A stretch of DNA of 56,130 bases from the NCBI GenBank assembly GCA_009927055.1, contig RFNS01000252.1, forward strand, positions 1 to 56,130, in the 5' to 3' direction. Shown here piece by piece: positions 1 through 56,130 of the stretch. The stretch is from Alphaproteobacteria bacterium (GTDB lineage: Bacteria > Pseudomonadota > Alphaproteobacteria > UBA9219 > RFNS01). The translations under genes were made by a program, and so were the position numbers. Each line of letters begins with the position of its first letter. Within the stretch, counting starts at the first letter, position 1. The notes beneath the pieces were generated by a model. It did not search any database. It saw only the letters and a program-made list of their open reading frames with translations, and was not told where the DNA came from.

Positions 1-790
1 GACGCTTCATGCGCTTCAACACCATATCATCGCCCGCTTGCAAACTGAGATGCAGGTGCGGCATCAAGCGCCTGTCATGTTCAAACGCATGCCACAAATC
101 ATCATCTATTTCAGCGGGATCGAGCGATGATAAGCGCAAGCGCGGCAATTGCGGCACCAAGGCCAGCAGGCGACGCACCATTTGGCCAAGGCGCGGCTGG
201 CCAGGCAAATCGTGCCCATAGCTGGTTAAATCGACCCCCGTCAGCACAATTTCATTGTAACCATCGGCCACCAGCTGCGCCACCTGCTGCACAATGCTGC
301 CCACCGGCACACTGCGCGATGGCCCGCGGCCAAACGGAATAATGCAGAAGGTGCAGCGATGATCGCACCCGTTTTGAACCTGCACAAAGGCGCGCGCGCG
401 GCCATCAAACCCAGGCACCAGATGGTTGGCCACATCGCGCACCTGCTGAATATCTTGCACCATCACGCGCTCTGAAAGATTTTGAAACGCCTCGGCCTTC
501 AATTTCATATCGTTGCCGATTAAGTGATCAACTTCGCTGAGGGCGGCATATTTTTCGGGCGCAATTTGTGCGGCACAGCCGGTCACAATAATTTTGGCAT
601 GGGGCCTTTCGCGCCTGATTTTGCGAATAGTCTGGCGCGCCTGCCGTTCCGCCTCTGCCGTCACGGCGCAAGTGTTGATGATGACCGAATCATCAAGGCC
701 CGCCGCCTCGGCGTGCGCCTTCATCACTTCGCTTTCATAGGCGTTCAGCCTGCAACCAAACGTAATGACATCGGGTGCTCGCGCGCGCAT
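1..790 (-). CDS. mtaB: MtaB-like radical SAM tRNA methylthiotransferase, N-terminal part (gene runs off the left edge)
   Basis: Absent from the ORF track because it is open at the window edge. Manual minus-strand translation from the ATG at 790 gives MRARAPDVITFGCRLNAYESEVMKAHAEAAGLDDSVIINTCAVTAEAERQARQ...VQNGCDHRCTFCIIPFGRGPSRS. This shows the MiaB/MtaB N-terminal domain plus the CxxxCxxC radical-SAM motif. Confidence 0.75.
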   Translation of the reverse strand, partial: MRARAPDVITFGCRLNAYESEVMKAHAEAAGLDDSVIINTCAVTAEAERQARQTIRKIRRERPHAKIIVTGCAAQIAPEKYAALSEVDHLIGNDMKLKAEAFQNLSERVMVQDIQQVRDVANHLVPGFDGRARAFVQVQNGCDHRCTFCIIPFGRGPSRSVPVGSIVQQVAQLVADGYNEIVLTGVDLTSYGHDLPGQPRLGQMVRRLLALVPQLPRLRLSSLDPAEIDDDLWHAFEHDRRLMPHLHLSLQAGDDMVLKRMKR

Positions 791-807
791 GACACCCTGC
801 CTGGCAA

Positions 808-1452
808 TTATCGGGTTGCCACCAGCGGCTGGGGGCCGGCTTCTTGATCATCCGCATCATCGGGCGGTGTGAAAAAGCTTGGCTTGCGGGTGCTTTCCAC
901 CTGCGCGCCTTCTGTTTCTTCCGCGGCAGGGGCGCCCATGGGCAAAGGTGGCACGCCGCCCATGGGGGGCTGCGGACCATTCATCACCTGCATGCTGGCG
1001 GGGGGGTGCTGCTCCACGCCCGGTTGCGGAGCATAGCCATTGGGTTGCGGGGCAAAGCCACGCGCCTGTTGCTCGGCCGCCATGGCTTCGTTAATGGCCG
1101 CGACAATACGCCCATAATGCTCGGCGTGCTGAAAATAATTTTCGGCCAGAATTTTATCGCCGCCCGACTGCGCATCGCGCCCCAGCGACATATATTTCTC
1201 GTGCACCTGCCAGGCATTGCCGCGCACGCGCACATCGGGCCCGTTGCTGTCAAATGTCTGATGCCGCAAAGCCGCCGCCGAGCGTGGCTGCGCGCCGTTG
1301 CCCGTGTTAGAAGGCCCAAAACTGCCGCCGCCGTTGCCGCGGGGCGTAAATTGCCTGCGCCCGCCGCCCTGATGACCACCGCCGCGTCGTCCACCACCAC
1401 CTTGTCGCATCATACTGCCTTCCTGTTCGTCCAGATTCTCTGGTTGTTTCAT
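808..1452 (-). CDS. DUF4167-like Gly/Arg/Pro-rich conserved alphaproteobacterial protein
   Basis: ORF 808..1515. It has the conserved block GGDKILAENYFQHAEHYGRI, which I recall from DUF4167. Start chosen at MKQPENL (1452), with MMRQGGGG (1413) as an alternative. The stop lies 18 nt upstream of the mtaB start, so the two genes look operonic. Confidence 0.6.
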   Translation of the reverse strand: MKQPENLDEQEGSMMRQGGGGRRGGGHQGGGRRQFTPRGNGGGSFGPSNTGNGAQPRSAAALRHQTFDSNGPDVRVRGNAWQVHEKYMSLGRDAQSGGDKILAENYFQHAEHYGRIVAAINEAMAAEQQARGFAPQPNGYAPQPGVEQHPPASMQVMNGPQPPMGGVPPLPMGAPAAEETEGAQVESTRKPSFFTPPDDADDQEAGPQPLVATR

Positions 1453-1570
1453 CGCTGCTTCGCACTTTGGCGCAGTGGGAGGCAAAAAGGCCAAACCACC
1501 CAGCGGATGCACCACCTAAGCAAACTACCGCCCTTTGGGCAAGGGGGGATTTACTTTGTAGTTAAATGAA

Positions 1571-1601
1571 TAAAAAAAGCCCCCAGATTTCTCTGAGGGC
1601 T
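1571..1601 (-). terminator. Rho-independent terminator downstream of the 214-aa islet gene
   Basis: Hairpin agcccccag-atttct-ctgagggct (1578-1601, one mismatch). It is followed on the minus strand by a T-run (plus-strand a-run 1572-1578), about 20 nt after the stop at 1623. Confidence 0.6.
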
Positions 1602-1622
1602 GAGTGTCAATTATCAACTCAA

Positions 1623-2267
1623 TTAGCGTGAAAGTGCTGGAAGATAGTTTTTCACAGTTGAAATGCCATAGCGAGCATAATCAGCAGCAACATCAGCATA
1701 CGATGCAAGAGAACTACCGTATTTTGCAAAGGCTTGCTGAAATGTCTCACGACCATCCAATCCCATATGAGCACCAACTAATAATCCCAAAACGCCAATG
1801 GTAAATGGCCAGAAGTTAGGATCAGTAGCTGTCGCAACAACACGACGTCCAGATTGCCTTCCTCGCAAATCTATCCCAGTTGCAGCATTGATCACAGCTG
1901 CAACACCACCGCCTACTTTTTTCAACGACCATGTTACAGGCTTAAATATAATGCCTGCAACCTTGAAAAGCTGACCAACACCAACACCAATAACTGTACC
2001 ACTGACCGCACCTGCAGCTAAACCCCAGCCGTAGTGAGCATTTTCAATTGTTTGACTGACGACCTGCCCCAATGGGATGCCGTTTTTAACAGCCGTCGCC
2101 GCCGTAAATGCACCAGCGAGACCAGTGCCAAGCAGCAACACAGTCGCAACATAGTTTTTACAAAGATCAATTGCTTGACTCAAGCCTATGGGAAGGAAAC
2201 TACCTCCTCCACCATTAGCCATCGTGCCATCGGGATCAATTTGTAAGTTAATGCTATCGCTTGCCAT
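1623..2267 (-). CDS. Hypothetical glycine-rich multi-pass membrane protein (AT-richer islet, orphan)
   Basis: 214-aa ORF with GAGGAG about 9 nt upstream of the ATG and its own terminator. It has several Gly/Ala/Val-rich hydrophobic segments (LLLGTGLAGAFTAATAV, GLAAGAVSGTVIGVGVG, VGGGVAAVINAATG, IGVLGLLVGAHMG). I recognise no family. Composition is clearly AT-richer than the flanks. Confidence 0.6.
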   Translation of the reverse strand: MASDSINLQIDPDGTMANGGGGSFLPIGLSQAIDLCKNYVATVLLLGTGLAGAFTAATAVKNGIPLGQVVSQTIENAHYGWGLAAGAVSGTVIGVGVGQLFKVAGIIFKPVTWSLKKVGGGVAAVINAATGIDLRGRQSGRRVVATATDPNFWPFTIGVLGLLVGAHMGLDGRETFQQAFAKYGSSLASYADVAADYARYGISTVKNYLPALSR

Positions 2268-2480
2268 GGATAAAAACTCCTCACACTGAAAAACAACCTT
2301 GATGGCCAGGTTGCAAAACCCTGCCCACGTCTGGGCTTAAAAATTAGTAAACCAATTTACCAAAAAATACAAGAATTGATGGTTAATAATGCTTTTTGCC
2401 CTATTCTTGACAAATTATTTTAATTTATAAAACAATAAGTTCAGTGGTTAATTTCAGAGAAAATACTTATACCCCTTCCC

Positions 2481-3548
2481 TTAAATACCTGAGGCCTTCA
2501 CCAAAATTCTCGCCGCATCGATGGCGGCATAGGTGACAATCGCATCGGCCCCCGCACGCTTAAAGCAGGTGAGTGATTCCATAAGGCAGCGCGGATAATC
2601 CAGCCAGCCGGCTTCGGTGGCCGCGCGCAGCATGGCATATTCGCCCGACACCTGAAACGCCACCACAGGCACCCCAAAGCTTGTTTTGATGCGGTGAATG
2701 ATATCGAGATAGGGCATGCCTGGTTTCACCATCACCAAATCGGCCCCTTCCTGCACATCCAGCGCCACTTCGCGCATCGCTTCGTCGGTGTTGGCGGGGT
2801 CCATTTGATAGGTTTTTTTATCGCCTTTCAGCAGCCCTTTGTTTTTCAGCGCATCACGATAAGGGCCATAAAAACCACTGGCATATTTGGCCGCGTACGA
2901 AAGCAGGCGCACATTCTCATACCCTTGGTCATCCAAATAATCGCGCAGGGCGCCAATGCGGCCATCCATCATGTCAGAGGGGGCAATCATATCGCAGCCC
3001 GCATCGGCCAAAAGGTGGGCCTGCTTGCACATAATATCGATGGTGTCGTCATTCACAATCACACCATCGCGCAGCACGCCATCATGCGCATGATCGGTAA
3101 AGGGGTCGAGCGCCACATCGGCAATCACGCCCATGGTGGGCAATTCGCGTCGCAAACTGCGGATGGCCCTGTAAATGCCCAGATGCGGGTTAAGGCACAT
3201 GCTGCCCGTGGCATCTTTTCCTTCTGGCCCAAAGGCGGGGAAAATAGCCAGGGCCGGAACCCCCAACCCATGCGCTTGTTTCGCCTCCTCCAGCAGCACA
3301 TCGGGGCTGAGGCGGCAAATGTGCGGCATGGATGGAATAGGCTCGCGCACACCCTGCCCTTCCACCAGAATGACGGCCCAGATTAAATCATCCACACTCA
3401 CCCTATGTTCAGCCACCAGGCGGCGTGTCCATTCATCGGCCCTGTTGCGGCGCATGCGCGTGCGCGGAAAACCACCGACTTGTGCTGAAAATTTTGTTGT
3501 GGCGGGTGCGGCGGCGGGGCGAAAAAGATTTTTAAGAGCGGCTGTCAT
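2481..3548 (-). CDS. hemB: Porphobilinogen synthase (delta-aminolevulinic acid dehydratase)
   Basis: 355 aa. Typical HemB blocks are RMRRNR, DLIWAVILVEG, ADVALDPFTDHAHDG, MIAPSDMMDGR, MVKPGMPYLDI and FQVSGEYAM. Confidence 0.92.
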   Translation of the reverse strand: MTAALKNLFRPAAAPATTKFSAQVGGFPRTRMRRNRADEWTRRLVAEHRVSVDDLIWAVILVEGQGVREPIPSMPHICRLSPDVLLEEAKQAHGLGVPALAIFPAFGPEGKDATGSMCLNPHLGIYRAIRSLRRELPTMGVIADVALDPFTDHAHDGVLRDGVIVNDDTIDIMCKQAHLLADAGCDMIAPSDMMDGRIGALRDYLDDQGYENVRLLSYAAKYASGFYGPYRDALKNKGLLKGDKKTYQMDPANTDEAMREVALDVQEGADLVMVKPGMPYLDIIHRIKTSFGVPVVAFQVSGEYAMLRAATEAGWLDYPRCLMESLTCFKRAGADAIVTYAAIDAARILVKASGI

Positions 3549-3627
3549 GGTCTTCCCTGCATCTTAGTTTTGCCTTAACCTAGCAGCTTCATAGGATGTG
3601 ACAAATAGACACATCTGGTACGCTTTC

Positions 3628-4737
3628 ATGCTTCAAAATCTTCCTGTTCTTCAGTCTGTCCGGGGCCAATTGGGCCTGTTGCGCCTTAACCGGCCGCAGC
3701 AGCTGAACGCGCTGGATATGACCAGTATCGAGCTTTTGGATACCGCGCTGGAAGAATGGCGGGATCACAGGGGCATTGGCGCGGTGCTGATTTATCAGGA
3801 AGGATGCCGTGCCTTTTGCGCGGGCGGCGATGTGCGCACAATATGGGATTTGAAACAGCGCGGCGATGCCTTTTGGCCCCATAACCTGCGCTATATCACG
3901 GCCTATTTCAGGCGCGAATATCAGCTGAATGATACCATTAAATATTATCCCAAACCCGTTATTGTCATCATGGATGGGTTGACCATGGGCGGCGGCGTGG
4001 GGCTTTCGGTGCATGCCAGCCACCGCCTGGCCACGCCCAACACAGCCCTGGCCATGCCCGAAGCGGCTATTGGCTTTATCCCCGATGTGGGCAGCAGTTA
4101 TGTGTTCAGCCGCCTGCCCGAAAAACTGGGAACACTGGCCGCGCTGACGGCGTATCGGTTTAATGCGGCCGAAAGCGTGGCCCTTGGCCTGGCGCATGCC
4201 ATGATGCCCGATGGCAGCACCGCCGCGCTGATTGATCATCTATCATCACACCCGCTGGCCGATATCGCGCACGATGATATGCACCACCTGCTGTCGCCCT
4301 ATCTTATTCAACCCCCGCAGGCCGAGGGGTTGGCGGGGTTGATCACCCTCTCGGCCACCCTGCCGTTTGAGAATTTAGAGGCGGTTGAAAAAAATCTGGC
4401 CGCCCTGCCTTCCACCCTCTTGCCACCCGCCATGCGCCATAACTGGCCCAGCATGTGCCCGCTCAGCCAGGCCCTGATTGTGCGGCAAATGGATAAGGCA
4501 AAACACCTTGGTTTCGGCGACTGTTTGCAGATGGAATATCAATTATGCTGCGCCATGCTGGCGGGCCCCAATTTTTATGAAGGCGTGCGCGCCGCCCTTG
4601 TGCACAAAGATCGCAAGCCGGTGTGGAATCCGGCACGGCACGCCGATGTGACACCCCAGATGATTGATGATGCCTGGTCGCCCCATCACAGCGCCACCCT
4701 GCCGCGGCTGGTGTTGCCTGAAGGTGACCATGCCTGA
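3628..4737 (+). CDS. Enoyl-CoA hydratase/isomerase family protein, 3-hydroxyisobutyryl-CoA hydrolase-like
   Basis: Crotonase-fold motifs are LNRPQQLNALD, AFCAGGDV, PVIVIMDGLTMGGGVGLS and AMPEAAIGFIPDVG, with the long C-terminal extension typical of HIBYL-CoA hydrolases. Start placed at MLQNLPV (ATG 3628); the track start at 3598 is also possible. Confidence 0.8.
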   Translation: MLQNLPVLQSVRGQLGLLRLNRPQQLNALDMTSIELLDTALEEWRDHRGIGAVLIYQEGCRAFCAGGDVRTIWDLKQRGDAFWPHNLRYITAYFRREYQLNDTIKYYPKPVIVIMDGLTMGGGVGLSVHASHRLATPNTALAMPEAAIGFIPDVGSSYVFSRLPEKLGTLAALTAYRFNAAESVALGLAHAMMPDGSTAALIDHLSSHPLADIAHDDMHHLLSPYLIQPPQAEGLAGLITLSATLPFENLEAVEKNLAALPSTLLPPAMRHNWPSMCPLSQALIVRQMDKAKHLGFGDCLQMEYQLCCAMLAGPNFYEGVRAALVHKDRKPVWNPARHADVTPQMIDDAWSPHHSATLPRLVLPEGDHA

Positions 4738-5350
4738 TCTTTCATGGGAAATTTCCCACGGGCGTGATGCTGGCAAAATCATTGGCGGCCTTGATGAAGT
4801 GGGACGCGGGCCGCTGGCCGGCCCTGTGGTGGCCTGTGTCGTCATTGTGCCTGCCCATATCTCGGCCCCACAGTGGCAACAAGTGACCGACAGCAAAAAA
4901 CTTTCTGCGCGCGCGCGTGAACATTTGGCCCCATTTCTTCACGATCATTGCACCTATGCGCTGGGCGAAGCCAGTGTGGCCGAAATTGATGCCATCAACA
5001 TTCTCCAGGCCACCTTTTTGGCCATGCGCCGTGCGGTGCAGGCGCTGCCCACCATGCCCGATCATACGTTGGTTGACGGCAACAAAATTCCGCCCCTGCC
5101 CTGTTCGGCCACCGCCGTTGTGAAAGGTGATGCGTTGTCACTCAGCATCGCCGCCGCCTCCATCATCGCCAAGGTGGCGCGCGATGCAATGATGAAAAAT
5201 TTAGGGGCCGAGTTTCCGCACTACGGCTGGGATCACAACGCCGGCTATGGCACAGCCGCCCACATGGCCGCGCTGGAAAAATTTGGCCCAACGCCATGGC
5301 ATCGCCGCAGTTTTTTAAGGAACATCTCACGGCCACGCGCTGCGGCATAA
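4730..5350 (+). CDS. rnhB: Ribonuclease HII
   Basis: Motifs GLDEVGRGPLAGPVV, DSKKLS, VDGN, IAAASIIAKV and GYG. The ATG at 4730 overlaps the stop of the upstream gene (ATGCCTGA). Confidence 0.9.
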   Translation: MPDLSWEISHGRDAGKIIGGLDEVGRGPLAGPVVACVVIVPAHISAPQWQQVTDSKKLSARAREHLAPFLHDHCTYALGEASVAEIDAINILQATFLAMRRAVQALPTMPDHTLVDGNKIPPLPCSATAVVKGDALSLSIAAASIIAKVARDAMMKNLGAEFPHYGWDHNAGYGTAAHMAALEKFGPTPWHRRSFLRNISRPRAAA

Positions 5351-5375
5351 CTTTATTTACACTTTGTAAACTATT

Positions 5376-5391
5376 GATTCAATTGTGAATC
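5376..5391. promoter_or_regulatory. Two GANTC (CcrM target) sites 40-50 nt upstream of ccrM
   Basis: GATTC at 5376-5380 and GAATC at 5387-5391, in ttGATTCaattgtGAATCttgaca. Methylation-sensitive control of ccrM promoters is established in Caulobacter. Whether it operates here is an inference. Confidence 0.35.
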
Positions 5392-5395
5392 TTGA

Positions 5396-6693
<1,298 letters not shown>

Positions 6694-6736
6694 GGTTTCG
6701 CATTAGGTTGAACGATATCATCTGAAACAACACACT

Positions 6737-6840
6737 GTCATTCCGGCGTACGCCGGAATTCATGGATAATGTTGTCCGCCAAACGACAACTTTGTTTGCG
6801 TAAAGATTGTTCCGTGGATCCCGACTTGCGTCGGGATGAC
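6737..6840. mobile_element. About 104-bp MITE-like element with hairpin-forming termini (GTCAT...ATGAC)
   Basis: gtcattccggcgtacgccggaat (6737-6759) and atcccgacttgcgtcgggatgac (6818-6840) are inverted copies of the same hairpin design. A second element of nearly the same length sits at 20822-20924. Confidence 0.6.
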
Positions 6841-6885
6841 ATAAGGTTATTGCCAGACATTGTTCATCAATTCGGTGCGCAAGAA

Positions 6886-7617
6886 CTAAGGCACAATCTT
6901 AGAAATCAGCCGGGTCAGCTTCGCATCCTGATAAAACTCTACGGCGTCCAGCTTCACTTCCATCAAATAATCGGAAGGGATGGGGCTGCGCGCATAAAGG
7001 CTGATTTTATCGGCATGCATCAGCGTCATAAGAAATTTCACATAAATTTTCTTGTCAGTGTTTCCTTGCAGCGTCATCAACTCGAACAACAGTTTCGATT
7101 GTTCAGGCGACATGTAAAGCCCTTCGATGGTGATGGGCCGGTCTGTGACAGCCCGATAAGCCTTGGGCAGTGCGGCAAACCCTTCGGGCTGGTCGGTGCG
7201 ATTGTTGGTCAGGTTGGGGCACAAATTAACGTCGGCCTTGGCAAAGAAAAATGTATTGGTGTTGCGAATGGGTGCACGGTCACTCAACCTGAAAATGCCC
7301 GCCCGAAAATCATACCTGTCCAGATACACAGGGCCAGAGATATAAAAGGCCTGCGGAAAGGTGGCGATGGCATCATCCATATTTTTGCGTATGGCATCGC
7401 GCACTTCTTCAAACTTAAAATCGTTCCTGTAAAAATATTGCACAATTTCGCATTCGGCCGCGCGGGCATAATCATCCAGCAGCGGGTCTTCGGCAGGATC
7501 AATGGCGCCATAACGCACCAGCGCTTTCACAATATTGGGCAGGGTTGGCTGAACATAATCATCGGCCCACGCGGCGCCTGAAAAAAACAACACTGTGGCC
7601 AAAAGAATCTTTTTCAT
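6886..7617 (-). CDS. Secreted hypothetical protein (signal peptide), translationally coupled to mutY
   Basis: Start taken at MKKILLATVLFFSGAAWA (ATG 7617). It overlaps the mutY stop by 4 nt (ATGA). I can name no family with confidence. Confidence 0.65.
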   Translation of the reverse strand: MKKILLATVLFFSGAAWADDYVQPTLPNIVKALVRYGAIDPAEDPLLDDYARAAECEIVQYFYRNDFKFEEVRDAIRKNMDDAIATFPQAFYISGPVYLDRYDFRAGIFRLSDRAPIRNTNTFFFAKADVNLCPNLTNNRTDQPEGFAALPKAYRAVTDRPITIEGLYMSPEQSKLLFELMTLQGNTDKKIYVKFLMTLMHADKISLYARSPIPSDYLMEVKLDAVEFYQDAKLTRLISKIVP

Positions 7618-8663
7618 GCTGCCTGCCGCCAATGGTGGAAAATTTTTTGCATCAATTTGGGCCACCCCAGTTTTTCCAGCGCGGGGGCAGAAAGCCATTG
7701 ACCATTCAGTTGAGGGGGGGTGCTGATGCGGGCCTCCATCACCTCAACATACAACCGAAGGTGGGTAAAAATATGGCTAACCTGCCCCTCAACCCGCCGC
7801 CATTGTGCCTTGATGGGGGGGGTGTGCTGATACCCCTCCTCCTCCCACGGCCCCATGGGCAAGGCCCACATGTTGGCCAAAAGCCCTGTATGGGGGCGTT
7901 GTTCAATATAAATTTTGCCGTGCTGATCACGCAGCACATAGGCCCGCGCATAGCACGACCTGGGTTTTTTTTTGGCCACTTTGGCCGGAATTTTTTCCTG
8001 CAACCCTTTTTGGTGCGCCACGCACGCCGCGGCCCAAGGACATCGCCCACAGGCAGGATGGCGCGGCGTGCACACAGTCGCCCCCAAATCCATCAGAGCT
8101 TGGGCAAAATCGCCCGCGCGTTTTTGGGGCACCAGCGCTTGGGTCAGCGCCGCAATTTTTTTGATATTGTCTTTGGGCGGCTGTGTCAGGCCATGCAGGC
8201 GCGATATCACACGCTCAACATTGCCATCGACCGCAGCCACAGGCTGATGAAACGCAATGGCCGCCATGGCCCCCGCCGTATAGGCCCCAAGACCTGGCAG
8301 TTTTTTTAATCCCTCAACCGTTTGTGGCCACAGGGCGGCGTGTTCTGTCACAAGCGTTTGGGCGCAAGCATGCAGCAGTTTGGCGCGCCGATAATAGCCA
8401 AGCCCCGCCCATGTTTGCAGAACCGTCTCAACCTCGGCCCGCGCCAGCGCCCGCACGGTGGGGAACTGCTGCAGAAATTTTGAATAATAGTTTTTGACCG
8501 TGGCCACGGTGGTTTGTTGCAACATCATCTCGCTGACCAGCACATGATAAGGATCGGGCTTTTGTCCGCCTTTAATACGCCAGGGCAGATCGCGCCCGTG
8601 CTGATCATACCATATGAGCAGCCGAGTAGTCAGCGCAGAGATTTTAGGCTTAGATAGCGGCAT
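7614..8663 (-). CDS. mutY: A/G-specific adenine DNA glycosylase
   Basis: HhH-GPD motifs LPWR, PYHVLVSEMMLQQT, LPGLGAYTAGA and VDGNVERV, a 4Fe-4S Cys cluster (CTPRHPACGRCPWAAAC) and a NUDIX-like C-terminus. Start at MPLSKPK (8663); the track start at 8693 is possible. Confidence 0.9.
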   Translation of the reverse strand: MPLSKPKISALTTRLLIWYDQHGRDLPWRIKGGQKPDPYHVLVSEMMLQQTTVATVKNYYSKFLQQFPTVRALARAEVETVLQTWAGLGYYRRAKLLHACAQTLVTEHAALWPQTVEGLKKLPGLGAYTAGAMAAIAFHQPVAAVDGNVERVISRLHGLTQPPKDNIKKIAALTQALVPQKRAGDFAQALMDLGATVCTPRHPACGRCPWAAACVAHQKGLQEKIPAKVAKKKPRSCYARAYVLRDQHGKIYIEQRPHTGLLANMWALPMGPWEEEGYQHTPPIKAQWRRVEGQVSHIFTHLRLYVEVMEARISTPPQLNGQWLSAPALEKLGWPKLMQKIFHHWRQAA

Positions 8664-9126
8664 GAAGCCCCTGCACCACGCCACCCAGCGCATCGCCCGT
8701 CAAGTGGCGGGGAAAGAATATGCCGCGCTGGCCCAGGTGCTGGAATATTGGGCCGATATTGTGGGGCCAAAGTACGCCAGCCAGTGCGCGCCCATCAAAA
8801 TCAGCCTGATGCCCAGCGGGCCGAATAAAAAAGTGGGCACCCTCACCCTGCGGGCGCCGCGCGGGCTTATCCCCGAACTCAGCTATGCACAGGTGCATAT
8901 TTTGTCGCGCCTGAATGGTTTTATGGGGCACCTGGGCATCGATAAACTGCATTTTGAAGCGTCAACCCAAACCTCTAACATGAAGAAACAACCCCAACAC
9001 ACTGATAAAAATAATGAAATTGAACCGCCCGCCGAACATATGCGCGCTCTTGAAAAAATATCTGACACAGAGCTGCGCGAATCTTTATATAAACTGGCAC
9101 TGGCCATCGCCAGAAATAAGGCATAA
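8662..9126 (+). CDS. DUF721 / DciA-like protein
   Basis: 154 aa from MKPLHH. The conserved gene neighbourhood (divergent from mutY, upstream of dsbA) and the overall N-terminal pattern are recalled from alphaproteobacterial DUF721 proteins. The assignment is from memory and the start is uncertain. Confidence 0.5.
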   Translation: MKPLHHATQRIARQVAGKEYAALAQVLEYWADIVGPKYASQCAPIKISLMPSGPNKKVGTLTLRAPRGLIPELSYAQVHILSRLNGFMGHLGIDKLHFEASTQTSNMKKQPQHTDKNNEIEPPAEHMRALEKISDTELRESLYKLALAIARNKA

Positions 9127-9216
9127 AACGGTTGGCAAATCGGGCTTGTTTTCAAAGCTTTGCCACACTTAAGATGTAAGCTTCGAATCGTGGTCTGTTT
9201 CAACAGAAAGGTTAAC

Positions 9217-9825
9217 ATGCGCACGCTGCTTCTTGTTTTGCTGATGGTTTGTGGTTTTACCCCCACCCCCTCCTGGGCCCAGGAACAAAAGGCCGATCCG
9301 CGCATGGCCGATATTGTGATGGGCAAGGATGATGCGCCGGTGACGATGATTGAATATGCCTCGCTCACCTGTTCTCACTGCGCGGCGTTTCATACTGAAA
9401 CACTGCCCAAACTGATGACCGAGTATGTCGAGGCGGGTAAATTAAAAATCATTTTCCGTGAAATCGCGTTCGATGCCGTGGGGCTTCAGGCCGCCGCCCT
9501 TGCGCGCTGCCTGCCGACTGAACGCACGCAACCCTTTATCAGCACGCTTTTCAAGCAGCAAAGCAGCTGGCTGAAAAGCCAAGACCCGCTCCAGACCGTG
9601 GCCCAATATGCCCGCCTGGCCGGCATGAGCGAAGATCAGGCCAAGGCATGCAGGGAAGATGAACCGCTGCTGACCGCCATCAGTCAAATCCGCATGGATG
9701 CCAGCAAAGAATATGATGTGAACGCCACGCCCAGCTTCATCATCAACAATGGCGCCGCCAAGATTGAGGGCAACCGCCCTTATGAGGAATTCAAAAAAGC
9801 CATTGATGCGTTATTACCCCAGTAA
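9217..9825 (+). CDS. DsbA-family thiol:disulfide oxidoreductase (periplasmic)
   Basis: Signal peptide MRTLLLVLLMVCGFTPTPSWA, a thioredoxin CSHC active site, and the TPSFIING motif near the C-terminus. Confidence 0.85.
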   Translation: MRTLLLVLLMVCGFTPTPSWAQEQKADPRMADIVMGKDDAPVTMIEYASLTCSHCAAFHTETLPKLMTEYVEAGKLKIIFREIAFDAVGLQAAALARCLPTERTQPFISTLFKQQSSWLKSQDPLQTVAQYARLAGMSEDQAKACREDEPLLTAISQIRMDASKEYDVNATPSFIINNGAAKIEGNRPYEEFKKAIDALLPQ

Positions 9826-9836
9826 AACAGGAGTGG

Positions 9837-12800
9837 ATGTTGGATTTTACAAAACTTCAATTGCACGGGTTCAAATCGTTTGTTGAGCCCACCACACTCC
9901 TGATCGAGCCGGGCCTGACAGGCATTGTGGGCCCCAACGGCTGCGGCAAATCGAATTTAATCGAGGCGCTGCGCTGCGTGATGGGCGAAAATTCGGCCCG
10001 CCGCATGCGCGCGCCCGACATGGATAATGTCATTTTCAGCGGCACCGCCACGCGCCCGTCGCGCAACCTGGCCGAGATTTCCTTGTGGCTCGATAACTCG
10101 GGCCGCACGGCACCCGCCGAATTTAATGACCAACACGAACTGCAAGTAACCCGTGTGATCGAGCGCGGCGAGGGATCACTTTATCACATCAACGGCCGCC
10201 CCGTGCGCCAGCGCGATGTGCAGATGGTGTTTGCCGATCAGGCCACAGGCGCCCAGGCCAATAACATTGTGGGCCAAGGGCAAATTGATGCGCTGATACG
10301 CGCCAAACCGCAGGACAGGCGCAAAATTTTGGAAGAAGCCGCCGGCATTACGGGCCTTGAAGCACGCCGCCACGAAGCCGAATTGAAACTGAAAGCGGCC
10401 GAGCAAAATCTGCAACGCGCCGAAGATGTTTTGAAAACCTATGAAAGCCAGCAGCGCAGCCTGAAATCTCAACTGCGCGCCGCGCAGCGATATCGCGAAT
10501 TGAACGATGGCATTCAGGCCCATGACATGTTGCTGCTGCATGTGCGCCAGCAACTGGTGACACAGCAGATTGCCGAAACAAACCAGCAGATGGCCATCCT
10601 TGAACACGAGATTGAATCGCTGACGCAGCAAATCACCCTCACTGAAACTGCGCGCATTGAAAAAACCAACGAACTGCCCCCCATGCGCCAGGCCGAAGCC
10701 GCGGCCGCGGCGCTGTTGCAGCGCCTGACGCTTGAGCTGGAAAAAATTCAGGCTGAGCAAGCGCGCGTGACAAAAGAGCAGTTGAATTTACAGCAGCAAA
10801 TGGCCGCCGCCCATAACGATCACACCCACGCCGATCATCAACTGGATGATGCGCTGGCGACGCTGCAAAAACTCTATACCGAGCAAAGCCAGCGCCAGCA
10901 GCAGCTGGAGGCTTTGCGCAGTCTTCTGCCCGCGCGCGCGCATGATCATCACCTTGTGGCCGAGCAGGTTCATGCGGCCGAGCAAAATCTGCACACCCTG
11001 CTGGCCACCATCGCCGAAACAGAAAGCCAGCGCACGTCGTATCAAAACCAGCTTCAGCGCGCGCAGGCGCAAGTGCACACCATGCAGCAGCGCCAAGCCG
11101 ATCTGGAGAGCACGCGCGCGCACTGGGAACAGCAAAAAAGAGAATTGCCCGATTTAACCTTGGCCAAATCGATGGTCGATGCGTGCGAAGCCGATGTGCA
11201 AAAAAAGCAGGAGCAGCTGCAAGCCGCCGAACAGGCCGAGCACGATGCCGATGCCACCGCGAAAGAAGCGCAACAAAAGGTCGATGCCGCGCAGCATGAG
11301 CTGACCAAACTGCGCGCCGAGGAAACAGCCCTGCGTGACTTGCTGGAATCGCAGCGCGGGCTGGAGCAGCGCGTGCTTGATTTGCTGGAAGGCACTGGCG
11401 GCTTTGAAACGGCGCTGGCCGTGGCCTTTGGCGAAGCCCTGACGGCCGCGCTGAATGACGAGGCCCCCAGTTACTGGCAACAACGCACGCTGGCCGCCCC
11501 CTTGCCCCCTCTGCCCGTGGGCGCCGAACCTCTCAGCCAGCTGGTGCAGGCGCCAGCCGAACTTCAATCGCTCCTTTCCATGACAGGTTTGGTGAACAGC
11601 GATGATGAAGGTCGCGCGCTGGCCGCGCAACTTTTGCCCGGACAAATTCTTGTCACGCGTGATGGCTGGGCCTGGCGGTGGGATGGCTATACCATTACAC
11701 CCAAGGCCACCACCACTTATGCCACGCAACTTCGCCAGCGCGCGCGGCTGCAAGAACTGGCGCAGCTGACAAAACAATCGGCGCAGCTGCTTCAAAATCT
11801 TCAAACCCATGAAACCATGGCGCGTGAAAAATTTTTACTAACACGGCAGGCCGCCACCGACATGCGCACGCAGTTGCAGCTGGCCACCCGCGCGCTGGCT
11901 GATGCGCACCAGCTTCACGCGCGTCAAACGGCCCAGACCAGCGAGTTATCGGCCAAACTGCAATCGGTCATCGACCATCTTGCGCGCACCGAAACCGATT
12001 TGGCCATGCAGCAGCACGAACAGCAGCAGGTGGCCGAGCAGCTGCAAGCGTTGCCCGATACATCGGCGCAGCAGCAGCAAGCCACCCAAAGCAAGCTTGA
12101 TTTGGTTGAGCTGCGCCAGAAACTGGCTCACGCGCACCAAACATGGCGCGAGGCCGAACGCGAAGGCGAGCAGATCAACATTCGTTTAACACAGATTGCC
12201 GATGAAATTTTGGGTTGGGCACAACGGCGCGACAAGGCCATGCTTCAGATGGATGTGACGGGCACGCGCCTGATGGTGTTGGCCGATGAACAGCAAACGC
12301 TGGCGCAGCTTCCTGAAAAACTGGCCGAAGTGCAGCAGCAAACACTTCTTCAGCGCAGAGAGGCCGAAGAAAAACGCCAGCACGCAGCCGATGTTCTGGT
12401 CGCGGCCGAAAACCTTGCCGAAACACTGGGGCAAGATTTGAAAAAACTGGAAAAAACACTGGCCACGCAGCGCGAAGCGCGCGTGCGCCTGGAAGGTCAG
12501 CAAGAGATGGCGGCAGCCGAGCAGGCCGATATCGTGGCCGCCTGTCAGCAGCAATTTCAGGTTGAACCCCACGCCCTGCCACAGCACATGGCTGCAGACC
12601 TTTTGGTTGAACCGCTGCCCGATCGCGCATCGTTGCAGCAAAAATTGCAAAAAATGGTAGGCGAGCGTGAGGCGATGGGCCCCATTAATCTGCGGGCCGA
12701 GATTGAAATGGACGAGCTGCAGGAAAAACTGAGCAAGCTGGAGACAGAGCGCGATGATTTATCAAGCGCCATTGCCAAACTTCGCAACGGCATTGCCGAA

Positions 12801-13319
12801 TTGAATGGCGAAGCGCGCACCAAACTGAACGCCGCCTTTTCTGCCGTCAACGCGCGTTTCTCAACACTGTTTGTGCGCCTGTTCAACGGGGGGCGCGCGC
12901 ACCTTGAACTGCAAAACGCCGATGATCCGTTGCAGGCCGGTCTTGAAATTTATGCCGCACCGCCTGGCAAAAAAATTCAGGCCCTTTCGCTTCTTTCGGG
13001 CGGCGAGAGAACACTTACGGCACTCTCGTTGCTGTTTGCGGTTTTCCAAACCAACCCTTCGCCCATCTGCGTGCTTGACGAAGCGGAAGCCGCGCTAGAT
13101 GAAAGCAACGTCGATCGTTTTTGCCAGCTGGTGCGCGATATTGCCGAAGAAACGGGCACGCGCTTTCTGGTCATCACCCACCAGCGCCTGACCATGGCGC
13201 GCGTTGACAGGCTTTATGGCGTGACCATGGCCGAAAAAGGCGTCTCGCAACTTGTGTCGGTCGATTTGCGTCAGGCCGAGCAGTTGCGCGACGCGCCACA
13301 CATTGTTCAGGCGGCCTGA
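9837..13319 (+). CDS. smc: Chromosome segregation protein SMC
   Basis: 1160 aa with an N-terminal Walker A (GPNGCGKSN), very long Gln/Ala/Leu-rich coiled coils, a hinge, a C-terminal signature (LSGGERTLTALSLLFA) and a Walker B (CVLDEAEAALD). AGGAG lies upstream of the ATG at 9837. Confidence 0.95.
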   Translation: MLDFTKLQLHGFKSFVEPTTLLIEPGLTGIVGPNGCGKSNLIEALRCVMGENSARRMRAPDMDNVIFSGTATRPSRNLAEISLWLDNSGRTAPAEFNDQHELQVTRVIERGEGSLYHINGRPVRQRDVQMVFADQATGAQANNIVGQGQIDALIRAKPQDRRKILEEAAGITGLEARRHEAELKLKAAEQNLQRAEDVLKTYESQQRSLKSQLRAAQRYRELNDGIQAHDMLLLHVRQQLVTQQIAETNQQMAILEHEIESLTQQITLTETARIEKTNELPPMRQAEAAAAALLQRLTLELEKIQAEQARVTKEQLNLQQQMAAAHNDHTHADHQLDDALATLQKLYTEQSQRQQQLEALRSLLPARAHDHHLVAEQVHAAEQNLHTLLATIAETESQRTSYQNQLQRAQAQVHTMQQRQADLESTRAHWEQQKRELPDLTLAKSMVDACEADVQKKQEQLQAAEQAEHDADATAKEAQQKVDAAQHELTKLRAEETALRDLLESQRGLEQRVLDLLEGTGGFETALAVAFGEALTAALNDEAPSYWQQRTLAAPLPPLPVGAEPLSQLVQAPAELQSLLSMTGLVNSDDEGRALAAQLLPGQILVTRDGWAWRWDGYTITPKATTTYATQLRQRARLQELAQLTKQSAQLLQNLQTHETMAREKFLLTRQAATDMRTQLQLATRALADAHQLHARQTAQTSELSAKLQSVIDHLARTETDLAMQQHEQQQVAEQLQALPDTSAQQQQATQSKLDLVELRQKLAHAHQTWREAEREGEQINIRLTQIADEILGWAQRRDKAMLQMDVTGTRLMVLADEQQTLAQLPEKLAEVQQQTLLQRREAEEKRQHAADVLVAAENLAETLGQDLKKLEKTLATQREARVRLEGQQEMAAAEQADIVAACQQQFQVEPHALPQHMAADLLVEPLPDRASLQQKLQKMVGEREAMGPINLRAEIEMDELQEKLSKLETERDDLSSAIAKLRNGIAELNGEARTKLNAAFSAVNARFSTLFVRLFNGGRAHLELQNADDPLQAGLEIYAAPPGKKIQALSLLSGGERTLTALSLLFAVFQTNPSPICVLDEAEAALDESNVDRFCQLVRDIAEETGTRFLVITHQRLTMARVDRLYGVTMAEKGVSQLVSVDLRQAEQLRDAPHIVQAA

Positions 13320-15004
13320 AAAGTTTTTTGAAGCGCGTTCATCACAGGCTGCCAAGCAAAATCATCATGCAACGGATGAAGCGTGAGCGATGGATACCAC
13401 GGGCTTGTGGCCCGATCGCGGAACCAGAACCACGTGCTGGCCTGGGGCGGCGGCATCAGCACCTGACACGGAATATTCAACGCACCCGCCAGATGCACGG
13501 TTGAATTGCGCACCGACACAACGGCATCGCACGCCTTCAACTGCGCGGCTTGATGCGCCAAACTTGTCATCGCATCAATCGTTTCATCGTGCACAAGGTG
13601 TTGGGGGAAACGTGATGCAAAATTTTTTCTCTCATCACTCGTATCGCCATATTGCACATCCACCACCACTGTCTTGGGTAAATCAAAAAGCGGCAGCCAA
13701 TCGGCCAACTCTAAACTGCGACGACGCCGGAACAAACCCGCCGCACGCCAGCTGATGCCCATCACGCGGGTGGCTCCAACTTTTTCTGATAAATATTTTT
13801 GCCGCAGCTGCGCTGAAAGTTTTTCATCCACCTGCAGATAGGCGCCACGATGTTGCGGAAAACTCTCAAACGTAGGGCGCAAAAATTTGCACGCCCAAAA
13901 CCCAGGGGCCTGATAATCAATATCGGTGCCATAAATGCGTGGGTTTTCTTTTGTCACGTCATCGGGCCGCATCACAACCTCAATGTTGGGCCAGCGCATG
14001 GCCACCAACTCTGCCATGCGCGGCGTCGCCTCAATAATCAGCTGCGCGCCAAGCTGCAACAACTCATCCACCATGCTTAGTTGCAAAATATCCTCACCAA
14101 CACCCTGATAATTCCACAGCAATATTTTTTTGCCGCGCACATCTGACCCATCCCAAAATTTTTGGGGCAATCTATGATCGCGCCTGAAGGCAATCCAATC
14201 GGCCAGCGTTTCCCATCCTTTGCTCAAATGACCATAAACAAGATGACAGTTGGTGCGATTGTACGCATAAATTTTGTGCTTTGGCGCCAGCGCGATTGCT
14301 TTTTCATAAGCACTGACCGCGGCATCATAATCGCCATCATCTTGGCATATCACACCAAGATTATTCCACGCCGCCGCAAAATCGACCTTGCGCGCCACAA
14401 CCTGCTCAAGACATTTTCGCGCTTTTTTCAGGTTTCCTTCGGCGCGCGCCAGCATGCCTTCGGCATTTAACACCACCGGATGATCGGGCGCCATAATTTT
14501 CACGCGCCTTAAAATATCGTTGGTGGCTGGCAAATTTTCTTCATCCAACCGCGCGTACAGCAAATCAATCCACCCCTGCTGGTCAGAGGGTTTCAGCTGC
14601 GTCACTTTCTCAAACGCGCGCGCGGCATCGCCATAACGGCCAATGGCTTTTGCCATGCGCCCCAAATCATTCCACGCCGCCGCATCATCGGGTTTTTGCT
14701 GCACATAATCGCGCCACACAACAAACGCTTCTTCTTCTTTGTTTTGTGCCTGAAGAAATTTTGCAAGATTGCTTTTGAACTCTGGTATGTGCGGCGCTGC
14801 GGCAATGGCGCGCTGCCAAAGCTGCACGGCCTCTGCCCCGTTGCCGTGTTGGGCGTTCAAAGCAGCCAGCCCGTTCAGCGCATCCAGCTGATGGGGAATA
14901 CGCTGCAAAATTTGCATGTATAAATTTTTTGCTTCTTCAACATTTCCCTGGGCATGCGCGCGCCGTGCGGCCGCCACCAAATCAATTTGAAGTGACACGG
15001 GCAC
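13307..15004 (-). CDS. TPR-repeat protein with a C-terminal glycosyltransferase-9-like (GT-B) domain
   Basis: The N-terminal half is TPR repeats (AxxxYxxAL patterns). The C-terminal half resembles heptosyltransferase-like folds (ILLWNYQGVGEDIL ..., DAVVSVRNSTVHLAGALN). The GTG start directly abuts the fadE stop. The 3' end overlaps the smc 3' end by 13 nt. Confidence 0.6.
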   Translation of the reverse strand: MPVSLQIDLVAAARRAHAQGNVEEAKNLYMQILQRIPHQLDALNGLAALNAQHGNGAEAVQLWQRAIAAAPHIPEFKSNLAKFLQAQNKEEEAFVVWRDYVQQKPDDAAAWNDLGRMAKAIGRYGDAARAFEKVTQLKPSDQQGWIDLLYARLDEENLPATNDILRRVKIMAPDHPVVLNAEGMLARAEGNLKKARKCLEQVVARKVDFAAAWNNLGVICQDDGDYDAAVSAYEKAIALAPKHKIYAYNRTNCHLVYGHLSKGWETLADWIAFRRDHRLPQKFWDGSDVRGKKILLWNYQGVGEDILQLSMVDELLQLGAQLIIEATPRMAELVAMRWPNIEVVMRPDDVTKENPRIYGTDIDYQAPGFWACKFLRPTFESFPQHRGAYLQVDEKLSAQLRQKYLSEKVGATRVMGISWRAAGLFRRRRSLELADWLPLFDLPKTVVVDVQYGDTSDERKNFASRFPQHLVHDETIDAMTSLAHQAAQLKACDAVVSVRNSTVHLAGALNIPCQVLMPPPQASTWFWFRDRATSPWYPSLTLHPLHDDFAWQPVMNALQKTFQAA

Positions 15005-16795
15005 CTAAAACGCTTCTTCGGGCATGGCCATAACAGGTTTCGCCCCAGACATGATAGCCAGATTCAATGCATTCACCTGCGGCATGATTTTGGTCATATA
15101 AAATCGGCCTGTGTGCACTTTGCCTTCATAAAATATTTTGTTTCCATCGTTCTGCAACAATTTTTTCTGCGCCACATCCATCATCCTCAGCCACCACCAC
15201 CCCATCGCCACCAGCGCCATCATCTTCAAAAAATCGGCCGCCGCTGCGCCTGCCTCATCGGGGTTGGCAAAGCCCCGTGTGCCAATGGTCAGCGCGGCGT
15301 TCTGCAATTTGGCAAAGGCGCTCATCAAGGCGGGCAAAAATTCCTGCACATTTTTGTTGTGCTGATTGTCGATGATATATTGGCTGACAGGGTGGAAAAA
15401 TTGCCGTGCCAAGCGGCCAAAATCTTCAGCCATTTTGCGTCCCACCAAATCAAGCGCCTGAATGCCGTTGGCCCCTTCATAAATCTGGCAGATGCGCGCA
15501 TCGCGCACGTATTGTTCCATGCCCCATTCATGAATATACCCATGCCCGCCATAAATTTGCATGCCGATGTTACTCACCTCCGATCCCAGATCGGTCAAAT
15601 AACTTTTCAGCACGGGCGTCATCAACGCCACCAAATCCTCGGCCTGTTTTTTTCTGCTTTCATCAGCATGCTTCAAGGAAATATCCTGCTCCATCCCAAT
15701 CCAATAAGCCATGGCGCGTGCGCCTTCAATCATACTTTTCATCGTCAGCAAATTTTTGCGCACATCGGGGTGCACTATCAGCGGATCGGCAGCTTTTTCT
15801 GGATATTTTGCGCCCGTTAAACTGCGCCCCTGCAATCTGTCTCGCGCATAAGCCCGCGCGTTTTGATAACTCACCTCGGCCAACCCCAACCCCTGCAACG
15901 CCACGGCCAGCCTGGCTTCGTTCATCATCGTGAACATCGCTTTCATGCCGCCATGCGGCCTGCCCACCAGCCAACCTTGCGCACCATCAAAATTCATCAC
16001 ACATGTGGCGCTGGCCTTAATGCCCATTTTATGCTCAATGCTGCCGCAGGTCACGCCGTTTTTTTCACCCAACGTGCCGTCGGTATTCGGCACAAATTTT
16101 GGCACCACAAACAGGCTAATGCCTTTTGTCCCTGTCGGCGCATCGGGCAATTTGGCCAGCACGAGGTGGATGATGTTCTCTGTCAAATCATGCTCGCCCG
16201 ACGAGATAAAAATTTTCGTACCCGATATTTTATAACTGCCATCATGTTGCGGCTCGGCCTTGGTGCGAATAAGTCCCAGATCAGTTCCGCAATGCGGCTC
16301 GGTCAGGCACATGGTGCCGCTCCATTGGCCTGTCACCAAATGCGGCAGATAAATTTTTTTCAACTCATCACTGGCGTGCGTGTGCAGCGCGTTATAGGCG
16401 CCATGCGAAAGGCCCGGATAAATACCAAAAGAAAGATTCGCGCTGCTGACCAGCTCATCAATCACAAAATTGACCAGCAACGGCAAACCCTGCCCGCCAT
16501 AGGCCGGATCGCACGCCAGCGCTGTCCACCCGCCCTGACAAAAAACGTCATAAGCTTCTTTGAAACCTGTGGGCGTTTTCACATGGCCATTGTGAAAGGT
16601 GCAGCCTTCTTTATCACCCGACTGATTGATGGGGAAAAGAACCTCTTCGCACAACTGACCCGCCGCCTCGATAATATCTAACATGGCTTCGGGCGTCGCC
16701 TCGGCATAACCGGGCAGTGCGGCCACATCGCGCGCGGGCAGAAGATCGTGCAGAAGAAATTTTATCTCATCACGTGGCGTTTGATAGATGGGCAT
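15005..16795 (-). CDS. fadE: Long-type acyl-CoA dehydrogenase
   Basis: 596 aa with ACAD motifs (MCLTEPHCGTDL, GEHDLTENIIHLVLA, YGGHGYIHEWGMEQYVRDARICQIYEGANGIQ) plus a C-terminal extension. Confidence 0.85.
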   Translation of the reverse strand: MPIYQTPRDEIKFLLHDLLPARDVAALPGYAEATPEAMLDIIEAAGQLCEEVLFPINQSGDKEGCTFHNGHVKTPTGFKEAYDVFCQGGWTALACDPAYGGQGLPLLVNFVIDELVSSANLSFGIYPGLSHGAYNALHTHASDELKKIYLPHLVTGQWSGTMCLTEPHCGTDLGLIRTKAEPQHDGSYKISGTKIFISSGEHDLTENIIHLVLAKLPDAPTGTKGISLFVVPKFVPNTDGTLGEKNGVTCGSIEHKMGIKASATCVMNFDGAQGWLVGRPHGGMKAMFTMMNEARLAVALQGLGLAEVSYQNARAYARDRLQGRSLTGAKYPEKAADPLIVHPDVRKNLLTMKSMIEGARAMAYWIGMEQDISLKHADESRKKQAEDLVALMTPVLKSYLTDLGSEVSNIGMQIYGGHGYIHEWGMEQYVRDARICQIYEGANGIQALDLVGRKMAEDFGRLARQFFHPVSQYIIDNQHNKNVQEFLPALMSAFAKLQNAALTIGTRGFANPDEAGAAAADFLKMMALVAMGWWWLRMMDVAQKKLLQNDGNKIFYEGKVHTGRFYMTKIMPQVNALNLAIMSGAKPVMAMPEEAF

Positions 16796-16804
16796 GCAAC
16801 CTCT

Positions 16805-17266
16805 CTAAACCGTTTTGGGGATCAACATTTTACTGAATGTCACGATGCAGACACCTGCAATAATCATCACACCGCCAATCACCGTCGGCACATCCATCCC
16901 TTTGCGGCCAAGAAGCCACGAGAAAAAAATGGCAAAGAACACCGCGCCAATTTCAATCATCGCCGACATGACCGATGAAAAATGCCGTGCGCCCAGCAGC
17001 CAAAAAATCCACGCTGTGATGCTGAAGGTGATGCACATAAAAATAATCCATGATTTTTTGTCATGCGCAAAATCTGGCATAAAAATTTTTTCGCTTGTCA
17101 GCACATGGCATGCGCAGGCGACAATAATCAAGGCGATGCCGTAACACAAAAAATAGAACGACATCGAATAATTTTTCATAATAATTTCCTGCCCCACAAA
17201 ATTAATGCCCAGAATAATCGGCATCACCATCAACAAAACCAGAATGAGCGATTTGCTTTCAATCAT
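16805..17266 (-). CDS. Small EamA/DMT-like membrane protein (single-domain, about 153 aa)
   Basis: Start at MIESKSL (17266), overlapping the upstream stop by 1 nt (TGATG). It has 4-5 hydrophobic helices, and the C-terminal IGGVMIIAGVCIVTF resembles the end of an EamA domain. It is AT-richer than the fad genes around it. Confidence 0.45.
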   Translation of the reverse strand: MIESKSLILVLLMVMPIILGINFVGQEIIMKNYSMSFYFLCYGIALIIVACACHVLTSEKIFMPDFAHDKKSWIIFMCITFSITAWIFWLLGARHFSSVMSAMIEIGAVFFAIFFSWLLGRKGMDVPTVIGGVMIIAGVCIVTFSKMLIPKTV

Positions 17267-19602
17267 CAGTTCCTCAGCGGCTTTCCGGTATTCAGCATGT
17301 GATTGATGCGATCCCATGTCAGAGGGTCTTTGACCAGCGCCATAAACTCGCGCCGCTCCAACTCAATCAACTGGCCTTCTGTCAACTCAACAAACGGCGT
17401 GGTGTCATCGCCCGTCATGACCGTGGCCAGCGCTTCACCGATTTTCACATCATGGGCCGAAGCCTTGCCCTGCAGCCTGAACACCTGCAACGCCAGCTGA
17501 AGCGCGGCTTTGCCCGCTTTCCCCGGCAGGCGGAAGGATATTTCCTTCGGTGGGTGATAGCCCTCAGACAATGACACAACTTTTTGCTTCGCATCGAACA
17601 GCAGCCTGTCGCGATTCATCGTAATCGCATCATGATTTTGCAGATAACCATACTCCCGCGCCTCGAACGCCGATTTTCCTGTTTTGGCCAGGCTGATGGT
17701 TTCAAACGCTTCGGCAATCGGCGGTATGGGGCCGCCAAATTTTTTACCCGCCACAGCCCGCCGCAGCATTTGCACGCAACCGCCCCAACCGGGGATAATT
17801 CCCACACCCACTTCAACCAGCCCCATATAGGTTTCGGCATGGGCCTGCACCGCGCTGCAATGCAGGGTGATTTCGCACCCGCCCCCCAGCGCCAGACCCG
17901 ATGTGGCGGCAACGGTGGGGAACGGCGCAAAACGCAGACGACGAAAAGTTTTTTGCCCTTCCGCAATAAAATTTTCTAAGAGCGGCCAATGCGCAAGATT
18001 AATGGCGAACATGGCGAGGCCAAGGTTGGCACCTGCCGAAAAATGCTCGCCATCGGAATAAATCACCAACCCTTTCCAATCGCGCCACTCGGTTTCTATT
18101 TTATCAATCGTCTCGTTCAGCAGCTTGAATACATCGGGGTCGAATGTGTTCATTTTTGTGGTCATTTCAAAACACGCCACGCCACCGCCCAAGTTCCACA
18201 ATTGCGCCGAGCCGTTTTTCAACATCGGTTTCTGCCGGCGTTTAACATCGGCCAGCAACAGCACCCCCTGGGGCACAGGCACCGTGGCGTAACGGCCATC
18301 GGTTTTCATATATTGCGGCTGCCCATCATTGATCGTGTAAAAACTGCCCTGGCACGCCTCAAGAAGCGGAGGCACCGCGCGGCCTGAGGCTTTGATTTGA
18401 TCGCAAAGCCAGCCAACGCCCAGCTTATCGATCAACTCAAACGGGCCAAATTTCCAGTTATAGCCAAGGCGCATGGCCGTATCGATGGCCACAATATCAT
18501 CAGCAATCTGCGGCACCAGGCTGGCGGTATAACACAGCGTCTGCGCCAGAATATCGGTGGCGAATTTTCCAAACTTATCGCTGCTTTCGCACAGTTTTTT
18601 AAGGTCTTTGCCCGCATTGTCAAGGGTGGGGATTTTTCCCTTACTCTCATCCCCGTAATCACCTGTTATCAAATTCAGCACACGTTTTTGTTTGCCTGTT
18701 TCTGTTTTCTCCAGCTTATAAAAACCGCCCTTGCCCTTGCGGCCCGTATAACCATCGGCGATCATTTTATCAAACAGCGCGGGCTGCCTGTAAATACGCC
18801 TATAATAATCGTCTGCCGGCAATGTCGCCAAAAAACTTTTGCTGATCAGTGGCATGAGATCGAGCCCGATCAGATCGAGCAGGCCAAACACACCCGTTTT
18901 AGGAATTCCCATGGGCGCGCCCGCCACGGCATCGGCTTCTTCCACCGTCAAGCCGTGTTCAAACGTGGCGTTGATGGCCGCCTGCATAAAATAAGTGCCA
19001 ATGCGGTTGGCAATAAAACCGGGCGTATCGTGACACGGCACAACACCTTTGCCCAACTTGATATCGCAAAAATATGCAATGTTTTCGGCGGCATCCTTGC
19101 GCGTGCGTGGGCCCACAACCAATTCAAGCAAACGCAAATAACGTGGCGGGTTAAAAAAATGGGTGATCAAAAAATCGGCCGCGAACCTTTCGCTCTGCCC
19201 TTCCAGCAACTGCTGCAAAGGAATGGTCGATGTGTTGGACGACACCACCGAGCCTGGCTTGCGATACGCATCGACCTTCTTATACAGATCACGTTTAATG
19301 GCCACATTCTCAACAATCGCTTCAATAATCCAATCACACTCGCCCAGCTTCATCACATCATCGGTCAGGTTGGCCGGCATCATCAGACGCGCCGCTTTTT
19401 TGCTCATCAACGGGGCGGGATCCATTTTTTGCAAACGTTCCAGCGCGGCATTGGCCAGCTGGTTTCGGTCGGCGGCACCGTCGGGCACAATATCGAACAA
19501 ATAAACAGGATACCCCGCATTCGCCACATGCGCCGCAATTTGCGCGCCCATGACGCCCGAGCCAATCACCGCAACCTTTTGAATGAAATCAGCACCCTTC
19601 AT
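17266..19602 (-). CDS. fadN: Bifunctional 3-hydroxyacyl-CoA dehydrogenase / enoyl-CoA hydratase (FadN-type domain order)
   Basis: N-terminal Rossmann motif VAVIGSGVMGAQIAAH, a HADH C-terminal domain, then a crotonase domain (SAGANL, GLALGGGCE). Start at MKGADF (19602), overlapping the fadA stop by 1 nt. Confidence 0.85.
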   Translation of the reverse strand: MKGADFIQKVAVIGSGVMGAQIAAHVANAGYPVYLFDIVPDGAADRNQLANAALERLQKMDPAPLMSKKAARLMMPANLTDDVMKLGECDWIIEAIVENVAIKRDLYKKVDAYRKPGSVVSSNTSTIPLQQLLEGQSERFAADFLITHFFNPPRYLRLLELVVGPRTRKDAAENIAYFCDIKLGKGVVPCHDTPGFIANRIGTYFMQAAINATFEHGLTVEEADAVAGAPMGIPKTGVFGLLDLIGLDLMPLISKSFLATLPADDYYRRIYRQPALFDKMIADGYTGRKGKGGFYKLEKTETGKQKRVLNLITGDYGDESKGKIPTLDNAGKDLKKLCESSDKFGKFATDILAQTLCYTASLVPQIADDIVAIDTAMRLGYNWKFGPFELIDKLGVGWLCDQIKASGRAVPPLLEACQGSFYTINDGQPQYMKTDGRYATVPVPQGVLLLADVKRRQKPMLKNGSAQLWNLGGGVACFEMTTKMNTFDPDVFKLLNETIDKIETEWRDWKGLVIYSDGEHFSAGANLGLAMFAINLAHWPLLENFIAEGQKTFRRLRFAPFPTVAATSGLALGGGCEITLHCSAVQAHAETYMGLVEVGVGIIPGWGGCVQMLRRAVAGKKFGGPIPPIAEAFETISLAKTGKSAFEAREYGYLQNHDAITMNRDRLLFDAKQKVVSLSEGYHPPKEISFRLPGKAGKAALQLALQVFRLQGKASAHDVKIGEALATVMTGDDTTPFVELTEGQLIELERREFMALVKDPLTWDRINHMLNTGKPLRN

Positions 19603-20747
19603 CACACAGCCTCCAAAATGGTGGCGATGCCCTGCCCGCCGCCAATGCACTGCGTGGCCAGCGCAAACTGTTTGCCCTCGCGCTGCATGATGGCGGCCGC
19701 CTTGCCCGTAATGCGGGCCCCCGTGGCCCCCAACGGATGCCCCAGCGCAATGGCCCCGCCATCGATATTCACGCGCGAAGGATCAATCTTCAGTTCATGC
19801 ATGCAGGCCAGCGCCTGAGAAGCGAAAGCCTCATTCAACTCCACAACATCAATCTGGGAAATTTCCAATCCCGCGCGTTGCAGCGCCTTGCGCGTGGCCA
19901 CCACGGGCCCCATGCCCATATGGGCCGGATCACACCCCGCCACGGCCACGGCACGAATACGCGCCGTTTTTTTCAATCCATGCGCATCGGCAAAGGCTTC
20001 GCTGGTCACCAGCACGGCCGACGCCCCATCGGTCAGCGGGGATGATGTGGCGGCCGTGACGCTGCCGCCGGCCAAAAACGCGGGTTTTAGTTCAGCCATT
20101 CTTTCCATGGTTGTTTCGGCGCGAATGCATGTATCGCGCGTTACATCTTTTCCCTTGAGGGGAATGGGAATAATTTCAGCCGATAATTTTCCGTGCGCCA
20201 CGGCATGCGCGGCCTTTTGGTGACTGGCCAGCGCGAATTCTTCCTGCGCGCGACGAGAAATTTTGAAACGCGATGCTACATTTTCGGCTGTTTCGCCCAT
20301 GCTCATATAAGCGGCCGATTGTTTCATAAAGTCAGGATGCGGCATGGGGTTGAACCCACCCATGGGAATGCGCGACATGCTTTCAACACCCGCGCACACA
20401 AACGCGCCGCCCGCATGCAGCTGTATGGCGCCTGCCGCCATATGCACACTTTGCATCGATGAGCCACAAAAACGGTTGATGGTGGCACCCGCGACGCTGA
20501 TGGGAAAACCCGCCATGAGGCCAGCAAGACGCGCCAGATTAAACCCCTGCTCACCTTCCGGAAAAGCGCAACCCAGCAACACATCTTCCAGCATCGCAGG
20601 ATCAACTTTTGTGTGAGCAACCAAACCACGCAGCACGGCGGTAATCAGGTCATCGGCGCGAACGTGGGCCAGTTCACCTTTGCTGGCGAGCGTGAAGGGC
20701 GAACGGCAGTAACCGGCCAGAACAACCGGCACAGGAAAAGTGGACAT
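19602..20747 (-). CDS. fadA: Acetyl-CoA C-acyltransferase (thiolase)
   Basis: 381 aa with the active-site Cys context NRFCGSSMQS, NEAFASQ, GGAIALGHPLGATG and the C-terminal CIGGGQGIA. Confidence 0.92.
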   Translation of the reverse strand: MSTFPVPVVLAGYCRSPFTLASKGELAHVRADDLITAVLRGLVAHTKVDPAMLEDVLLGCAFPEGEQGFNLARLAGLMAGFPISVAGATINRFCGSSMQSVHMAAGAIQLHAGGAFVCAGVESMSRIPMGGFNPMPHPDFMKQSAAYMSMGETAENVASRFKISRRAQEEFALASHQKAAHAVAHGKLSAEIIPIPLKGKDVTRDTCIRAETTMERMAELKPAFLAGGSVTAATSSPLTDGASAVLVTSEAFADAHGLKKTARIRAVAVAGCDPAHMGMGPVVATRKALQRAGLEISQIDVVELNEAFASQALACMHELKIDPSRVNIDGGAIALGHPLGATGARITGKAAAIMQREGKQFALATQCIGGGQGIATILEAV

Positions 20748-20821
20748 AAGGGAAATATGAAAGCCAAATCAATTAAAAAGTGTTAACCTGAGGGTGAACC
20801 CAACATCAATTACAAAAGCAC

Positions 20822-20924
20822 GTCATTCCCGCGCATGCGGGAATCTATTGATGAGCCAAAGCTGTAGGCCGATGAATGAATCCCAACCATAGCATGTCCT
20901 CGCGCAGGCGGGGATGGGGATGAC
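20822..20924. mobile_element. About 103-bp MITE-like element, second copy of the GTCAT...ATGAC hairpin-ended design
   Basis: gtcattcccgcgcatgcgggaat (20822-20844) and tcctcgcgcaggcggggatggggatgac (20897-20924, inverted). It has the same length class and terminal architecture as 6737-6840, but a different interior. Confidence 0.55.
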
Positions 20925-20970
20925 GATAGTGTGTGGGGTATTGGCCGTTCTCTATTAATGAACCCTGACC

Positions 20971-23151
20971 CTAATACCGCACCGCAAAGCGCAGGCCGCC
21001 GGCACGACCATCGGCCGGCACCACCAGCCAGGCGCGGCCAAAACCTGCTGTGGCATCAACCCATGGAATGCCCACCTGCGCTGTGCGATCATCCAGCATG
21101 TTTTCAACCCACGCCCCCAGTGTGTAACGACCATCGGAAAAATTCAGCTGGCTGTTCACCTGAAAGCGATCGCCCACGTGCGCCTGATTAGAGTTATCGG
21201 TGTGCTGCGCGTCTTGATAATACCCCTGCGCCGCCATCTGCCAGTGCCACGGCGTGCCGGGCAAGGGCTGACCATAAAAACCCGCCACGGCAAACTGGTG
21301 TGGCGAATAACGCGGCAGATCATTGCCATCAACCTTGCCCAGCGGCGTATAACCCGCAATGTTGGCCAGATCAGGATCGTTGTAACTGACAAACCGCGCG
21401 CGCGTATAGCTGTAAGCCAGGCTGGCACCGTAACGATCATCGGGCACCCAATCTATCGACAACTCGCCCCCCAAACTGCGGCTGCGCCCGGCGTTGTTGA
21501 GATAAAAATTCTGCGTGGCGGCCAGCGTTGAATAGGCGGTGACCTGTTGATCCAGCCATTCGATCCAAAAGACATTTGCGCCCACTTTGATATCATATGG
21601 CAGCGGATAATTTTTCATGCCCGCTTCAAAGGTTAGATTATATTCAGGCCCATAGGCGCGTTCGCTGTCACGAATATTGGCGCGATCATTAAACCCGCCA
21701 CTTTTATCGCCCTTGGCACCGCTGATGTAATATACCACATCGCGCGCATCAGTGTAACTGAGAGTGAGTTTGGGCGAGAATGATTGCCAGTCATCCTCCA
21801 AATCCAGCCGCCGGCCCGCATTGTTCACAATCGTGCTTTTCAAATTTTTTGTCTCGGTCTGCCAACGCCCGTCAAACGTCGCATCCCATCCCTTGGCAAA
21901 TGCCACGCCTACGCTTCCATAAATACCCAAACTTTCATGCAATGTTTCGTTCTGCGCGCCGCTGGGCGTTGTGGCGCCCAGAATATAAAACTGATCATAA
22001 CGCTGCGTATCGTTGCGGAAGCGATAAAGTGAAACACCCATCAACCCATGCCAGGGCGATTGTTCGGGGTCATAGTTCACGCGGCCATCCAGCTGCATAT
22101 CATATCGTCGCGTGGCTTGTCCGGCGCGTGCGGCCAAGGCGGCCTGATAATCATCATCGCGATTAAATTCCGACCGCTCATCGCTGCCCGAGATCAACAG
22201 GTGCGATGACCAATCGGCCGACCAACCTTCAGTCCACGCCAGCTGACTTTGAAAATGCTGGCGCTGAAAACCATTGTGCGCGCTGTTGGCGGCATAGGTG
22301 GCCGCTTCCTCTGGCACCTCGCCACAAAAATAGCGCAAGGCACCATTGGTGGTGCGGCGGCCGCAGTTGGCGCGCACCAAAAAACCTTTGGGTTGACCAT
22401 CGGCATCGCCCACACCCGTGAAGCGCCACACAAATTCGCGGTTGTTGTTCGGCTGATATTTCACAGACAAGCGCCCCGCGTGTGTTTTTTCTTCGCCGAT
22501 TTCTGGGCCGCTCACGCTATTCTCAAAAAATCCGCCCCAGTCGCGCCTGTAATAGGCCGCACGCATGGCCCATTCATCGCTCAACTTCTGGTTCACAACG
22601 GCTGTCAGCTCGTTTCTTTCGGGGCTGCTGAAGCGGCTATCAAAACTGTAAGTATCCTCAAACTTTGGTGCGGCCGATGTGATGGCCATGGTGCCCGCAA
22701 AACTGTTGCGCCCATACAGCGCGCTTTGCGGCCCTTTGATGATATCAACCCTCTCGGCATCAAACACCAGCGTATTCACGCTGCTGCGGCCCGACAGATA
22801 AGCGCCATCAACAAACGTGGCCACGGGCGGCTCCTCGCCCAGGCCTGGCTGCAGCATGCCGCGCAATGTGGGGGCCGGATTAAAACGCCCAAACGGATCG
22901 GTGTATGAGAATCCTGGCGTCGCCTGCGCCACGTTGGTGGGGCTGTTCAGGCCGCGCTGTGCAACCTCATCTGCCGAAAAACTGGAAATGGCTGCCGGAA
23001 TTGTGGCCGCCACCTCAACCCGCTTGCGAATTGTCAGCTTTAAGACATTGGTTTTTTGCAGGATGTCATCTTGATTGACCTTGGCCGCGATGGCACAATC
23101 AGGGAACAGGAGCAGCACCATGACCGCCAGCAAAACAGAACGTATCAGCAT
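20971..23151 (-). CDS. TonB-dependent outer-membrane receptor
   Basis: Signal peptide MLIRSVLLAVMVLLLFPDCAIA, a plug domain (VDIIKGPQSALYGRNSFAGT), a long beta-barrel and a terminal aromatic residue (RFAVRY). Confidence 0.9.
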   Translation of the reverse strand: MLIRSVLLAVMVLLLFPDCAIAAKVNQDDILQKTNVLKLTIRKRVEVAATIPAAISSFSADEVAQRGLNSPTNVAQATPGFSYTDPFGRFNPAPTLRGMLQPGLGEEPPVATFVDGAYLSGRSSVNTLVFDAERVDIIKGPQSALYGRNSFAGTMAITSAAPKFEDTYSFDSRFSSPERNELTAVVNQKLSDEWAMRAAYYRRDWGGFFENSVSGPEIGEEKTHAGRLSVKYQPNNNREFVWRFTGVGDADGQPKGFLVRANCGRRTTNGALRYFCGEVPEEAATYAANSAHNGFQRQHFQSQLAWTEGWSADWSSHLLISGSDERSEFNRDDDYQAALAARAGQATRRYDMQLDGRVNYDPEQSPWHGLMGVSLYRFRNDTQRYDQFYILGATTPSGAQNETLHESLGIYGSVGVAFAKGWDATFDGRWQTETKNLKSTIVNNAGRRLDLEDDWQSFSPKLTLSYTDARDVVYYISGAKGDKSGGFNDRANIRDSERAYGPEYNLTFEAGMKNYPLPYDIKVGANVFWIEWLDQQVTAYSTLAATQNFYLNNAGRSRSLGGELSIDWVPDDRYGASLAYSYTRARFVSYNDPDLANIAGYTPLGKVDGNDLPRYSPHQFAVAGFYGQPLPGTPWHWQMAAQGYYQDAQHTDNSNQAHVGDRFQVNSQLNFSDGRYTLGAWVENMLDDRTAQVGIPWVDATAGFGRAWLVVPADGRAGGLRFAVRY

Positions 23152-23761
23152 GATAGGCGCTTCCGTAGCAGCACCGCCCACCGCCGTCAAAGTTGCGTGG
23201 CTTCTGGTGTTGTCGGTGGGGGTTTTAACGCTGGGGGCAAAAATTCAGGTGCCGCTGTGGCCCGTGCCCACAACCCTGCAAACACTTGCCTTGTGCCTTA
23301 TGGCGTGTTATCTCGGCCCCCGCATGGCGGTGGGGGGCGTGCTGGCTTATATGGCCGCTGGCTTTTTGGGTGCGCCTGTTTTTGCGGGCGCGGTGGCTGG
23401 CCCCGCCTATTTGTTTGGCCCCACAGCAGGCTATTTAATGGCGTTTATTCCCGCGGTGTATGTGGCCAGCTTGCTGTGTCACCGCACATCGACCCACGGC
23501 ATGGGCCTGTTCAGCCAGTGTGTAGCTTTTCTTGTGCTGCACGCGGTGGTTCTGGCGGGCGGAACACTCTGGCTGGCGTTTGCTCCGCTTGAGGCATCGC
23601 CCCTTGCAGCAGCACAGGCCACCACCAACCACGACACCCCCATGAGCCTCGCCACTGCTTTTGCCGCAGGGTGCGCGCCTTTTATTGTGGGGAGCATCAT
23701 GAAATCGGCCCTCGCCACCGCCCTCATCCAGGCGCAGCGCTGGGGAAAAGATTGGAGTTAG
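23120..23761 (+). CDS. bioY: Biotin transporter BioY
   Basis: Motifs PVPTTLQTLAL and GPTAGYLMAFIPA, with 5-6 TM helices. The start is either ATG 23120 or ATG 23150. Both overlap the 5' end of the divergent receptor gene. Confidence 0.8.
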   Translation: MTASKTERISMIGASVAAPPTAVKVAWLLVLSVGVLTLGAKIQVPLWPVPTTLQTLALCLMACYLGPRMAVGGVLAYMAAGFLGAPVFAGAVAGPAYLFGPTAGYLMAFIPAVYVASLLCHRTSTHGMGLFSQCVAFLVLHAVVLAGGTLWLAFAPLEASPLAAAQATTNHDTPMSLATAFAAGCAPFIVGSIMKSALATALIQAQRWGKDWS

Positions 23762-24678
23762 CCGCTTGACCCAGGTGCAGGCGATGGGGTTGGGGTGGTT
23801 GCAACATCCGTTGGAACACTATCTTTAACGGCCTGCAACTTGGTTTTCCGGGCAGCTGCCGGCCCAAAAATTCCATCTGCCTCCCCTGCACTTGTTGCCA
23901 ATTTGCTAAGGTTTGCAACTAATGTTTTTCCACTGGCTGTAAGTGCACCATTCTTTGGGTCGTAAATTTTCTTTGAGTCTATGCCTAAAGTCTTAGCGAC
24001 AACTTCTACACTTTGTGCTATTGTCTGGGGGTTTCTTGGTTTTAATTTTCTTTGTGCAAACAAGTCCGGGTTTTTCAGCCCATGCAATGCCGCAAATGCC
24101 CTGCCTTGTTTGGCAGTTAGGTTTGCACCTGCTGCTGGCATCCTCTCTCCTTTAGGAGTCTCTGCCACTCGCGTACCTGTTTGAAGGCTAGGATCACTAC
24201 CATCATAAATATATGAAACTTCTCTCGGTGTATATCTTTCACCCCTGTAATGATCTCCAAAATGATGCCTTTGATGACCTCCTCTAATTAAGGGTTGCCC
24301 TCCAGAAGTTAAAAAGCTGTTTTTAATTCCCGGCATGTGAAAAAGCGTAGAACCATTTGTAGGGTCAATGCCCATAGCTTTTTCAGCAAGCACTCGTCTA
24401 GCTATCTGCTCATAGTCATTTCCGGCGGGTAAGTTTCTAACATTCCCTCTACCCTTAAGATTTACCCCTGAAAAATGTGCGTTACCAGATTTGTATTTTT
24501 TATTCAGAAAGCTTGTGAGTGTGGGGTGCCCTTTTGAAAGTCTTGGATTACTATAAGCATTGAGCACTGCATGACCAACTCTTACCATTTCATATGTATT
24601 GCCATATCCGCCTGCCTCATCTCGAATAATGGCAGCAAAATTTCTAATATCTGTTCTTGAAAGGTGTATCTTCCTCAT
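23758..24678 (-). CDS. Leaderless cell-wall hydrolase-like protein (SleB/Hydrolase_2-like N-domain, PG_binding_1-like C-terminal motif), AT-richer islet
   Basis: The N-terminal block AAIIRDEAGGYGNTYEMVRVGHAVLN, then TLFHMPG and GGHQRHHFGDHY, resemble SleB-type hydrolase motifs. The C-terminal GEADGIFGPAAARKTKLQAV resembles the DGxFGPxTxxAV peptidoglycan-binding motif. There is no signal peptide. Start at ATG 24678 (AGAGG upstream); the track TTG at 24711 is possible. Confidence 0.5.
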   Translation of the reverse strand: MRKIHLSRTDIRNFAAIIRDEAGGYGNTYEMVRVGHAVLNAYSNPRLSKGHPTLTSFLNKKYKSGNAHFSGVNLKGRGNVRNLPAGNDYEQIARRVLAEKAMGIDPTNGSTLFHMPGIKNSFLTSGGQPLIRGGHQRHHFGDHYRGERYTPREVSYIYDGSDPSLQTGTRVAETPKGERMPAAGANLTAKQGRAFAALHGLKNPDLFAQRKLKPRNPQTIAQSVEVVAKTLGIDSKKIYDPKNGALTASGKTLVANLSKLATSAGEADGIFGPAAARKTKLQAVKDSVPTDVATTPTPSPAPGSSG

Positions 24679-24784
24679 TTGTGCCTCTACGTCACTATAT
24701 CTAAAATCCAATCTTTATTCCTTAATTCCCATTTACAATTGGCGTGATTTAACCAATATTTCTGGTTAAAGGAGAAAAAAATTT

Positions 24785-26032
24785 ATGGCTAACGCGTCAA
24801 AACACCCTCTTTCGGGGCAGACCATTGCTTTTGCGGCCTCGGGCGGGCTCGACAGCTGCACCATCACCCACTGGCTGGCGCAGCAGGGCGTGCGCGTGGT
24901 GGCCATCACGGCTGACCTGGGCCAGCCCGATGAAACCGACTTTGGCGCCATTGAACAGCGCATGCGCGCCTGCGGTGCGGCCGATTTTGCCGCCATCTCG
25001 CTTCAAAAAGAAATGGCCGAAGGCGGGCTGGAGGTTATTCAGGCCCAATCAACCTATGAGGGCCGATATTGGAACACCACCGGCGTGGGCCGCGTCATCA
25101 CCACACAGGGCCTGATGGCCGAAGTGTTGAAACGCCAACTGACAATTTTCAGCCACGGCGCCACGGGTCGCGGCAATGATCAGGTTCGGTTTCAGCTGAT
25201 GACCAATATGCTGGCCCCGCATGTTCAGGTTTATGCCCCCTGGCGCGATGACGCATTTTTACAGCGTTTTGGCGGCCGCCAGCACATGATTGCTTACTGC
25301 GAGCAGCACGGCCTGCCCATAAAAGCCACGCGCGACAAACCCTATTCGACCGATGCGAATCTGCTGGGTCTGACGCACGAAGGCGGCCAGCTGGAAAGTT
25401 TGCTGACAGCGCCCGATATTGTAACCCCCGGCATGGGCGTGTGGCCCAAGGATGCGCCGAACGCCGCCGAGGATGTGACAATTGTTTTTGAGCGCGGGCG
25501 GCCTGTGTCCATCAACGGCTCTGCGTGCGATGTGCTGCAGGCCATGTTTTTGGCCAATAATATTGGCGGGCGCCACGGCATTGGCATTGGCACGCATTTG
25601 GTTGAGAACAGGTTTGTGGGTGTTAAATCGCGCGGGGTGTATGAAGCGCCGGGCATGGAGCTGCTGGGCACCGCCTATGCGCTGCTGGTGCAGCTGGTGC
25701 TGGATAGGCGCGCGCGCGAATTCCTCGATCAACTGGGGTTGATGTACGCACGGCAGATTTATCAGGGATATTATTTTGATGTGTGCAGCCAAATGGTGCG
25801 CGCCGCGCTGGCCAAGGTTTCGGCCCTGATATCGGGCAGCATCACGGTGCGTCTCCTCCGGGGTAATATTTCCTATGTGCGGGCCGAGGGTGTGCCGCAC
25901 TCGCTCTACACGCTCGATGGCTCGATGGAAGCAGAGGGAAGCTTTAACCACGCCGACAGCGAAGGGTTTTTGAAAGTGTTGGGCGTCAATGCCCGCGCCA
26001 TTGCTCGCGCGGGGCATTTGGGCCGCCTATAA
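24785..26032 (+). CDS. argG: Argininosuccinate synthase
   Basis: 415 aa with the N-type ATP-PPase motif AFAASGGLDSC and SHGATGRGNDQVRF. AAGGAG lies upstream of the ATG. Confidence 0.92.
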   Translation: MANASKHPLSGQTIAFAASGGLDSCTITHWLAQQGVRVVAITADLGQPDETDFGAIEQRMRACGAADFAAISLQKEMAEGGLEVIQAQSTYEGRYWNTTGVGRVITTQGLMAEVLKRQLTIFSHGATGRGNDQVRFQLMTNMLAPHVQVYAPWRDDAFLQRFGGRQHMIAYCEQHGLPIKATRDKPYSTDANLLGLTHEGGQLESLLTAPDIVTPGMGVWPKDAPNAAEDVTIVFERGRPVSINGSACDVLQAMFLANNIGGRHGIGIGTHLVENRFVGVKSRGVYEAPGMELLGTAYALLVQLVLDRRAREFLDQLGLMYARQIYQGYYFDVCSQMVRAALAKVSALISGSITVRLLRGNISYVRAEGVPHSLYTLDGSMEAEGSFNHADSEGFLKVLGVNARAIARAGHLGRL

Positions 26033-26090
26033 AATTTGATTGTGATAACCTTGGCCCAGACATCATCCCATGCAGAAAAATAACACTAAT

Positions 26091-26108
26091 GTGCCTGCGA
26101 AGGCAGGC
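26091..26108. repeat. Single GC-rich hairpin unit (CTGC-GAAG-GCAG type) at an islet border
   Basis: gtgcctgcgaaggcaggc followed by ccccatcacc. It is near-identical to the reverse complement of the region 6616-6644. Confidence 0.75.
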
Positions 26109-26129
26109 CCCCATCACCCGCGCTAAACC

Positions 26130-26645
26130 CTATGGCGTAGATTGTGGATGGCCCGCCGACACCCCGCCAAACGCCGCCAGCTTTTTCTTCATAAATTCGC
26201 CAAAATCGGGGTCTTCGCCCTGCAGCAGGCCTGGCAGCGCCTGCCGATAATCGGGCCGCTCTATCCAGACGTTGATATAATCTTCCCACGTTTGCCACAA
26301 GCGCGCGGTTTGCTTGTCCATGGTTTCTTCATAAATCAGAATATAGGCGCGCTCGCACAACGACGTAAGAAGATCAAAAATAATCAGCCGTTTTTCGCGT
26401 TGCTCGGGCGTCAGCATGCCATCGGCCGTGCTGTGGCCCGACAGCAATTGAAGATCGGCATTATCAATCAGAATTTTTGAAAATTCGGCATACTCATCGG
26501 CCAGTTTCTGATAAATTTCTTCCTGTTCGTTCAGCCGTTCTTTTTTTTCTTCCTGCAAAAAAACATAAAGCGCAAACGGCAAGCCCACCACTGTCACAAT
26601 GTACGACAGCATTTCCCAAACTTCGAGCGAGAAGATAAACGACAT
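26130..26645 (-). CDS. Hypothetical N-terminally membrane-anchored protein
   Basis: 171 aa. One TM helix (LSYIVTVVGLPFALYVF) is followed by a charged helix (QEEKKERLNEQEE) and a soluble domain. I recognise no family. Confidence 0.55.
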   Translation of the reverse strand: MSFIFSLEVWEMLSYIVTVVGLPFALYVFLQEEKKERLNEQEEIYQKLADEYAEFSKILIDNADLQLLSGHSTADGMLTPEQREKRLIIFDLLTSLCERAYILIYEETMDKQTARLWQTWEDYINVWIERPDYRQALPGLLQGEDPDFGEFMKKKLAAFGGVSAGHPQSTP

Positions 26646-26721
26646 GCCCTATCATACCCCAAAGGCACGCATAAAAAAAGGCGGCCAGACATGGCCGCCT
26701 TGCTTGCCTTCACCTGCGCGC

Positions 26722-27192
26722 TTATTGTGCGGCGGCGGGGTTTTGTGGCATTTGCGGACGGGCCGGAGCACCTTCGCTGCTGGCAGCTTGCTCAGCGGCT
26801 TCGGCGGCATCTTTCACCGCTTGTGTGGCTTGCTGGGCCGCATCTTGTGCAGCACCGGCAGCTTGACCTGCTGCTTGCTGGGCGGCATCAGTTGCTTGAC
26901 CAGCAGCTTGCTGAGTGGCGTCGGTCGCTTGACCGGCGGCTTGTGTGGCTTGCTCAGCGGCTTGGCCAGCGGCCTGCGTGGCATCGCCCGATTGTTCGCG
27001 GGCGGTGTTCATCACATCGCGCACGGCATCTTGCAGCGAACCGGTTTGAACGGCGTCGCTGGCCTGGGTGGCCGCTTGCTGCGCTTCGTCAGGTGAGCCA
27101 CCTTTCATCAGAACATAGCCGCCGACCAGAATGGCCACGACGATCGCCGCAATGGCAATGAAAGATGTGTTGGTTTTCTTTGGTTCGTTCAT
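26722..27192 (-). CDS. Membrane-anchored low-complexity protein with 11-residue Ala/Gln repeats
   Basis: Start at MNEPKK (27192). A TM anchor FIAIAAIVVAILVGGYVL is followed by repeats such as QAAGQATDATQ / QAAGQATDAAQ / QAAGQAAGAAQ. Confidence 0.6.
   Translation of the reverse strand: MNEPKKTNTSFIAIAAIVVAILVGGYVLMKGGSPDEAQQAATQASDAVQTGSLQDAVRDVMNTAREQSGDATQAAGQAAEQATQAAGQATDATQQAAGQATDAAQQAAGQAAGAAQDAAQQATQAVKDAAEAAEQAASSEGAPARPQMPQNPAAAQ
26861..26992. repeat. Imperfect 33-bp tandem repeat (4 units), coding
   Basis: Four units start with gcttgacc/gcttggcc, at 26861, 26894, 26927 and 26960. They encode the 11-residue protein repeat. Confidence 0.8.
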
Positions 27193-27280
27193 AGGGTCCC
27201 CCGTTGGTTGAACTGCTGTAAAAGTAAGCAGATTCACCTTGGCTGGCAAGCCAGGCAATTAAGGCAAAACAGTGGCTTGG

Positions 27281-28525
27281 TTAACGCGCCTGGATCACCG
27301 CATGGCGCTTCTTACCCACGCTCAGGCGGGCTTTTTTATCGGGGCCTAAATCGGGCGGGCCCACAGTCGCCTGCACATCGGCCACCGCAACATCATTCAG
27401 CCTAATGCCCCCCTGCTCCAGCAGGCGTTTGGCCTCGCCCTTGCTGGCGGCAAAACCCAGCTGCAACACAATATCGACCAGCGGCACCGCCTGGGCCGAT
27501 GATAAATGAAACGTGGGCAACCCTTCGGCGCTGCCGCCTGCAAAGGCATCGGCGGCGGTGGCTGCGGCTAACTGAGCGGCCTCAGCCCCATGACACAATG
27601 TGGTGGCCGCCGTGGCCAGAATTTTTTTGGCCTCGTTCACCTCGGCGCCTTCCAGTTTTTCAAGGCGAGAAATTTCATCCATCGGCACATCGGTAAACAG
27701 TTTCAGAAAACGCCCCACATCGGCATCTTCGGTGTTGCGCCAGAACTGCCAATAATCATACGGCGATAATTTTTCGGCCTTCAGCCACACAGCGCCCGAA
27801 ACAGTTTTGCCCATTTTTTGCCCGCTGGCGGTGGTCAGCAGGGGCGTGGTTAAACCAAACAATTCGGCATCGGTCATGCGACGGCCCAGCTCGACCCCGT
27901 TCACAATATTCCCCCACTGATCGCTGCCGCCCATTTGTAGAATGCAGTTGTAACGCTTGTATAACTCGACAAAATCATAGGCCTGCATGATCATATAGTT
28001 GAATTCAAGAAACGTCAGCGGTTGTTCGCGCTCCAGCCGCAGCTTCACGCTCTCAAACGTCAGCATGCGGTTGATGGTAAAATGCGTGCCCACCTGCCGC
28101 AGAAAAGAAATGTATCCCAGCTTATCCAGCCAGTCGGCGTTATCGACCATCACGGCATCATTGTGCCCATCACCCAATGATAAATAATTTTTGAAAATGC
28201 CTTTGATGCTTTGTTTGTTGTGCTCCAGTTTTTCGTCGGTCAGCATCTGCCGCGTTTCATCTTTGCCCGAAGGATCGCCCACCTTGGCCGTGCCGCCGCC
28301 CACAATCACAATGGGTTTATGGCCTGTCTGCTGCAGGCGCCGCAGCATCATGATGGAAACAAGGTTGCCCACATGCAAACTATCGGCCGTCGGATCATAG
28401 CCCACATAGGCGGTGATGGGGCCCTTGGCCGCGCGTTCATCCAAACGCTCGATATCGGTGATTTGATGCACATAGCCGCGTTCGTGCATCACCGTCATAA
28501 AGTCTGATTTGTATTTTGTGGTCAT
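27281..28525 (-). CDS. tyrS: Tyrosine--tRNA ligase
   Basis: 414 aa with HVGN (HIGH-type) and KMGKT (KMSKS-type) motifs and a C-terminal S4-like domain. Confidence 0.93.
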
Positions 28526-28545
28526 TGTGCTTTTCTAGCCAAACC

Positions 28546-29643
28546 ATGGCCCCAACGCAAAAAATCTATACGGCTCTTGGCCTGATGAGCGGCACATCGC
28601 TGGATGGCATCGATGTGGCGTGGCTACAAACCGATGGGCATCATCGCGTCATCACAGGGCCCGCCGAAACGTTTGCCTATGCCCCAGGGTTTATCAACAC
28701 ACTGCGCAAAACCCTTGGCCAGAAAAACCCGCACACGCCCGCCATGAAAAAAATTGAGCGCCAGATGACATGGCTGCACGCCAAAGCTGTTAAAAAATTT
28801 TGCCTCAAAAACAATATATTACTGCAGAATATTGATGTGATAGGTTTTCATGGGCAGACCATCTTTCATGCGCCACAGCATTTCATCACCCTGCAAATTG
28901 GCGATGGTGCCCTGCTGGCGCGCGAAACGCAGTGCCGGGTGGTCAATCAGTTTCGGGGGGATGATGTGAAAGCCGGCGGACACGGCGCGCCGCTGGTGCC
29001 TGTTTTTCATGCGGCCCTGGCGCACCCTTTGCCCAAACCGCTGGCTGTTGTGAATGTGGGGGGCGTCAGTAACATCACCTGGCTTGCCCACGAAAACACC
29101 TTGGCCGCGTGCGATTGCGGCCCTGGCAACGCCTTGATCAATGATTGGTTGCACAGCCACAACGCCGGCGCGTTTGATGACAAAGGCACATTCGCCGCGC
29201 GCGGCAGCATTGATTGGGCGCACGTGCACAGGTTTTTGGCCGATGATTTTTTTGCGCGCCCTGCCCCCAAATCGCTCGATCGCGACCATTTCAAAACCTA
29301 TATGCCGCATCACCTTGATCTGGCCGATGGTGCGGCAACCCTGACAGCCATGACCGCAGCGGCCATTGCCCGCACGCTGCAACATTTTGGGCGCAAACCA
29401 CAAAAACTTTTGGTGAGCGGCGGCGGGCGGCACAACACAACACTGATGCGCTGGCTTGCCAGCCTTCTACACATGCCTGTGATGTCGGTCGATCATGTGG
29501 GTTGGAACGGCGACGCGCTGGAGGCCCAGGCCTTCGCCTATCTGGCCGTGCGCCGCTTGCTTAACTTGCCTATCAGTTTTCCCTCAACCACAGGGGTGCA
29601 AAAACCCATGTGTGGCGGGCTGGTGCACACGTTTAATCTTTAA
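28546..29643 (+). CDS. anmK: Anhydro-N-acetylmuramic acid kinase
   Basis: N-terminal GLMSGTSLDGIDVA, then DCGPGNALID-like and VSGGG motifs. Start at MAPTQK (28546). Confidence 0.88.
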   Translation: MAPTQKIYTALGLMSGTSLDGIDVAWLQTDGHHRVITGPAETFAYAPGFINTLRKTLGQKNPHTPAMKKIERQMTWLHAKAVKKFCLKNNILLQNIDVIGFHGQTIFHAPQHFITLQIGDGALLARETQCRVVNQFRGDDVKAGGHGAPLVPVFHAALAHPLPKPLAVVNVGGVSNITWLAHENTLAACDCGPGNALINDWLHSHNAGAFDDKGTFAARGSIDWAHVHRFLADDFFARPAPKSLDRDHFKTYMPHHLDLADGAATLTAMTAAAIARTLQHFGRKPQKLLVSGGGRHNTTLMRWLASLLHMPVMSVDHVGWNGDALEAQAFAYLAVRRLLNLPISFPSTTGVQKPMCGGLVHTFNL

Positions 29644-29764
29644 CCAATGCCACAAACGCCTTCAGCGCATCATCGATGCGTGTTTGCCACCCAGGGCCTT
29701 TGGCCTTGAAAAAGGCCAACACCTCGGGCGAGACACGCAGGTTGAAGCGCATCTTGCTTTTCAT
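29633..29764 (-). CDS. brnA: BrnA-family antitoxin (short form, 43 aa)
   Basis: MKSKMRFNLRVSPEVLAFFKAKGPGWQTRIDDALKAFVALVKD matches the BrnA C-terminal signature (IRLDxDVLxWFKxxGxGYQTRIN). It lies immediately downstream of brnT. Confidence 0.7.
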   Translation of the reverse strand: MKSKMRFNLRVSPEVLAFFKAKGPGWQTRIDDALKAFVALVKD

Positions 29765-30032
29765 GTTCTTTTTCCTCTCGTTGATTGGCTTTACGTAAAC
29801 TGATGATGCGCAACGCATCCTCTCTCAAGGTAAAGACGCAAATATACAATCGCTGCCCAACAATATGACCACTCGCCACATAGCGATCCTCGCCATAGTC
29901 TTCACGAACGTCGAGTTCGACAATGGCATCCTCCCACTCAAAAAACGCGATATCCTCAAAGTCAACGCCGTGCTTGGCGATATTTTGCGGGCGCTTGGCA
30001 CTGTCCCACCCATGTTCCACAGATTCTTGCAC
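29670..30032 (-). CDS. brnT: BrnT-family (DUF497) toxin whose reading frame runs about 95 nt into brnA
   Basis: GTG start. WDSAKRPQNIAKHGVDFEDI...GEDRYVASGHIVGQRLYICVFTLREDALRIISLRKANQRE is the BrnT pattern. The conserved part ends near 29770. The last 30 or so codons are an out-of-frame reading of brnA. Confidence 0.7.
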   Translation of the reverse strand: MQESVEHGWDSAKRPQNIAKHGVDFEDIAFFEWEDAIVELDVREDYGEDRYVASGHIVGQRLYICVFTLREDALRIISLRKANQREEKEHEKQDALQPACLARGVGLFQGQRPWVANTHR

Positions 30033-30080
30033 CAGAAACCACAGGCCCTGTCAATTATTTTGTATCTACAGAAAAATCAT

Positions 30081-30656
30081 CCCACCATCATCTGCTGTTA
30101 ATGCGGCCCCGAGCTGGTTGCGCGACGTGCAGCATTCACTGTACGCTGTCTTGCCACAAGCGTCATCGCTGTGCCCGTTATATACATAGCGATATCGGTA
30201 AAATCGAGCCGCATCATGTATGTTTTCAGTGAATATGGATCGAGAGATGGGTGCCTAGTCCAAACGGTATTCACCTCGTGAAGAATTCCTAACCCAAGGA
30301 CTCCTAATACTTTACCCGTATGCGATTTTGACAGGTACTCGCCAAGACTTTCTCGCATACCTGTCGATTGCCTCAACAAGAACGCAATCGTGAGAGCAAA
30401 CCCAACATAAGTTTGCACATCAAGGAGATTGCCAAAATGGTTTGAGAACCCAGAAAAATACTGTTTAAGCGGCGGTTCGCGCAGCAAGGTAAAGTTAGAA
30501 AAATTCATGATCAAACACAAAAAATAAAAACACATTTCCTGACTAACTGCCTTATTAAAATCATTCGGATTCATAAAATTTTTTAGACGCTGCGAATAGA
30601 TTGCTTTCGACATTTGAAAGTCTATCCACACAACACTACCCCACCATCATCTGCTG
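30081..30656. repeat. 17-bp perfect direct repeat pair duplicating the stop-codon region of the alpha/beta hydrolase gene
   Basis: cccaccatcatctgctg occurs at 30081-30097 and 30640-30656. On the minus strand both copies read QQMMVG followed by a stop (TGA and TAG respectively). Confidence 0.9.
30098..30613 (-). CDS. Hypothetical membrane protein (AT-rich islet, orphan)
   Basis: ORF 30098..30631, with a likely ATG at 30613 (MSKAIYS). Hydrophobic segments include CFYFLCLIMNF, VGFALTIAFLL and VLGVLGLGIL. I recognise no family. It lies exactly between the two 17-bp repeats. Confidence 0.5.
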   Translation of the reverse strand: MSKAIYSQRLKNFMNPNDFNKAVSQEMCFYFLCLIMNFSNFTLLREPPLKQYFSGFSNHFGNLLDVQTYVGFALTIAFLLRQSTGMRESLGEYLSKSHTGKVLGVLGLGILHEVNTVWTRHPSLDPYSLKTYMMRLDFTDIAMYITGTAMTLVARQRTVNAARRATSSGPH

Positions 30657-31307
30657 CTGCAGGGGCAGTTGATACAAAACGGCATCCACATAGTCGGCCA
30701 CTTCATCGTTCAGCTGGTTCAGGTGATTGTTGAAGAAGTGATCGCCACCTTTGATGATGCGATAATCGATGTTGATGTCGCGCTGGTGGGTCAGTTTGTT
30801 GATGAGTTTGCCCACGTGCATCTCGGGCACGATTTCATCTTGGTCGCCGTGCACAATCAGACCGCTGGTGGGGCATGGGGCCAGAAACGTAAAATCGAGC
30901 ATATTGGCGGGCGGCGCGATGCTGATAAAGCTGTCAATCTCTGGTCGGCGCATCAGCAGCTGCATGCCAATCCACGCGCCGAACGAAAAACCGGCAACAA
31001 AAATAGACCGCGGATTTTTGTTATGCTGCAACAGCCAATCCATGGCGGCGGCGGCATCGCTCAACTCGCCCTCGCCCCTGTCATAGCGGCCCTGACTGCG
31101 CCCCACGCCCCGAAAGTTGAAGCGCATCACCGAAAAATCACGCTCGGCGAAAATGTTATACATGGCATAGCACACCTTGTTGTTCATGGTGCCGCCGTGC
31201 TGCGGGTGGGGGTGTAAAATAATGGCAATGGGGGCTGTAGGCGATTTGCCTTGTTTATATCGGCCTTCGAGACGGCCAGCAGGACCAGCAAACAGGACTT
31301 CGGGCAT
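30636..31307 (-). CDS. Alpha/beta hydrolase (short, about 220 aa)
   Basis: A nucleophile elbow GFSFGA and the patterns ILHPHPQHGGTMNNKV, FNFRGVGRSQG and HGDQDEIV are typical of this conserved hydrolase family. Confidence 0.8.
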   Translation of the reverse strand: MPEVLFAGPAGRLEGRYKQGKSPTAPIAIILHPHPQHGGTMNNKVCYAMYNIFAERDFSVMRFNFRGVGRSQGRYDRGEGELSDAAAAMDWLLQHNKNPRSIFVAGFSFGAWIGMQLLMRRPEIDSFISIAPPANMLDFTFLAPCPTSGLIVHGDQDEIVPEMHVGKLINKLTHQRDINIDYRIIKGGDHFFNNHLNQLNDEVADYVDAVLYQLPLQQQMMVG

Positions 31308-31361
31308 GATTCACCGTTTTCTATTGGTAAACAAACTGTTACTCCTCAAAACTTAGGCGAT

Positions 31362-31378
31362 TGGCACTTGAAAAAGCA
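31362..31378 (+). promoter_or_regulatory. Possible sigma-54 (-24/-12) promoter upstream of the cysteine desulfurase gene
   Basis: TGGCACttgaaaaAGCA has the GG-N10-GC spacing and a perfect -24 hexamer, but AAGC instead of TTGC at -12. It lies about 125 nt upstream of ATG 31500. Confidence 0.25.
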
Positions 31379-31499
31379 AGAACTTCTATGCTTTCGCCAG
31401 AAAACTTCATGCAAGCATTTGATTTTTGCCTGAAAATAATGTATAGTGCTGAAAAATCAATAACTTACATAAAACGCCTTCGGGCAGATCACTGGGCGC

Positions 31500-32621
31500 A
31501 TGACCTATCTTGACCATAACGCAACCACACCGCTCAAGCCTCAGGCCGCGGCCAGAATGGCCCACATGGCCGGTTTGTGGGGGAATGCGTCCTCGGTGCA
31601 TCGTTATGGGCGCGAGGTGCGGCAGCACATGATGGCCGCGCGGCATACCCTTTCCGGGGCTGTGGGCGCCACGCCCGCCGGCATTGTTTTTTGCAGCGGC
31701 GCGACCGAGGCTTTGCACCTGGCCCTTGCCCAGTGTGCGCCCACGCAGGTGGCCTATACAGCGATTGAGCATGATGCCGTGCGCGCCGCCGCAGGCACCC
31801 AGGCCACGGTGATTCCGGCCACGCCCGATGGTGTCGTTCATCTGATTGCGCTTGAAAAAATTTTGCAGCAGGGATCCATTAAACTTGTCGCCTGCATGCT
31901 GGCCAATAACGAAACCGGCGTGCTGCAACCCGTGGCCGATGTAGCAGCGCTGGCCAAAAAATATGGCGCCATGGTTGTGGTCGATGCGGTGCAGGCTGTG
32001 GGAAAAATCCCCTTTCATTTTGGGTCGCTGGGGGTCGATATGGCGGCCATTTCGGCCCACAAAATGGGTGGGCCGGCGGGCATGGGCGCCTTGCTGGTGC
32101 GCGAGGGGCTAGATATTCGGCCCATCCTGCGCGGTGGCGGACAAGAAATGAACCGTCGCGCCGGCACCGAGAATTTTTTGGGCATCATGGGTTTTGCCGC
32201 CGCCGCCGAAACGCTGGAGGCTGATTTAGCCTTCCAACAAAATCTCTCGGCATGGAAAAATGCGTTTGAAGAAAAAATTGTGGCGCACGCGCCCCACGCC
32301 ACCATTGCAGGACGCCGCGCGCCGCGCCTTCCCAACACCACCTGTGTCATCATGAAAAACACCCCCAGCGAAACACAGGTGGTGACGATGGACCTGGAAG
32401 GCATCGCCATCAGTGCCGGCGCCGCCTGCAGCAGCGGCCGCGTTAAACCATCCCACGTGCTTCAGGCCATGGGGTTTGATGCGGCTGATGCCGCGTCGGC
32501 CATTCGCATCTCAAGCGGCCGCACCACCACAGAAGCCGATTATGTGCAGGCATGGCAGGTGTGGTTGTCATTGTATCAGCGCAAACATTCAACCCCCTCA
32601 ACAACGCCGCTGGCGGCTTGA
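31500..32621 (+). CDS. Cysteine desulfurase (class V aminotransferase, NifS/IscS-like)
   Basis: MTYLDHNATTP, a PLP-lysine context (SAHKMGGPAGMGAL) and an active-site Cys context (SAGAACSSG). Confidence 0.85.
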   Translation: MTYLDHNATTPLKPQAAARMAHMAGLWGNASSVHRYGREVRQHMMAARHTLSGAVGATPAGIVFCSGATEALHLALAQCAPTQVAYTAIEHDAVRAAAGTQATVIPATPDGVVHLIALEKILQQGSIKLVACMLANNETGVLQPVADVAALAKKYGAMVVVDAVQAVGKIPFHFGSLGVDMAAISAHKMGGPAGMGALLVREGLDIRPILRGGGQEMNRRAGTENFLGIMGFAAAAETLEADLAFQQNLSAWKNAFEEKIVAHAPHATIAGRRAPRLPNTTCVIMKNTPSETQVVTMDLEGIAISAGAACSSGRVKPSHVLQAMGFDAADAASAIRISSGRTTTEADYVQAWQVWLSLYQRKHSTPSTTPLAA

Positions 32622-32632
32622 AAGGAAACAGA

Positions 32633-33280
32633 ATGACTCAGGTTGTTGGTTTTATGGACTATCAGAAACAGATTGAAAGTTTTGTGTGCTGGCATTGCCA
32701 CGGCCGCACCGATGAAACGGCCATGTTCTGCAATCACTGCGGCAGCGTGCAGAATGTGCGCGCGGCCGATCATTTCGCGCGCCTTGGCCTTGAACGGCGG
32801 CTGGATGTGAACGTGACCGATCTGGATGATCGTTTCAATAAATTGCGCAAGCCGCTTGATCCGAATTTTTTCATGATCCGCAGCACGACCGAGCGCAACT
32901 TTGCCGCACGCCAACTGATCGCCCTGGTGGAAGCCTATGAAACACTGCGCGATCCTGTTCAGCGCGGGCGTTACTGGCTGAAGCTTCATCAGCAAGATTT
33001 TGTGGCCGCCAAAAACGATCATCCTGTGGTGCAAAAAATGCGCGCCGAATTTGATAATGTGGCCGATGACACCGCTCAGCTAGATATGCTGGCCCAGCGC
33101 ACCAATGCCCTGCTTCAAAACGGTGTGATGAAATTGCTGACCAGCCTGCGCCAGCAAAACTGGGAAGAAGCGAACCAAGCCCTGGTCGAGCTGGACGGCA
33201 TGGAAGATATCCTCTCGCAAACACGCGCGAGACGCCAGGGAATGACCAAAGTTGACCCAGACACCGAGTGGAGTTGTTAG
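32633..33280 (+). CDS. HscB-like co-chaperone with an N-terminal zinc ribbon and a degenerate J-domain
   Basis: CWHCHGRTDETAMFCNHCG (CxxC-N11-CxxC), then a J-domain-like FARLGLERRLDVNVTDLDDRFNKLRKPLDPNFF...AYETLRDPVQRGRYWL, and a helical C-domain. AAGGA lies upstream of the ATG. The HPD tripeptide is not present. Confidence 0.6.
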   Translation: MTQVVGFMDYQKQIESFVCWHCHGRTDETAMFCNHCGSVQNVRAADHFARLGLERRLDVNVTDLDDRFNKLRKPLDPNFFMIRSTTERNFAARQLIALVEAYETLRDPVQRGRYWLKLHQQDFVAAKNDHPVVQKMRAEFDNVADDTAQLDMLAQRTNALLQNGVMKLLTSLRQQNWEEANQALVELDGMEDILSQTRARRQGMTKVDPDTEWSC

Positions 33281-33283
33281 CCC

Positions 33284-33850
33284 CTAATTTTTCACATCGG
33301 CCGCGATGCGCACCGAAATTATTTTATCGGGGTCAGACACCGCGCCATTGTTCGCGGCTGTGCCGGCCTTCAGCGCATCGACAAATTCCATACCGCTGGT
33401 CACCTGTCCCCACACGGTATATTGGCCGTTCAGGTGCGGCGCTTCATCGAAGCAGATAAAAAACTGGCTATCGGCCGAGTTGGGATCGCTGGTGCGCGCC
33501 ATGCCCAGCGTGCCGCGAATAAATGGCGTTGATGAAAATTCGGCGTTCAATTTCTGGCCACTGCCGCCTGTGCCGTTGCCTTGAGGATCACCCGTCTGGG
33601 CCATAAAGCCGGGGATGACGCGGTGGAACACCAACCCATCATAAAACTTGTCGCGCACCAGCTGTTTGATGCGTTCAACATGCTTGGGCGCCACGTCGGG
33701 GCGCAGTTGAATGGTGACCTGGCCTTTGGGCAGGGTCATGATAAGCGTGTTTTCAGGGTCCATGGCTTTTACCTCGGGTTGCTGGGCGTGCACGCTAGCA
33801 CCCACCGCCAGCAATGCCAATATAAACAGACGTTGAAAAAGTTTTGTCAT
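33284..33850 (-). CDS. ppiA: Periplasmic peptidyl-prolyl cis-trans isomerase (cyclophilin type)
   Basis: Start at MTKLFQRLFILALLAVGASVHA (signal peptide, ATG 33850). Motifs are FHRVIPGFMAQTGDP, GTLGMAR and SQFFICF. The longer track ORF (to 34156) runs across the tRNA-Thr gene and is rejected. Confidence 0.88.
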   Translation of the reverse strand: MTKLFQRLFILALLAVGASVHAQQPEVKAMDPENTLIMTLPKGQVTIQLRPDVAPKHVERIKQLVRDKFYDGLVFHRVIPGFMAQTGDPQGNGTGGSGQKLNAEFSSTPFIRGTLGMARTSDPNSADSQFFICFDEAPHLNGQYTVWGQVTSGMEFVDALKAGTAANNGAVSDPDKIISVRIAADVKN

Positions 33851-33960
33851 GATCTCCTCGCGCGATTCAGAATGGCATTTCATCATCACTTTAGCGCATG
33901 GCAAATCTATGGCAAAGCGTGTGGCTGATTGCGCCCGCGCAATGAATGGTCCGCTGGGAA

Positions 33961-34035
33961 TGGTGCCGCTGGAGGGATTTGAACCCCCGACCTTGGCTTT
34001 ACGAAAGCCCTGCTCTACCCCTGAGCCACAGCGGC
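33961..34035 (-). tRNA. tRNA-Thr (anticodon CGU)
   Basis: The reverse complement reads GCCGCTGTGGCTCAGGGGTAGAGCAGGGCTTTCGTAAAGCCAAGGTCGGGGGTTCAAATCCCTCCAGCGGCACCA. It has acceptor pairing GCCGCTG/CAGCGGC, a TTCGTAA anticodon loop, a GGTTCAAAT T-loop and an encoded CCA. Confidence 0.9.
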
Positions 34036-34169
34036 ACGTGTGGTCATTTATCGTGGGCGCCCCGAACGTGTCAAACTTAAAAGGCAGGACGAAGCCGGAA
34101 GACAAAAAACTGCAGCCCCTGGCAGACACAACAGTGTTATTTTTGGTGTCTTTCACTCAGGTCTTTAAC

Positions 34170-34418
34170 CTAATGCGTCTGCGTGGGGCGCACCCAATGC
34201 GAGACGATAATATCGGCCTTTTGGCGCCCCACATCGGGGTGATACCACTCAAAAACGCGCAGCGCTGCCGCATAGGCAAAAATCTCGGGCTGGTCTTTCA
34301 GCATTTCGGCATAGGCCCGTTTCACGGCGCTGGCGCAGCAATCGCCCTCGCACACGTCTTCGGCCACGTTTTCAGATTCGGCCAGAATTTCATCCACCGT
34401 CTGTTCAGGACGCACCAT
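34170..34418 (-). CDS. Small acidic Cys-containing hypothetical protein co-transcribed with the Irr-like regulator
   Basis: 82 aa. The start lies 2 nt after the regulator's stop. It contains CEGDCC. I recognise no family. Confidence 0.5.
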   Translation of the reverse strand: MVRPEQTVDEILAESENVAEDVCEGDCCASAVKRAYAEMLKDQPEIFAYAAALRVFEWYHPDVGRQKADIIVSHWVRPTQTH

Positions 34419-34420
34419 GG

Positions 34421-34852
34421 CTATCTCCGCCGGCTGGGGGGCGTTTTGCTGCCTTTTTTCACGCCATAAATTTCAAACCGCTGGCTGACCAGCTCATAGC
34501 CGTGCTGTGCCGCGATTTTCTCCATCAGCTTCTGCGCCTCGTGGCTGATAAATTCCAATACCTCGCCGCTGTTCAAATCGATCAGGTGGTGGTGATCCTC
34601 GCGCGATTCTTCATACCGTGCGCGGCCATCGCCAAAATCGTGCCGGTCGATCACGCTCGCATCCTCCAGCAAACGCATGGTGCGATAAACGGTGGCAATG
34701 CTGATGCGATGATCAATTTTATTGGCGCGTTGATAAACCTCCTCCACGTCCGGGTGGTCGGTCGCCTCAGAAAGCACGCGGCTGATGGTTCGCCGCTGCT
34801 CGGTCATTTTCAGGCCTTTTTCGGCACACAACTTTTCAATGCGGGAGAGCAT
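34421..34852 (-). CDS. irr: Fur-family regulator, Irr-like (no CxxC pairs, HHH motif)
   Basis: Winged-helix pattern TEQRRTISRVL...ISIATVYRTMRLL, then REDHHHLIDLNSGEVLEF with no cysteine pairs, as I recall for alphaproteobacterial Irr. Start at MLSRIEK (34852). Confidence 0.7.
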   Translation of the reverse strand: MLSRIEKLCAEKGLKMTEQRRTISRVLSEATDHPDVEEVYQRANKIDHRISIATVYRTMRLLEDASVIDRHDFGDGRARYEESREDHHHLIDLNSGEVLEFISHEAQKLMEKIAAQHGYELVSQRFEIYGVKKGSKTPPSRRR

Positions 34853-34914
34853 GGTGAAAGCATAACACATGACTGCATCTTGACAAATTTTGCGCCTTGC
34901 CCCACCTGAAAACC

Positions 34915-35247
34915 ATGCCCTACGTTGTGACCGATGCCTGCATTCGCTGCAAATACACCGACTGTGTCGAGGTGTGCCCTGTCGATTGTTTTTATGAAGG
35001 GGCCAACATGCTGGTCATCAACCCTGATGAGTGCATCGATTGCGGCGTGTGTGAGCCTGAGTGCCCGGCCGAAGCGATTGTCAGCGATAACGACAACCGC
35101 GCCGCCCAGTGGCTGGAGCTGAACCGCGAAAAATCGGCCGCATGGCCCAACATTAATCGCAAAAAAGAAGCTCTCCCAGATGCCGACGCCTGGAAGGGTA
35201 AAGAGGGTAAGTATCCTGCCGAATTTAAGGATGAGGCGGGGGCCTAG
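34915..35247 (+). CDS. fdxA: 7Fe-type ferredoxin
   Basis: [29 protein letters not shown]...[12 protein letters not shown] is the classic FdxA cluster-binding pattern. Confidence 0.9.
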
Positions 35248-35480
35248 GGAGGCCATCGAGTGTTCAGTCAAAAAAAAATGCATCCCCACAGGCCAGACAT
35301 GCCGTTGAAATGCCCATAATATGTTGATTATTAATGGTTTTTTTATTAGCAGCCAGGGTATCCTCTCCCTTATTTTTCCACTACCCCCGGCGCACATTAA
35401 CCATTATGAAAATAATTCTTGCCTTTAATTACTGCTTCCTGTAAGTAAAGCGGCATTTCGCCCACGCGTAAGGATAACAT

Positions 35481-35987
35481 TTGACGCAATATAGCGATAA
35501 AGGCTTTAACGCCCCCCCCTTTGCCAGCCCTGCTGGCGGCCAAACCGCGCCAGAGAAAGCGGCATGGCAGACTGTTGGCATTAGCCCCACCACCAACTGG
35601 GCCGAACAAGACGAACGATTAAAACAATTGTGGGATCAGGGTCTGACCCCCGCCAAAATTGCCGAAGCCTTGGGTCGCACCGAAGCCGCCGTGATGACAC
35701 GCGCGGCACGCATTGGCCTGCCCCGCCGTTTTGCCCCCGGTCGCAAGGCCCAAAGCCCCAACGTGGCCCGCCCCACGGTAAAGCGCGAAGCGCGCATGCG
35801 CAGCACCGCATCGTTCACCAACTTGGCCGAACCCGTGGCCCAGATTGTGGAGCGCGTGTGTTTAATGTGCCTAACCAAATTCCCCAGCGTCGGTCGTCAT
35901 AACCGCATTTGCAACGGCTGCAAGGACACTAACGAATATCGCAATGCGCTGGAAGTGACCGAATATAACGTTCAAAGCCGATCGTAA
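35481..35987 (+). CDS. GcrA-like N-terminal HTH protein with a C-terminal CxxC...CxxC zinc ribbon
   Basis: WAEQDERLKQLWDQGLTPAKIAEALGRTEAAVMTRAARIGLPRR resembles the GcrA N-terminal DNA-binding domain (WTDERVELLKKLWxEGLSASQIA...GKVHRLGL). The C-terminal CLMCLTKFPSVGRHNRICNGC is not GcrA-like. Only a TTG start is available, so the 5' end is uncertain. Confidence 0.55.
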   Translation: MTQYSDKGFNAPPFASPAGGQTAPEKAAWQTVGISPTTNWAEQDERLKQLWDQGLTPAKIAEALGRTEAAVMTRAARIGLPRRFAPGRKAQSPNVARPTVKREARMRSTASFTNLAEPVAQIVERVCLMCLTKFPSVGRHNRICNGCKDTNEYRNALEVTEYNVQSRS

Positions 35988-36331
35988 TCGCAGCGCGGCC
36001 CGTTTTGGTTGACTGCTCGAAAGCGAGCCCATCAATGGCACAAACATTCAACGGCACTGGCATTAACGCCGCCCAACGTCATGCCTGTCATACAATCACC
36101 CCCTGATAAGCAATAAGAGCGGCAGGGCGATAAGATCAGGGCCCATTCATTCAGAACGTTTACACACACCAGCACTTCAAACCTTGCTGAAGCAGAAAGG
36201 CATTTTGCGGGCCGAACGCCACAATAACCAAGGCCATGAGCGCGCACCCTCAAGAAAAGGCAGAGAAAAAGACGACACGTTCATGCGTGGGAGGATGGGA
36301 GGGGGAAAGGCGCAAGAGAAACAATAGGCAA

Positions 36332-36383
36332 CAAAAAACCCCTGTTTGAGATACCAGCCAAAGCGTGGCAACCCAAACAGGGG
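36332..36383 (-). terminator. Rho-independent terminator of the Lys-rich microprotein gene
   Basis: cccctgtttg (36339-36348) pairs with caaacagggg (36374-36383). On the minus strand it is followed by TTTTTT (plus-strand a-run 36333-36338). The loop is rather large (25 nt). Confidence 0.55.
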
Positions 36384-36402
36384 TCAGTTGCGCTCAGAAG
36401 AA

Positions 36403-36486
36403 TTACTTCTTCTTCGCTGTTTTTTTCGCTACTTTTTTCACCGTCTTTTTGGCGGGTTTTTTAGCAGCTTTCTTTTTTACAGCCAT
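36403..36486 (-). CDS. 27-aa lysine-rich microprotein (histone H1-tail-like)
   Basis: Not in the ORF track because it is too short. Manual translation gives MAVKKKAAKKPAKKTVKKVAKKTAKKK-stop. A strong SD, GGAGGAG, ends 6 nt before the ATG (ggaggagaaaaacATG), and a terminator lies 20 nt after the stop. Confidence 0.65.
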   Translation of the reverse strand: MAVKKKAAKKPAKKTVKKVAKKTAKKK

Positions 36487-36723
36487 GTTTTTCTCCTCCT
36501 CGTAGAGAAAGTACGATCATCATCATCGTATAATCGTTACCAAGTCAATAACAATTCTGTGTTTGAGTGCGATTTGAATCAATTTTTGTGTTTCTTCATG
36601 TCATATCGTTGCATACACGCAACAGATTTTGCATCACGCGCGCATCACAACGCGATGATGATGCAAAAATTTTCGCGCGATGATTCTGTTTTTTGATTCT
36701 GCTCACGCAATTTTTTTGTCGCA

Positions 36724-36751
36724 CTATCGATGTGTGACTATCGATGTGTGA
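36724..36751. repeat. Perfect 2 x 14-bp tandem repeat in an AT-rich spacer
   Basis: ctatcgatgtgtga occurs at 36724-36737 and again at 36738-36751. Confidence 0.85.
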
Positions 36752-36841
36752 TGGTGATGATCATCATGCCAAACATATTTATGGCACCGCACAACAAATG
36801 GGGCAGCCACTATCAAACCATCGCTGATGACAAGGGACAGA

Positions 36842-39394
36842 CTAGCGTGATGTATCGCCAAACAGGCGGCGGCGCAGGCCCAGGCCGCGTTCGCGCGCGG
36901 CGTCTTCTAAATGAGGGGGCAGCTGAAGATCGGCCGCCTCAATCACAATTTCTTTGCGCTTGATCACCGACCAATCGCCCGCCATGCGGCCAATCGCGGC
37001 GTGATGTTGCCCATAATAAGGTGTCACGGCGCCTGCGCTGATGCCGTCGCCGCCATTGCCTGCCAGGCCATCGCCCGCCTGAACAGGTTCAGGCATGCCG
37101 GTGATAGGGTTGATGACCATGGGCCGCACCTGATCGATGGGCTGACCAGAAACAGTTTGTTTGGCATGCTGGCTGACATGAGCATGACCGCCCGCCCCGC
37201 CACCCGCCATGCCAGGAATGCCAAAGTGACCGCCTGCAATAATATCTTGCACCTTGCCTTCGTCACCCTCACGCAAGGGGTGCGAGGTAGCGATTTTCAC
37301 CTTCGACCGGCCAAGCATGATGCGTTCCTGTTCGGCGTGCGCGGCGGCTTGGCGCTGCTGCGTGGCCAGTTCCATTAACCCACCCACGGCAATGGCCCCC
37401 GCTTCGGTGGCCGATTTATTTTGCGCCAGCGCCGTTTCAAATGCGTGGTTGAGGGCCGCAAATTCAGGTGGTGCTTCGGTCAGTGCGGGTGAAGCAGTCT
37501 CGGCGGTCCAGTCGGGGTCTTTCAGTTGCAGGGTTAAATCATCAACAATTTTTTCGCGGGCCGAGGTTGCCTGCGTAAAACCAGGCACAGGCAAAAAGCG
37601 ATGCACGCGCATGGCGGCCGTTTTTTCGGGCACGCAGTGCAGAAGCCGCGCGCGGATCAGCTGCTCTTGCACAAAGATATAGGCTTGCCCCTCGCGCTGT
37701 TTGCGAAGGTGATCATAAGAAATGCGCTGGCGCACGTTCAACGAAATACTGCGATCATCCATATAGTTTTCATTGCTGAAAATGCTGGCCACATTGCTTT
37801 GCGGGGCGGTATAGCCCTTTGTTTCCATCACCCACTCGTGACCCGCGTGTTTATCCAGAAAGTCTTTGGTGTCCAGCGGGTCTTCGATCTTCCCAAAAAT
37901 TTTAATGTTACAGTTACCCACAATCGATCGCGCTTCCTGCTTCACGCGGCGTTCCATCGCCGCCAAATCCTGCGCGGCGAACACAAGGCTGAAACCGAGT
38001 GAGCGCGCCTGCGCCGCCATCACGTTCATGCCGGGGGCTGTATAATAACCCACCTCGTCGAACACGGTCATATAGCTGTTGGCCGAACGTGTTTGCTTGG
38101 TGCCAATCGCTTCTTCCCAGCTGCCTTCCACCGAGGCGCCAAGGGTTGACCCCATCATGCCCTTCAGCCCCGCCACCACAATTTTACCCAGGTTGGCCGC
38201 TTCATCCAACGCCTTTTCAAGCGCGGGGATCAGCACAATAAGAATGCGGCGGTTCAACACCACGTCGATCACATCGATATCGGCCAGCTGCGCTTTGAAG
38301 ATATAGTGATATTCATCGGCCAGCGATTGCAGCGAGCGTGTAAACTGCATCGACAAATAACCATGCTGCTGGCGCGCCACCTGCAAATCGTACATGGGCT
38401 GATCGGGGCTGGGTGGTTTTTCGTTCCCGTCATCATCGAACGCGGCATCAATATATCCAGGCAGGGTTTGCAGATACCCCTGAAGACCGCGAATAATCCG
38501 CTCTGGCAGCTTGGCATTGCGGCTGAGTTTAATAATGGGGCCCAGTTCCAGGTTATCGCGCACCGTGCCAATATCCATCAGCAGGCCTTCGTGATCGCGC
38601 ATATAGGTGAGAGCAGGCATCAGGGCGAACATCAGGGCGGTCGCACGCTCTTTCCACATGGCGTTATCGCCGCCGGCATCGGGCATCAAGCTGATAATCA
38701 TGTTGGCAAGAAACGATGACGAGCCGTTGGCAAACGGATTCATGGTGTTGGAAAGCGCCGCATCATCGCTGTTGCCGGTCATATAGTTCAAAATCAGCAG
38801 GTCATCATCGCGGCCAAAGCGGCGGGCGAGCGCATAAAGCGATGCCCACAAATCGGTATCGGCCTTACCATCGACATACACAAACCCCGAACCCCACGTG
38901 AGCGCGTTCGACACAAGTGACTTTAACCCCTCGGTTTTACCGGCGCCGGTTGTCCCCAGATATAAGAAGTGGGTTCGCGCATCGTTATTGCTCACCCAAA
39001 TCTCCTGCCCTGTTTCCTCACAGGTGCCCATGTATAAAATGCCCTCGGCTTTGCCGGCGCCGCCTTTGCCGGGGGGAGGGTTGTTGGGGTCTTTCAGCTT
39101 ATCGCCGGCGGTGGCCGGAATTTTCCACGGCAGCTTGAACGTGCGCTTATCGGCCCAGCCATAGTACATAAGGGCGCATAGAAAAATAAAATCGGTCGAG
39201 TTGAGCACCCACGTAAAAGATTCGGCGAACGGCGGGACGATGGGAAGAAAGGCCACACCCAACCCCACAAACATCAACAGCGCGCCCACAACCTCGAACT
39301 TGCCGAAGTAATCGGCCAGCTTGACATAAACGGGGCGCGGATCCTTAAGGAGCCACGCCTGGCGCACTTGCATTTTATGGACGGGCGTTGCCAT
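36842..39394 (-). CDS. icmO: Type IVB secretion coupling protein, DotL/IcmO-like ATPase
   Basis: 850 aa with two N-terminal TM segments, a Walker A (LGTTGAGKTE) and a Walker B-like VFDEVGYY. Several blocks match my memory of Legionella DotL: WVSNNDARTHFLYLGTTGAGKTEGL, GSGFVYVDGKADTDL, DDLLILNYMTG, VLNRRILIVLIPALEK and AQARSLGFSLVFAAQDL. Confidence 0.75.
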   Translation of the reverse strand: MATPVHKMQVRQAWLLKDPRPVYVKLADYFGKFEVVGALLMFVGLGVAFLPIVPPFAESFTWVLNSTDFIFLCALMYYGWADKRTFKLPWKIPATAGDKLKDPNNPPPGKGGAGKAEGILYMGTCEETGQEIWVSNNDARTHFLYLGTTGAGKTEGLKSLVSNALTWGSGFVYVDGKADTDLWASLYALARRFGRDDDLLILNYMTGNSDDAALSNTMNPFANGSSSFLANMIISLMPDAGGDNAMWKERATALMFALMPALTYMRDHEGLLMDIGTVRDNLELGPIIKLSRNAKLPERIIRGLQGYLQTLPGYIDAAFDDDGNEKPPSPDQPMYDLQVARQQHGYLSMQFTRSLQSLADEYHYIFKAQLADIDVIDVVLNRRILIVLIPALEKALDEAANLGKIVVAGLKGMMGSTLGASVEGSWEEAIGTKQTRSANSYMTVFDEVGYYTAPGMNVMAAQARSLGFSLVFAAQDLAAMERRVKQEARSIVGNCNIKIFGKIEDPLDTKDFLDKHAGHEWVMETKGYTAPQSNVASIFSNENYMDDRSISLNVRQRISYDHLRKQREGQAYIFVQEQLIRARLLHCVPEKTAAMRVHRFLPVPGFTQATSAREKIVDDLTLQLKDPDWTAETASPALTEAPPEFAALNHAFETALAQNKSATEAGAIAVGGLMELATQQRQAAAHAEQERIMLGRSKVKIATSHPLREGDEGKVQDIIAGGHFGIPGMAGGGAGGHAHVSQHAKQTVSGQPIDQVRPMVINPITGMPEPVQAGDGLAGNGGDGISAGAVTPYYGQHHAAIGRMAGDWSVIKRKEIVIEAADLQLPPHLEDAARERGLGLRRRLFGDTSR

Positions 39395-39513
39395 ATCTGC
39401 GATGTCCTCTTTAGCTATCTGCCCGCGGGCAGGCCGTTAGTTAAGCAAGCGTAAACTATAATCCTTCAAACGCCAATTTTTCATTAATTTCGGTCGTGAC
39501 TCACTTTGAGTGA

Positions 39514-42384
39514 TTATCCAGCTTTTTTCCGTGGCTTCGCCTTCACCTCAACATGAGATACTTTCAAAAGCCCTTTCAGATATTGGCCGGTATAGCTGCG
39601 TTTTTCGCGGGCGACATCTTCGGGGGTGCCGGTGGCCAAAATCTCGCCGCCGCCATCGCCGCCTTCGGGGCCCAAATCAATCACCCAATCGGCCGTTTTG
39701 ATCACTTCCAGGTTGTGTTCAATCACCAGCACGGTGTTGCCCGTCTCGACCAGCGAATGCAGCACATCCAGCAGCTGGCGCACGTCATCGAAATGCAAAC
39801 CGGTGGTGGGTTCATCGAGAATATAAAGTGTTTTGCCTGTTGCACGGCGCGAGAGTTCCTTGGCCAGCTTCACGCGCTGCGCCTCGCCGCCCGAAAGCGT
39901 GGTGGCCGGCTGCCCAATTTTGATATAGCCCAACCCCACCTGATGCAGCGTTTCAAGCTTGCCGCGTATCAGCGGAATGTTGGCGAAAAAGCCCACGCCT
40001 TCTTCCACCGTCATATCCAAAACATCGGCGATGCTTTTGGTGTTATATTTCACCTCCAGCGTTTCGCGATTATAGCGCTGGCCGTTGCATTCATCGCACG
40101 TCACATAAACATCGGGCAGAAAGTGCATGGCGATTTTGATCACGCCATCGCCCTGACACGCCTCGCACCGGCCACCTTTCACGTTAAAGGAGAAACGCCC
40201 AGGGCCATAGCCGCGCGTCTTCGCCTCAGGCAGGCCGGCAAACCAATCACGAATGGGCGTAAAGGCGCCCGTGTAGGTGGCGGGGTTGCTGCGCGGCGTG
40301 CGGCCAATGGGTGATTGATCAATATCAATAATTTTATCGAGGTGGTGAACGCCGCGAATGGCCTGGTGTTCGGCTCCACTCTCGCGGCTGCCGTTCAGCG
40401 TTTTGTTCAGCGCCTTATAAAGCGTTTCGATAATCAAGGTGCTTTTGCCGCTACCCGACACACCCGTGACACAGCAGAATGTGCCCATAGGAATTTTGGT
40501 GGAAACATTTTTAAGGTTGTTGGCTTTGGCGCCCACAACCTCCAGCCATTTGCCGTTGCCCATGCGGCGTTCGGCCGGCACGGCAATAGTGCGACGACCG
40601 CTGAGATATTGTCCGGTTAAACTGTGGCTGGCTTTGGCAATATCGGCGGAGGTTCCTGTCGCAATCACCTTGCCGCCGTGCACGCCAGCACCCGGCCCAA
40701 TATCGATGACATGATCAGCGGCGCGAATGGCATCTTCATCGTGTTCCACCACAATCACCGTGTTGCCAATATCGCGCAGGTGCTTCAGCGTTTCCAGCAG
40801 GCGATCATTATCGCGCTGATGCAGGCCGATGGATGGTTCATCCAGCACATACAGCACGCCCGTCAGCCCCGCCCCGATTTGTGATGCCAAACGAATGCGC
40901 TGGCTTTCACCGCCCGAAAGCGTGCCCGCCTGGCGCGAGAGCGTGAGATAATCCAGCCCCACGTTCACAAGAAACCCCAGACGCATGTTGATTTCTTTCA
41001 GAATGCGCGTGGCAATTTCATTGTGCTTGGCCGAGAGTTTTTTGGGCAGGCCTGTAAACCATTCCTGCGCCGCGCGAATAGAAAATTGTGAGACGTTATG
41101 AATATTCAACCCCGCCACTTTCACGGCCAGGGCTTCAGGCTTCAGGCGCTGGGCATCGCACGCGGGGCAGCGTTTGGCCTCTTGAAATTTTCCCAGCTCC
41201 TCGCGCATCCAATCGCTGCCTGTTTCGGTAAAACGGCGAGCCAGGTTGGGGATGACCCCTTCAAACGGGCGGTTGGTGTGGTATCGCCGCGCTTCATCTG
41301 AAAAATCGATTTTAACATTGGCGCCCTTGCTGCCGTGCAAAATCACCTGACGCAGCTGCTCGGGCAAATCTTTCCACGGGGTGTTCATGCTGCTTTTGTA
41401 AAGGCGGCAAATACTTTGCAGCGTTTGTGTGTAAAAGTATGCGCTGGGGTCTTTCCACGGCGCAATGGCACCATCAGCCAGCGAGAGAGTGATATCGGGG
41501 ATCACCAGATCTTCCGTAAATTCCAACTGCTCGCCAAGGCCACTGCAGGTGGGGCAGGCGCCATGCGGATTGTTGAACGAAAAAAGCCGCGGCTCGATCT
41601 CAGGAATGGTGAAGCCCGAAACAGGGCACGCAAACCGCGATGAAAACAGGGTGATTTTTCCTGTCTCGACATCTTCCACTTCGCACAAACCATCGCCCAG
41701 GCGCAGCGCCGTCTCCACACTATCGGCCAGGCGGTTGCCCAAATCAGGGCCCATGACCAGCCTGTCAATCACCACCGAAATATCATGTTTCAATTTTTTA
41801 TTCAGGGTGGGAATATCATCCAGCTCCACCACCTTGCCATCAATTTTGGCGCGCTGATAACCCTGGCGGCGCATCTCCATCAACTCTTGCCGATATTCGC
41901 CTTTGCGTCCGCGCGCAATGGGGGCCAGCAGCAGAATTTTGGCGCCATCCTTCAGCGTCTTTAACCTGTCCACCATCTGTGTCACGGTCTGGCTTTCAAT
42001 GGGTTTGCCGGTGGCGGGTGAATAGGGCACGCCAATGCGCGCAAAAAGCAGGCGTAAATAATCATAAATTTCGGTCACCGTGCCCACGGTCGATCGTGGA
42101 TTTTTGCTGGTGGTTTTTTGCTCAATCGAAATGGCGGGGCTTAAACCATCGATGCTGTCCACATCGGGCTTTTGCTGCATTTCCAAAAATTGGCGCGCAT
42201 AGGCCGAAAGACTTTCAACATAACGGCGCTGCCCTTCGGCATAGATCGTATCAAACGCCAGCGATGATTTGCCCGAACCCGAAAGCCCCGTAATGACCAC
42301 CAACTTATTTTTGGGGATCGTCACATCAATATTTTTCAGGTTATGGGTGCGCGCGCCGCGCACAATGATGTTGGTCAGGCTCAT
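39514..42384 (-). CDS. uvrA: Excinuclease ABC subunit A
   Basis: 956 aa. N-terminal [37 protein letters not shown], two ABC modules ([24 protein letters not shown]) and zinc-finger Cys clusters. Confidence 0.96.
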
Positions 42385-42494
42385 GGCCTTTTATATGGCG
42401 CCAAAAAGCCGCCTGTACAAGCGGCCCCCTCATGCCATGATGGCCGACAGGGCCTGGGGCTTTTCTCTGACCAAAAATAACGTATGATACGCGC

Positions 42495-43442
42495 ATGACG
42501 AAAATCATCACCATCTTTGGCGGCACGGGGTTTGTGGGCCGATCGATTGTTAAACGGCTGGCCCAGGCAGGATACACGGTGCGTGTGCCCACCCGCACGC
42601 TCGATGATGCTCTGCGCCTGAAAACAGCGGGGGCAGTGGGACAAGTGGTGCCCATGCTCTTATCGCACACCGATGACGCCAGTCTGCAGCGGCTCATCGC
42701 CGGCTCTGATGCGGTGATCAATTGCATTGGCATTTTATATGAGCGCGGGCGGCAAAAGTTTGATCATATTCATCACCGCTTACCACAGCGCATGGCCGCC
42801 GTGGCGCAGCATGAAAATGTGCGGCGGTTTATCCACCTCTCGGCGCTGGGGGCCAGCATTACCAGCAAAAGCCGTTATGCCCGCAGCAAGGCCGAGGGCG
42901 AGGCCGCCGTGCGCAGCGCTTTTCCGCGCGCCACCCTTCTGCGCCCCAGTGTTATTTTCGGGGCCGATGACAATTTCTTGAATATGTTTGCGGGTCTGGC
43001 CAAATTTTTGCCTGCCCTACCGCTGATTGGTGGCGGCAAAACCCGTTTTCAGCCCATTTATGTGGGTGATGTGGCGGCGGCCGCAGAAGCCTGCCTGAAC
43101 GCCGACAAAACATGCGGCCGTATTTATGAACTTGGCGGCCCCGCCACCTACAGCTTCAAAGAGTTGCTGCACTATACGCTGCAGCAAACAGGCACGCCCC
43201 GCGCGCTGGTGCCGCTTCCCTTTGCGCTGGCTAAAATTCAGGCGTTTTTTCTGTCGCTTTTGCCCACACCGCTGCTCACCCCCGATCAGGTTGAGTTGCT
43301 GAAAACCGATAATGTGGTCTCGGCGCAGGCCAACACCCTGGCCGATCTGGGCCTTCAGCCCCAGGCACTAGAGGTGTTGGCGCCCACATGGTTGCGCCGC
43401 TTTCGTCCTGGTGGCATGATATCGGCCAGATCGTTCTCATGA
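42495..43442 (+). CDS. NDUFA9-like NAD(P)-binding atypical SDR
   Basis: N-terminal Rossmann motif ITIFGGTGFVGRSIVKRL. The 315-aa length and overall pattern match complex I NDUFA9-family proteins common in alphaproteobacteria. Confidence 0.7.
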   Translation: MTKIITIFGGTGFVGRSIVKRLAQAGYTVRVPTRTLDDALRLKTAGAVGQVVPMLLSHTDDASLQRLIAGSDAVINCIGILYERGRQKFDHIHHRLPQRMAAVAQHENVRRFIHLSALGASITSKSRYARSKAEGEAAVRSAFPRATLLRPSVIFGADDNFLNMFAGLAKFLPALPLIGGGKTRFQPIYVGDVAAAAEACLNADKTCGRIYELGGPATYSFKELLHYTLQQTGTPRALVPLPFALAKIQAFFLSLLPTPLLTPDQVELLKTDNVVSAQANTLADLGLQPQALEVLAPTWLRRFRPGGMISARSFS

Positions 43443-43645
43443 ATGACGCGCCCAAACTCAGCACAACCGACGCGGACGAAACCCCGCCACCCCCTAGCAG
43501 CTATATGCGTCGACGCAGCTTTGCCGAAGATCGCTTCCGCCGCATCGAAGATGTGCGCGAACGCTGGATTTTAACAGGCATCATCACGCTCGTGGGCCTG
43601 GCCATGGCCATTTATGTCTCTATCTCGCTGTCGCTGCCGGGTTAA
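43439..43645 (+). CDS. Small single-pass membrane protein (68 aa), translationally coupled
   Basis: The ATG at 43439 overlaps the upstream stop (ATGA). C-terminal TM helix ILTGIITLVGLAMAIYVSISL. Confidence 0.5.
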   Translation: MNDAPKLSTTDADETPPPPSSYMRRRSFAEDRFRRIEDVRERWILTGIITLVGLAMAIYVSISLSLPG

Positions 43646-43706
43646 ATTTCCCAACGTCAGCGCGTAAATTTACAATCAACCGCGCACCGTCTATATACCC
43701 CCCTGT

Positions 43707-43796
43707 GGAGAGGTGGCAGAGCGGTTGAATGCGGCGGTCTCGAAAACCGTTAGAGGTGCAAGCCTCTCGAGGGTTCGAATCCCTCCCTCTCCGCCA
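43707..43796 (+). tRNA. tRNA-Ser (anticodon CGA)
   Basis: GGAGAGGTGGCAGAGCGGTTGAATGCGGCGGTCTCGAAAACCGTTAGAGGTGCAAGCCTCTCGAGGGTTCGAATCCCTCCCTCTCCGCCA has a long variable arm, a CTCGAAA anticodon loop and an encoded CCA. Confidence 0.9.
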
Positions 43797-43868
43797 GCAT
43801 GGGTCATGTTGGTTGTGCAGGTCGGGCGATAGCCCATGCACCCGCAGCGCACCAACGCACGTCTCTTG

Positions 43869-45242
43869 TCAACGGTGAGCATTCTCCCGCCGCAAGCCCT
43901 TCAGCGCCTCGGCCACCAGAAAGGCCAGCTCAAGCGCCTGTGTCGCGTTCAGGCGCGGATCGCAGTGGGTTTGATAACGCGCCGCCAGATCTGATTCAGA
44001 AATCTGATACCCACCGCCCACACATTCGGTCACATCTTGCCCTGTCATTTCAAGGTGAAGGCCGCCCGGATAAACACCTTCAGCGTGACAGGCATGAAAA
44101 AACGCTTTTACCTCTGACAGAATGCGATCGAAGCTGCGCGTCTTCAACCCGTTTTGCGTGGTCGATGTATTGCCGTGCATGGGGTCACTGCACCATACCA
44201 CGGCCTTGCCCGCAGCCTTCACAGCGCGCAGCAGTGGGGGCAGTTTCTCGGCCACTTTATCATCGCCCATGCGCGCAATCAGTGTCAGGCGGCCGGGCTT
44301 GTTCTGGGGGTTCAGCACATCAATCAGCCGCAGCAATTCATCTGTGCCCATGGTTGGCCCGCATTTCAGGCCAATGGGGTTGTGCACCCCGCGCATAAAT
44401 TCGACATGCGCGCCATCCAGCTGGCGTGTGCGATCGCCAATCCACAACATATGCGCCGAGACATCATACCAATCGCCCGAGGTGCTATCGACGCGCGTCA
44501 AGGCTTCTTCATAATTCAGCAACAATGCCTCGTGTGCCGTGAAAAAATTTGTTTCGCGTATTTCGGCCACCGTATCGCCCGTAATGTTGCACGCCGCCAT
44601 AAAGGCCAACGTTTCATCAATGCGTCCGGCCAAATCTTCATATCGCTTGGCCTGCGGATGGCCTGAAAGAAAGTTCAAATTCCAGCGATGCACCTCATGC
44701 AAATCAGCATAACCGCCCTGGGCAAAGGCGCGCAGCAAATTAAGCGTGGCGGCCGATTGATGATACACCTCGATCATACGTTGCGGATCGGGCACGCGCG
44801 ATTGGGGCGTAAATTCCAACCCATTAATAATATCGCCCCTGTAACTGGGCAGCGTCACATCACCGCGCGTTTCCACATCGCTGCTGCGGGGCTTGGCAAA
44901 CTGCCCCCCCATGCGCCCCACCTTCACCACACGCGTGGCGCCGCCGAATGTCAGCACCACCGCCATTTGCAAAATCACACGAAACGTATCGCGGATGGTG
45001 TTGGCCGAAAATTCGCTAAAACTCTCGGCGCAATCGCCTCCCATGAACAAAAAGGCGTTGCCCTCTGTCACCTTGGCCAGCGCCTTGCGCAGCTGCCGCG
45101 CCTCGCCCGCAAACACCAGGGGCGGCAATCGCGATAACCTTGCCTCGGCCGCCTGAAGTTTGGCCGCATCAGGGTAAAGTGGCAGTTGCGATATGGGTTT
45201 CGATCGCCAGCTAGTGGGCGACCATGAATGCGAACCTGTCAT
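43869..45242 (-). CDS. Class II 3-deoxy-7-phosphoheptulonate (DAHP) synthase
   Basis: 457 aa. N-terminal [20 protein letters not shown], then GGDCAESF, and the overall plant/actinobacterial-type class II pattern. Confidence 0.88.
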
Positions 45243-45261
45243 GCTGGTTAATCTGCCCCAA

Positions 45262-45297
45262 AAATGTGTGAAAAGAAAGGCGCCCGTTGGCGGCGCC
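45262..45297 (-). terminator. Hairpin plus T-rich tail between a small ORF and the DAHP synthase start
   Basis: On the minus strand: GGCGCC-gccaacg-GGCGCC followed by TTTCTTTTCACACATTTTT. The tail ends about 20 nt before ATG 45242. Confidence 0.45.
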
Positions 45298-45310
45298 GCA
45301 ACCGCAAGGC

Positions 45311-45415
45311 TTATCGCTGCTTAACTTCGGCAACAATCAGCACCAGCGGTTTGCGCTTTTTGGGCCATATCAGCGTTGCTACTGTGAGAGCCAAGATGGT
45401 GCAGATCAGTTCCAT
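45311..45415 (-). CDS. Possible 34-aa hydrophobic microprotein
   Basis: Manual translation gives [34 protein letters not shown]-stop. There is no convincing SD. It is followed by the hairpin at 45262-45297. Confidence 0.2.
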
Positions 45416-45444
45416 ACTTTGATCGTATCAAATGATCATGGTTA

Positions 45445-46167
45445 ATGCCTCAACGATCAATATTTTCGCGCCTTTTTAAGAGAAAATTTATTTTCTCCAC
45501 ACTTTTGCCTGAATGTTTCTTCATAACCATTCTTATGAAAACCCCAGCCATTCAAAAACTCCAACTTGAACGTCGCATCATTTCCGGCGCGGCCAGAGAC
45601 ATTGCCTCAATTGAATTAAAATTGATGCTGGAGGCCGCCAAATTGGGTATGACAGCTTTTCGCAACAACCACTGTGACGGCGCCCTATCAGTTGGCGCGA
45701 TTATCACCGATGCACAATATCAAATCATCGCAACGGGATATTCACGCGAGTGGGATTCACTTCCCGATGACCCGCGCCCCCATGCCGAGGGCATTGCGAT
45801 TGCCAAAGCGTTGAACAAACTTGGTGACAATGCACCACGATTGGGAGATATGAGAGGTAGCCCCATGGTCGTTGAGCCTAGAAAACGCACTGTTCTTCCT
45901 GAAGGCTGTATAATATTCACAGGCATTGAGTGTTGTCGCCGACGCACACAATCAACCTCATGTGCTGAACGCGCGCTGAGGGCAGGTATTTCAAATTTTG
46001 TCGTGGGCATGCGTGAACCGAACACATTAGTTGAACAATGCGGCATTGAATATTTGAGGGCCGCAGGGGCAAAACCCACGCAACGCATCAGTCCTGAAAT
46101 TTATGCATTCGTGTGCGCCGCCAACCCCCACATCACCTTCCCACCTTTTGAACAGTGCATCATTTAA
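45445..46167 (+). CDS. Divergent RibD-like (cytidine/deoxycytidylate deaminase fold) zinc deaminase, AT-richer islet
   Basis: The HAE motif (RPHAEGIAIAKAL) and a Cys pair in IECCRRRTQSTSCAERALRAGISNFVVGMREPN align with the RibD pattern LEPCSHHGRTPPCxDALIxAGVxRVVxxMxDPN. An alternative start is ATG 45535 (MKTPAIQ). The TAA stop abuts the 3' end of tRNA-Leu. Confidence 0.55.
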   Translation: MPQRSIFSRLFKRKFIFSTLLPECFFITILMKTPAIQKLQLERRIISGAARDIASIELKLMLEAAKLGMTAFRNNHCDGALSVGAIITDAQYQIIATGYSREWDSLPDDPRPHAEGIAIAKALNKLGDNAPRLGDMRGSPMVVEPRKRTVLPEGCIIFTGIECCRRRTQSTSCAERALRAGISNFVVGMREPNTLVEQCGIEYLRAAGAKPTQRISPEIYAFVCAANPHITFPPFEQCII

Positions 46168-46254
46168 TGGTGCGGGCAGCCGGAATCGAACCGGCATGCT
46201 ATTGCTAGCGCAGGATTTTAAGTCCTGTGCGTCTACCTGTTCCGCCATGCCCGC
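46168..46254 (-). tRNA. tRNA-Leu (anticodon UAA)
   Basis: The reverse complement reads GCGGGCATGGCGGAACAGGTAGACGCACAGGACTTAAAATCCTGCGCTAGCAATAGCATGCCGGTTCGATTCCGGCTGCCCGCACCA. It has a long variable arm, a CTTAAAA anticodon loop and an encoded CCA. Confidence 0.9.
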
Positions 46255-46271
46255 CTGGTGCCAATGACAGA

Positions 46272-46289
46272 TCCCTGCTTTCGCAGGGA
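46272..46289. repeat. GC-rich hairpin unit (CTGC-TTTC-GCAG) between tRNA-Leu and its partial copy
   Basis: tccctgctttcgcaggga, the same design as the units at 6562-6644 and 26091-26108. Confidence 0.7.
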
Positions 46290-46333
46290 CAAAGCTTTGC
46301 TACCCTCGCTGCGCTCGGCAAGCAAGCGCTTTG

Positions 46334-46373
46334 TTTTAAGTCCTCTCGCGTCACCCTGCTCCGCCATGCCCGC
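46334..46373 (-). pseudogene. Degenerate copy of the 5' half of tRNA-Leu (5' end through the anticodon loop)
   Basis: ttttaagtcctctcgcgtcaccctgctccgccatgcccgc compared with ttttaagtcctgtgcgtctacctgttccgccatgcccgc in the intact gene (46216-46254). About 34 of 40 positions are identical, with one indel. Confidence 0.75.
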
Positions 46374-46494
46374 GCTGTTCCTTGATAAACGAAAATTTTG
46401 GCGTGGCAAATAAAGGAAACGGTAGTGGGTCAGTTTGAAAATCAATAATTGCAAAATGACTTTGCCAAAGCGGTCAAGCATGGCATGATGGGGC

Positions 46495-46731
46495 ATGGCC
46501 AAGAACCCCAAAAGACCGCGTGACCCGAACCAGCTTGCCGCCTTGATAGCGTGGATAGCTACGGGTGAGGTTAAGGACAATTCGCCGGACGAAGGCAAGA
46601 ACCCTGCGGCTGTGGCTCGTGGCAAAAAAGGGGGACTTATAGGTGGCAAGGCTAGAGCCACCAAATTGACGGCAGCACAGAGAAAAAAGATTGCCAAAAA
46701 AGCCATAAAAACTAGATGGGCTAAAGATTAA
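46495..46731 (+). CDS. Passenger gene 1: small basic protein (78 aa) with a KGG/KARA C-terminal motif
   Basis: MAKNPKRPRDPNQLAALIAWIATGE...RGKKGGLIGGKARATKLTAAQRKKIAKKAIKTRW. I have seen this pattern in many small mobile-element-associated ORFs. The function is unknown. Confidence 0.55.
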   Translation: MAKNPKRPRDPNQLAALIAWIATGEVKDNSPDEGKNPAAVARGKKGGLIGGKARATKLTAAQRKKIAKKAIKTRWAKD

Positions 46732-47192
46732 ACTTCTTCTTCCTGATTTTCTTTGGCGTCATCACTACCCTTTTTCCCATTTTTTCGCTTATAGCCAGGA
46801 TACCATTCGATAAGACCGTATTGCCCCCTTTTTACCAATACAACCCCCCCATCTGTTTTTGCTAAACGATGCAATACTGAGCCAACAGTGTTAACAAAAC
46901 TTACCGATGAATGAGTAATGCCACCTTCTTCTAGGAACTGGGCGATTTCGGCAGGGGTTAGTGGCTTTCGTTTCATCCCCATCAATTTACGAATGGCATC
47001 TGGCACGGAAAGGCCGAAGAAAGTGTCATTTTTGATAACATCGTTAATCGTGGCCTTTTCAACTGGTTTTACCGATGTTTGCCCAATAAAAGAGCGAACA
47101 CCATCAATCATTTTGTCGATAGTATCGCGCTTGGCTAAAAGGTCGGCTAAAACAGCGTTGTAATCAATGCCCTGATTTTGGTCGTTTTCCAT
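46728..47192 (-). CDS. Passenger gene 2: hypothetical protein with a HARE-HTH/winged-helix-like C-terminal half
   Basis: 154 aa. LSVPDAIRKLMGMKRKPLTPAEIAQFLEEGGITHSS...VGSVLHRLAKTDGGVVLVKRGQYGLIEW resembles HARE-HTH. It is convergent with passenger 1 and their stops overlap by 4 nt. Confidence 0.5.
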   Translation of the reverse strand: MENDQNQGIDYNAVLADLLAKRDTIDKMIDGVRSFIGQTSVKPVEKATINDVIKNDTFFGLSVPDAIRKLMGMKRKPLTPAEIAQFLEEGGITHSSVSFVNTVGSVLHRLAKTDGGVVLVKRGQYGLIEWYPGYKRKNGKKGSDDAKENQEEEV

Positions 47193-47349
47193 TGACGGAA
47201 TCCCTATAAATCGTTATAAAAAAAACAGAAGGGGCGGGCTAACGCTTCCGCTCCCCCTGTATGGTTCATGGATAGAACCTAGCCTTTTGGGCTGTTACTC
47301 TATTATCATGTACCACCTGCCCTTCTTCGACGTTGGTTAGGATTAAAAT

Positions 47350-47390
47350 ACACCCCCTCAAGCCGCCAGCTTTTGGGGGTGTTTTATTAT
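47350..47390 (+). terminator. Hairpin plus T-run inside the IS, upstream of the transposase gene
   Basis: acaccccc (47350-47357) pairs with gggggtgt (47375-47382), followed by tttatt. It may insulate the transposase from read-through or terminate a small transcript. Confidence 0.35.
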
Positions 47391-47495
47391 TTACCCCTTC
47401 TTAATTTGATTCGCAAGAAAAATTTACACTGAAATTTACAAAATGTTGTAATTGACTATTGACGCATACAACACGTCTCAAGTATAAAAGTCAGT

Positions 47496-48338
47496 ATGAA
47501 CCGACTGACCACAGAACAACGCGCTCAAATCCTGCACTTGTTGTGCGAGGGGAATAGCATACGCGCAGTAACGCGCCTTACTGGGGTAAGCAAAAATACC
47601 GTCACAAAGTTGTTAGTAGACGCTGGTAAGGCGTGTGCTGAATACCAAGACCGCGTGTTTCGTGAATTGCCGTGCAAGAAAATCCAAGTGGATGAAATCT
47701 GGTCATTCGTTTATTCAAAGGCCAAGAATGTGCCTGAAAACAAGCAGGGCGAGGCTGGAGATATTTGGACGTGGACGGCCATTTGCGCTGATACCAAACT
47801 CGTTCCTAGCTGGCTTATTGGTGGGCGTGATGCTGAATATGCCGTGTCATTCATGCGTGACCTTGCCGCCCGTTTATCAAACCGCGTTCAACTGACCAGT
47901 GACGGCCACCGCGCCTATTTGTCTGCCGTGGAAGGTGCGTTTGGTGCGGACGTGGATTATGCCCAGCTTGTGAAAATGTATGGTGACGTGGTGGAAGGCC
48001 GGAAACGCTATAGCCCTGCTGATTGCGTAGGCATTCAGAAAACCAAAATTAGCGGCAATCCTGACCCATGCTGCATCTCAACAAGCTTTGCCGAACGTCA
48101 AAACCTAACGATGCGGATGCACATGCGCCGCTTTACCCGCCTGACCAACGCTTTCAGCAAGAAGATTGAAAACCACGGCTATTCGGTCGCGCTGCATTTC
48201 ATGTATTACAATTTTTGCCGCATTCATCAGTCCCTGCGTGTCACCCCAGCCATGGCCGCTGGCGTAACCAACAAACTTTGGGAAATGGTGGATGTGGTGA
48301 AAATGCTAGAGGACTATGAAAGCAATAATTCAAACTGA
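47496..48338 (+). CDS. IS1-family transposase (fused HTH + DDE, no frameshift)
   Basis: 280 aa. N-terminal HTH (TEQRAQILHLLCEGNSIRAVTRLTGVSKNTV), a DDE region (VDEIWSFV...WTWTAICADTKL...QLTSDGHRAY) and the C-terminal RRFTRLTNAFSKKIENH...YNFCRIH pattern typical of IS1 InsB-like proteins. Confidence 0.8.
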   Translation: MNRLTTEQRAQILHLLCEGNSIRAVTRLTGVSKNTVTKLLVDAGKACAEYQDRVFRELPCKKIQVDEIWSFVYSKAKNVPENKQGEAGDIWTWTAICADTKLVPSWLIGGRDAEYAVSFMRDLAARLSNRVQLTSDGHRAYLSAVEGAFGADVDYAQLVKMYGDVVEGRKRYSPADCVGIQKTKISGNPDPCCISTSFAERQNLTMRMHMRRFTRLTNAFSKKIENHGYSVALHFMYYNFCRIHQSLRVTPAMAAGVTNKLWEMVDVVKMLEDYESNNSN

Positions 48339-48409
48339 CCCACTACCAAGGAAACAAACCAGTTGCCAAGCGCAAAAAGTCACGTTAACAATGCTCCACT
48401 TCAGACTGT

Positions 48410-48485
48410 TCCCCGGTAGCTCAGTCGGTAGAGCATGTGGCTGTTAACCACAGTGTCGGCGGTTCGAGCCCGTCCCGGGGAGCCA
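48410..48485 (+). tRNA. tRNA-Asn (anticodon GUU)
   Basis: TCCCCGGTAGCTCAGTCGGTAGAGCATGTGGCTGTTAACCACAGTGTCGGCGGTTCGAGCCCGTCCCGGGGAGCCA has a CTGTTAA anticodon loop, a GGTTCGAGC T-arm and an encoded CCA. Confidence 0.9.
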
Positions 48486-48546
48486 GAGTTGCCCCACGCG
48501 TTCCAGCATCTCACCATCCCACTCCTACTATCCCCCACGATCCCCG

Positions 48547-48555
48547 TTATCCACA
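48547..48555 (+). promoter_or_regulatory. Perfect consensus DnaA box upstream of dnaB
   Basis: TTATCCACA at 48547-48555, 37 nt before the dnaB ATG. It is a single box only. Confidence 0.3.
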
Positions 48556-48591
48556 ACTGGCCAAGCGGGCCAGAATGGTTATGGTGTATTT

Positions 48592-50094
48592 ATGCCCGAA
48601 GCCGTTGCCCTGCCCGTTGTTGCCCGCCCCCCTGCCGTGGCCGATGCCGCCTATCGCCAACCGCCGCATCATGTTCAAATTGAACAGGCCTTGCTGGGCG
48701 CCATCCTCACCAACAACGCCGCGTTTGAAAAAATTGGCGATTTTTTGAAGGCCATCCATTTTTATGATCCGGCGCATCAGCGCATTTTTGCGGCCATCGA
48801 AACCATGATCGCGCGCGGGCAGATTGCCGAACCACGCACGCTGAAAAACATCTTCGATCAGGATGCCGCGCTGGAAAAACAGGGCGGTGGCGCTTATCTG
48901 GCCGATTTGGCCGCAAACGCCATCAGCATTATTAACGTTGAAGATTTTGGCCGGCAGATTTTTGATGCCTTTCAACGCCGTCAGCTGATTGATATTGGCC
49001 AAGACCTTGTGAATGAATCGTTCACCCAGAATTTAGAAACTGAAGCCACGCAGCTGATTGAGGGCACCGAGCAAAAATTGTTCGAACTGGCCAATGCCGG
49101 CCAGGTGGGGCGCGGTTTTATTAAACTTAATCAGTCGCTGAACAGCGCCATTCGCGCGGCCGAAACAGCCTTTAAGCGCCAAAGCCACGTCACAGGCGTC
49201 ACCACCGGCTTGCGCGATTTAGACAGGCGCCTTGGCGGCCTGCAACGGTCTGATCTTATTATTCTGGCGGGCCGGCCTGGCATGGGCAAAACAGCGCTGG
49301 CCACCAACATTGCGTTTAATGCGGCCAAGGCGTTTGCCAACAGCGGGCAAACCGAGGGCGCGGCCATTGGCTTTTTCACACTCGAAATGTCATCTGAACA
49401 AATCGCCACGCGTTTGCTGGGCGAATATTCTGAAGTGCCTTCTGATAAAATTCGTCGCGGCGATATTCGCGGCGATGATTTTGGACGTTTTCTGGAAGTT
49501 TCAAACTTCATGGCCAGCATTCCGTTTTATATCGATGACACCCCTGCCCTTTCCATCAGCGGCCTGCGCACGCGCGCGCGCCGCATGAAGCGCACAGTGC
49601 CCGATCTGGGGTTGATTGTGGTCGATTATTTACAGCTGCTGCAGGGCAGTGGCAACAGGCGCGATGATAATCGCGTGCTAGAGATCAGCGAAATTACCCG
49701 CGGCCTGAAGGCGCTGGCGAAAGAACTGCACATTCCCATTGTCGCGCTGTCACAGCTTTCGCGCGGTGTTGAAAGCCGCGATGATAAACGCCCGCAGCTG
49801 GCCGATTTGCGCGAGAGTGGCAGTATCGAGCAGGATGCCGACGTGGTGCTGTTTGTGTATCGCGAAGCCTATTACCACGATCAGCGCGAACCCAAACAAA
49901 AAGAAGATGAAACGCCCGAAAAATTTAACGATCGCCACGCCAACTGGCTCTCACGCGGCGAGCAAATTCGCAACCTGGCCGAAGTGATTATTGCGAAAAA
50001 CCGCCACGGCAGCGTAGGCCCCGTGCAACTGCACTTCGATGGCCGCTTCACCCGCTTTACCGATCTTGAAAACCAGATGACGCGTTACGAGTAA
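48592..50094 (+). CDS. dnaB: Replicative DNA helicase
   Basis: 500 aa. PPHHVQIEQALLGAIL, a Walker A (GRPGMGKTALA), a Walker B (LIVVDYLQLL), SQLSR and the RecA-like C-domain. Confidence 0.95.
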   Translation: MPEAVALPVVARPPAVADAAYRQPPHHVQIEQALLGAILTNNAAFEKIGDFLKAIHFYDPAHQRIFAAIETMIARGQIAEPRTLKNIFDQDAALEKQGGGAYLADLAANAISIINVEDFGRQIFDAFQRRQLIDIGQDLVNESFTQNLETEATQLIEGTEQKLFELANAGQVGRGFIKLNQSLNSAIRAAETAFKRQSHVTGVTTGLRDLDRRLGGLQRSDLIILAGRPGMGKTALATNIAFNAAKAFANSGQTEGAAIGFFTLEMSSEQIATRLLGEYSEVPSDKIRRGDIRGDDFGRFLEVSNFMASIPFYIDDTPALSISGLRTRARRMKRTVPDLGLIVVDYLQLLQGSGNRRDDNRVLEISEITRGLKALAKELHIPIVALSQLSRGVESRDDKRPQLADLRESGSIEQDADVVLFVYREAYYHDQREPKQKEDETPEKFNDRHANWLSRGEQIRNLAEVIIAKNRHGSVGPVQLHFDGRFTRFTDLENQMTRYE

Positions 50095-50169
50095 GCCCGC
50101 ACACGCGGCGCAAGACCGGCAAAAAATCAATCCTGCTGCTCAATAACTCTTATTACTGAACAACACACA

Positions 50170-51600
50170 TTACACCCGCTTCAGGCGCTTTCGCTCGGTG
50201 CTGGTGGGGATGTGCAGCGCCTCGCGATATTTGGCCACCGTGCGCCGCGCGATGGGCACACCCTCGGCCGACAGGGCATGGGCCAGCTCATCATCTGATA
50301 AAACTTTGCGCGGGTTTTCGGCATCAATCAGCTGCTTCAGGCGGTGCTTCACCGCTTCGGCCGATTGCGCGCCATCACCGGTGCCAAGACCGTTGGTGAA
50401 AAAATATTTCAGCTCAAACACGCCCCGTGGCGTGGCCATATATTTTTGCGTGGTCACGCGGCTGATGGTGCTTTCGTGCAAGCCTGTGGCTTCGGCCACA
50501 TCGCGCAGCACCATGGGTTTCAGGTGCGAGACGCCATTCACAAAAAACGCATCCTGCCGCGCCACAATCTCAATCGAAACTTTCAAAATCGTCTCGGCCC
50601 GCTGCGCCAGAGATTTCACCAGCCAGTTGGCCTGCTGCCAGCGTTCCGATAAATATCCTTTATCTTGCTTGGTAATGTTGCCCTTGGTCATGTGCACATA
50701 ATATTTTTCATTGGCCAACACGCGGGGCAGCGCGGCGCTGTTCAACTCGACATGCCAGCTGCCACCCGGAATGGGGCGCAGCAGCACATCGGGGATCAGG
50801 GTGGCGGCCACATCATGCGTGAAGGCGGCGGCGGGCTTAGGGTTAAGGCGGCGGATATCGGCCAGCATGTCGGCCACATCGGCCGTATCAACACCACAAA
50901 GGCGAGAAAGCGCCGCCATATCGCGCCGCGCCACCAAATCAAGATGCTGTAAAAAAATCTCAATCGCGGGGTCGAACCTGTTTTGCTCTTTCAATTGCAG
51001 GGTCAAACATTCGGCCAGATTGCGTGCGCCAATACCGCAAGGATCCATGGCCTGAATTTTTTCAATGGCGCGGATAAATGTTTGTTCATCGGCGCCCAGC
51101 TGCGCGCGCGCCACATGCAAATCGGGCGGCAAATATCCTGCGTCATCCAGCAATTCAATCAACGCCGCCACCACCATTTTTTCGGCCGCATCGGCCACAT
51201 CAATTTCCATTTGCTGATGCAGATGATCGCGCAGGCTGGGCCGCTCGCTGATGTGTGAAAGCCCCTCACAGTCATCATCAAACGGGGCGGCACTGCTTTT
51301 GGAAAGATGCGCGCTGTCATCGCTCCAAGGACTATCCCAAGGACTATCATCGCCAAAATTTTCGGTGCCTTCAAACGAGACATCGCCGTTCAGCCCCTCA
51401 GGCGCGGCTTCGGCGGTGGTGTCGCTGGTGGTGCGATCATCATCGGCTTTTTCCAGCAGGGGGTTGGTTTCCATTTCGGTGGCCACAAAGGCCGCCAACT
51501 CTTGCGAGGACATTTGCAGCAGCTTAATGGCCTGCTGCAGCTGGGGGGTCATGACCAGCTGTTGCGATTGCGAGAGCGAAAGTTGCTGCGAGAGTGCCAT
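50170..51600 (-). CDS. rpoN: RNA polymerase sigma-54 factor
   Basis: 476 aa. N-terminal Gln-rich region I (LSLSQSQQLVMTPQLQQAIKLLQMS), an acidic region II and a C-terminal RpoN box (ARRTVAKYRE). Confidence 0.95.
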   Translation of the reverse strand: MALSQQLSLSQSQQLVMTPQLQQAIKLLQMSSQELAAFVATEMETNPLLEKADDDRTTSDTTAEAAPEGLNGDVSFEGTENFGDDSPWDSPWSDDSAHLSKSSAAPFDDDCEGLSHISERPSLRDHLHQQMEIDVADAAEKMVVAALIELLDDAGYLPPDLHVARAQLGADEQTFIRAIEKIQAMDPCGIGARNLAECLTLQLKEQNRFDPAIEIFLQHLDLVARRDMAALSRLCGVDTADVADMLADIRRLNPKPAAAFTHDVAATLIPDVLLRPIPGGSWHVELNSAALPRVLANEKYYVHMTKGNITKQDKGYLSERWQQANWLVKSLAQRAETILKVSIEIVARQDAFFVNGVSHLKPMVLRDVAEATGLHESTISRVTTQKYMATPRGVFELKYFFTNGLGTGDGAQSAEAVKHRLKQLIDAENPRKVLSDDELAHALSAEGVPIARRTVAKYREALHIPTSTERKRLKRV

Positions 51601-51663
51601 AGCCTTTTCAGGCTAAGGCCGCGCGGTTAGCAGCAGGTTAATGCAAATTGTGGGCCAGAGATA

Positions 51664-52005
51664 TTAATTTCCGAGACCTAACTGGGGTATCTGACTGAGT
51701 CCCTCTTTTACTAGGCCTGGATCGGCTTGCTTGCCATCCACTTTAACATCTAAATTCGCAAAAGGTTTTCCGGCTTGTTGCTTCAAGTTTATAACCGTTT
51801 TTGGGCTTGCATTCAAACTTCCATCAGGCTCAAATCTTGGTGGTTGCTGGTCTGACACTTCAACACGCACATGTGCGGCTCCGTTTCGATGAGCTGAACC
51901 CACTACATCATACCCATGTCCGTTAGCTTTTAATTCCACTCTCCCGGACTTGTGTCGCATTACCAACGCTTGAGCCCCACTACCCGATGAATATGTTCCA
52001 CCCAT
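51664..52005 (-). CDS. Hypothetical 113-aa protein (AT-richer singleton islet)
   Basis: GGAGG lies 5 nt upstream of the ATG at 52005. It has no TM segment or signal peptide, and I recognise no family. The gene is wedged between rpoN and rlmN. Confidence 0.5.
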   Translation of the reverse strand: MGGTYSSGSGAQALVMRHKSGRVELKANGHGYDVVGSAHRNGAAHVRVEVSDQQPPRFEPDGSLNASPKTVINLKQQAGKPFANLDVKVDGKQADPGLVKEGLSQIPQLGLGN

Positions 52006-52094
52006 CATCCCCTCCAAAAAAAGTTGTTTCAAAATGATGGTAGTCGAAAGATACTAAAAACTAGCGAATAGAAGTAAACAAAAATTAGCCTTGA

Positions 52095-53219
52095 TTATAA
52101 CACCTGCGCCACTGCTTCCTTCTCCCTCAGCACGCGTTCAATCTCGGCGCGCTGGGCGGCGGTAGGGCGCAGGCTGGCGCTTTTTAACTGGCCACAGGCG
52201 GCCAGAATATCGCGCCCGCGGGGCGTGCGCACCGGGCTGGCGTAGCCGGCGCGGTTCACAATATCTGAAAATGTCTCAATCCGTTCATCGGTGCTGCATT
52301 CAAACGGCGCGCCCGGCCAGGCGTTGAAGGGAATAAGGTTCACCTTGGCATGAATGCCCGACAAAAGCTTGACCAGCGCCCGCGCATCGGCATCGCTGTC
52401 GTTCACACCCTTCAGCATCACATATTCAAACGTAATTCGCCGCGCGTTGGAAAGGCCCGGATAAGTGCGGCACGCCTGCAGCAACTCCTCCAGCGGATAT
52501 TTTTTATTGAGGGGAATGATGGCGCTTCGCAACTCATTATTCGTGGCATGCAGGCTGATGGCCAGGTTCACCCCCAGCTCGGCCCCGCAGCGCGCAATCA
52601 TGGGCACCACGCCGCTGGTCGACAGCGTAATTTTCCGCTTTGAAATGGCAATGCCGTGGCCATCCATAATCAATCTCAACGCCTCGGCCACATTCTCATA
52701 ATTATACAATGGCTCGCCCATGCCCATCAGCACAATGTTGCTCAGCATGCGTTCATCTTTGGTGCTGGGCCATTCGCCCAGCGCATCGCGCGCCAGCATC
52801 ACCTGCCCCACAATCTCGGCTGCGGTTAAATTGCGCACCAGTTTTTGCGTGCCCGTATGACAAAACCGGCACGTGAGTGTGCACCCCACCTGCGAACTGA
52901 TGCACAGCGTGCCCCTGTCTTCCTCTGGAATATGCACCATCTCAATCAAATTTCCGTCGGCCAGCTTCAGCAGCCATTTTTGCGTGCCATCGACCGATTG
53001 TTGGTGCTGGGCGATGTCAGGTCGCGCCAAGGTATAATGCTGCGCCAAAATCTGCCGCACGGGCTTGGCCAAATTGGTCATCTGCTCAAAATCACGCGCG
53101 CCGTGGCAATACATCCAGCTGAACAGCTGCTTGGCCCGAAAGGCGGGCAGGCCGTGGGTGGCCAGCGCTTCGGCCAGCTGGGTCTGCGTCAGGCCAAGAA
53201 GATTGATGGGTTGGGTCAT
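52095..53219 (-). CDS. rlmN: 23S rRNA/tRNA (adenine-C2)-methyltransferase, radical SAM
   Basis: 374 aa with [18 protein letters not shown] (CxxxCxxC), MGMGEPL and [12 protein letters not shown]. Confidence 0.93.
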
Positions 53220-53312
53220 AAACGGGTTTTAAGCCTTTTAAGCGGGTTTTTCAAAGCTTTCGTGTGGTTAACGCAGGTTCACCGAATTTTAAGGCCCGTG
53301 TGGCATGGTCAG

Positions 53313-54350
53313 ATGATCCGGACGATCATGAGTCAGCAAGAACATCACTGGGCGCGACAGGCGCTCCAACGCCTTGAAAAAGAGGGGCTTCCGCCCCTGC
53401 CCAAGTTTTATGAGATGTTTTATATCTATTACGCAGGCAAAAATGCCAACCTGCAAATGGCCATTGATACGCTGGCGCGTGAGTTTGGCAGCATCACCAT
53501 GCAGCAGTGCGAAAACATTTATAACGCGCATCTGGGCATTGATAACGAGCACAAAGCGCTGAACGACGCCAACACCGCCCTGGAAGCCGAGTTGAAAAAA
53601 GTGATGACGATGATTGATGAAGCATCATCGGGCACGAAAAAATTTGATGCGACGCTGACCAGCTTTGCGGGCGATTTGAATCAGGAAAAGCCGCAAATCG
53701 ATATGCTGAAAATTGTGGTGGCGCGCGTGGCGCAAGAAACAAAAACCATGGCCGATCAGAACAAGCGCTTGCAGGAACGTTTGAAAGATTCCACCGATCA
53801 GATCAGCGAACTGCGATTTAATTTGGATAAAACACGGCAGGAAAGTTTGCAAGATCCGCTGACCGAAGTGGGCAACCGCAAGTTTTTCGATGCCGAGGTT
53901 GAACGATTGGTGAAAGAAGCCGCCACCAACGGCGAACCCCTCAGCCTTTGCATGATCGATATCGATTTCTTCAAAAAATTTAATGATAACTACGGGCATC
54001 AGGTGGGCGATCAGGTTCTGAAACTGGTGGGTCGCACACTGAAAGAAAACGTGAAAGGCCGCGACGTTGTGGCCCGCTATGGTGGCGAAGAATTTGCCGT
54101 TCTTCTGCCGCAAACACGCCTGGAAGATGCCGGGCGCGTGGCCAACCTTTTGCGCATCAGCGTGGGCAACAAACGCATTACGCGCAAAAACACGCAAGAA
54201 ACGCTGGGCACCATTACGCTTTCGGTGGGTGTGACGCAGTACAGAATTGGCGAAACAGTGGGCACCATGATTGAACGGGCCGATACGGCCCTGTACAAAG
54301 CCAAAGGCGATGGTCGCAACCAGGTGGCCATGGCCGTCCTGCCGCAGTAG
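53313..54350 (+). CDS. Diguanylate cyclase (GGDEF) with an N-terminal coiled-coil sensor-less region
   Basis: Start at MIRTIM (53313) or MSQQEH (53328). The upstream part of the track ORF is antisense to rlmN. The GGDEF domain shows DIDFFKKFNDNYGH, RYGGEEFAVLL (GGEEF) and an ALYKAKGDGRN tail. Confidence 0.85.
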   Translation: MIRTIMSQQEHHWARQALQRLEKEGLPPLPKFYEMFYIYYAGKNANLQMAIDTLAREFGSITMQQCENIYNAHLGIDNEHKALNDANTALEAELKKVMTMIDEASSGTKKFDATLTSFAGDLNQEKPQIDMLKIVVARVAQETKTMADQNKRLQERLKDSTDQISELRFNLDKTRQESLQDPLTEVGNRKFFDAEVERLVKEAATNGEPLSLCMIDIDFFKKFNDNYGHQVGDQVLKLVGRTLKENVKGRDVVARYGGEEFAVLLPQTRLEDAGRVANLLRISVGNKRITRKNTQETLGTITLSVGVTQYRIGETVGTMIERADTALYKAKGDGRNQVAMAVLPQ

Positions 54351-54410
54351 CGTCCTTGGGTCAAGAAAACATTTTTTTGCGTCCATCCGCAAAGCAGATA
54401 GACTTGCGAC

Positions 54411-56130
54411 ATGATGTCGTCTTTGGCCGTGGCCCCTGCACCCGAAACCGAACCCCCTTTTATGCAAAAGCTCAACAGCGGGCAACGCCGCGCGGTCGAG
54501 GCGTTGGAAGGCCCTGTGCTGGTGCTGGCGGGGGCGGGCACAGGCAAAACGCGGGTGCTGACCACGCGCCTGGCCTGGCTGCTGTACACGGGCGCCGCGC
54601 AGCCTGGGCAAATCATGGCCGTCACTTTTACCAACAAGGCCGCCAACGAAATTCGTGAGCGTGTGGGGCACATGCTGGGCTGTAGCACCGATGGCTGGTA
54701 CATGGGCACGTTTCATGCGCTGGCGGCGCGGCTGCTGCGTCCCTATGCCGAGCGTGTGGGGCTGAAAAGCAATTTTACGATTTTGGATGATGATGATCAG
54801 ATCAGGTTGATCAAGCAATTGGTGCAGGCCCATAACCTTGATGATAAACGCAACCCCGCGCGTTTGCTGCACGCCGTTATTTCCAGTTGGAAAGATAAAG
54901 GCCTCACGCCCGATAAGGCCCCCAGCGACAGTGGCGATTTGGCGGATGGAAAATTGAGACAGATTTATGCCGAGTATCAAGAGCGGTTGTTATCGCTGAA
55001 CGCGTGCGATTTTGGCGATCTGCTGCTGCATCACCTCACGCTGTGCCAAAAGCACCCCGATGTTTTGTCCAACCTGCATGCGCGTTTCAAATATATGATG
55101 GTGGATGAATATCAAGATACCAACGTGGCGCAATATATGTGGCTGCGGCTTTTGGCGCAGGGCAGCAACAACCTGTGCGTGGTGGGCGATGAAGATCAAT
55201 CCATCTATGGTTGGCGCGGGGCAGAGGTTGGGAATATTTTGCGCTTTGCCGATGATTTTCCGGGCGCCACCGTGGTGCGGTTGGAAGAAAATTATCGCAG
55301 CACCGGCCACATTCTTTCAGCTGCCAATGGTTTAATTGCCAACAACCGCCAGCGTTTGGGCAAACAACTGCGCGCCGTGGCCGGCATGGGCGATAAAGTG
55401 GTGGTGGCCAGTTATTGGGATCATGACGAAGAAGCGCGCCGCATTGCCGGAAAAATTGAAGCGGCGCACCGCGGTGGTCACAGCCTGGCGCAGATGGCCA
55501 TTATGGTGCGGGCGGGGTCGCAAACCCGTGCGTTTGAAGAAGTTTTTTTAAGCCTGGGCATTCCTTATAAGGTGCTGGTGGGCGCGCGGTTTTATGAACG
55601 GCTTGAAATCCGTGATGCGATGGCCTATTTGCGCGTGCTGATGGTGCCCGAAGATGATCTGGCGTTCGAACGCATCATCAACACGCCCAAGCGCGGCATT
55701 GGCCCCAGCGCCATGCAGCAGTTGGCACAACTGGCGCGCGATCAGAACATCCCCTTAACAGAATCGGTGCTGCGCCTGTGCGAAACGGACGAGCTGAAAC
55801 CAAAAATGCGGCAAACGCTGCAGCAGCTGATGCAAAGTTTTTCGCGCTGGCGGCAGTTGCTGCACACCATGCCGCACCCCGAAGTGGCGCAGATTGTGCT
55901 GGACGAAAGCGGCTACACCGGCATGTGGCAGGCCGATAAATCGCCCGAAGCGCCAGGCCGACTTGAGAATTTGAAAGAATTGATCAACGCCATTGGCGAA
56001 TTTAATACGTTGCCCGCTTTTTTAGAACACGTGGCGCTGGTGATGGAGCGCGCGGCCGATGCCGGCGCCGAGCAGGTGAGCATGATGACCCTGCATGGCG
56101 CGAAGGGGCTGGAGTTTGATACGGTGTACC
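54411..56130 (+). CDS. uvrD: UvrD/Rep-family ATP-dependent DNA helicase (runs off the right edge)
   Basis: Absent from the ORF track because it is open at the window end. Manual translation from ATG 54411 gives MMSSLAV...LNSGQRRAVEALEGPVLVLAGAGTGKTRVL, FTNKAANE, MVDEYQDTN, VVGDEDQSIYGWRGA, LEENYRST and MTLHGAKGLEF. Confidence 0.9.
   Translation, partial: MMSSLAVAPAPETEPPFMQKLNSGQRRAVEALEGPVLVLAGAGTGKTRVLTTRLAWLLYTGAAQPGQIMAVTFTNKAANEIRERVGHMLGCSTDGWYMGTFHALAARLLRPYAERVGLKSNFTILDDDDQIRLIKQLVQAHNLDDKRNPARLLHAVISSWKDKGLTPDKAPSDSGDLADGKLRQIYAEYQERLLSLNACDFGDLLLHHLTLCQKHPDVLSNLHARFKYMMVDEYQDTNVAQYMWLRLLAQGSNNLCVVGDEDQSIYGWRGAEVGNILRFADDFPGATVVRLEENYRSTGHILSAANGLIANNRQRLGKQLRAVAGMGDKVVVASYWDHDEEARRIAGKIEAAHRGGHSLAQMAIMVRAGSQTRAFEEVFLSLGIPYKVLVGARFYERLEIRDAMAYLRVLMVPEDDLAFERIINTPKRGIGPSAMQQLAQLARDQNIPLTESVLRLCETDELKPKMRQTLQQLMQSFSRWRQLLHTMPHPEVAQIVLDESGYTGMWQADKSPEAPGRLENLKELINAIGEFNTLPAFLEHVALVMERAADAGAEQVSMMTLHGAKGLEFDTVY

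Follow-up and report, generated by a model that had tools for sequence, protein, structure and literature searches.

Why should a gene for a type IVB coupling ATPase stand among housekeeping genes in an alphaproteobacterial chromosome? The question arises from dotL/icmO in the 56,130-nucleotide stretch of DNA that was analysed here as a whole (the window). An earlier note, made from the sequence alone, saw two options, namely part of a dispersed type IVB secretion system (T4BSS) or a repurposed ATPase. The host is a Micavibrio-related alphaproteobacterium.

A DotL/IcmO-type coupling protein

The gene lies at 36842..39394 on the (-) strand. Its 850-aa ORF is real and has an ATG start, and the assignment of the product to the DotL/IcmO type IVB family is fully supported by sequence, profile and structure searches. 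A phmmer search of the PDB finds DotL as the sole match (6sz9_A, E 3.5e-129), aligning aa 13-603 with DotL 14-590. In a profile search of the same database DotL is found at E 5.4e-177, and no other T4CP appears at E <= 10. DotL also ranks first with Foldseek (E 8.8e-29), where TrwB, at ~4e-12, is seventeen orders of magnitude weaker.

The nucleotide-binding and all-alpha domains occupy aa 100-603 (37586..39097, (-) strand), as delimited by the DotL alignment and family-conserved columns. They include a Walker A motif, GTTGAGKT, at aa 147-154 (nt 38933-38956), and Walker B residues D446/E447 that are invariant columns in the DotL family alignment. The five motif blocks that had been quoted in favour of DotL are each found in the protein and align with Legionella DotL. 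They are WVSNNDARTH at aa 133, GSGFVYVDGKAD at aa 168, DDLLILNYMTG at aa 197, VLNRRILIVLIPALEK at aa 379 and AQARSLGFSLVFAAQDL at aa 461.

VirD4/TraG and FtsK/SpoIIIE had been named as the families that could overturn this assignment, and neither supplies the best profile. The best NCBIfam model is TrbC_conju (NF041447), with 377.5 bits and E 1.3e-112 over aa 114-603. The equivalog cut-off of that model is 800 bits, of which the protein falls far short. Because this score is low, the gene is chromosomal, its codon usage is ameliorated and there are no relaxase or plasmid genes near it, dotL is ruled out as an IncI1 TrbC equivalog. Type IVA coupling proteins (VirD4/TraG, TraD/TrwB) are ruled out as well. 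The Pfam domains TrwB_AAD_bind and TraG-D_C are present, and T4SS-DNA_transf scores 17.9 bits, under its cut-off of 20.1. The NCBIfam models for TraD and VirD4 reach 38-79 bits (TraD 45-79, far under the cut-offs). FtsK_SpoIIIE gives 16.2 bits against a cut-off of 24, covers the P-loop alone and is likewise excluded. Judged by its sequence, then, the protein is a DotL/IcmO-type coupling protein and, within the DotL family, nothing out of the ordinary.

The gene also looks like a resident of its chromosome. A core-like base composition, unlike that of the AT-richer islets, had been estimated by eye, and this is borne out by a GC content of 0.568 and a GC3 of 0.657. Codon usage correlates at r = 0.94 with that of 13 pooled chromosomal genes from the neighbourhood, compared with 0.66 for the IS transposase and 0.11 for an AT-rich ORF. 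The composition of dotL has thus been ameliorated to the host. Its DNA is identical across the three metagenome contigs that carry the gene. Of the 254 near-invariant columns (conserved to 95% or more in the family), the window copy agrees at 247. By these sequence features, the window holds an intact and genuine DotL/IcmO gene.

Membrane anchor and C-terminal extension

The AlphaFold model used here was built from 118 sequences (pLDDT 71.8); an earlier model from 27 sequences (pLDDT 48.9) was discarded. Hydropathy, AF2 helices and alignment with the DotL N-terminus together place a predicted membrane anchor at aa 33-82 (39149..39298, (-) strand). Two transmembrane segments had been proposed. 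One is clear by hydropathy, in the strongly hydrophobic segment at aa 30-58 (Kyte-Doolittle 2.58). The second is plausible and comes from the model, which has helices at 33-49 and 61-82 with pLDDT above 90, the latter only moderately hydrophobic.

The C-terminal extension comprises aa 604-850 (247 aa; 36845..37585, (-) strand), as defined by AF2, profile alignment and family-conserved positions. In the model, helices at 608-694 are followed by a disordered Gly/Ala-rich linker (693-820), which contains PLREGDE at aa 706, and by a terminal helix (827-846). The earlier note was right that the tail is Gly/Ala/Pro-rich: the last 231 aa are 13% G, 15% A and 6% P, against 8/10/4% in the ATPase part. 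However, the tail is not unrelated to that of DotL. A profile comparison matches its ~80 proximal residues to DotL 590-670. Nor is the tail foreign to the family, as its distal motifs are kept across alphaproteobacterial DotL proteins. LPVP, W629, PLxEGDE and the terminal LP...GLxG helix are all conserved in the window copy, and family-conserved positions in or near the tail are R596, P604, W629, D807, L825, A837 and L844. The ~200-residue extension of DotL docks DotN and adaptors (PMC7251119).

T4BSS arrays in related genomes

Dot/Icm-type coupling proteins had been described as known chiefly from Legionellales and IncI-like plasmids. A DotL in an alphaproteobacterium is nevertheless not exotic, since Micavibrio-related alphaproteobacteria have a very large chromosomal DotL family (370 GTDB species loci, >3000 proteins). 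A GTDB scan with the window DotL gave a partial best match with 70% identity, and the source genome is not in that collection. In the closest relatives, dotL ends a dotN-dotO-dotM-g157-dotL block inside full T4BSS arrays, g157 being a small family-specific gene between dotM and dotL. Full arrays occur at P0002/L009, P0099/L007 and L098, and dotO-dotM-g157-dotL blocks at P0001/L093, P0003/L010 and P0022/L004. Among the components, DotM was identified at E 2.8e-26, IcmJ/DotN at 120 bits and IcmB by JGI and NCBI names. No homologues of IcmS, IcmW or LvgA were recognised in the relatives' arrays. Cultured M. aeruginosavorus HCB189 has dotM-x-dotL beside gyrB and argS.

The neighbourhood of dotL

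The immediate neighbours are as the earlier note described them. The uvrA gene (39514-42384, (-) strand) lies 119 bp upstream of dotL, and the ORF list has a 27-aa Lys-rich ORF at 36403-36486 (-). The latter was considered as a T4BSS-linked gene and rejected, as a similar ORF occurs in no related locus. All other large ORFs of the window are housekeeping genes. When all components of the arrays of four relatives served as queries in tblastn and jackhmmer searches, dotL was the only structural dot/icm gene recovered from the 56 kb. The claim that the window has no further dot/icm gene therefore stands for structural components, but it fails for an adjacent gene that is T4BSS-linked in relatives.

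This gene (35481..35987, (+) strand) encodes a GcrA-like HTH + 4-Cys protein (Pfam GcrA, 35.7 bits) and is a putative T4BSS regulator. It is 854 bp from dotL; the two are convergent, with a small independent gene between them. The protein shares 45-51% identity with L095 g182 and L098 g187, and between L100 g156 and L098 g187 the identity is 61%. These three genes of relatives all lie directly upstream of dotI-dotI-dotH-dotG. In other words, a homologue heads the T4BSS array in 3/3 relatives with that edge visible, and dotL is not wholly alone after all.

The array's usual first (gcrA-like) and last (dotL) genes thus adjoin in the window, and an internal deletion could leave such a pair.

What if the system has been lost? 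In this scenario the interior of the array, from dotI to g157, would have been deleted, leaving the gcrA-like gene beside a dotL that is undecayed or drifting. The pairing of first and last genes fits, as do the absence of the other components from the 56 kb and a degenerate upstream element (see below). So does the count of deviations at near-invariant columns, which is 7 for the window DotL against a family median of 2 and makes it the second most deviant of 119. Its mean identity to the family, the lowest of all (0.61 vs 0.66), counts against a dispersed T4BSS. However, its two nearest relatives, P0001 and P0002, have 5 and 10 deviations, and both are in canonical T4BSS contexts, so members of intact arrays can be equally deviant. 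The ORF is uninterrupted over its 850 codons and lacks none of the catalytic and tail motifs. Moreover, a simple deletion would give a tandem layout, whereas here the genes are convergent around a third. Finally, a lone dotL is stable across whole clades, one genome of which has dotO elsewhere. A relic is therefore unlikely.

Dispersal of T4BSS genes

The behaviour of dotL in other genomes is instructive. It occurs without dotM in 22/80 GTDB loci. In a clade of 16 loci from 16 species it stands alone in the housekeeping synteny pepN-pagL-lpxI-dotL-x-secF. Apparent T4BSS-like neighbours in this clade were rejected, the conserved genes upstream being suf genes, nifU, pepN, pagL and lpxI, and the one downstream secF, every one of them a housekeeping gene. 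One of its members (JAMFSS010000009.1) has dotO alone ~62 kb off on the same contig, between a PHB regulator gene and lysS. There are also arrays that have no dotL, namely L097 and L100, which stop after g154/g126. The 180-aa gene that follows g154 in L097 was considered as a homologue of the gene following dotL in L007, and is not homologous. As far as gene order can tell, these comparisons show that detachment of dotL from the array is recurrent and lineage-specific in Micavibrio-like alphaproteobacteria.

The dotO gene of the window's host was sought by DotO protein searches, which returned hundreds of near-equidistant matches, none of them assigned to the host. The three best candidates (P0203, P0125 and P0121) were rejected because they derive from other samples.

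Perhaps the canonical dotL of the host lies in an array elsewhere and the window copy is a second one, which may serve a subset of substrates. Two GTDB MAGs do hold two dotL loci each, CAIPYM01 (L035, L039) and JAYRGC01 (L028, L046). However, these may be mixed bins, and one copy in each is shorter (672 and 666 aa), whereas the window copy is full length and has the family tail. The L097 and L100 arrays, for their part, are truly without dotL. We consider a second copy distinctly improbable.

There remains the repurposed ATPase, a stand-alone protein that would act independently of any T4BSS channel and might serve another pathway, for instance as a membrane translocase. The lone arrangement at a core-chromosome site beside uvrA is compatible with this, and the 2011 genome paper on M. 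aeruginosavorus ARL-13 found no evidence for a type IV secretion system (PMC3189940). Nevertheless, pT4SSi (the type I protein-secreting T4SS, of the type IVB class) has since been flagged in Micavibrionales (Needham et al., 2022; PMC9418006). In addition, the segments that bind DotN and adaptors in DotL stay conserved here, relatives that share 61-68% identity over the ATPase region are encoded within T4BSS arrays, and a lone-dotL genome keeps dotO. This makes repurposing very hard to credit.

Between the two options originally offered, then, the dispersed T4BSS is clearly favoured, by inference, and the repurposed ATPase is disfavoured. The dotL of the window probably encodes a functional coupling ATPase, as a relocated unit of a dispersed chromosomal T4BSS and not a true orphan. 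We infer that the rest of the T4BSS is present in the host genome and that this DotL secretes effectors, and the same applies to the mode of regulation outlined below.

A possible mechanism

The ancestral array probably read gcrA-like, dotI, dotI, dotH, dotG, ..., dotN, dotO, dotM, g157, dotL, ..., dotD, dotC, dotB, and it has been broken up repeatedly in the Micavibrio-related lineage. A rearrangement has probably split the window dotL from dotO-dotM-g157, so that it is now downstream of uvrA and beside the array's usual first gene. The N-terminus of the protein would anchor it in the inner membrane, where it would assemble an ATPase ring through its Walker A and Walker B motifs. With DotM, DotN and possibly adaptors as partners, the C-terminal extension of ~250 aa would capture substrates, which would be passed on to a DotO/DotB-powered channel encoded elsewhere.

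How might a detached dotL be expressed? The uvrA-dotL spacer (39395..39513, (-) strand; 119 bp) has a promoter-like site at 39484-39455 (-), as judged from its sequence, and dotL is probably driven by a promoter of its own in this spacer. At 39491-39468 (-), 97 bp before the dotL ATG and thus at a family-typical distance, stands a degenerate version of the TTAAC-N6-TAAC element of the family. It scores 10.8 bits with the PWM, which is not significant window-wide. Because it is the third best PWM site in the window and lies under the mean maximum of shuffled sequences, the element is reported as suggestive only. Any relevance it has would come through its position and strand only. PmrA-responsive promoter elements have been described (PMC12754634).

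A bolder scheme would have single-gene units scattered in the core chromosome and held in one regulon by a TTAAC-N6-TAAC operator and the GcrA-like regulator, and the machine they encode would deliver effectors into bacterial prey. On this view, one such unit, dotL, would stand beside the regulator gene in the window. This is conceivable, though we think it doubtful.

Significance and comparison with known systems

The Micavibrio-like lineage is little studied, and hundreds of related species carry complete T4BSS arrays. Should these systems act in bacterial predation, Dot/Icm biology would no longer be confined to parasites of eukaryotic cells. Moreover, as dotL has come away from the array repeatedly and in a lineage-specific manner, T4BSS detection tools that require a cluster will miss some of these systems. 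Where dotL is detached, a conserved upstream element may go with it, which would provide a handle on the co-regulation of dispersed secretion genes.

The closest known counterpart is DotL/IcmO of Legionella pneumophila, the coupling protein of the Dot/Icm T4BSS (PDB 6SZ9, 7OVB). The two proteins are collinear from the anchor through the ATPase and all-alpha domains, have the same Walker motifs and end in a C-terminal extension of ~200-250 aa. Like Legionella, the window's relatives encode DotM and IcmJ/DotN partners. However, the distal tail of the window protein is a Gly/Ala-rich disordered linker with motifs of its own (PLxEGDE and the terminal helix), dotL is detached from dotM, and relatives place g157 between dotM and dotL. 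The hosts differ too. Legionella is an intracellular parasite of eukaryotes, whereas the window's host is alphaproteobacterial and probably a predator of bacteria.

Other coupling proteins are more distant. TrbC of IncI1 (R64), a conjugative homologue of DotL, provides the best NCBIfam model, but the window gene is chromosomal. TrwB (R388), TraD and VirD4 have the ATPase fold in common with the window DotL, but their fold and profile scores are far weaker.

In genomic arrangement, the nearest parallels are the rvh genes of Rickettsiales and the multi-region dot/icm of Legionella, long-domesticated T4SS genes that are split among housekeeping genes. Here, in contrast, the splitting goes down to individual genes, with dotL or dotO standing by itself, and varies between close lineages.

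Family assignment and gene structure

The gene at 36842-39394 on the minus strand (850 codons, ATG start; hereafter dotL) belongs to the already known DotL/IcmO family of coupling ATPases. An earlier note had assigned it there, quoting five sequence blocks; every one is present and can be matched to Legionella DotL position by position. Searches by sequence, profile and fold bear this out. A sequence search of the PDB matched only IcmO/DotL (6sz9_A, E = 3.5e-129, aa 13-603 against 14-590), and a profile built from the product and 26 homologues returned DotL (E = 5.4e-177) with no other coupling protein in the PDB at E <= 10. Foldseek with an AlphaFold model (118 sequences, pLDDT 71.8) ranked DotL first (8.8e-29), followed by TrwB (about 4e-12) and then HerA and VirB4. 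The top NCBIfam model is TrbC, the IncI DotL homologue, at 377.5 bits, short of its equivalog cut-off of 800; the TraD and VirD4-like models score 38-79 bits, and the Pfam VirD4/TraG and FtsK models match only under threshold. None of the outcomes that the note had named as contradicting the family assignment was observed.

The Walker A motif is GTTGAGKT at aa 147, and the Walker B residues D446/E447 are invariant across the family. Two N-terminal transmembrane segments had been proposed. The first is well supported (aa 30-58, strongly hydrophobic), and the second (61-82) is a helix predicted with high confidence. The last 231 residues are, as described earlier, enriched in Gly, Ala and Pro. 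The neighbours are also as reported: uvrA, on the same strand, ends 119 bp upstream, and on the downstream side, at a distance of 356 bp, comes a Lys-rich ORF of 27 aa. Between uvrA and dotL, 26-39 bp upstream of the dotL ATG, is a perfect 14-bp palindrome (CTGCCCGCGGGCAG, 39420-39436), which may be an operator or the stem of the uvrA terminator. The GC content of dotL is 0.568 (GC3 0.657). Its codon usage correlates at 0.94 with that of 13 chromosomal neighbours pooled together, in keeping with the core-like composition originally noticed; the values against the same pool are 0.66 for an IS transposase and 0.11 for an AT-rich ORF.

The neighbourhood of dotL

The earlier observation that no other dot/icm gene is present in the 56 kb has held for structural components. 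Searching the window with every component of two related loci (L007 and L009) by tblastn and four-round jackhmmer recovered only dotL, as did tblastn with the dotI, dotH, dotG and unnamed neighbouring genes of a third (L095). The remaining sizeable ORFs are housekeeping genes: hemB, rnhB, ccrM-like, mutY, dciA, smc, fadAB, argG, tyrS, anmK, iscS, PPIase, fur, uvrA, DAHP synthase, dnaB, rpoN and rlmN.

One neighbour is not neutral with respect to the type IVB secretion system (T4BSS). The gene at 35481-35987 (plus strand) encodes a GcrA-like protein, which matches the Pfam GcrA model weakly and contains an HTH and, at the C-terminus, a four-cysteine motif. In L095 and L098 the products of the genes directly upstream of dotI are 45-51% identical to it, and the L100 gene at this position is 61% identical to its L098 counterpart. 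Only in these three relatives can the left edge of the array be seen. Since GcrA-like homologues head the array there, the usual first and last array genes adjoin in the window, convergent and 854 bp apart, compared with an array size of about 17 kb in relatives. The GcrA-like and CcrM-like genes fit an alphaproteobacterial host. Three metagenome assemblies represent the same strain. In one of them, L002, the GcrA-like ORF is split by an indel near 35719, and at position 35797 all three differ from the window. These differences within 35700-35800 reflect either a polymorphic regulator gene or an assembly error.

The Lys/Ala-rich 27-aa ORF (MAVKKKAAKKPAKKTVKKVAKKTAKKK, 36403-36486, minus strand) looks like a genuine small gene because it has a strong RBS (GGAGGAG), an upstream promoter-like site (TTGACT-18-GATGAT) and a downstream hairpin with a T-run. 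No similar ORF was found in any of the related T4BSS loci.

Elsewhere in the window, bioY and argG are separated by an AT-rich islet that looks foreign, formed by a 317-aa ORF (23758-24711, minus strand; GC 0.44, GC3 0.31, codon-usage r 0.11, no Pfam match). A BrnT toxin gene (29670-30032, minus strand) lies between anmK and a hydrolase gene, and a BrnA antitoxin is called beside it in the matching ENA contig. The region 46171-48482 holds an IS-type transposase gene (47496-48338) and two unannotated ORFs of about 155 aa, flanked by two tRNA genes (46171-46254 and 48410-48482). The same strain's 47-kb ENA contig stops at about window position 46420, consistent with an assembly-breaking repeat.

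Recurrent detachment of dotL

In the closest relatives dotL is the final gene of a conserved block. Full arrays are present at P0002 (locus L009), P0099 (L007) and L098, in the order (gcrA-like) dotI, dotI, dotH, dotG, dotF-like, traQ-like, small genes, dotN, dotO, dotM, g157, dotL, ..., dotD, dotC, dotB, where g157 is a small family-specific gene. Components were identified by Pfam tags, by PDB matches for DotM (2.8e-26) and by an IcmJ/DotN score of 120 bits (cut-off 100), with IcmB names assigned by JGI and NCBI. In P0001, the nearest relative (67% identical where columns align well), the only genes of the array are dotO-dotM-g163-dotL, flanked by a porin gene on one side and a sigma-factor gene and pheT on the other.

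Detachment of dotL is recurrent among relatives. Of the best 80 of 370 GTDB loci, about 52 place dotL immediately after dotM and/or g157, 22 have neither in the flank and six are cut by a contig edge. Sixteen of the lone or edge-cut loci fall into a single clade in a neighbour-joining tree, and most of them share a neighbourhood of suf genes, nifU, pepN, pagL, lpxI, dotL, a 237-aa gene of unknown function and secF. The 237-aa protein (L017 12481-13194, orthologues in 12 loci) has a signal-peptide-like N-terminus and no Pfam match, and its gene always lies between dotL and secF in this clade. One genome of the clade (JAMFSS010000009.1, 321 kb) has dotL at about 86-88 kb and, at about 150.5-153.5 kb, an isolated dotO flanked by lysS and a PHB-regulator gene. 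Conversely, the L097 and L100 arrays run dotO-dotM-g154/g126 and then into unrelated genes, lacking dotL.

The window dotL falls outside the large lone clade, alongside P0001 and P0002, and its detachment is therefore an independent event. The best explanation is that the gene is probably one relocated part of a T4BSS dispersed over the chromosome. That it is instead an extra paralogue of dotL seems improbable.

Conservation of the window copy

What if the array interior was deleted and dotL simply left over? The adjoining array ends would suit such a relic. Against this stands the state of the gene: of the 254 columns conserved to 95% or more in the family, it matches 247. Its seven deviations exceed the family median of two, yet they are bracketed by those of its nearest relatives, P0001 (five) and P0002 (ten), both in T4BSS contexts, and this speaks for a lineage effect and against decay. 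The three metagenome contigs carrying the gene have identical dotL DNA. A relic is unlikely, if somewhat less so than a paralogue.

The earlier note had also raised a repurposed stand-alone ATPase. The isolation of dotL within the window would allow this, but it is very improbable given what the tail retains: its proximal part aligns with DotL 590-670, and conserved positions are kept at R596, P604, W629, PLxEGDE at 706, D807, L825, A837 and L844. In Legionella the C-terminal extension of DotL binds DotN, IcmSW and LvgA, and DotM binds its transmembrane helices and membrane-proximal ATPase domain (PMC7251119).

Spread of the family

More than 3000 database proteins match dotL, and the best 120, labelled 'Alphaproteobacteria bacterium' or IcmO, are 55-68% identical. 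A GTDB scan (one genome per species, clade-specific peptide patterns), over a collection that does not include the window's genome, found the 370 loci. The sources of the best 80 are Micavibrio and MAGs bearing the titles Alphaproteobacteria, Rhodospirillaceae or 'Bdellovibrionales' bacterium, and they include the complete genome of M. aeruginosavorus HCB189. In this cultured strain (L071, NZ_CP195303.1, 8007-12598) the order is TetR, dotM, a 192-aa gene, dotL, a 257-aa gene, argS and gyrB. This contrasts with the 2011 paper on M. aeruginosavorus ARL-13, which found no evidence for type III or IV secretion (PMC3189940). A type IVB-class system, pT4SSi, was previously detected in seven marine Micavibrionales (Needham et al. 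2022, PMC9418006). The wider interest lies in this barely studied T4BSS of Micavibrio-like bacteria and the extent of its possible fragmentation. Two MAGs, CAIPYM01 (L035/L039) and JAYRGC01 (L028/L046), have two divergent dotL loci each, one product per pair being short (672 and 666 aa) and apparently without most of the tail; these could be paralogues or mixed bins.

A putative operator upstream of dotL

In all 14 syntenic lone-clade loci examined, the element ATTAAC(C/T)AAAAA(A/C)TAAC (TTAAC-N6-TAAC), varying slightly in sequence, precedes dotL by about 90-115 bp. When a PWM derived from these 14 sites only was run across 2.5 Mb of the remaining loci, the three top-scoring matches again preceded dotL, here within clustered arrays (L012, 24.5 bits; L010/L026, 22.8 bits, 93 bp upstream). 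Further matches precede dotL in L027, L022 and L098, and one in L092 (9017) is upstream of the gene that comes before a lone dotO. The element is thus found upstream of dotL whether the gene is clustered or lone, and is possibly an operator of a T4BSS regulon. We infer that dotL is a self-contained transcription unit, in which case its relocation would be tolerable. In the window a degenerate copy, overlapping a promoter-like site, lies 97 bp before the ATG. At 10.8 bits it is the third best in the window and under the mean maximum of shuffles, so it is suggestive by position only.

PmrA-responsive elements are known (PMC12754634). The half-sites of the dotL element are phased at 11 bp. With this arrangement they are reminiscent of the PmrA boxes at dot/icm genes of Legionella and Coxiella.
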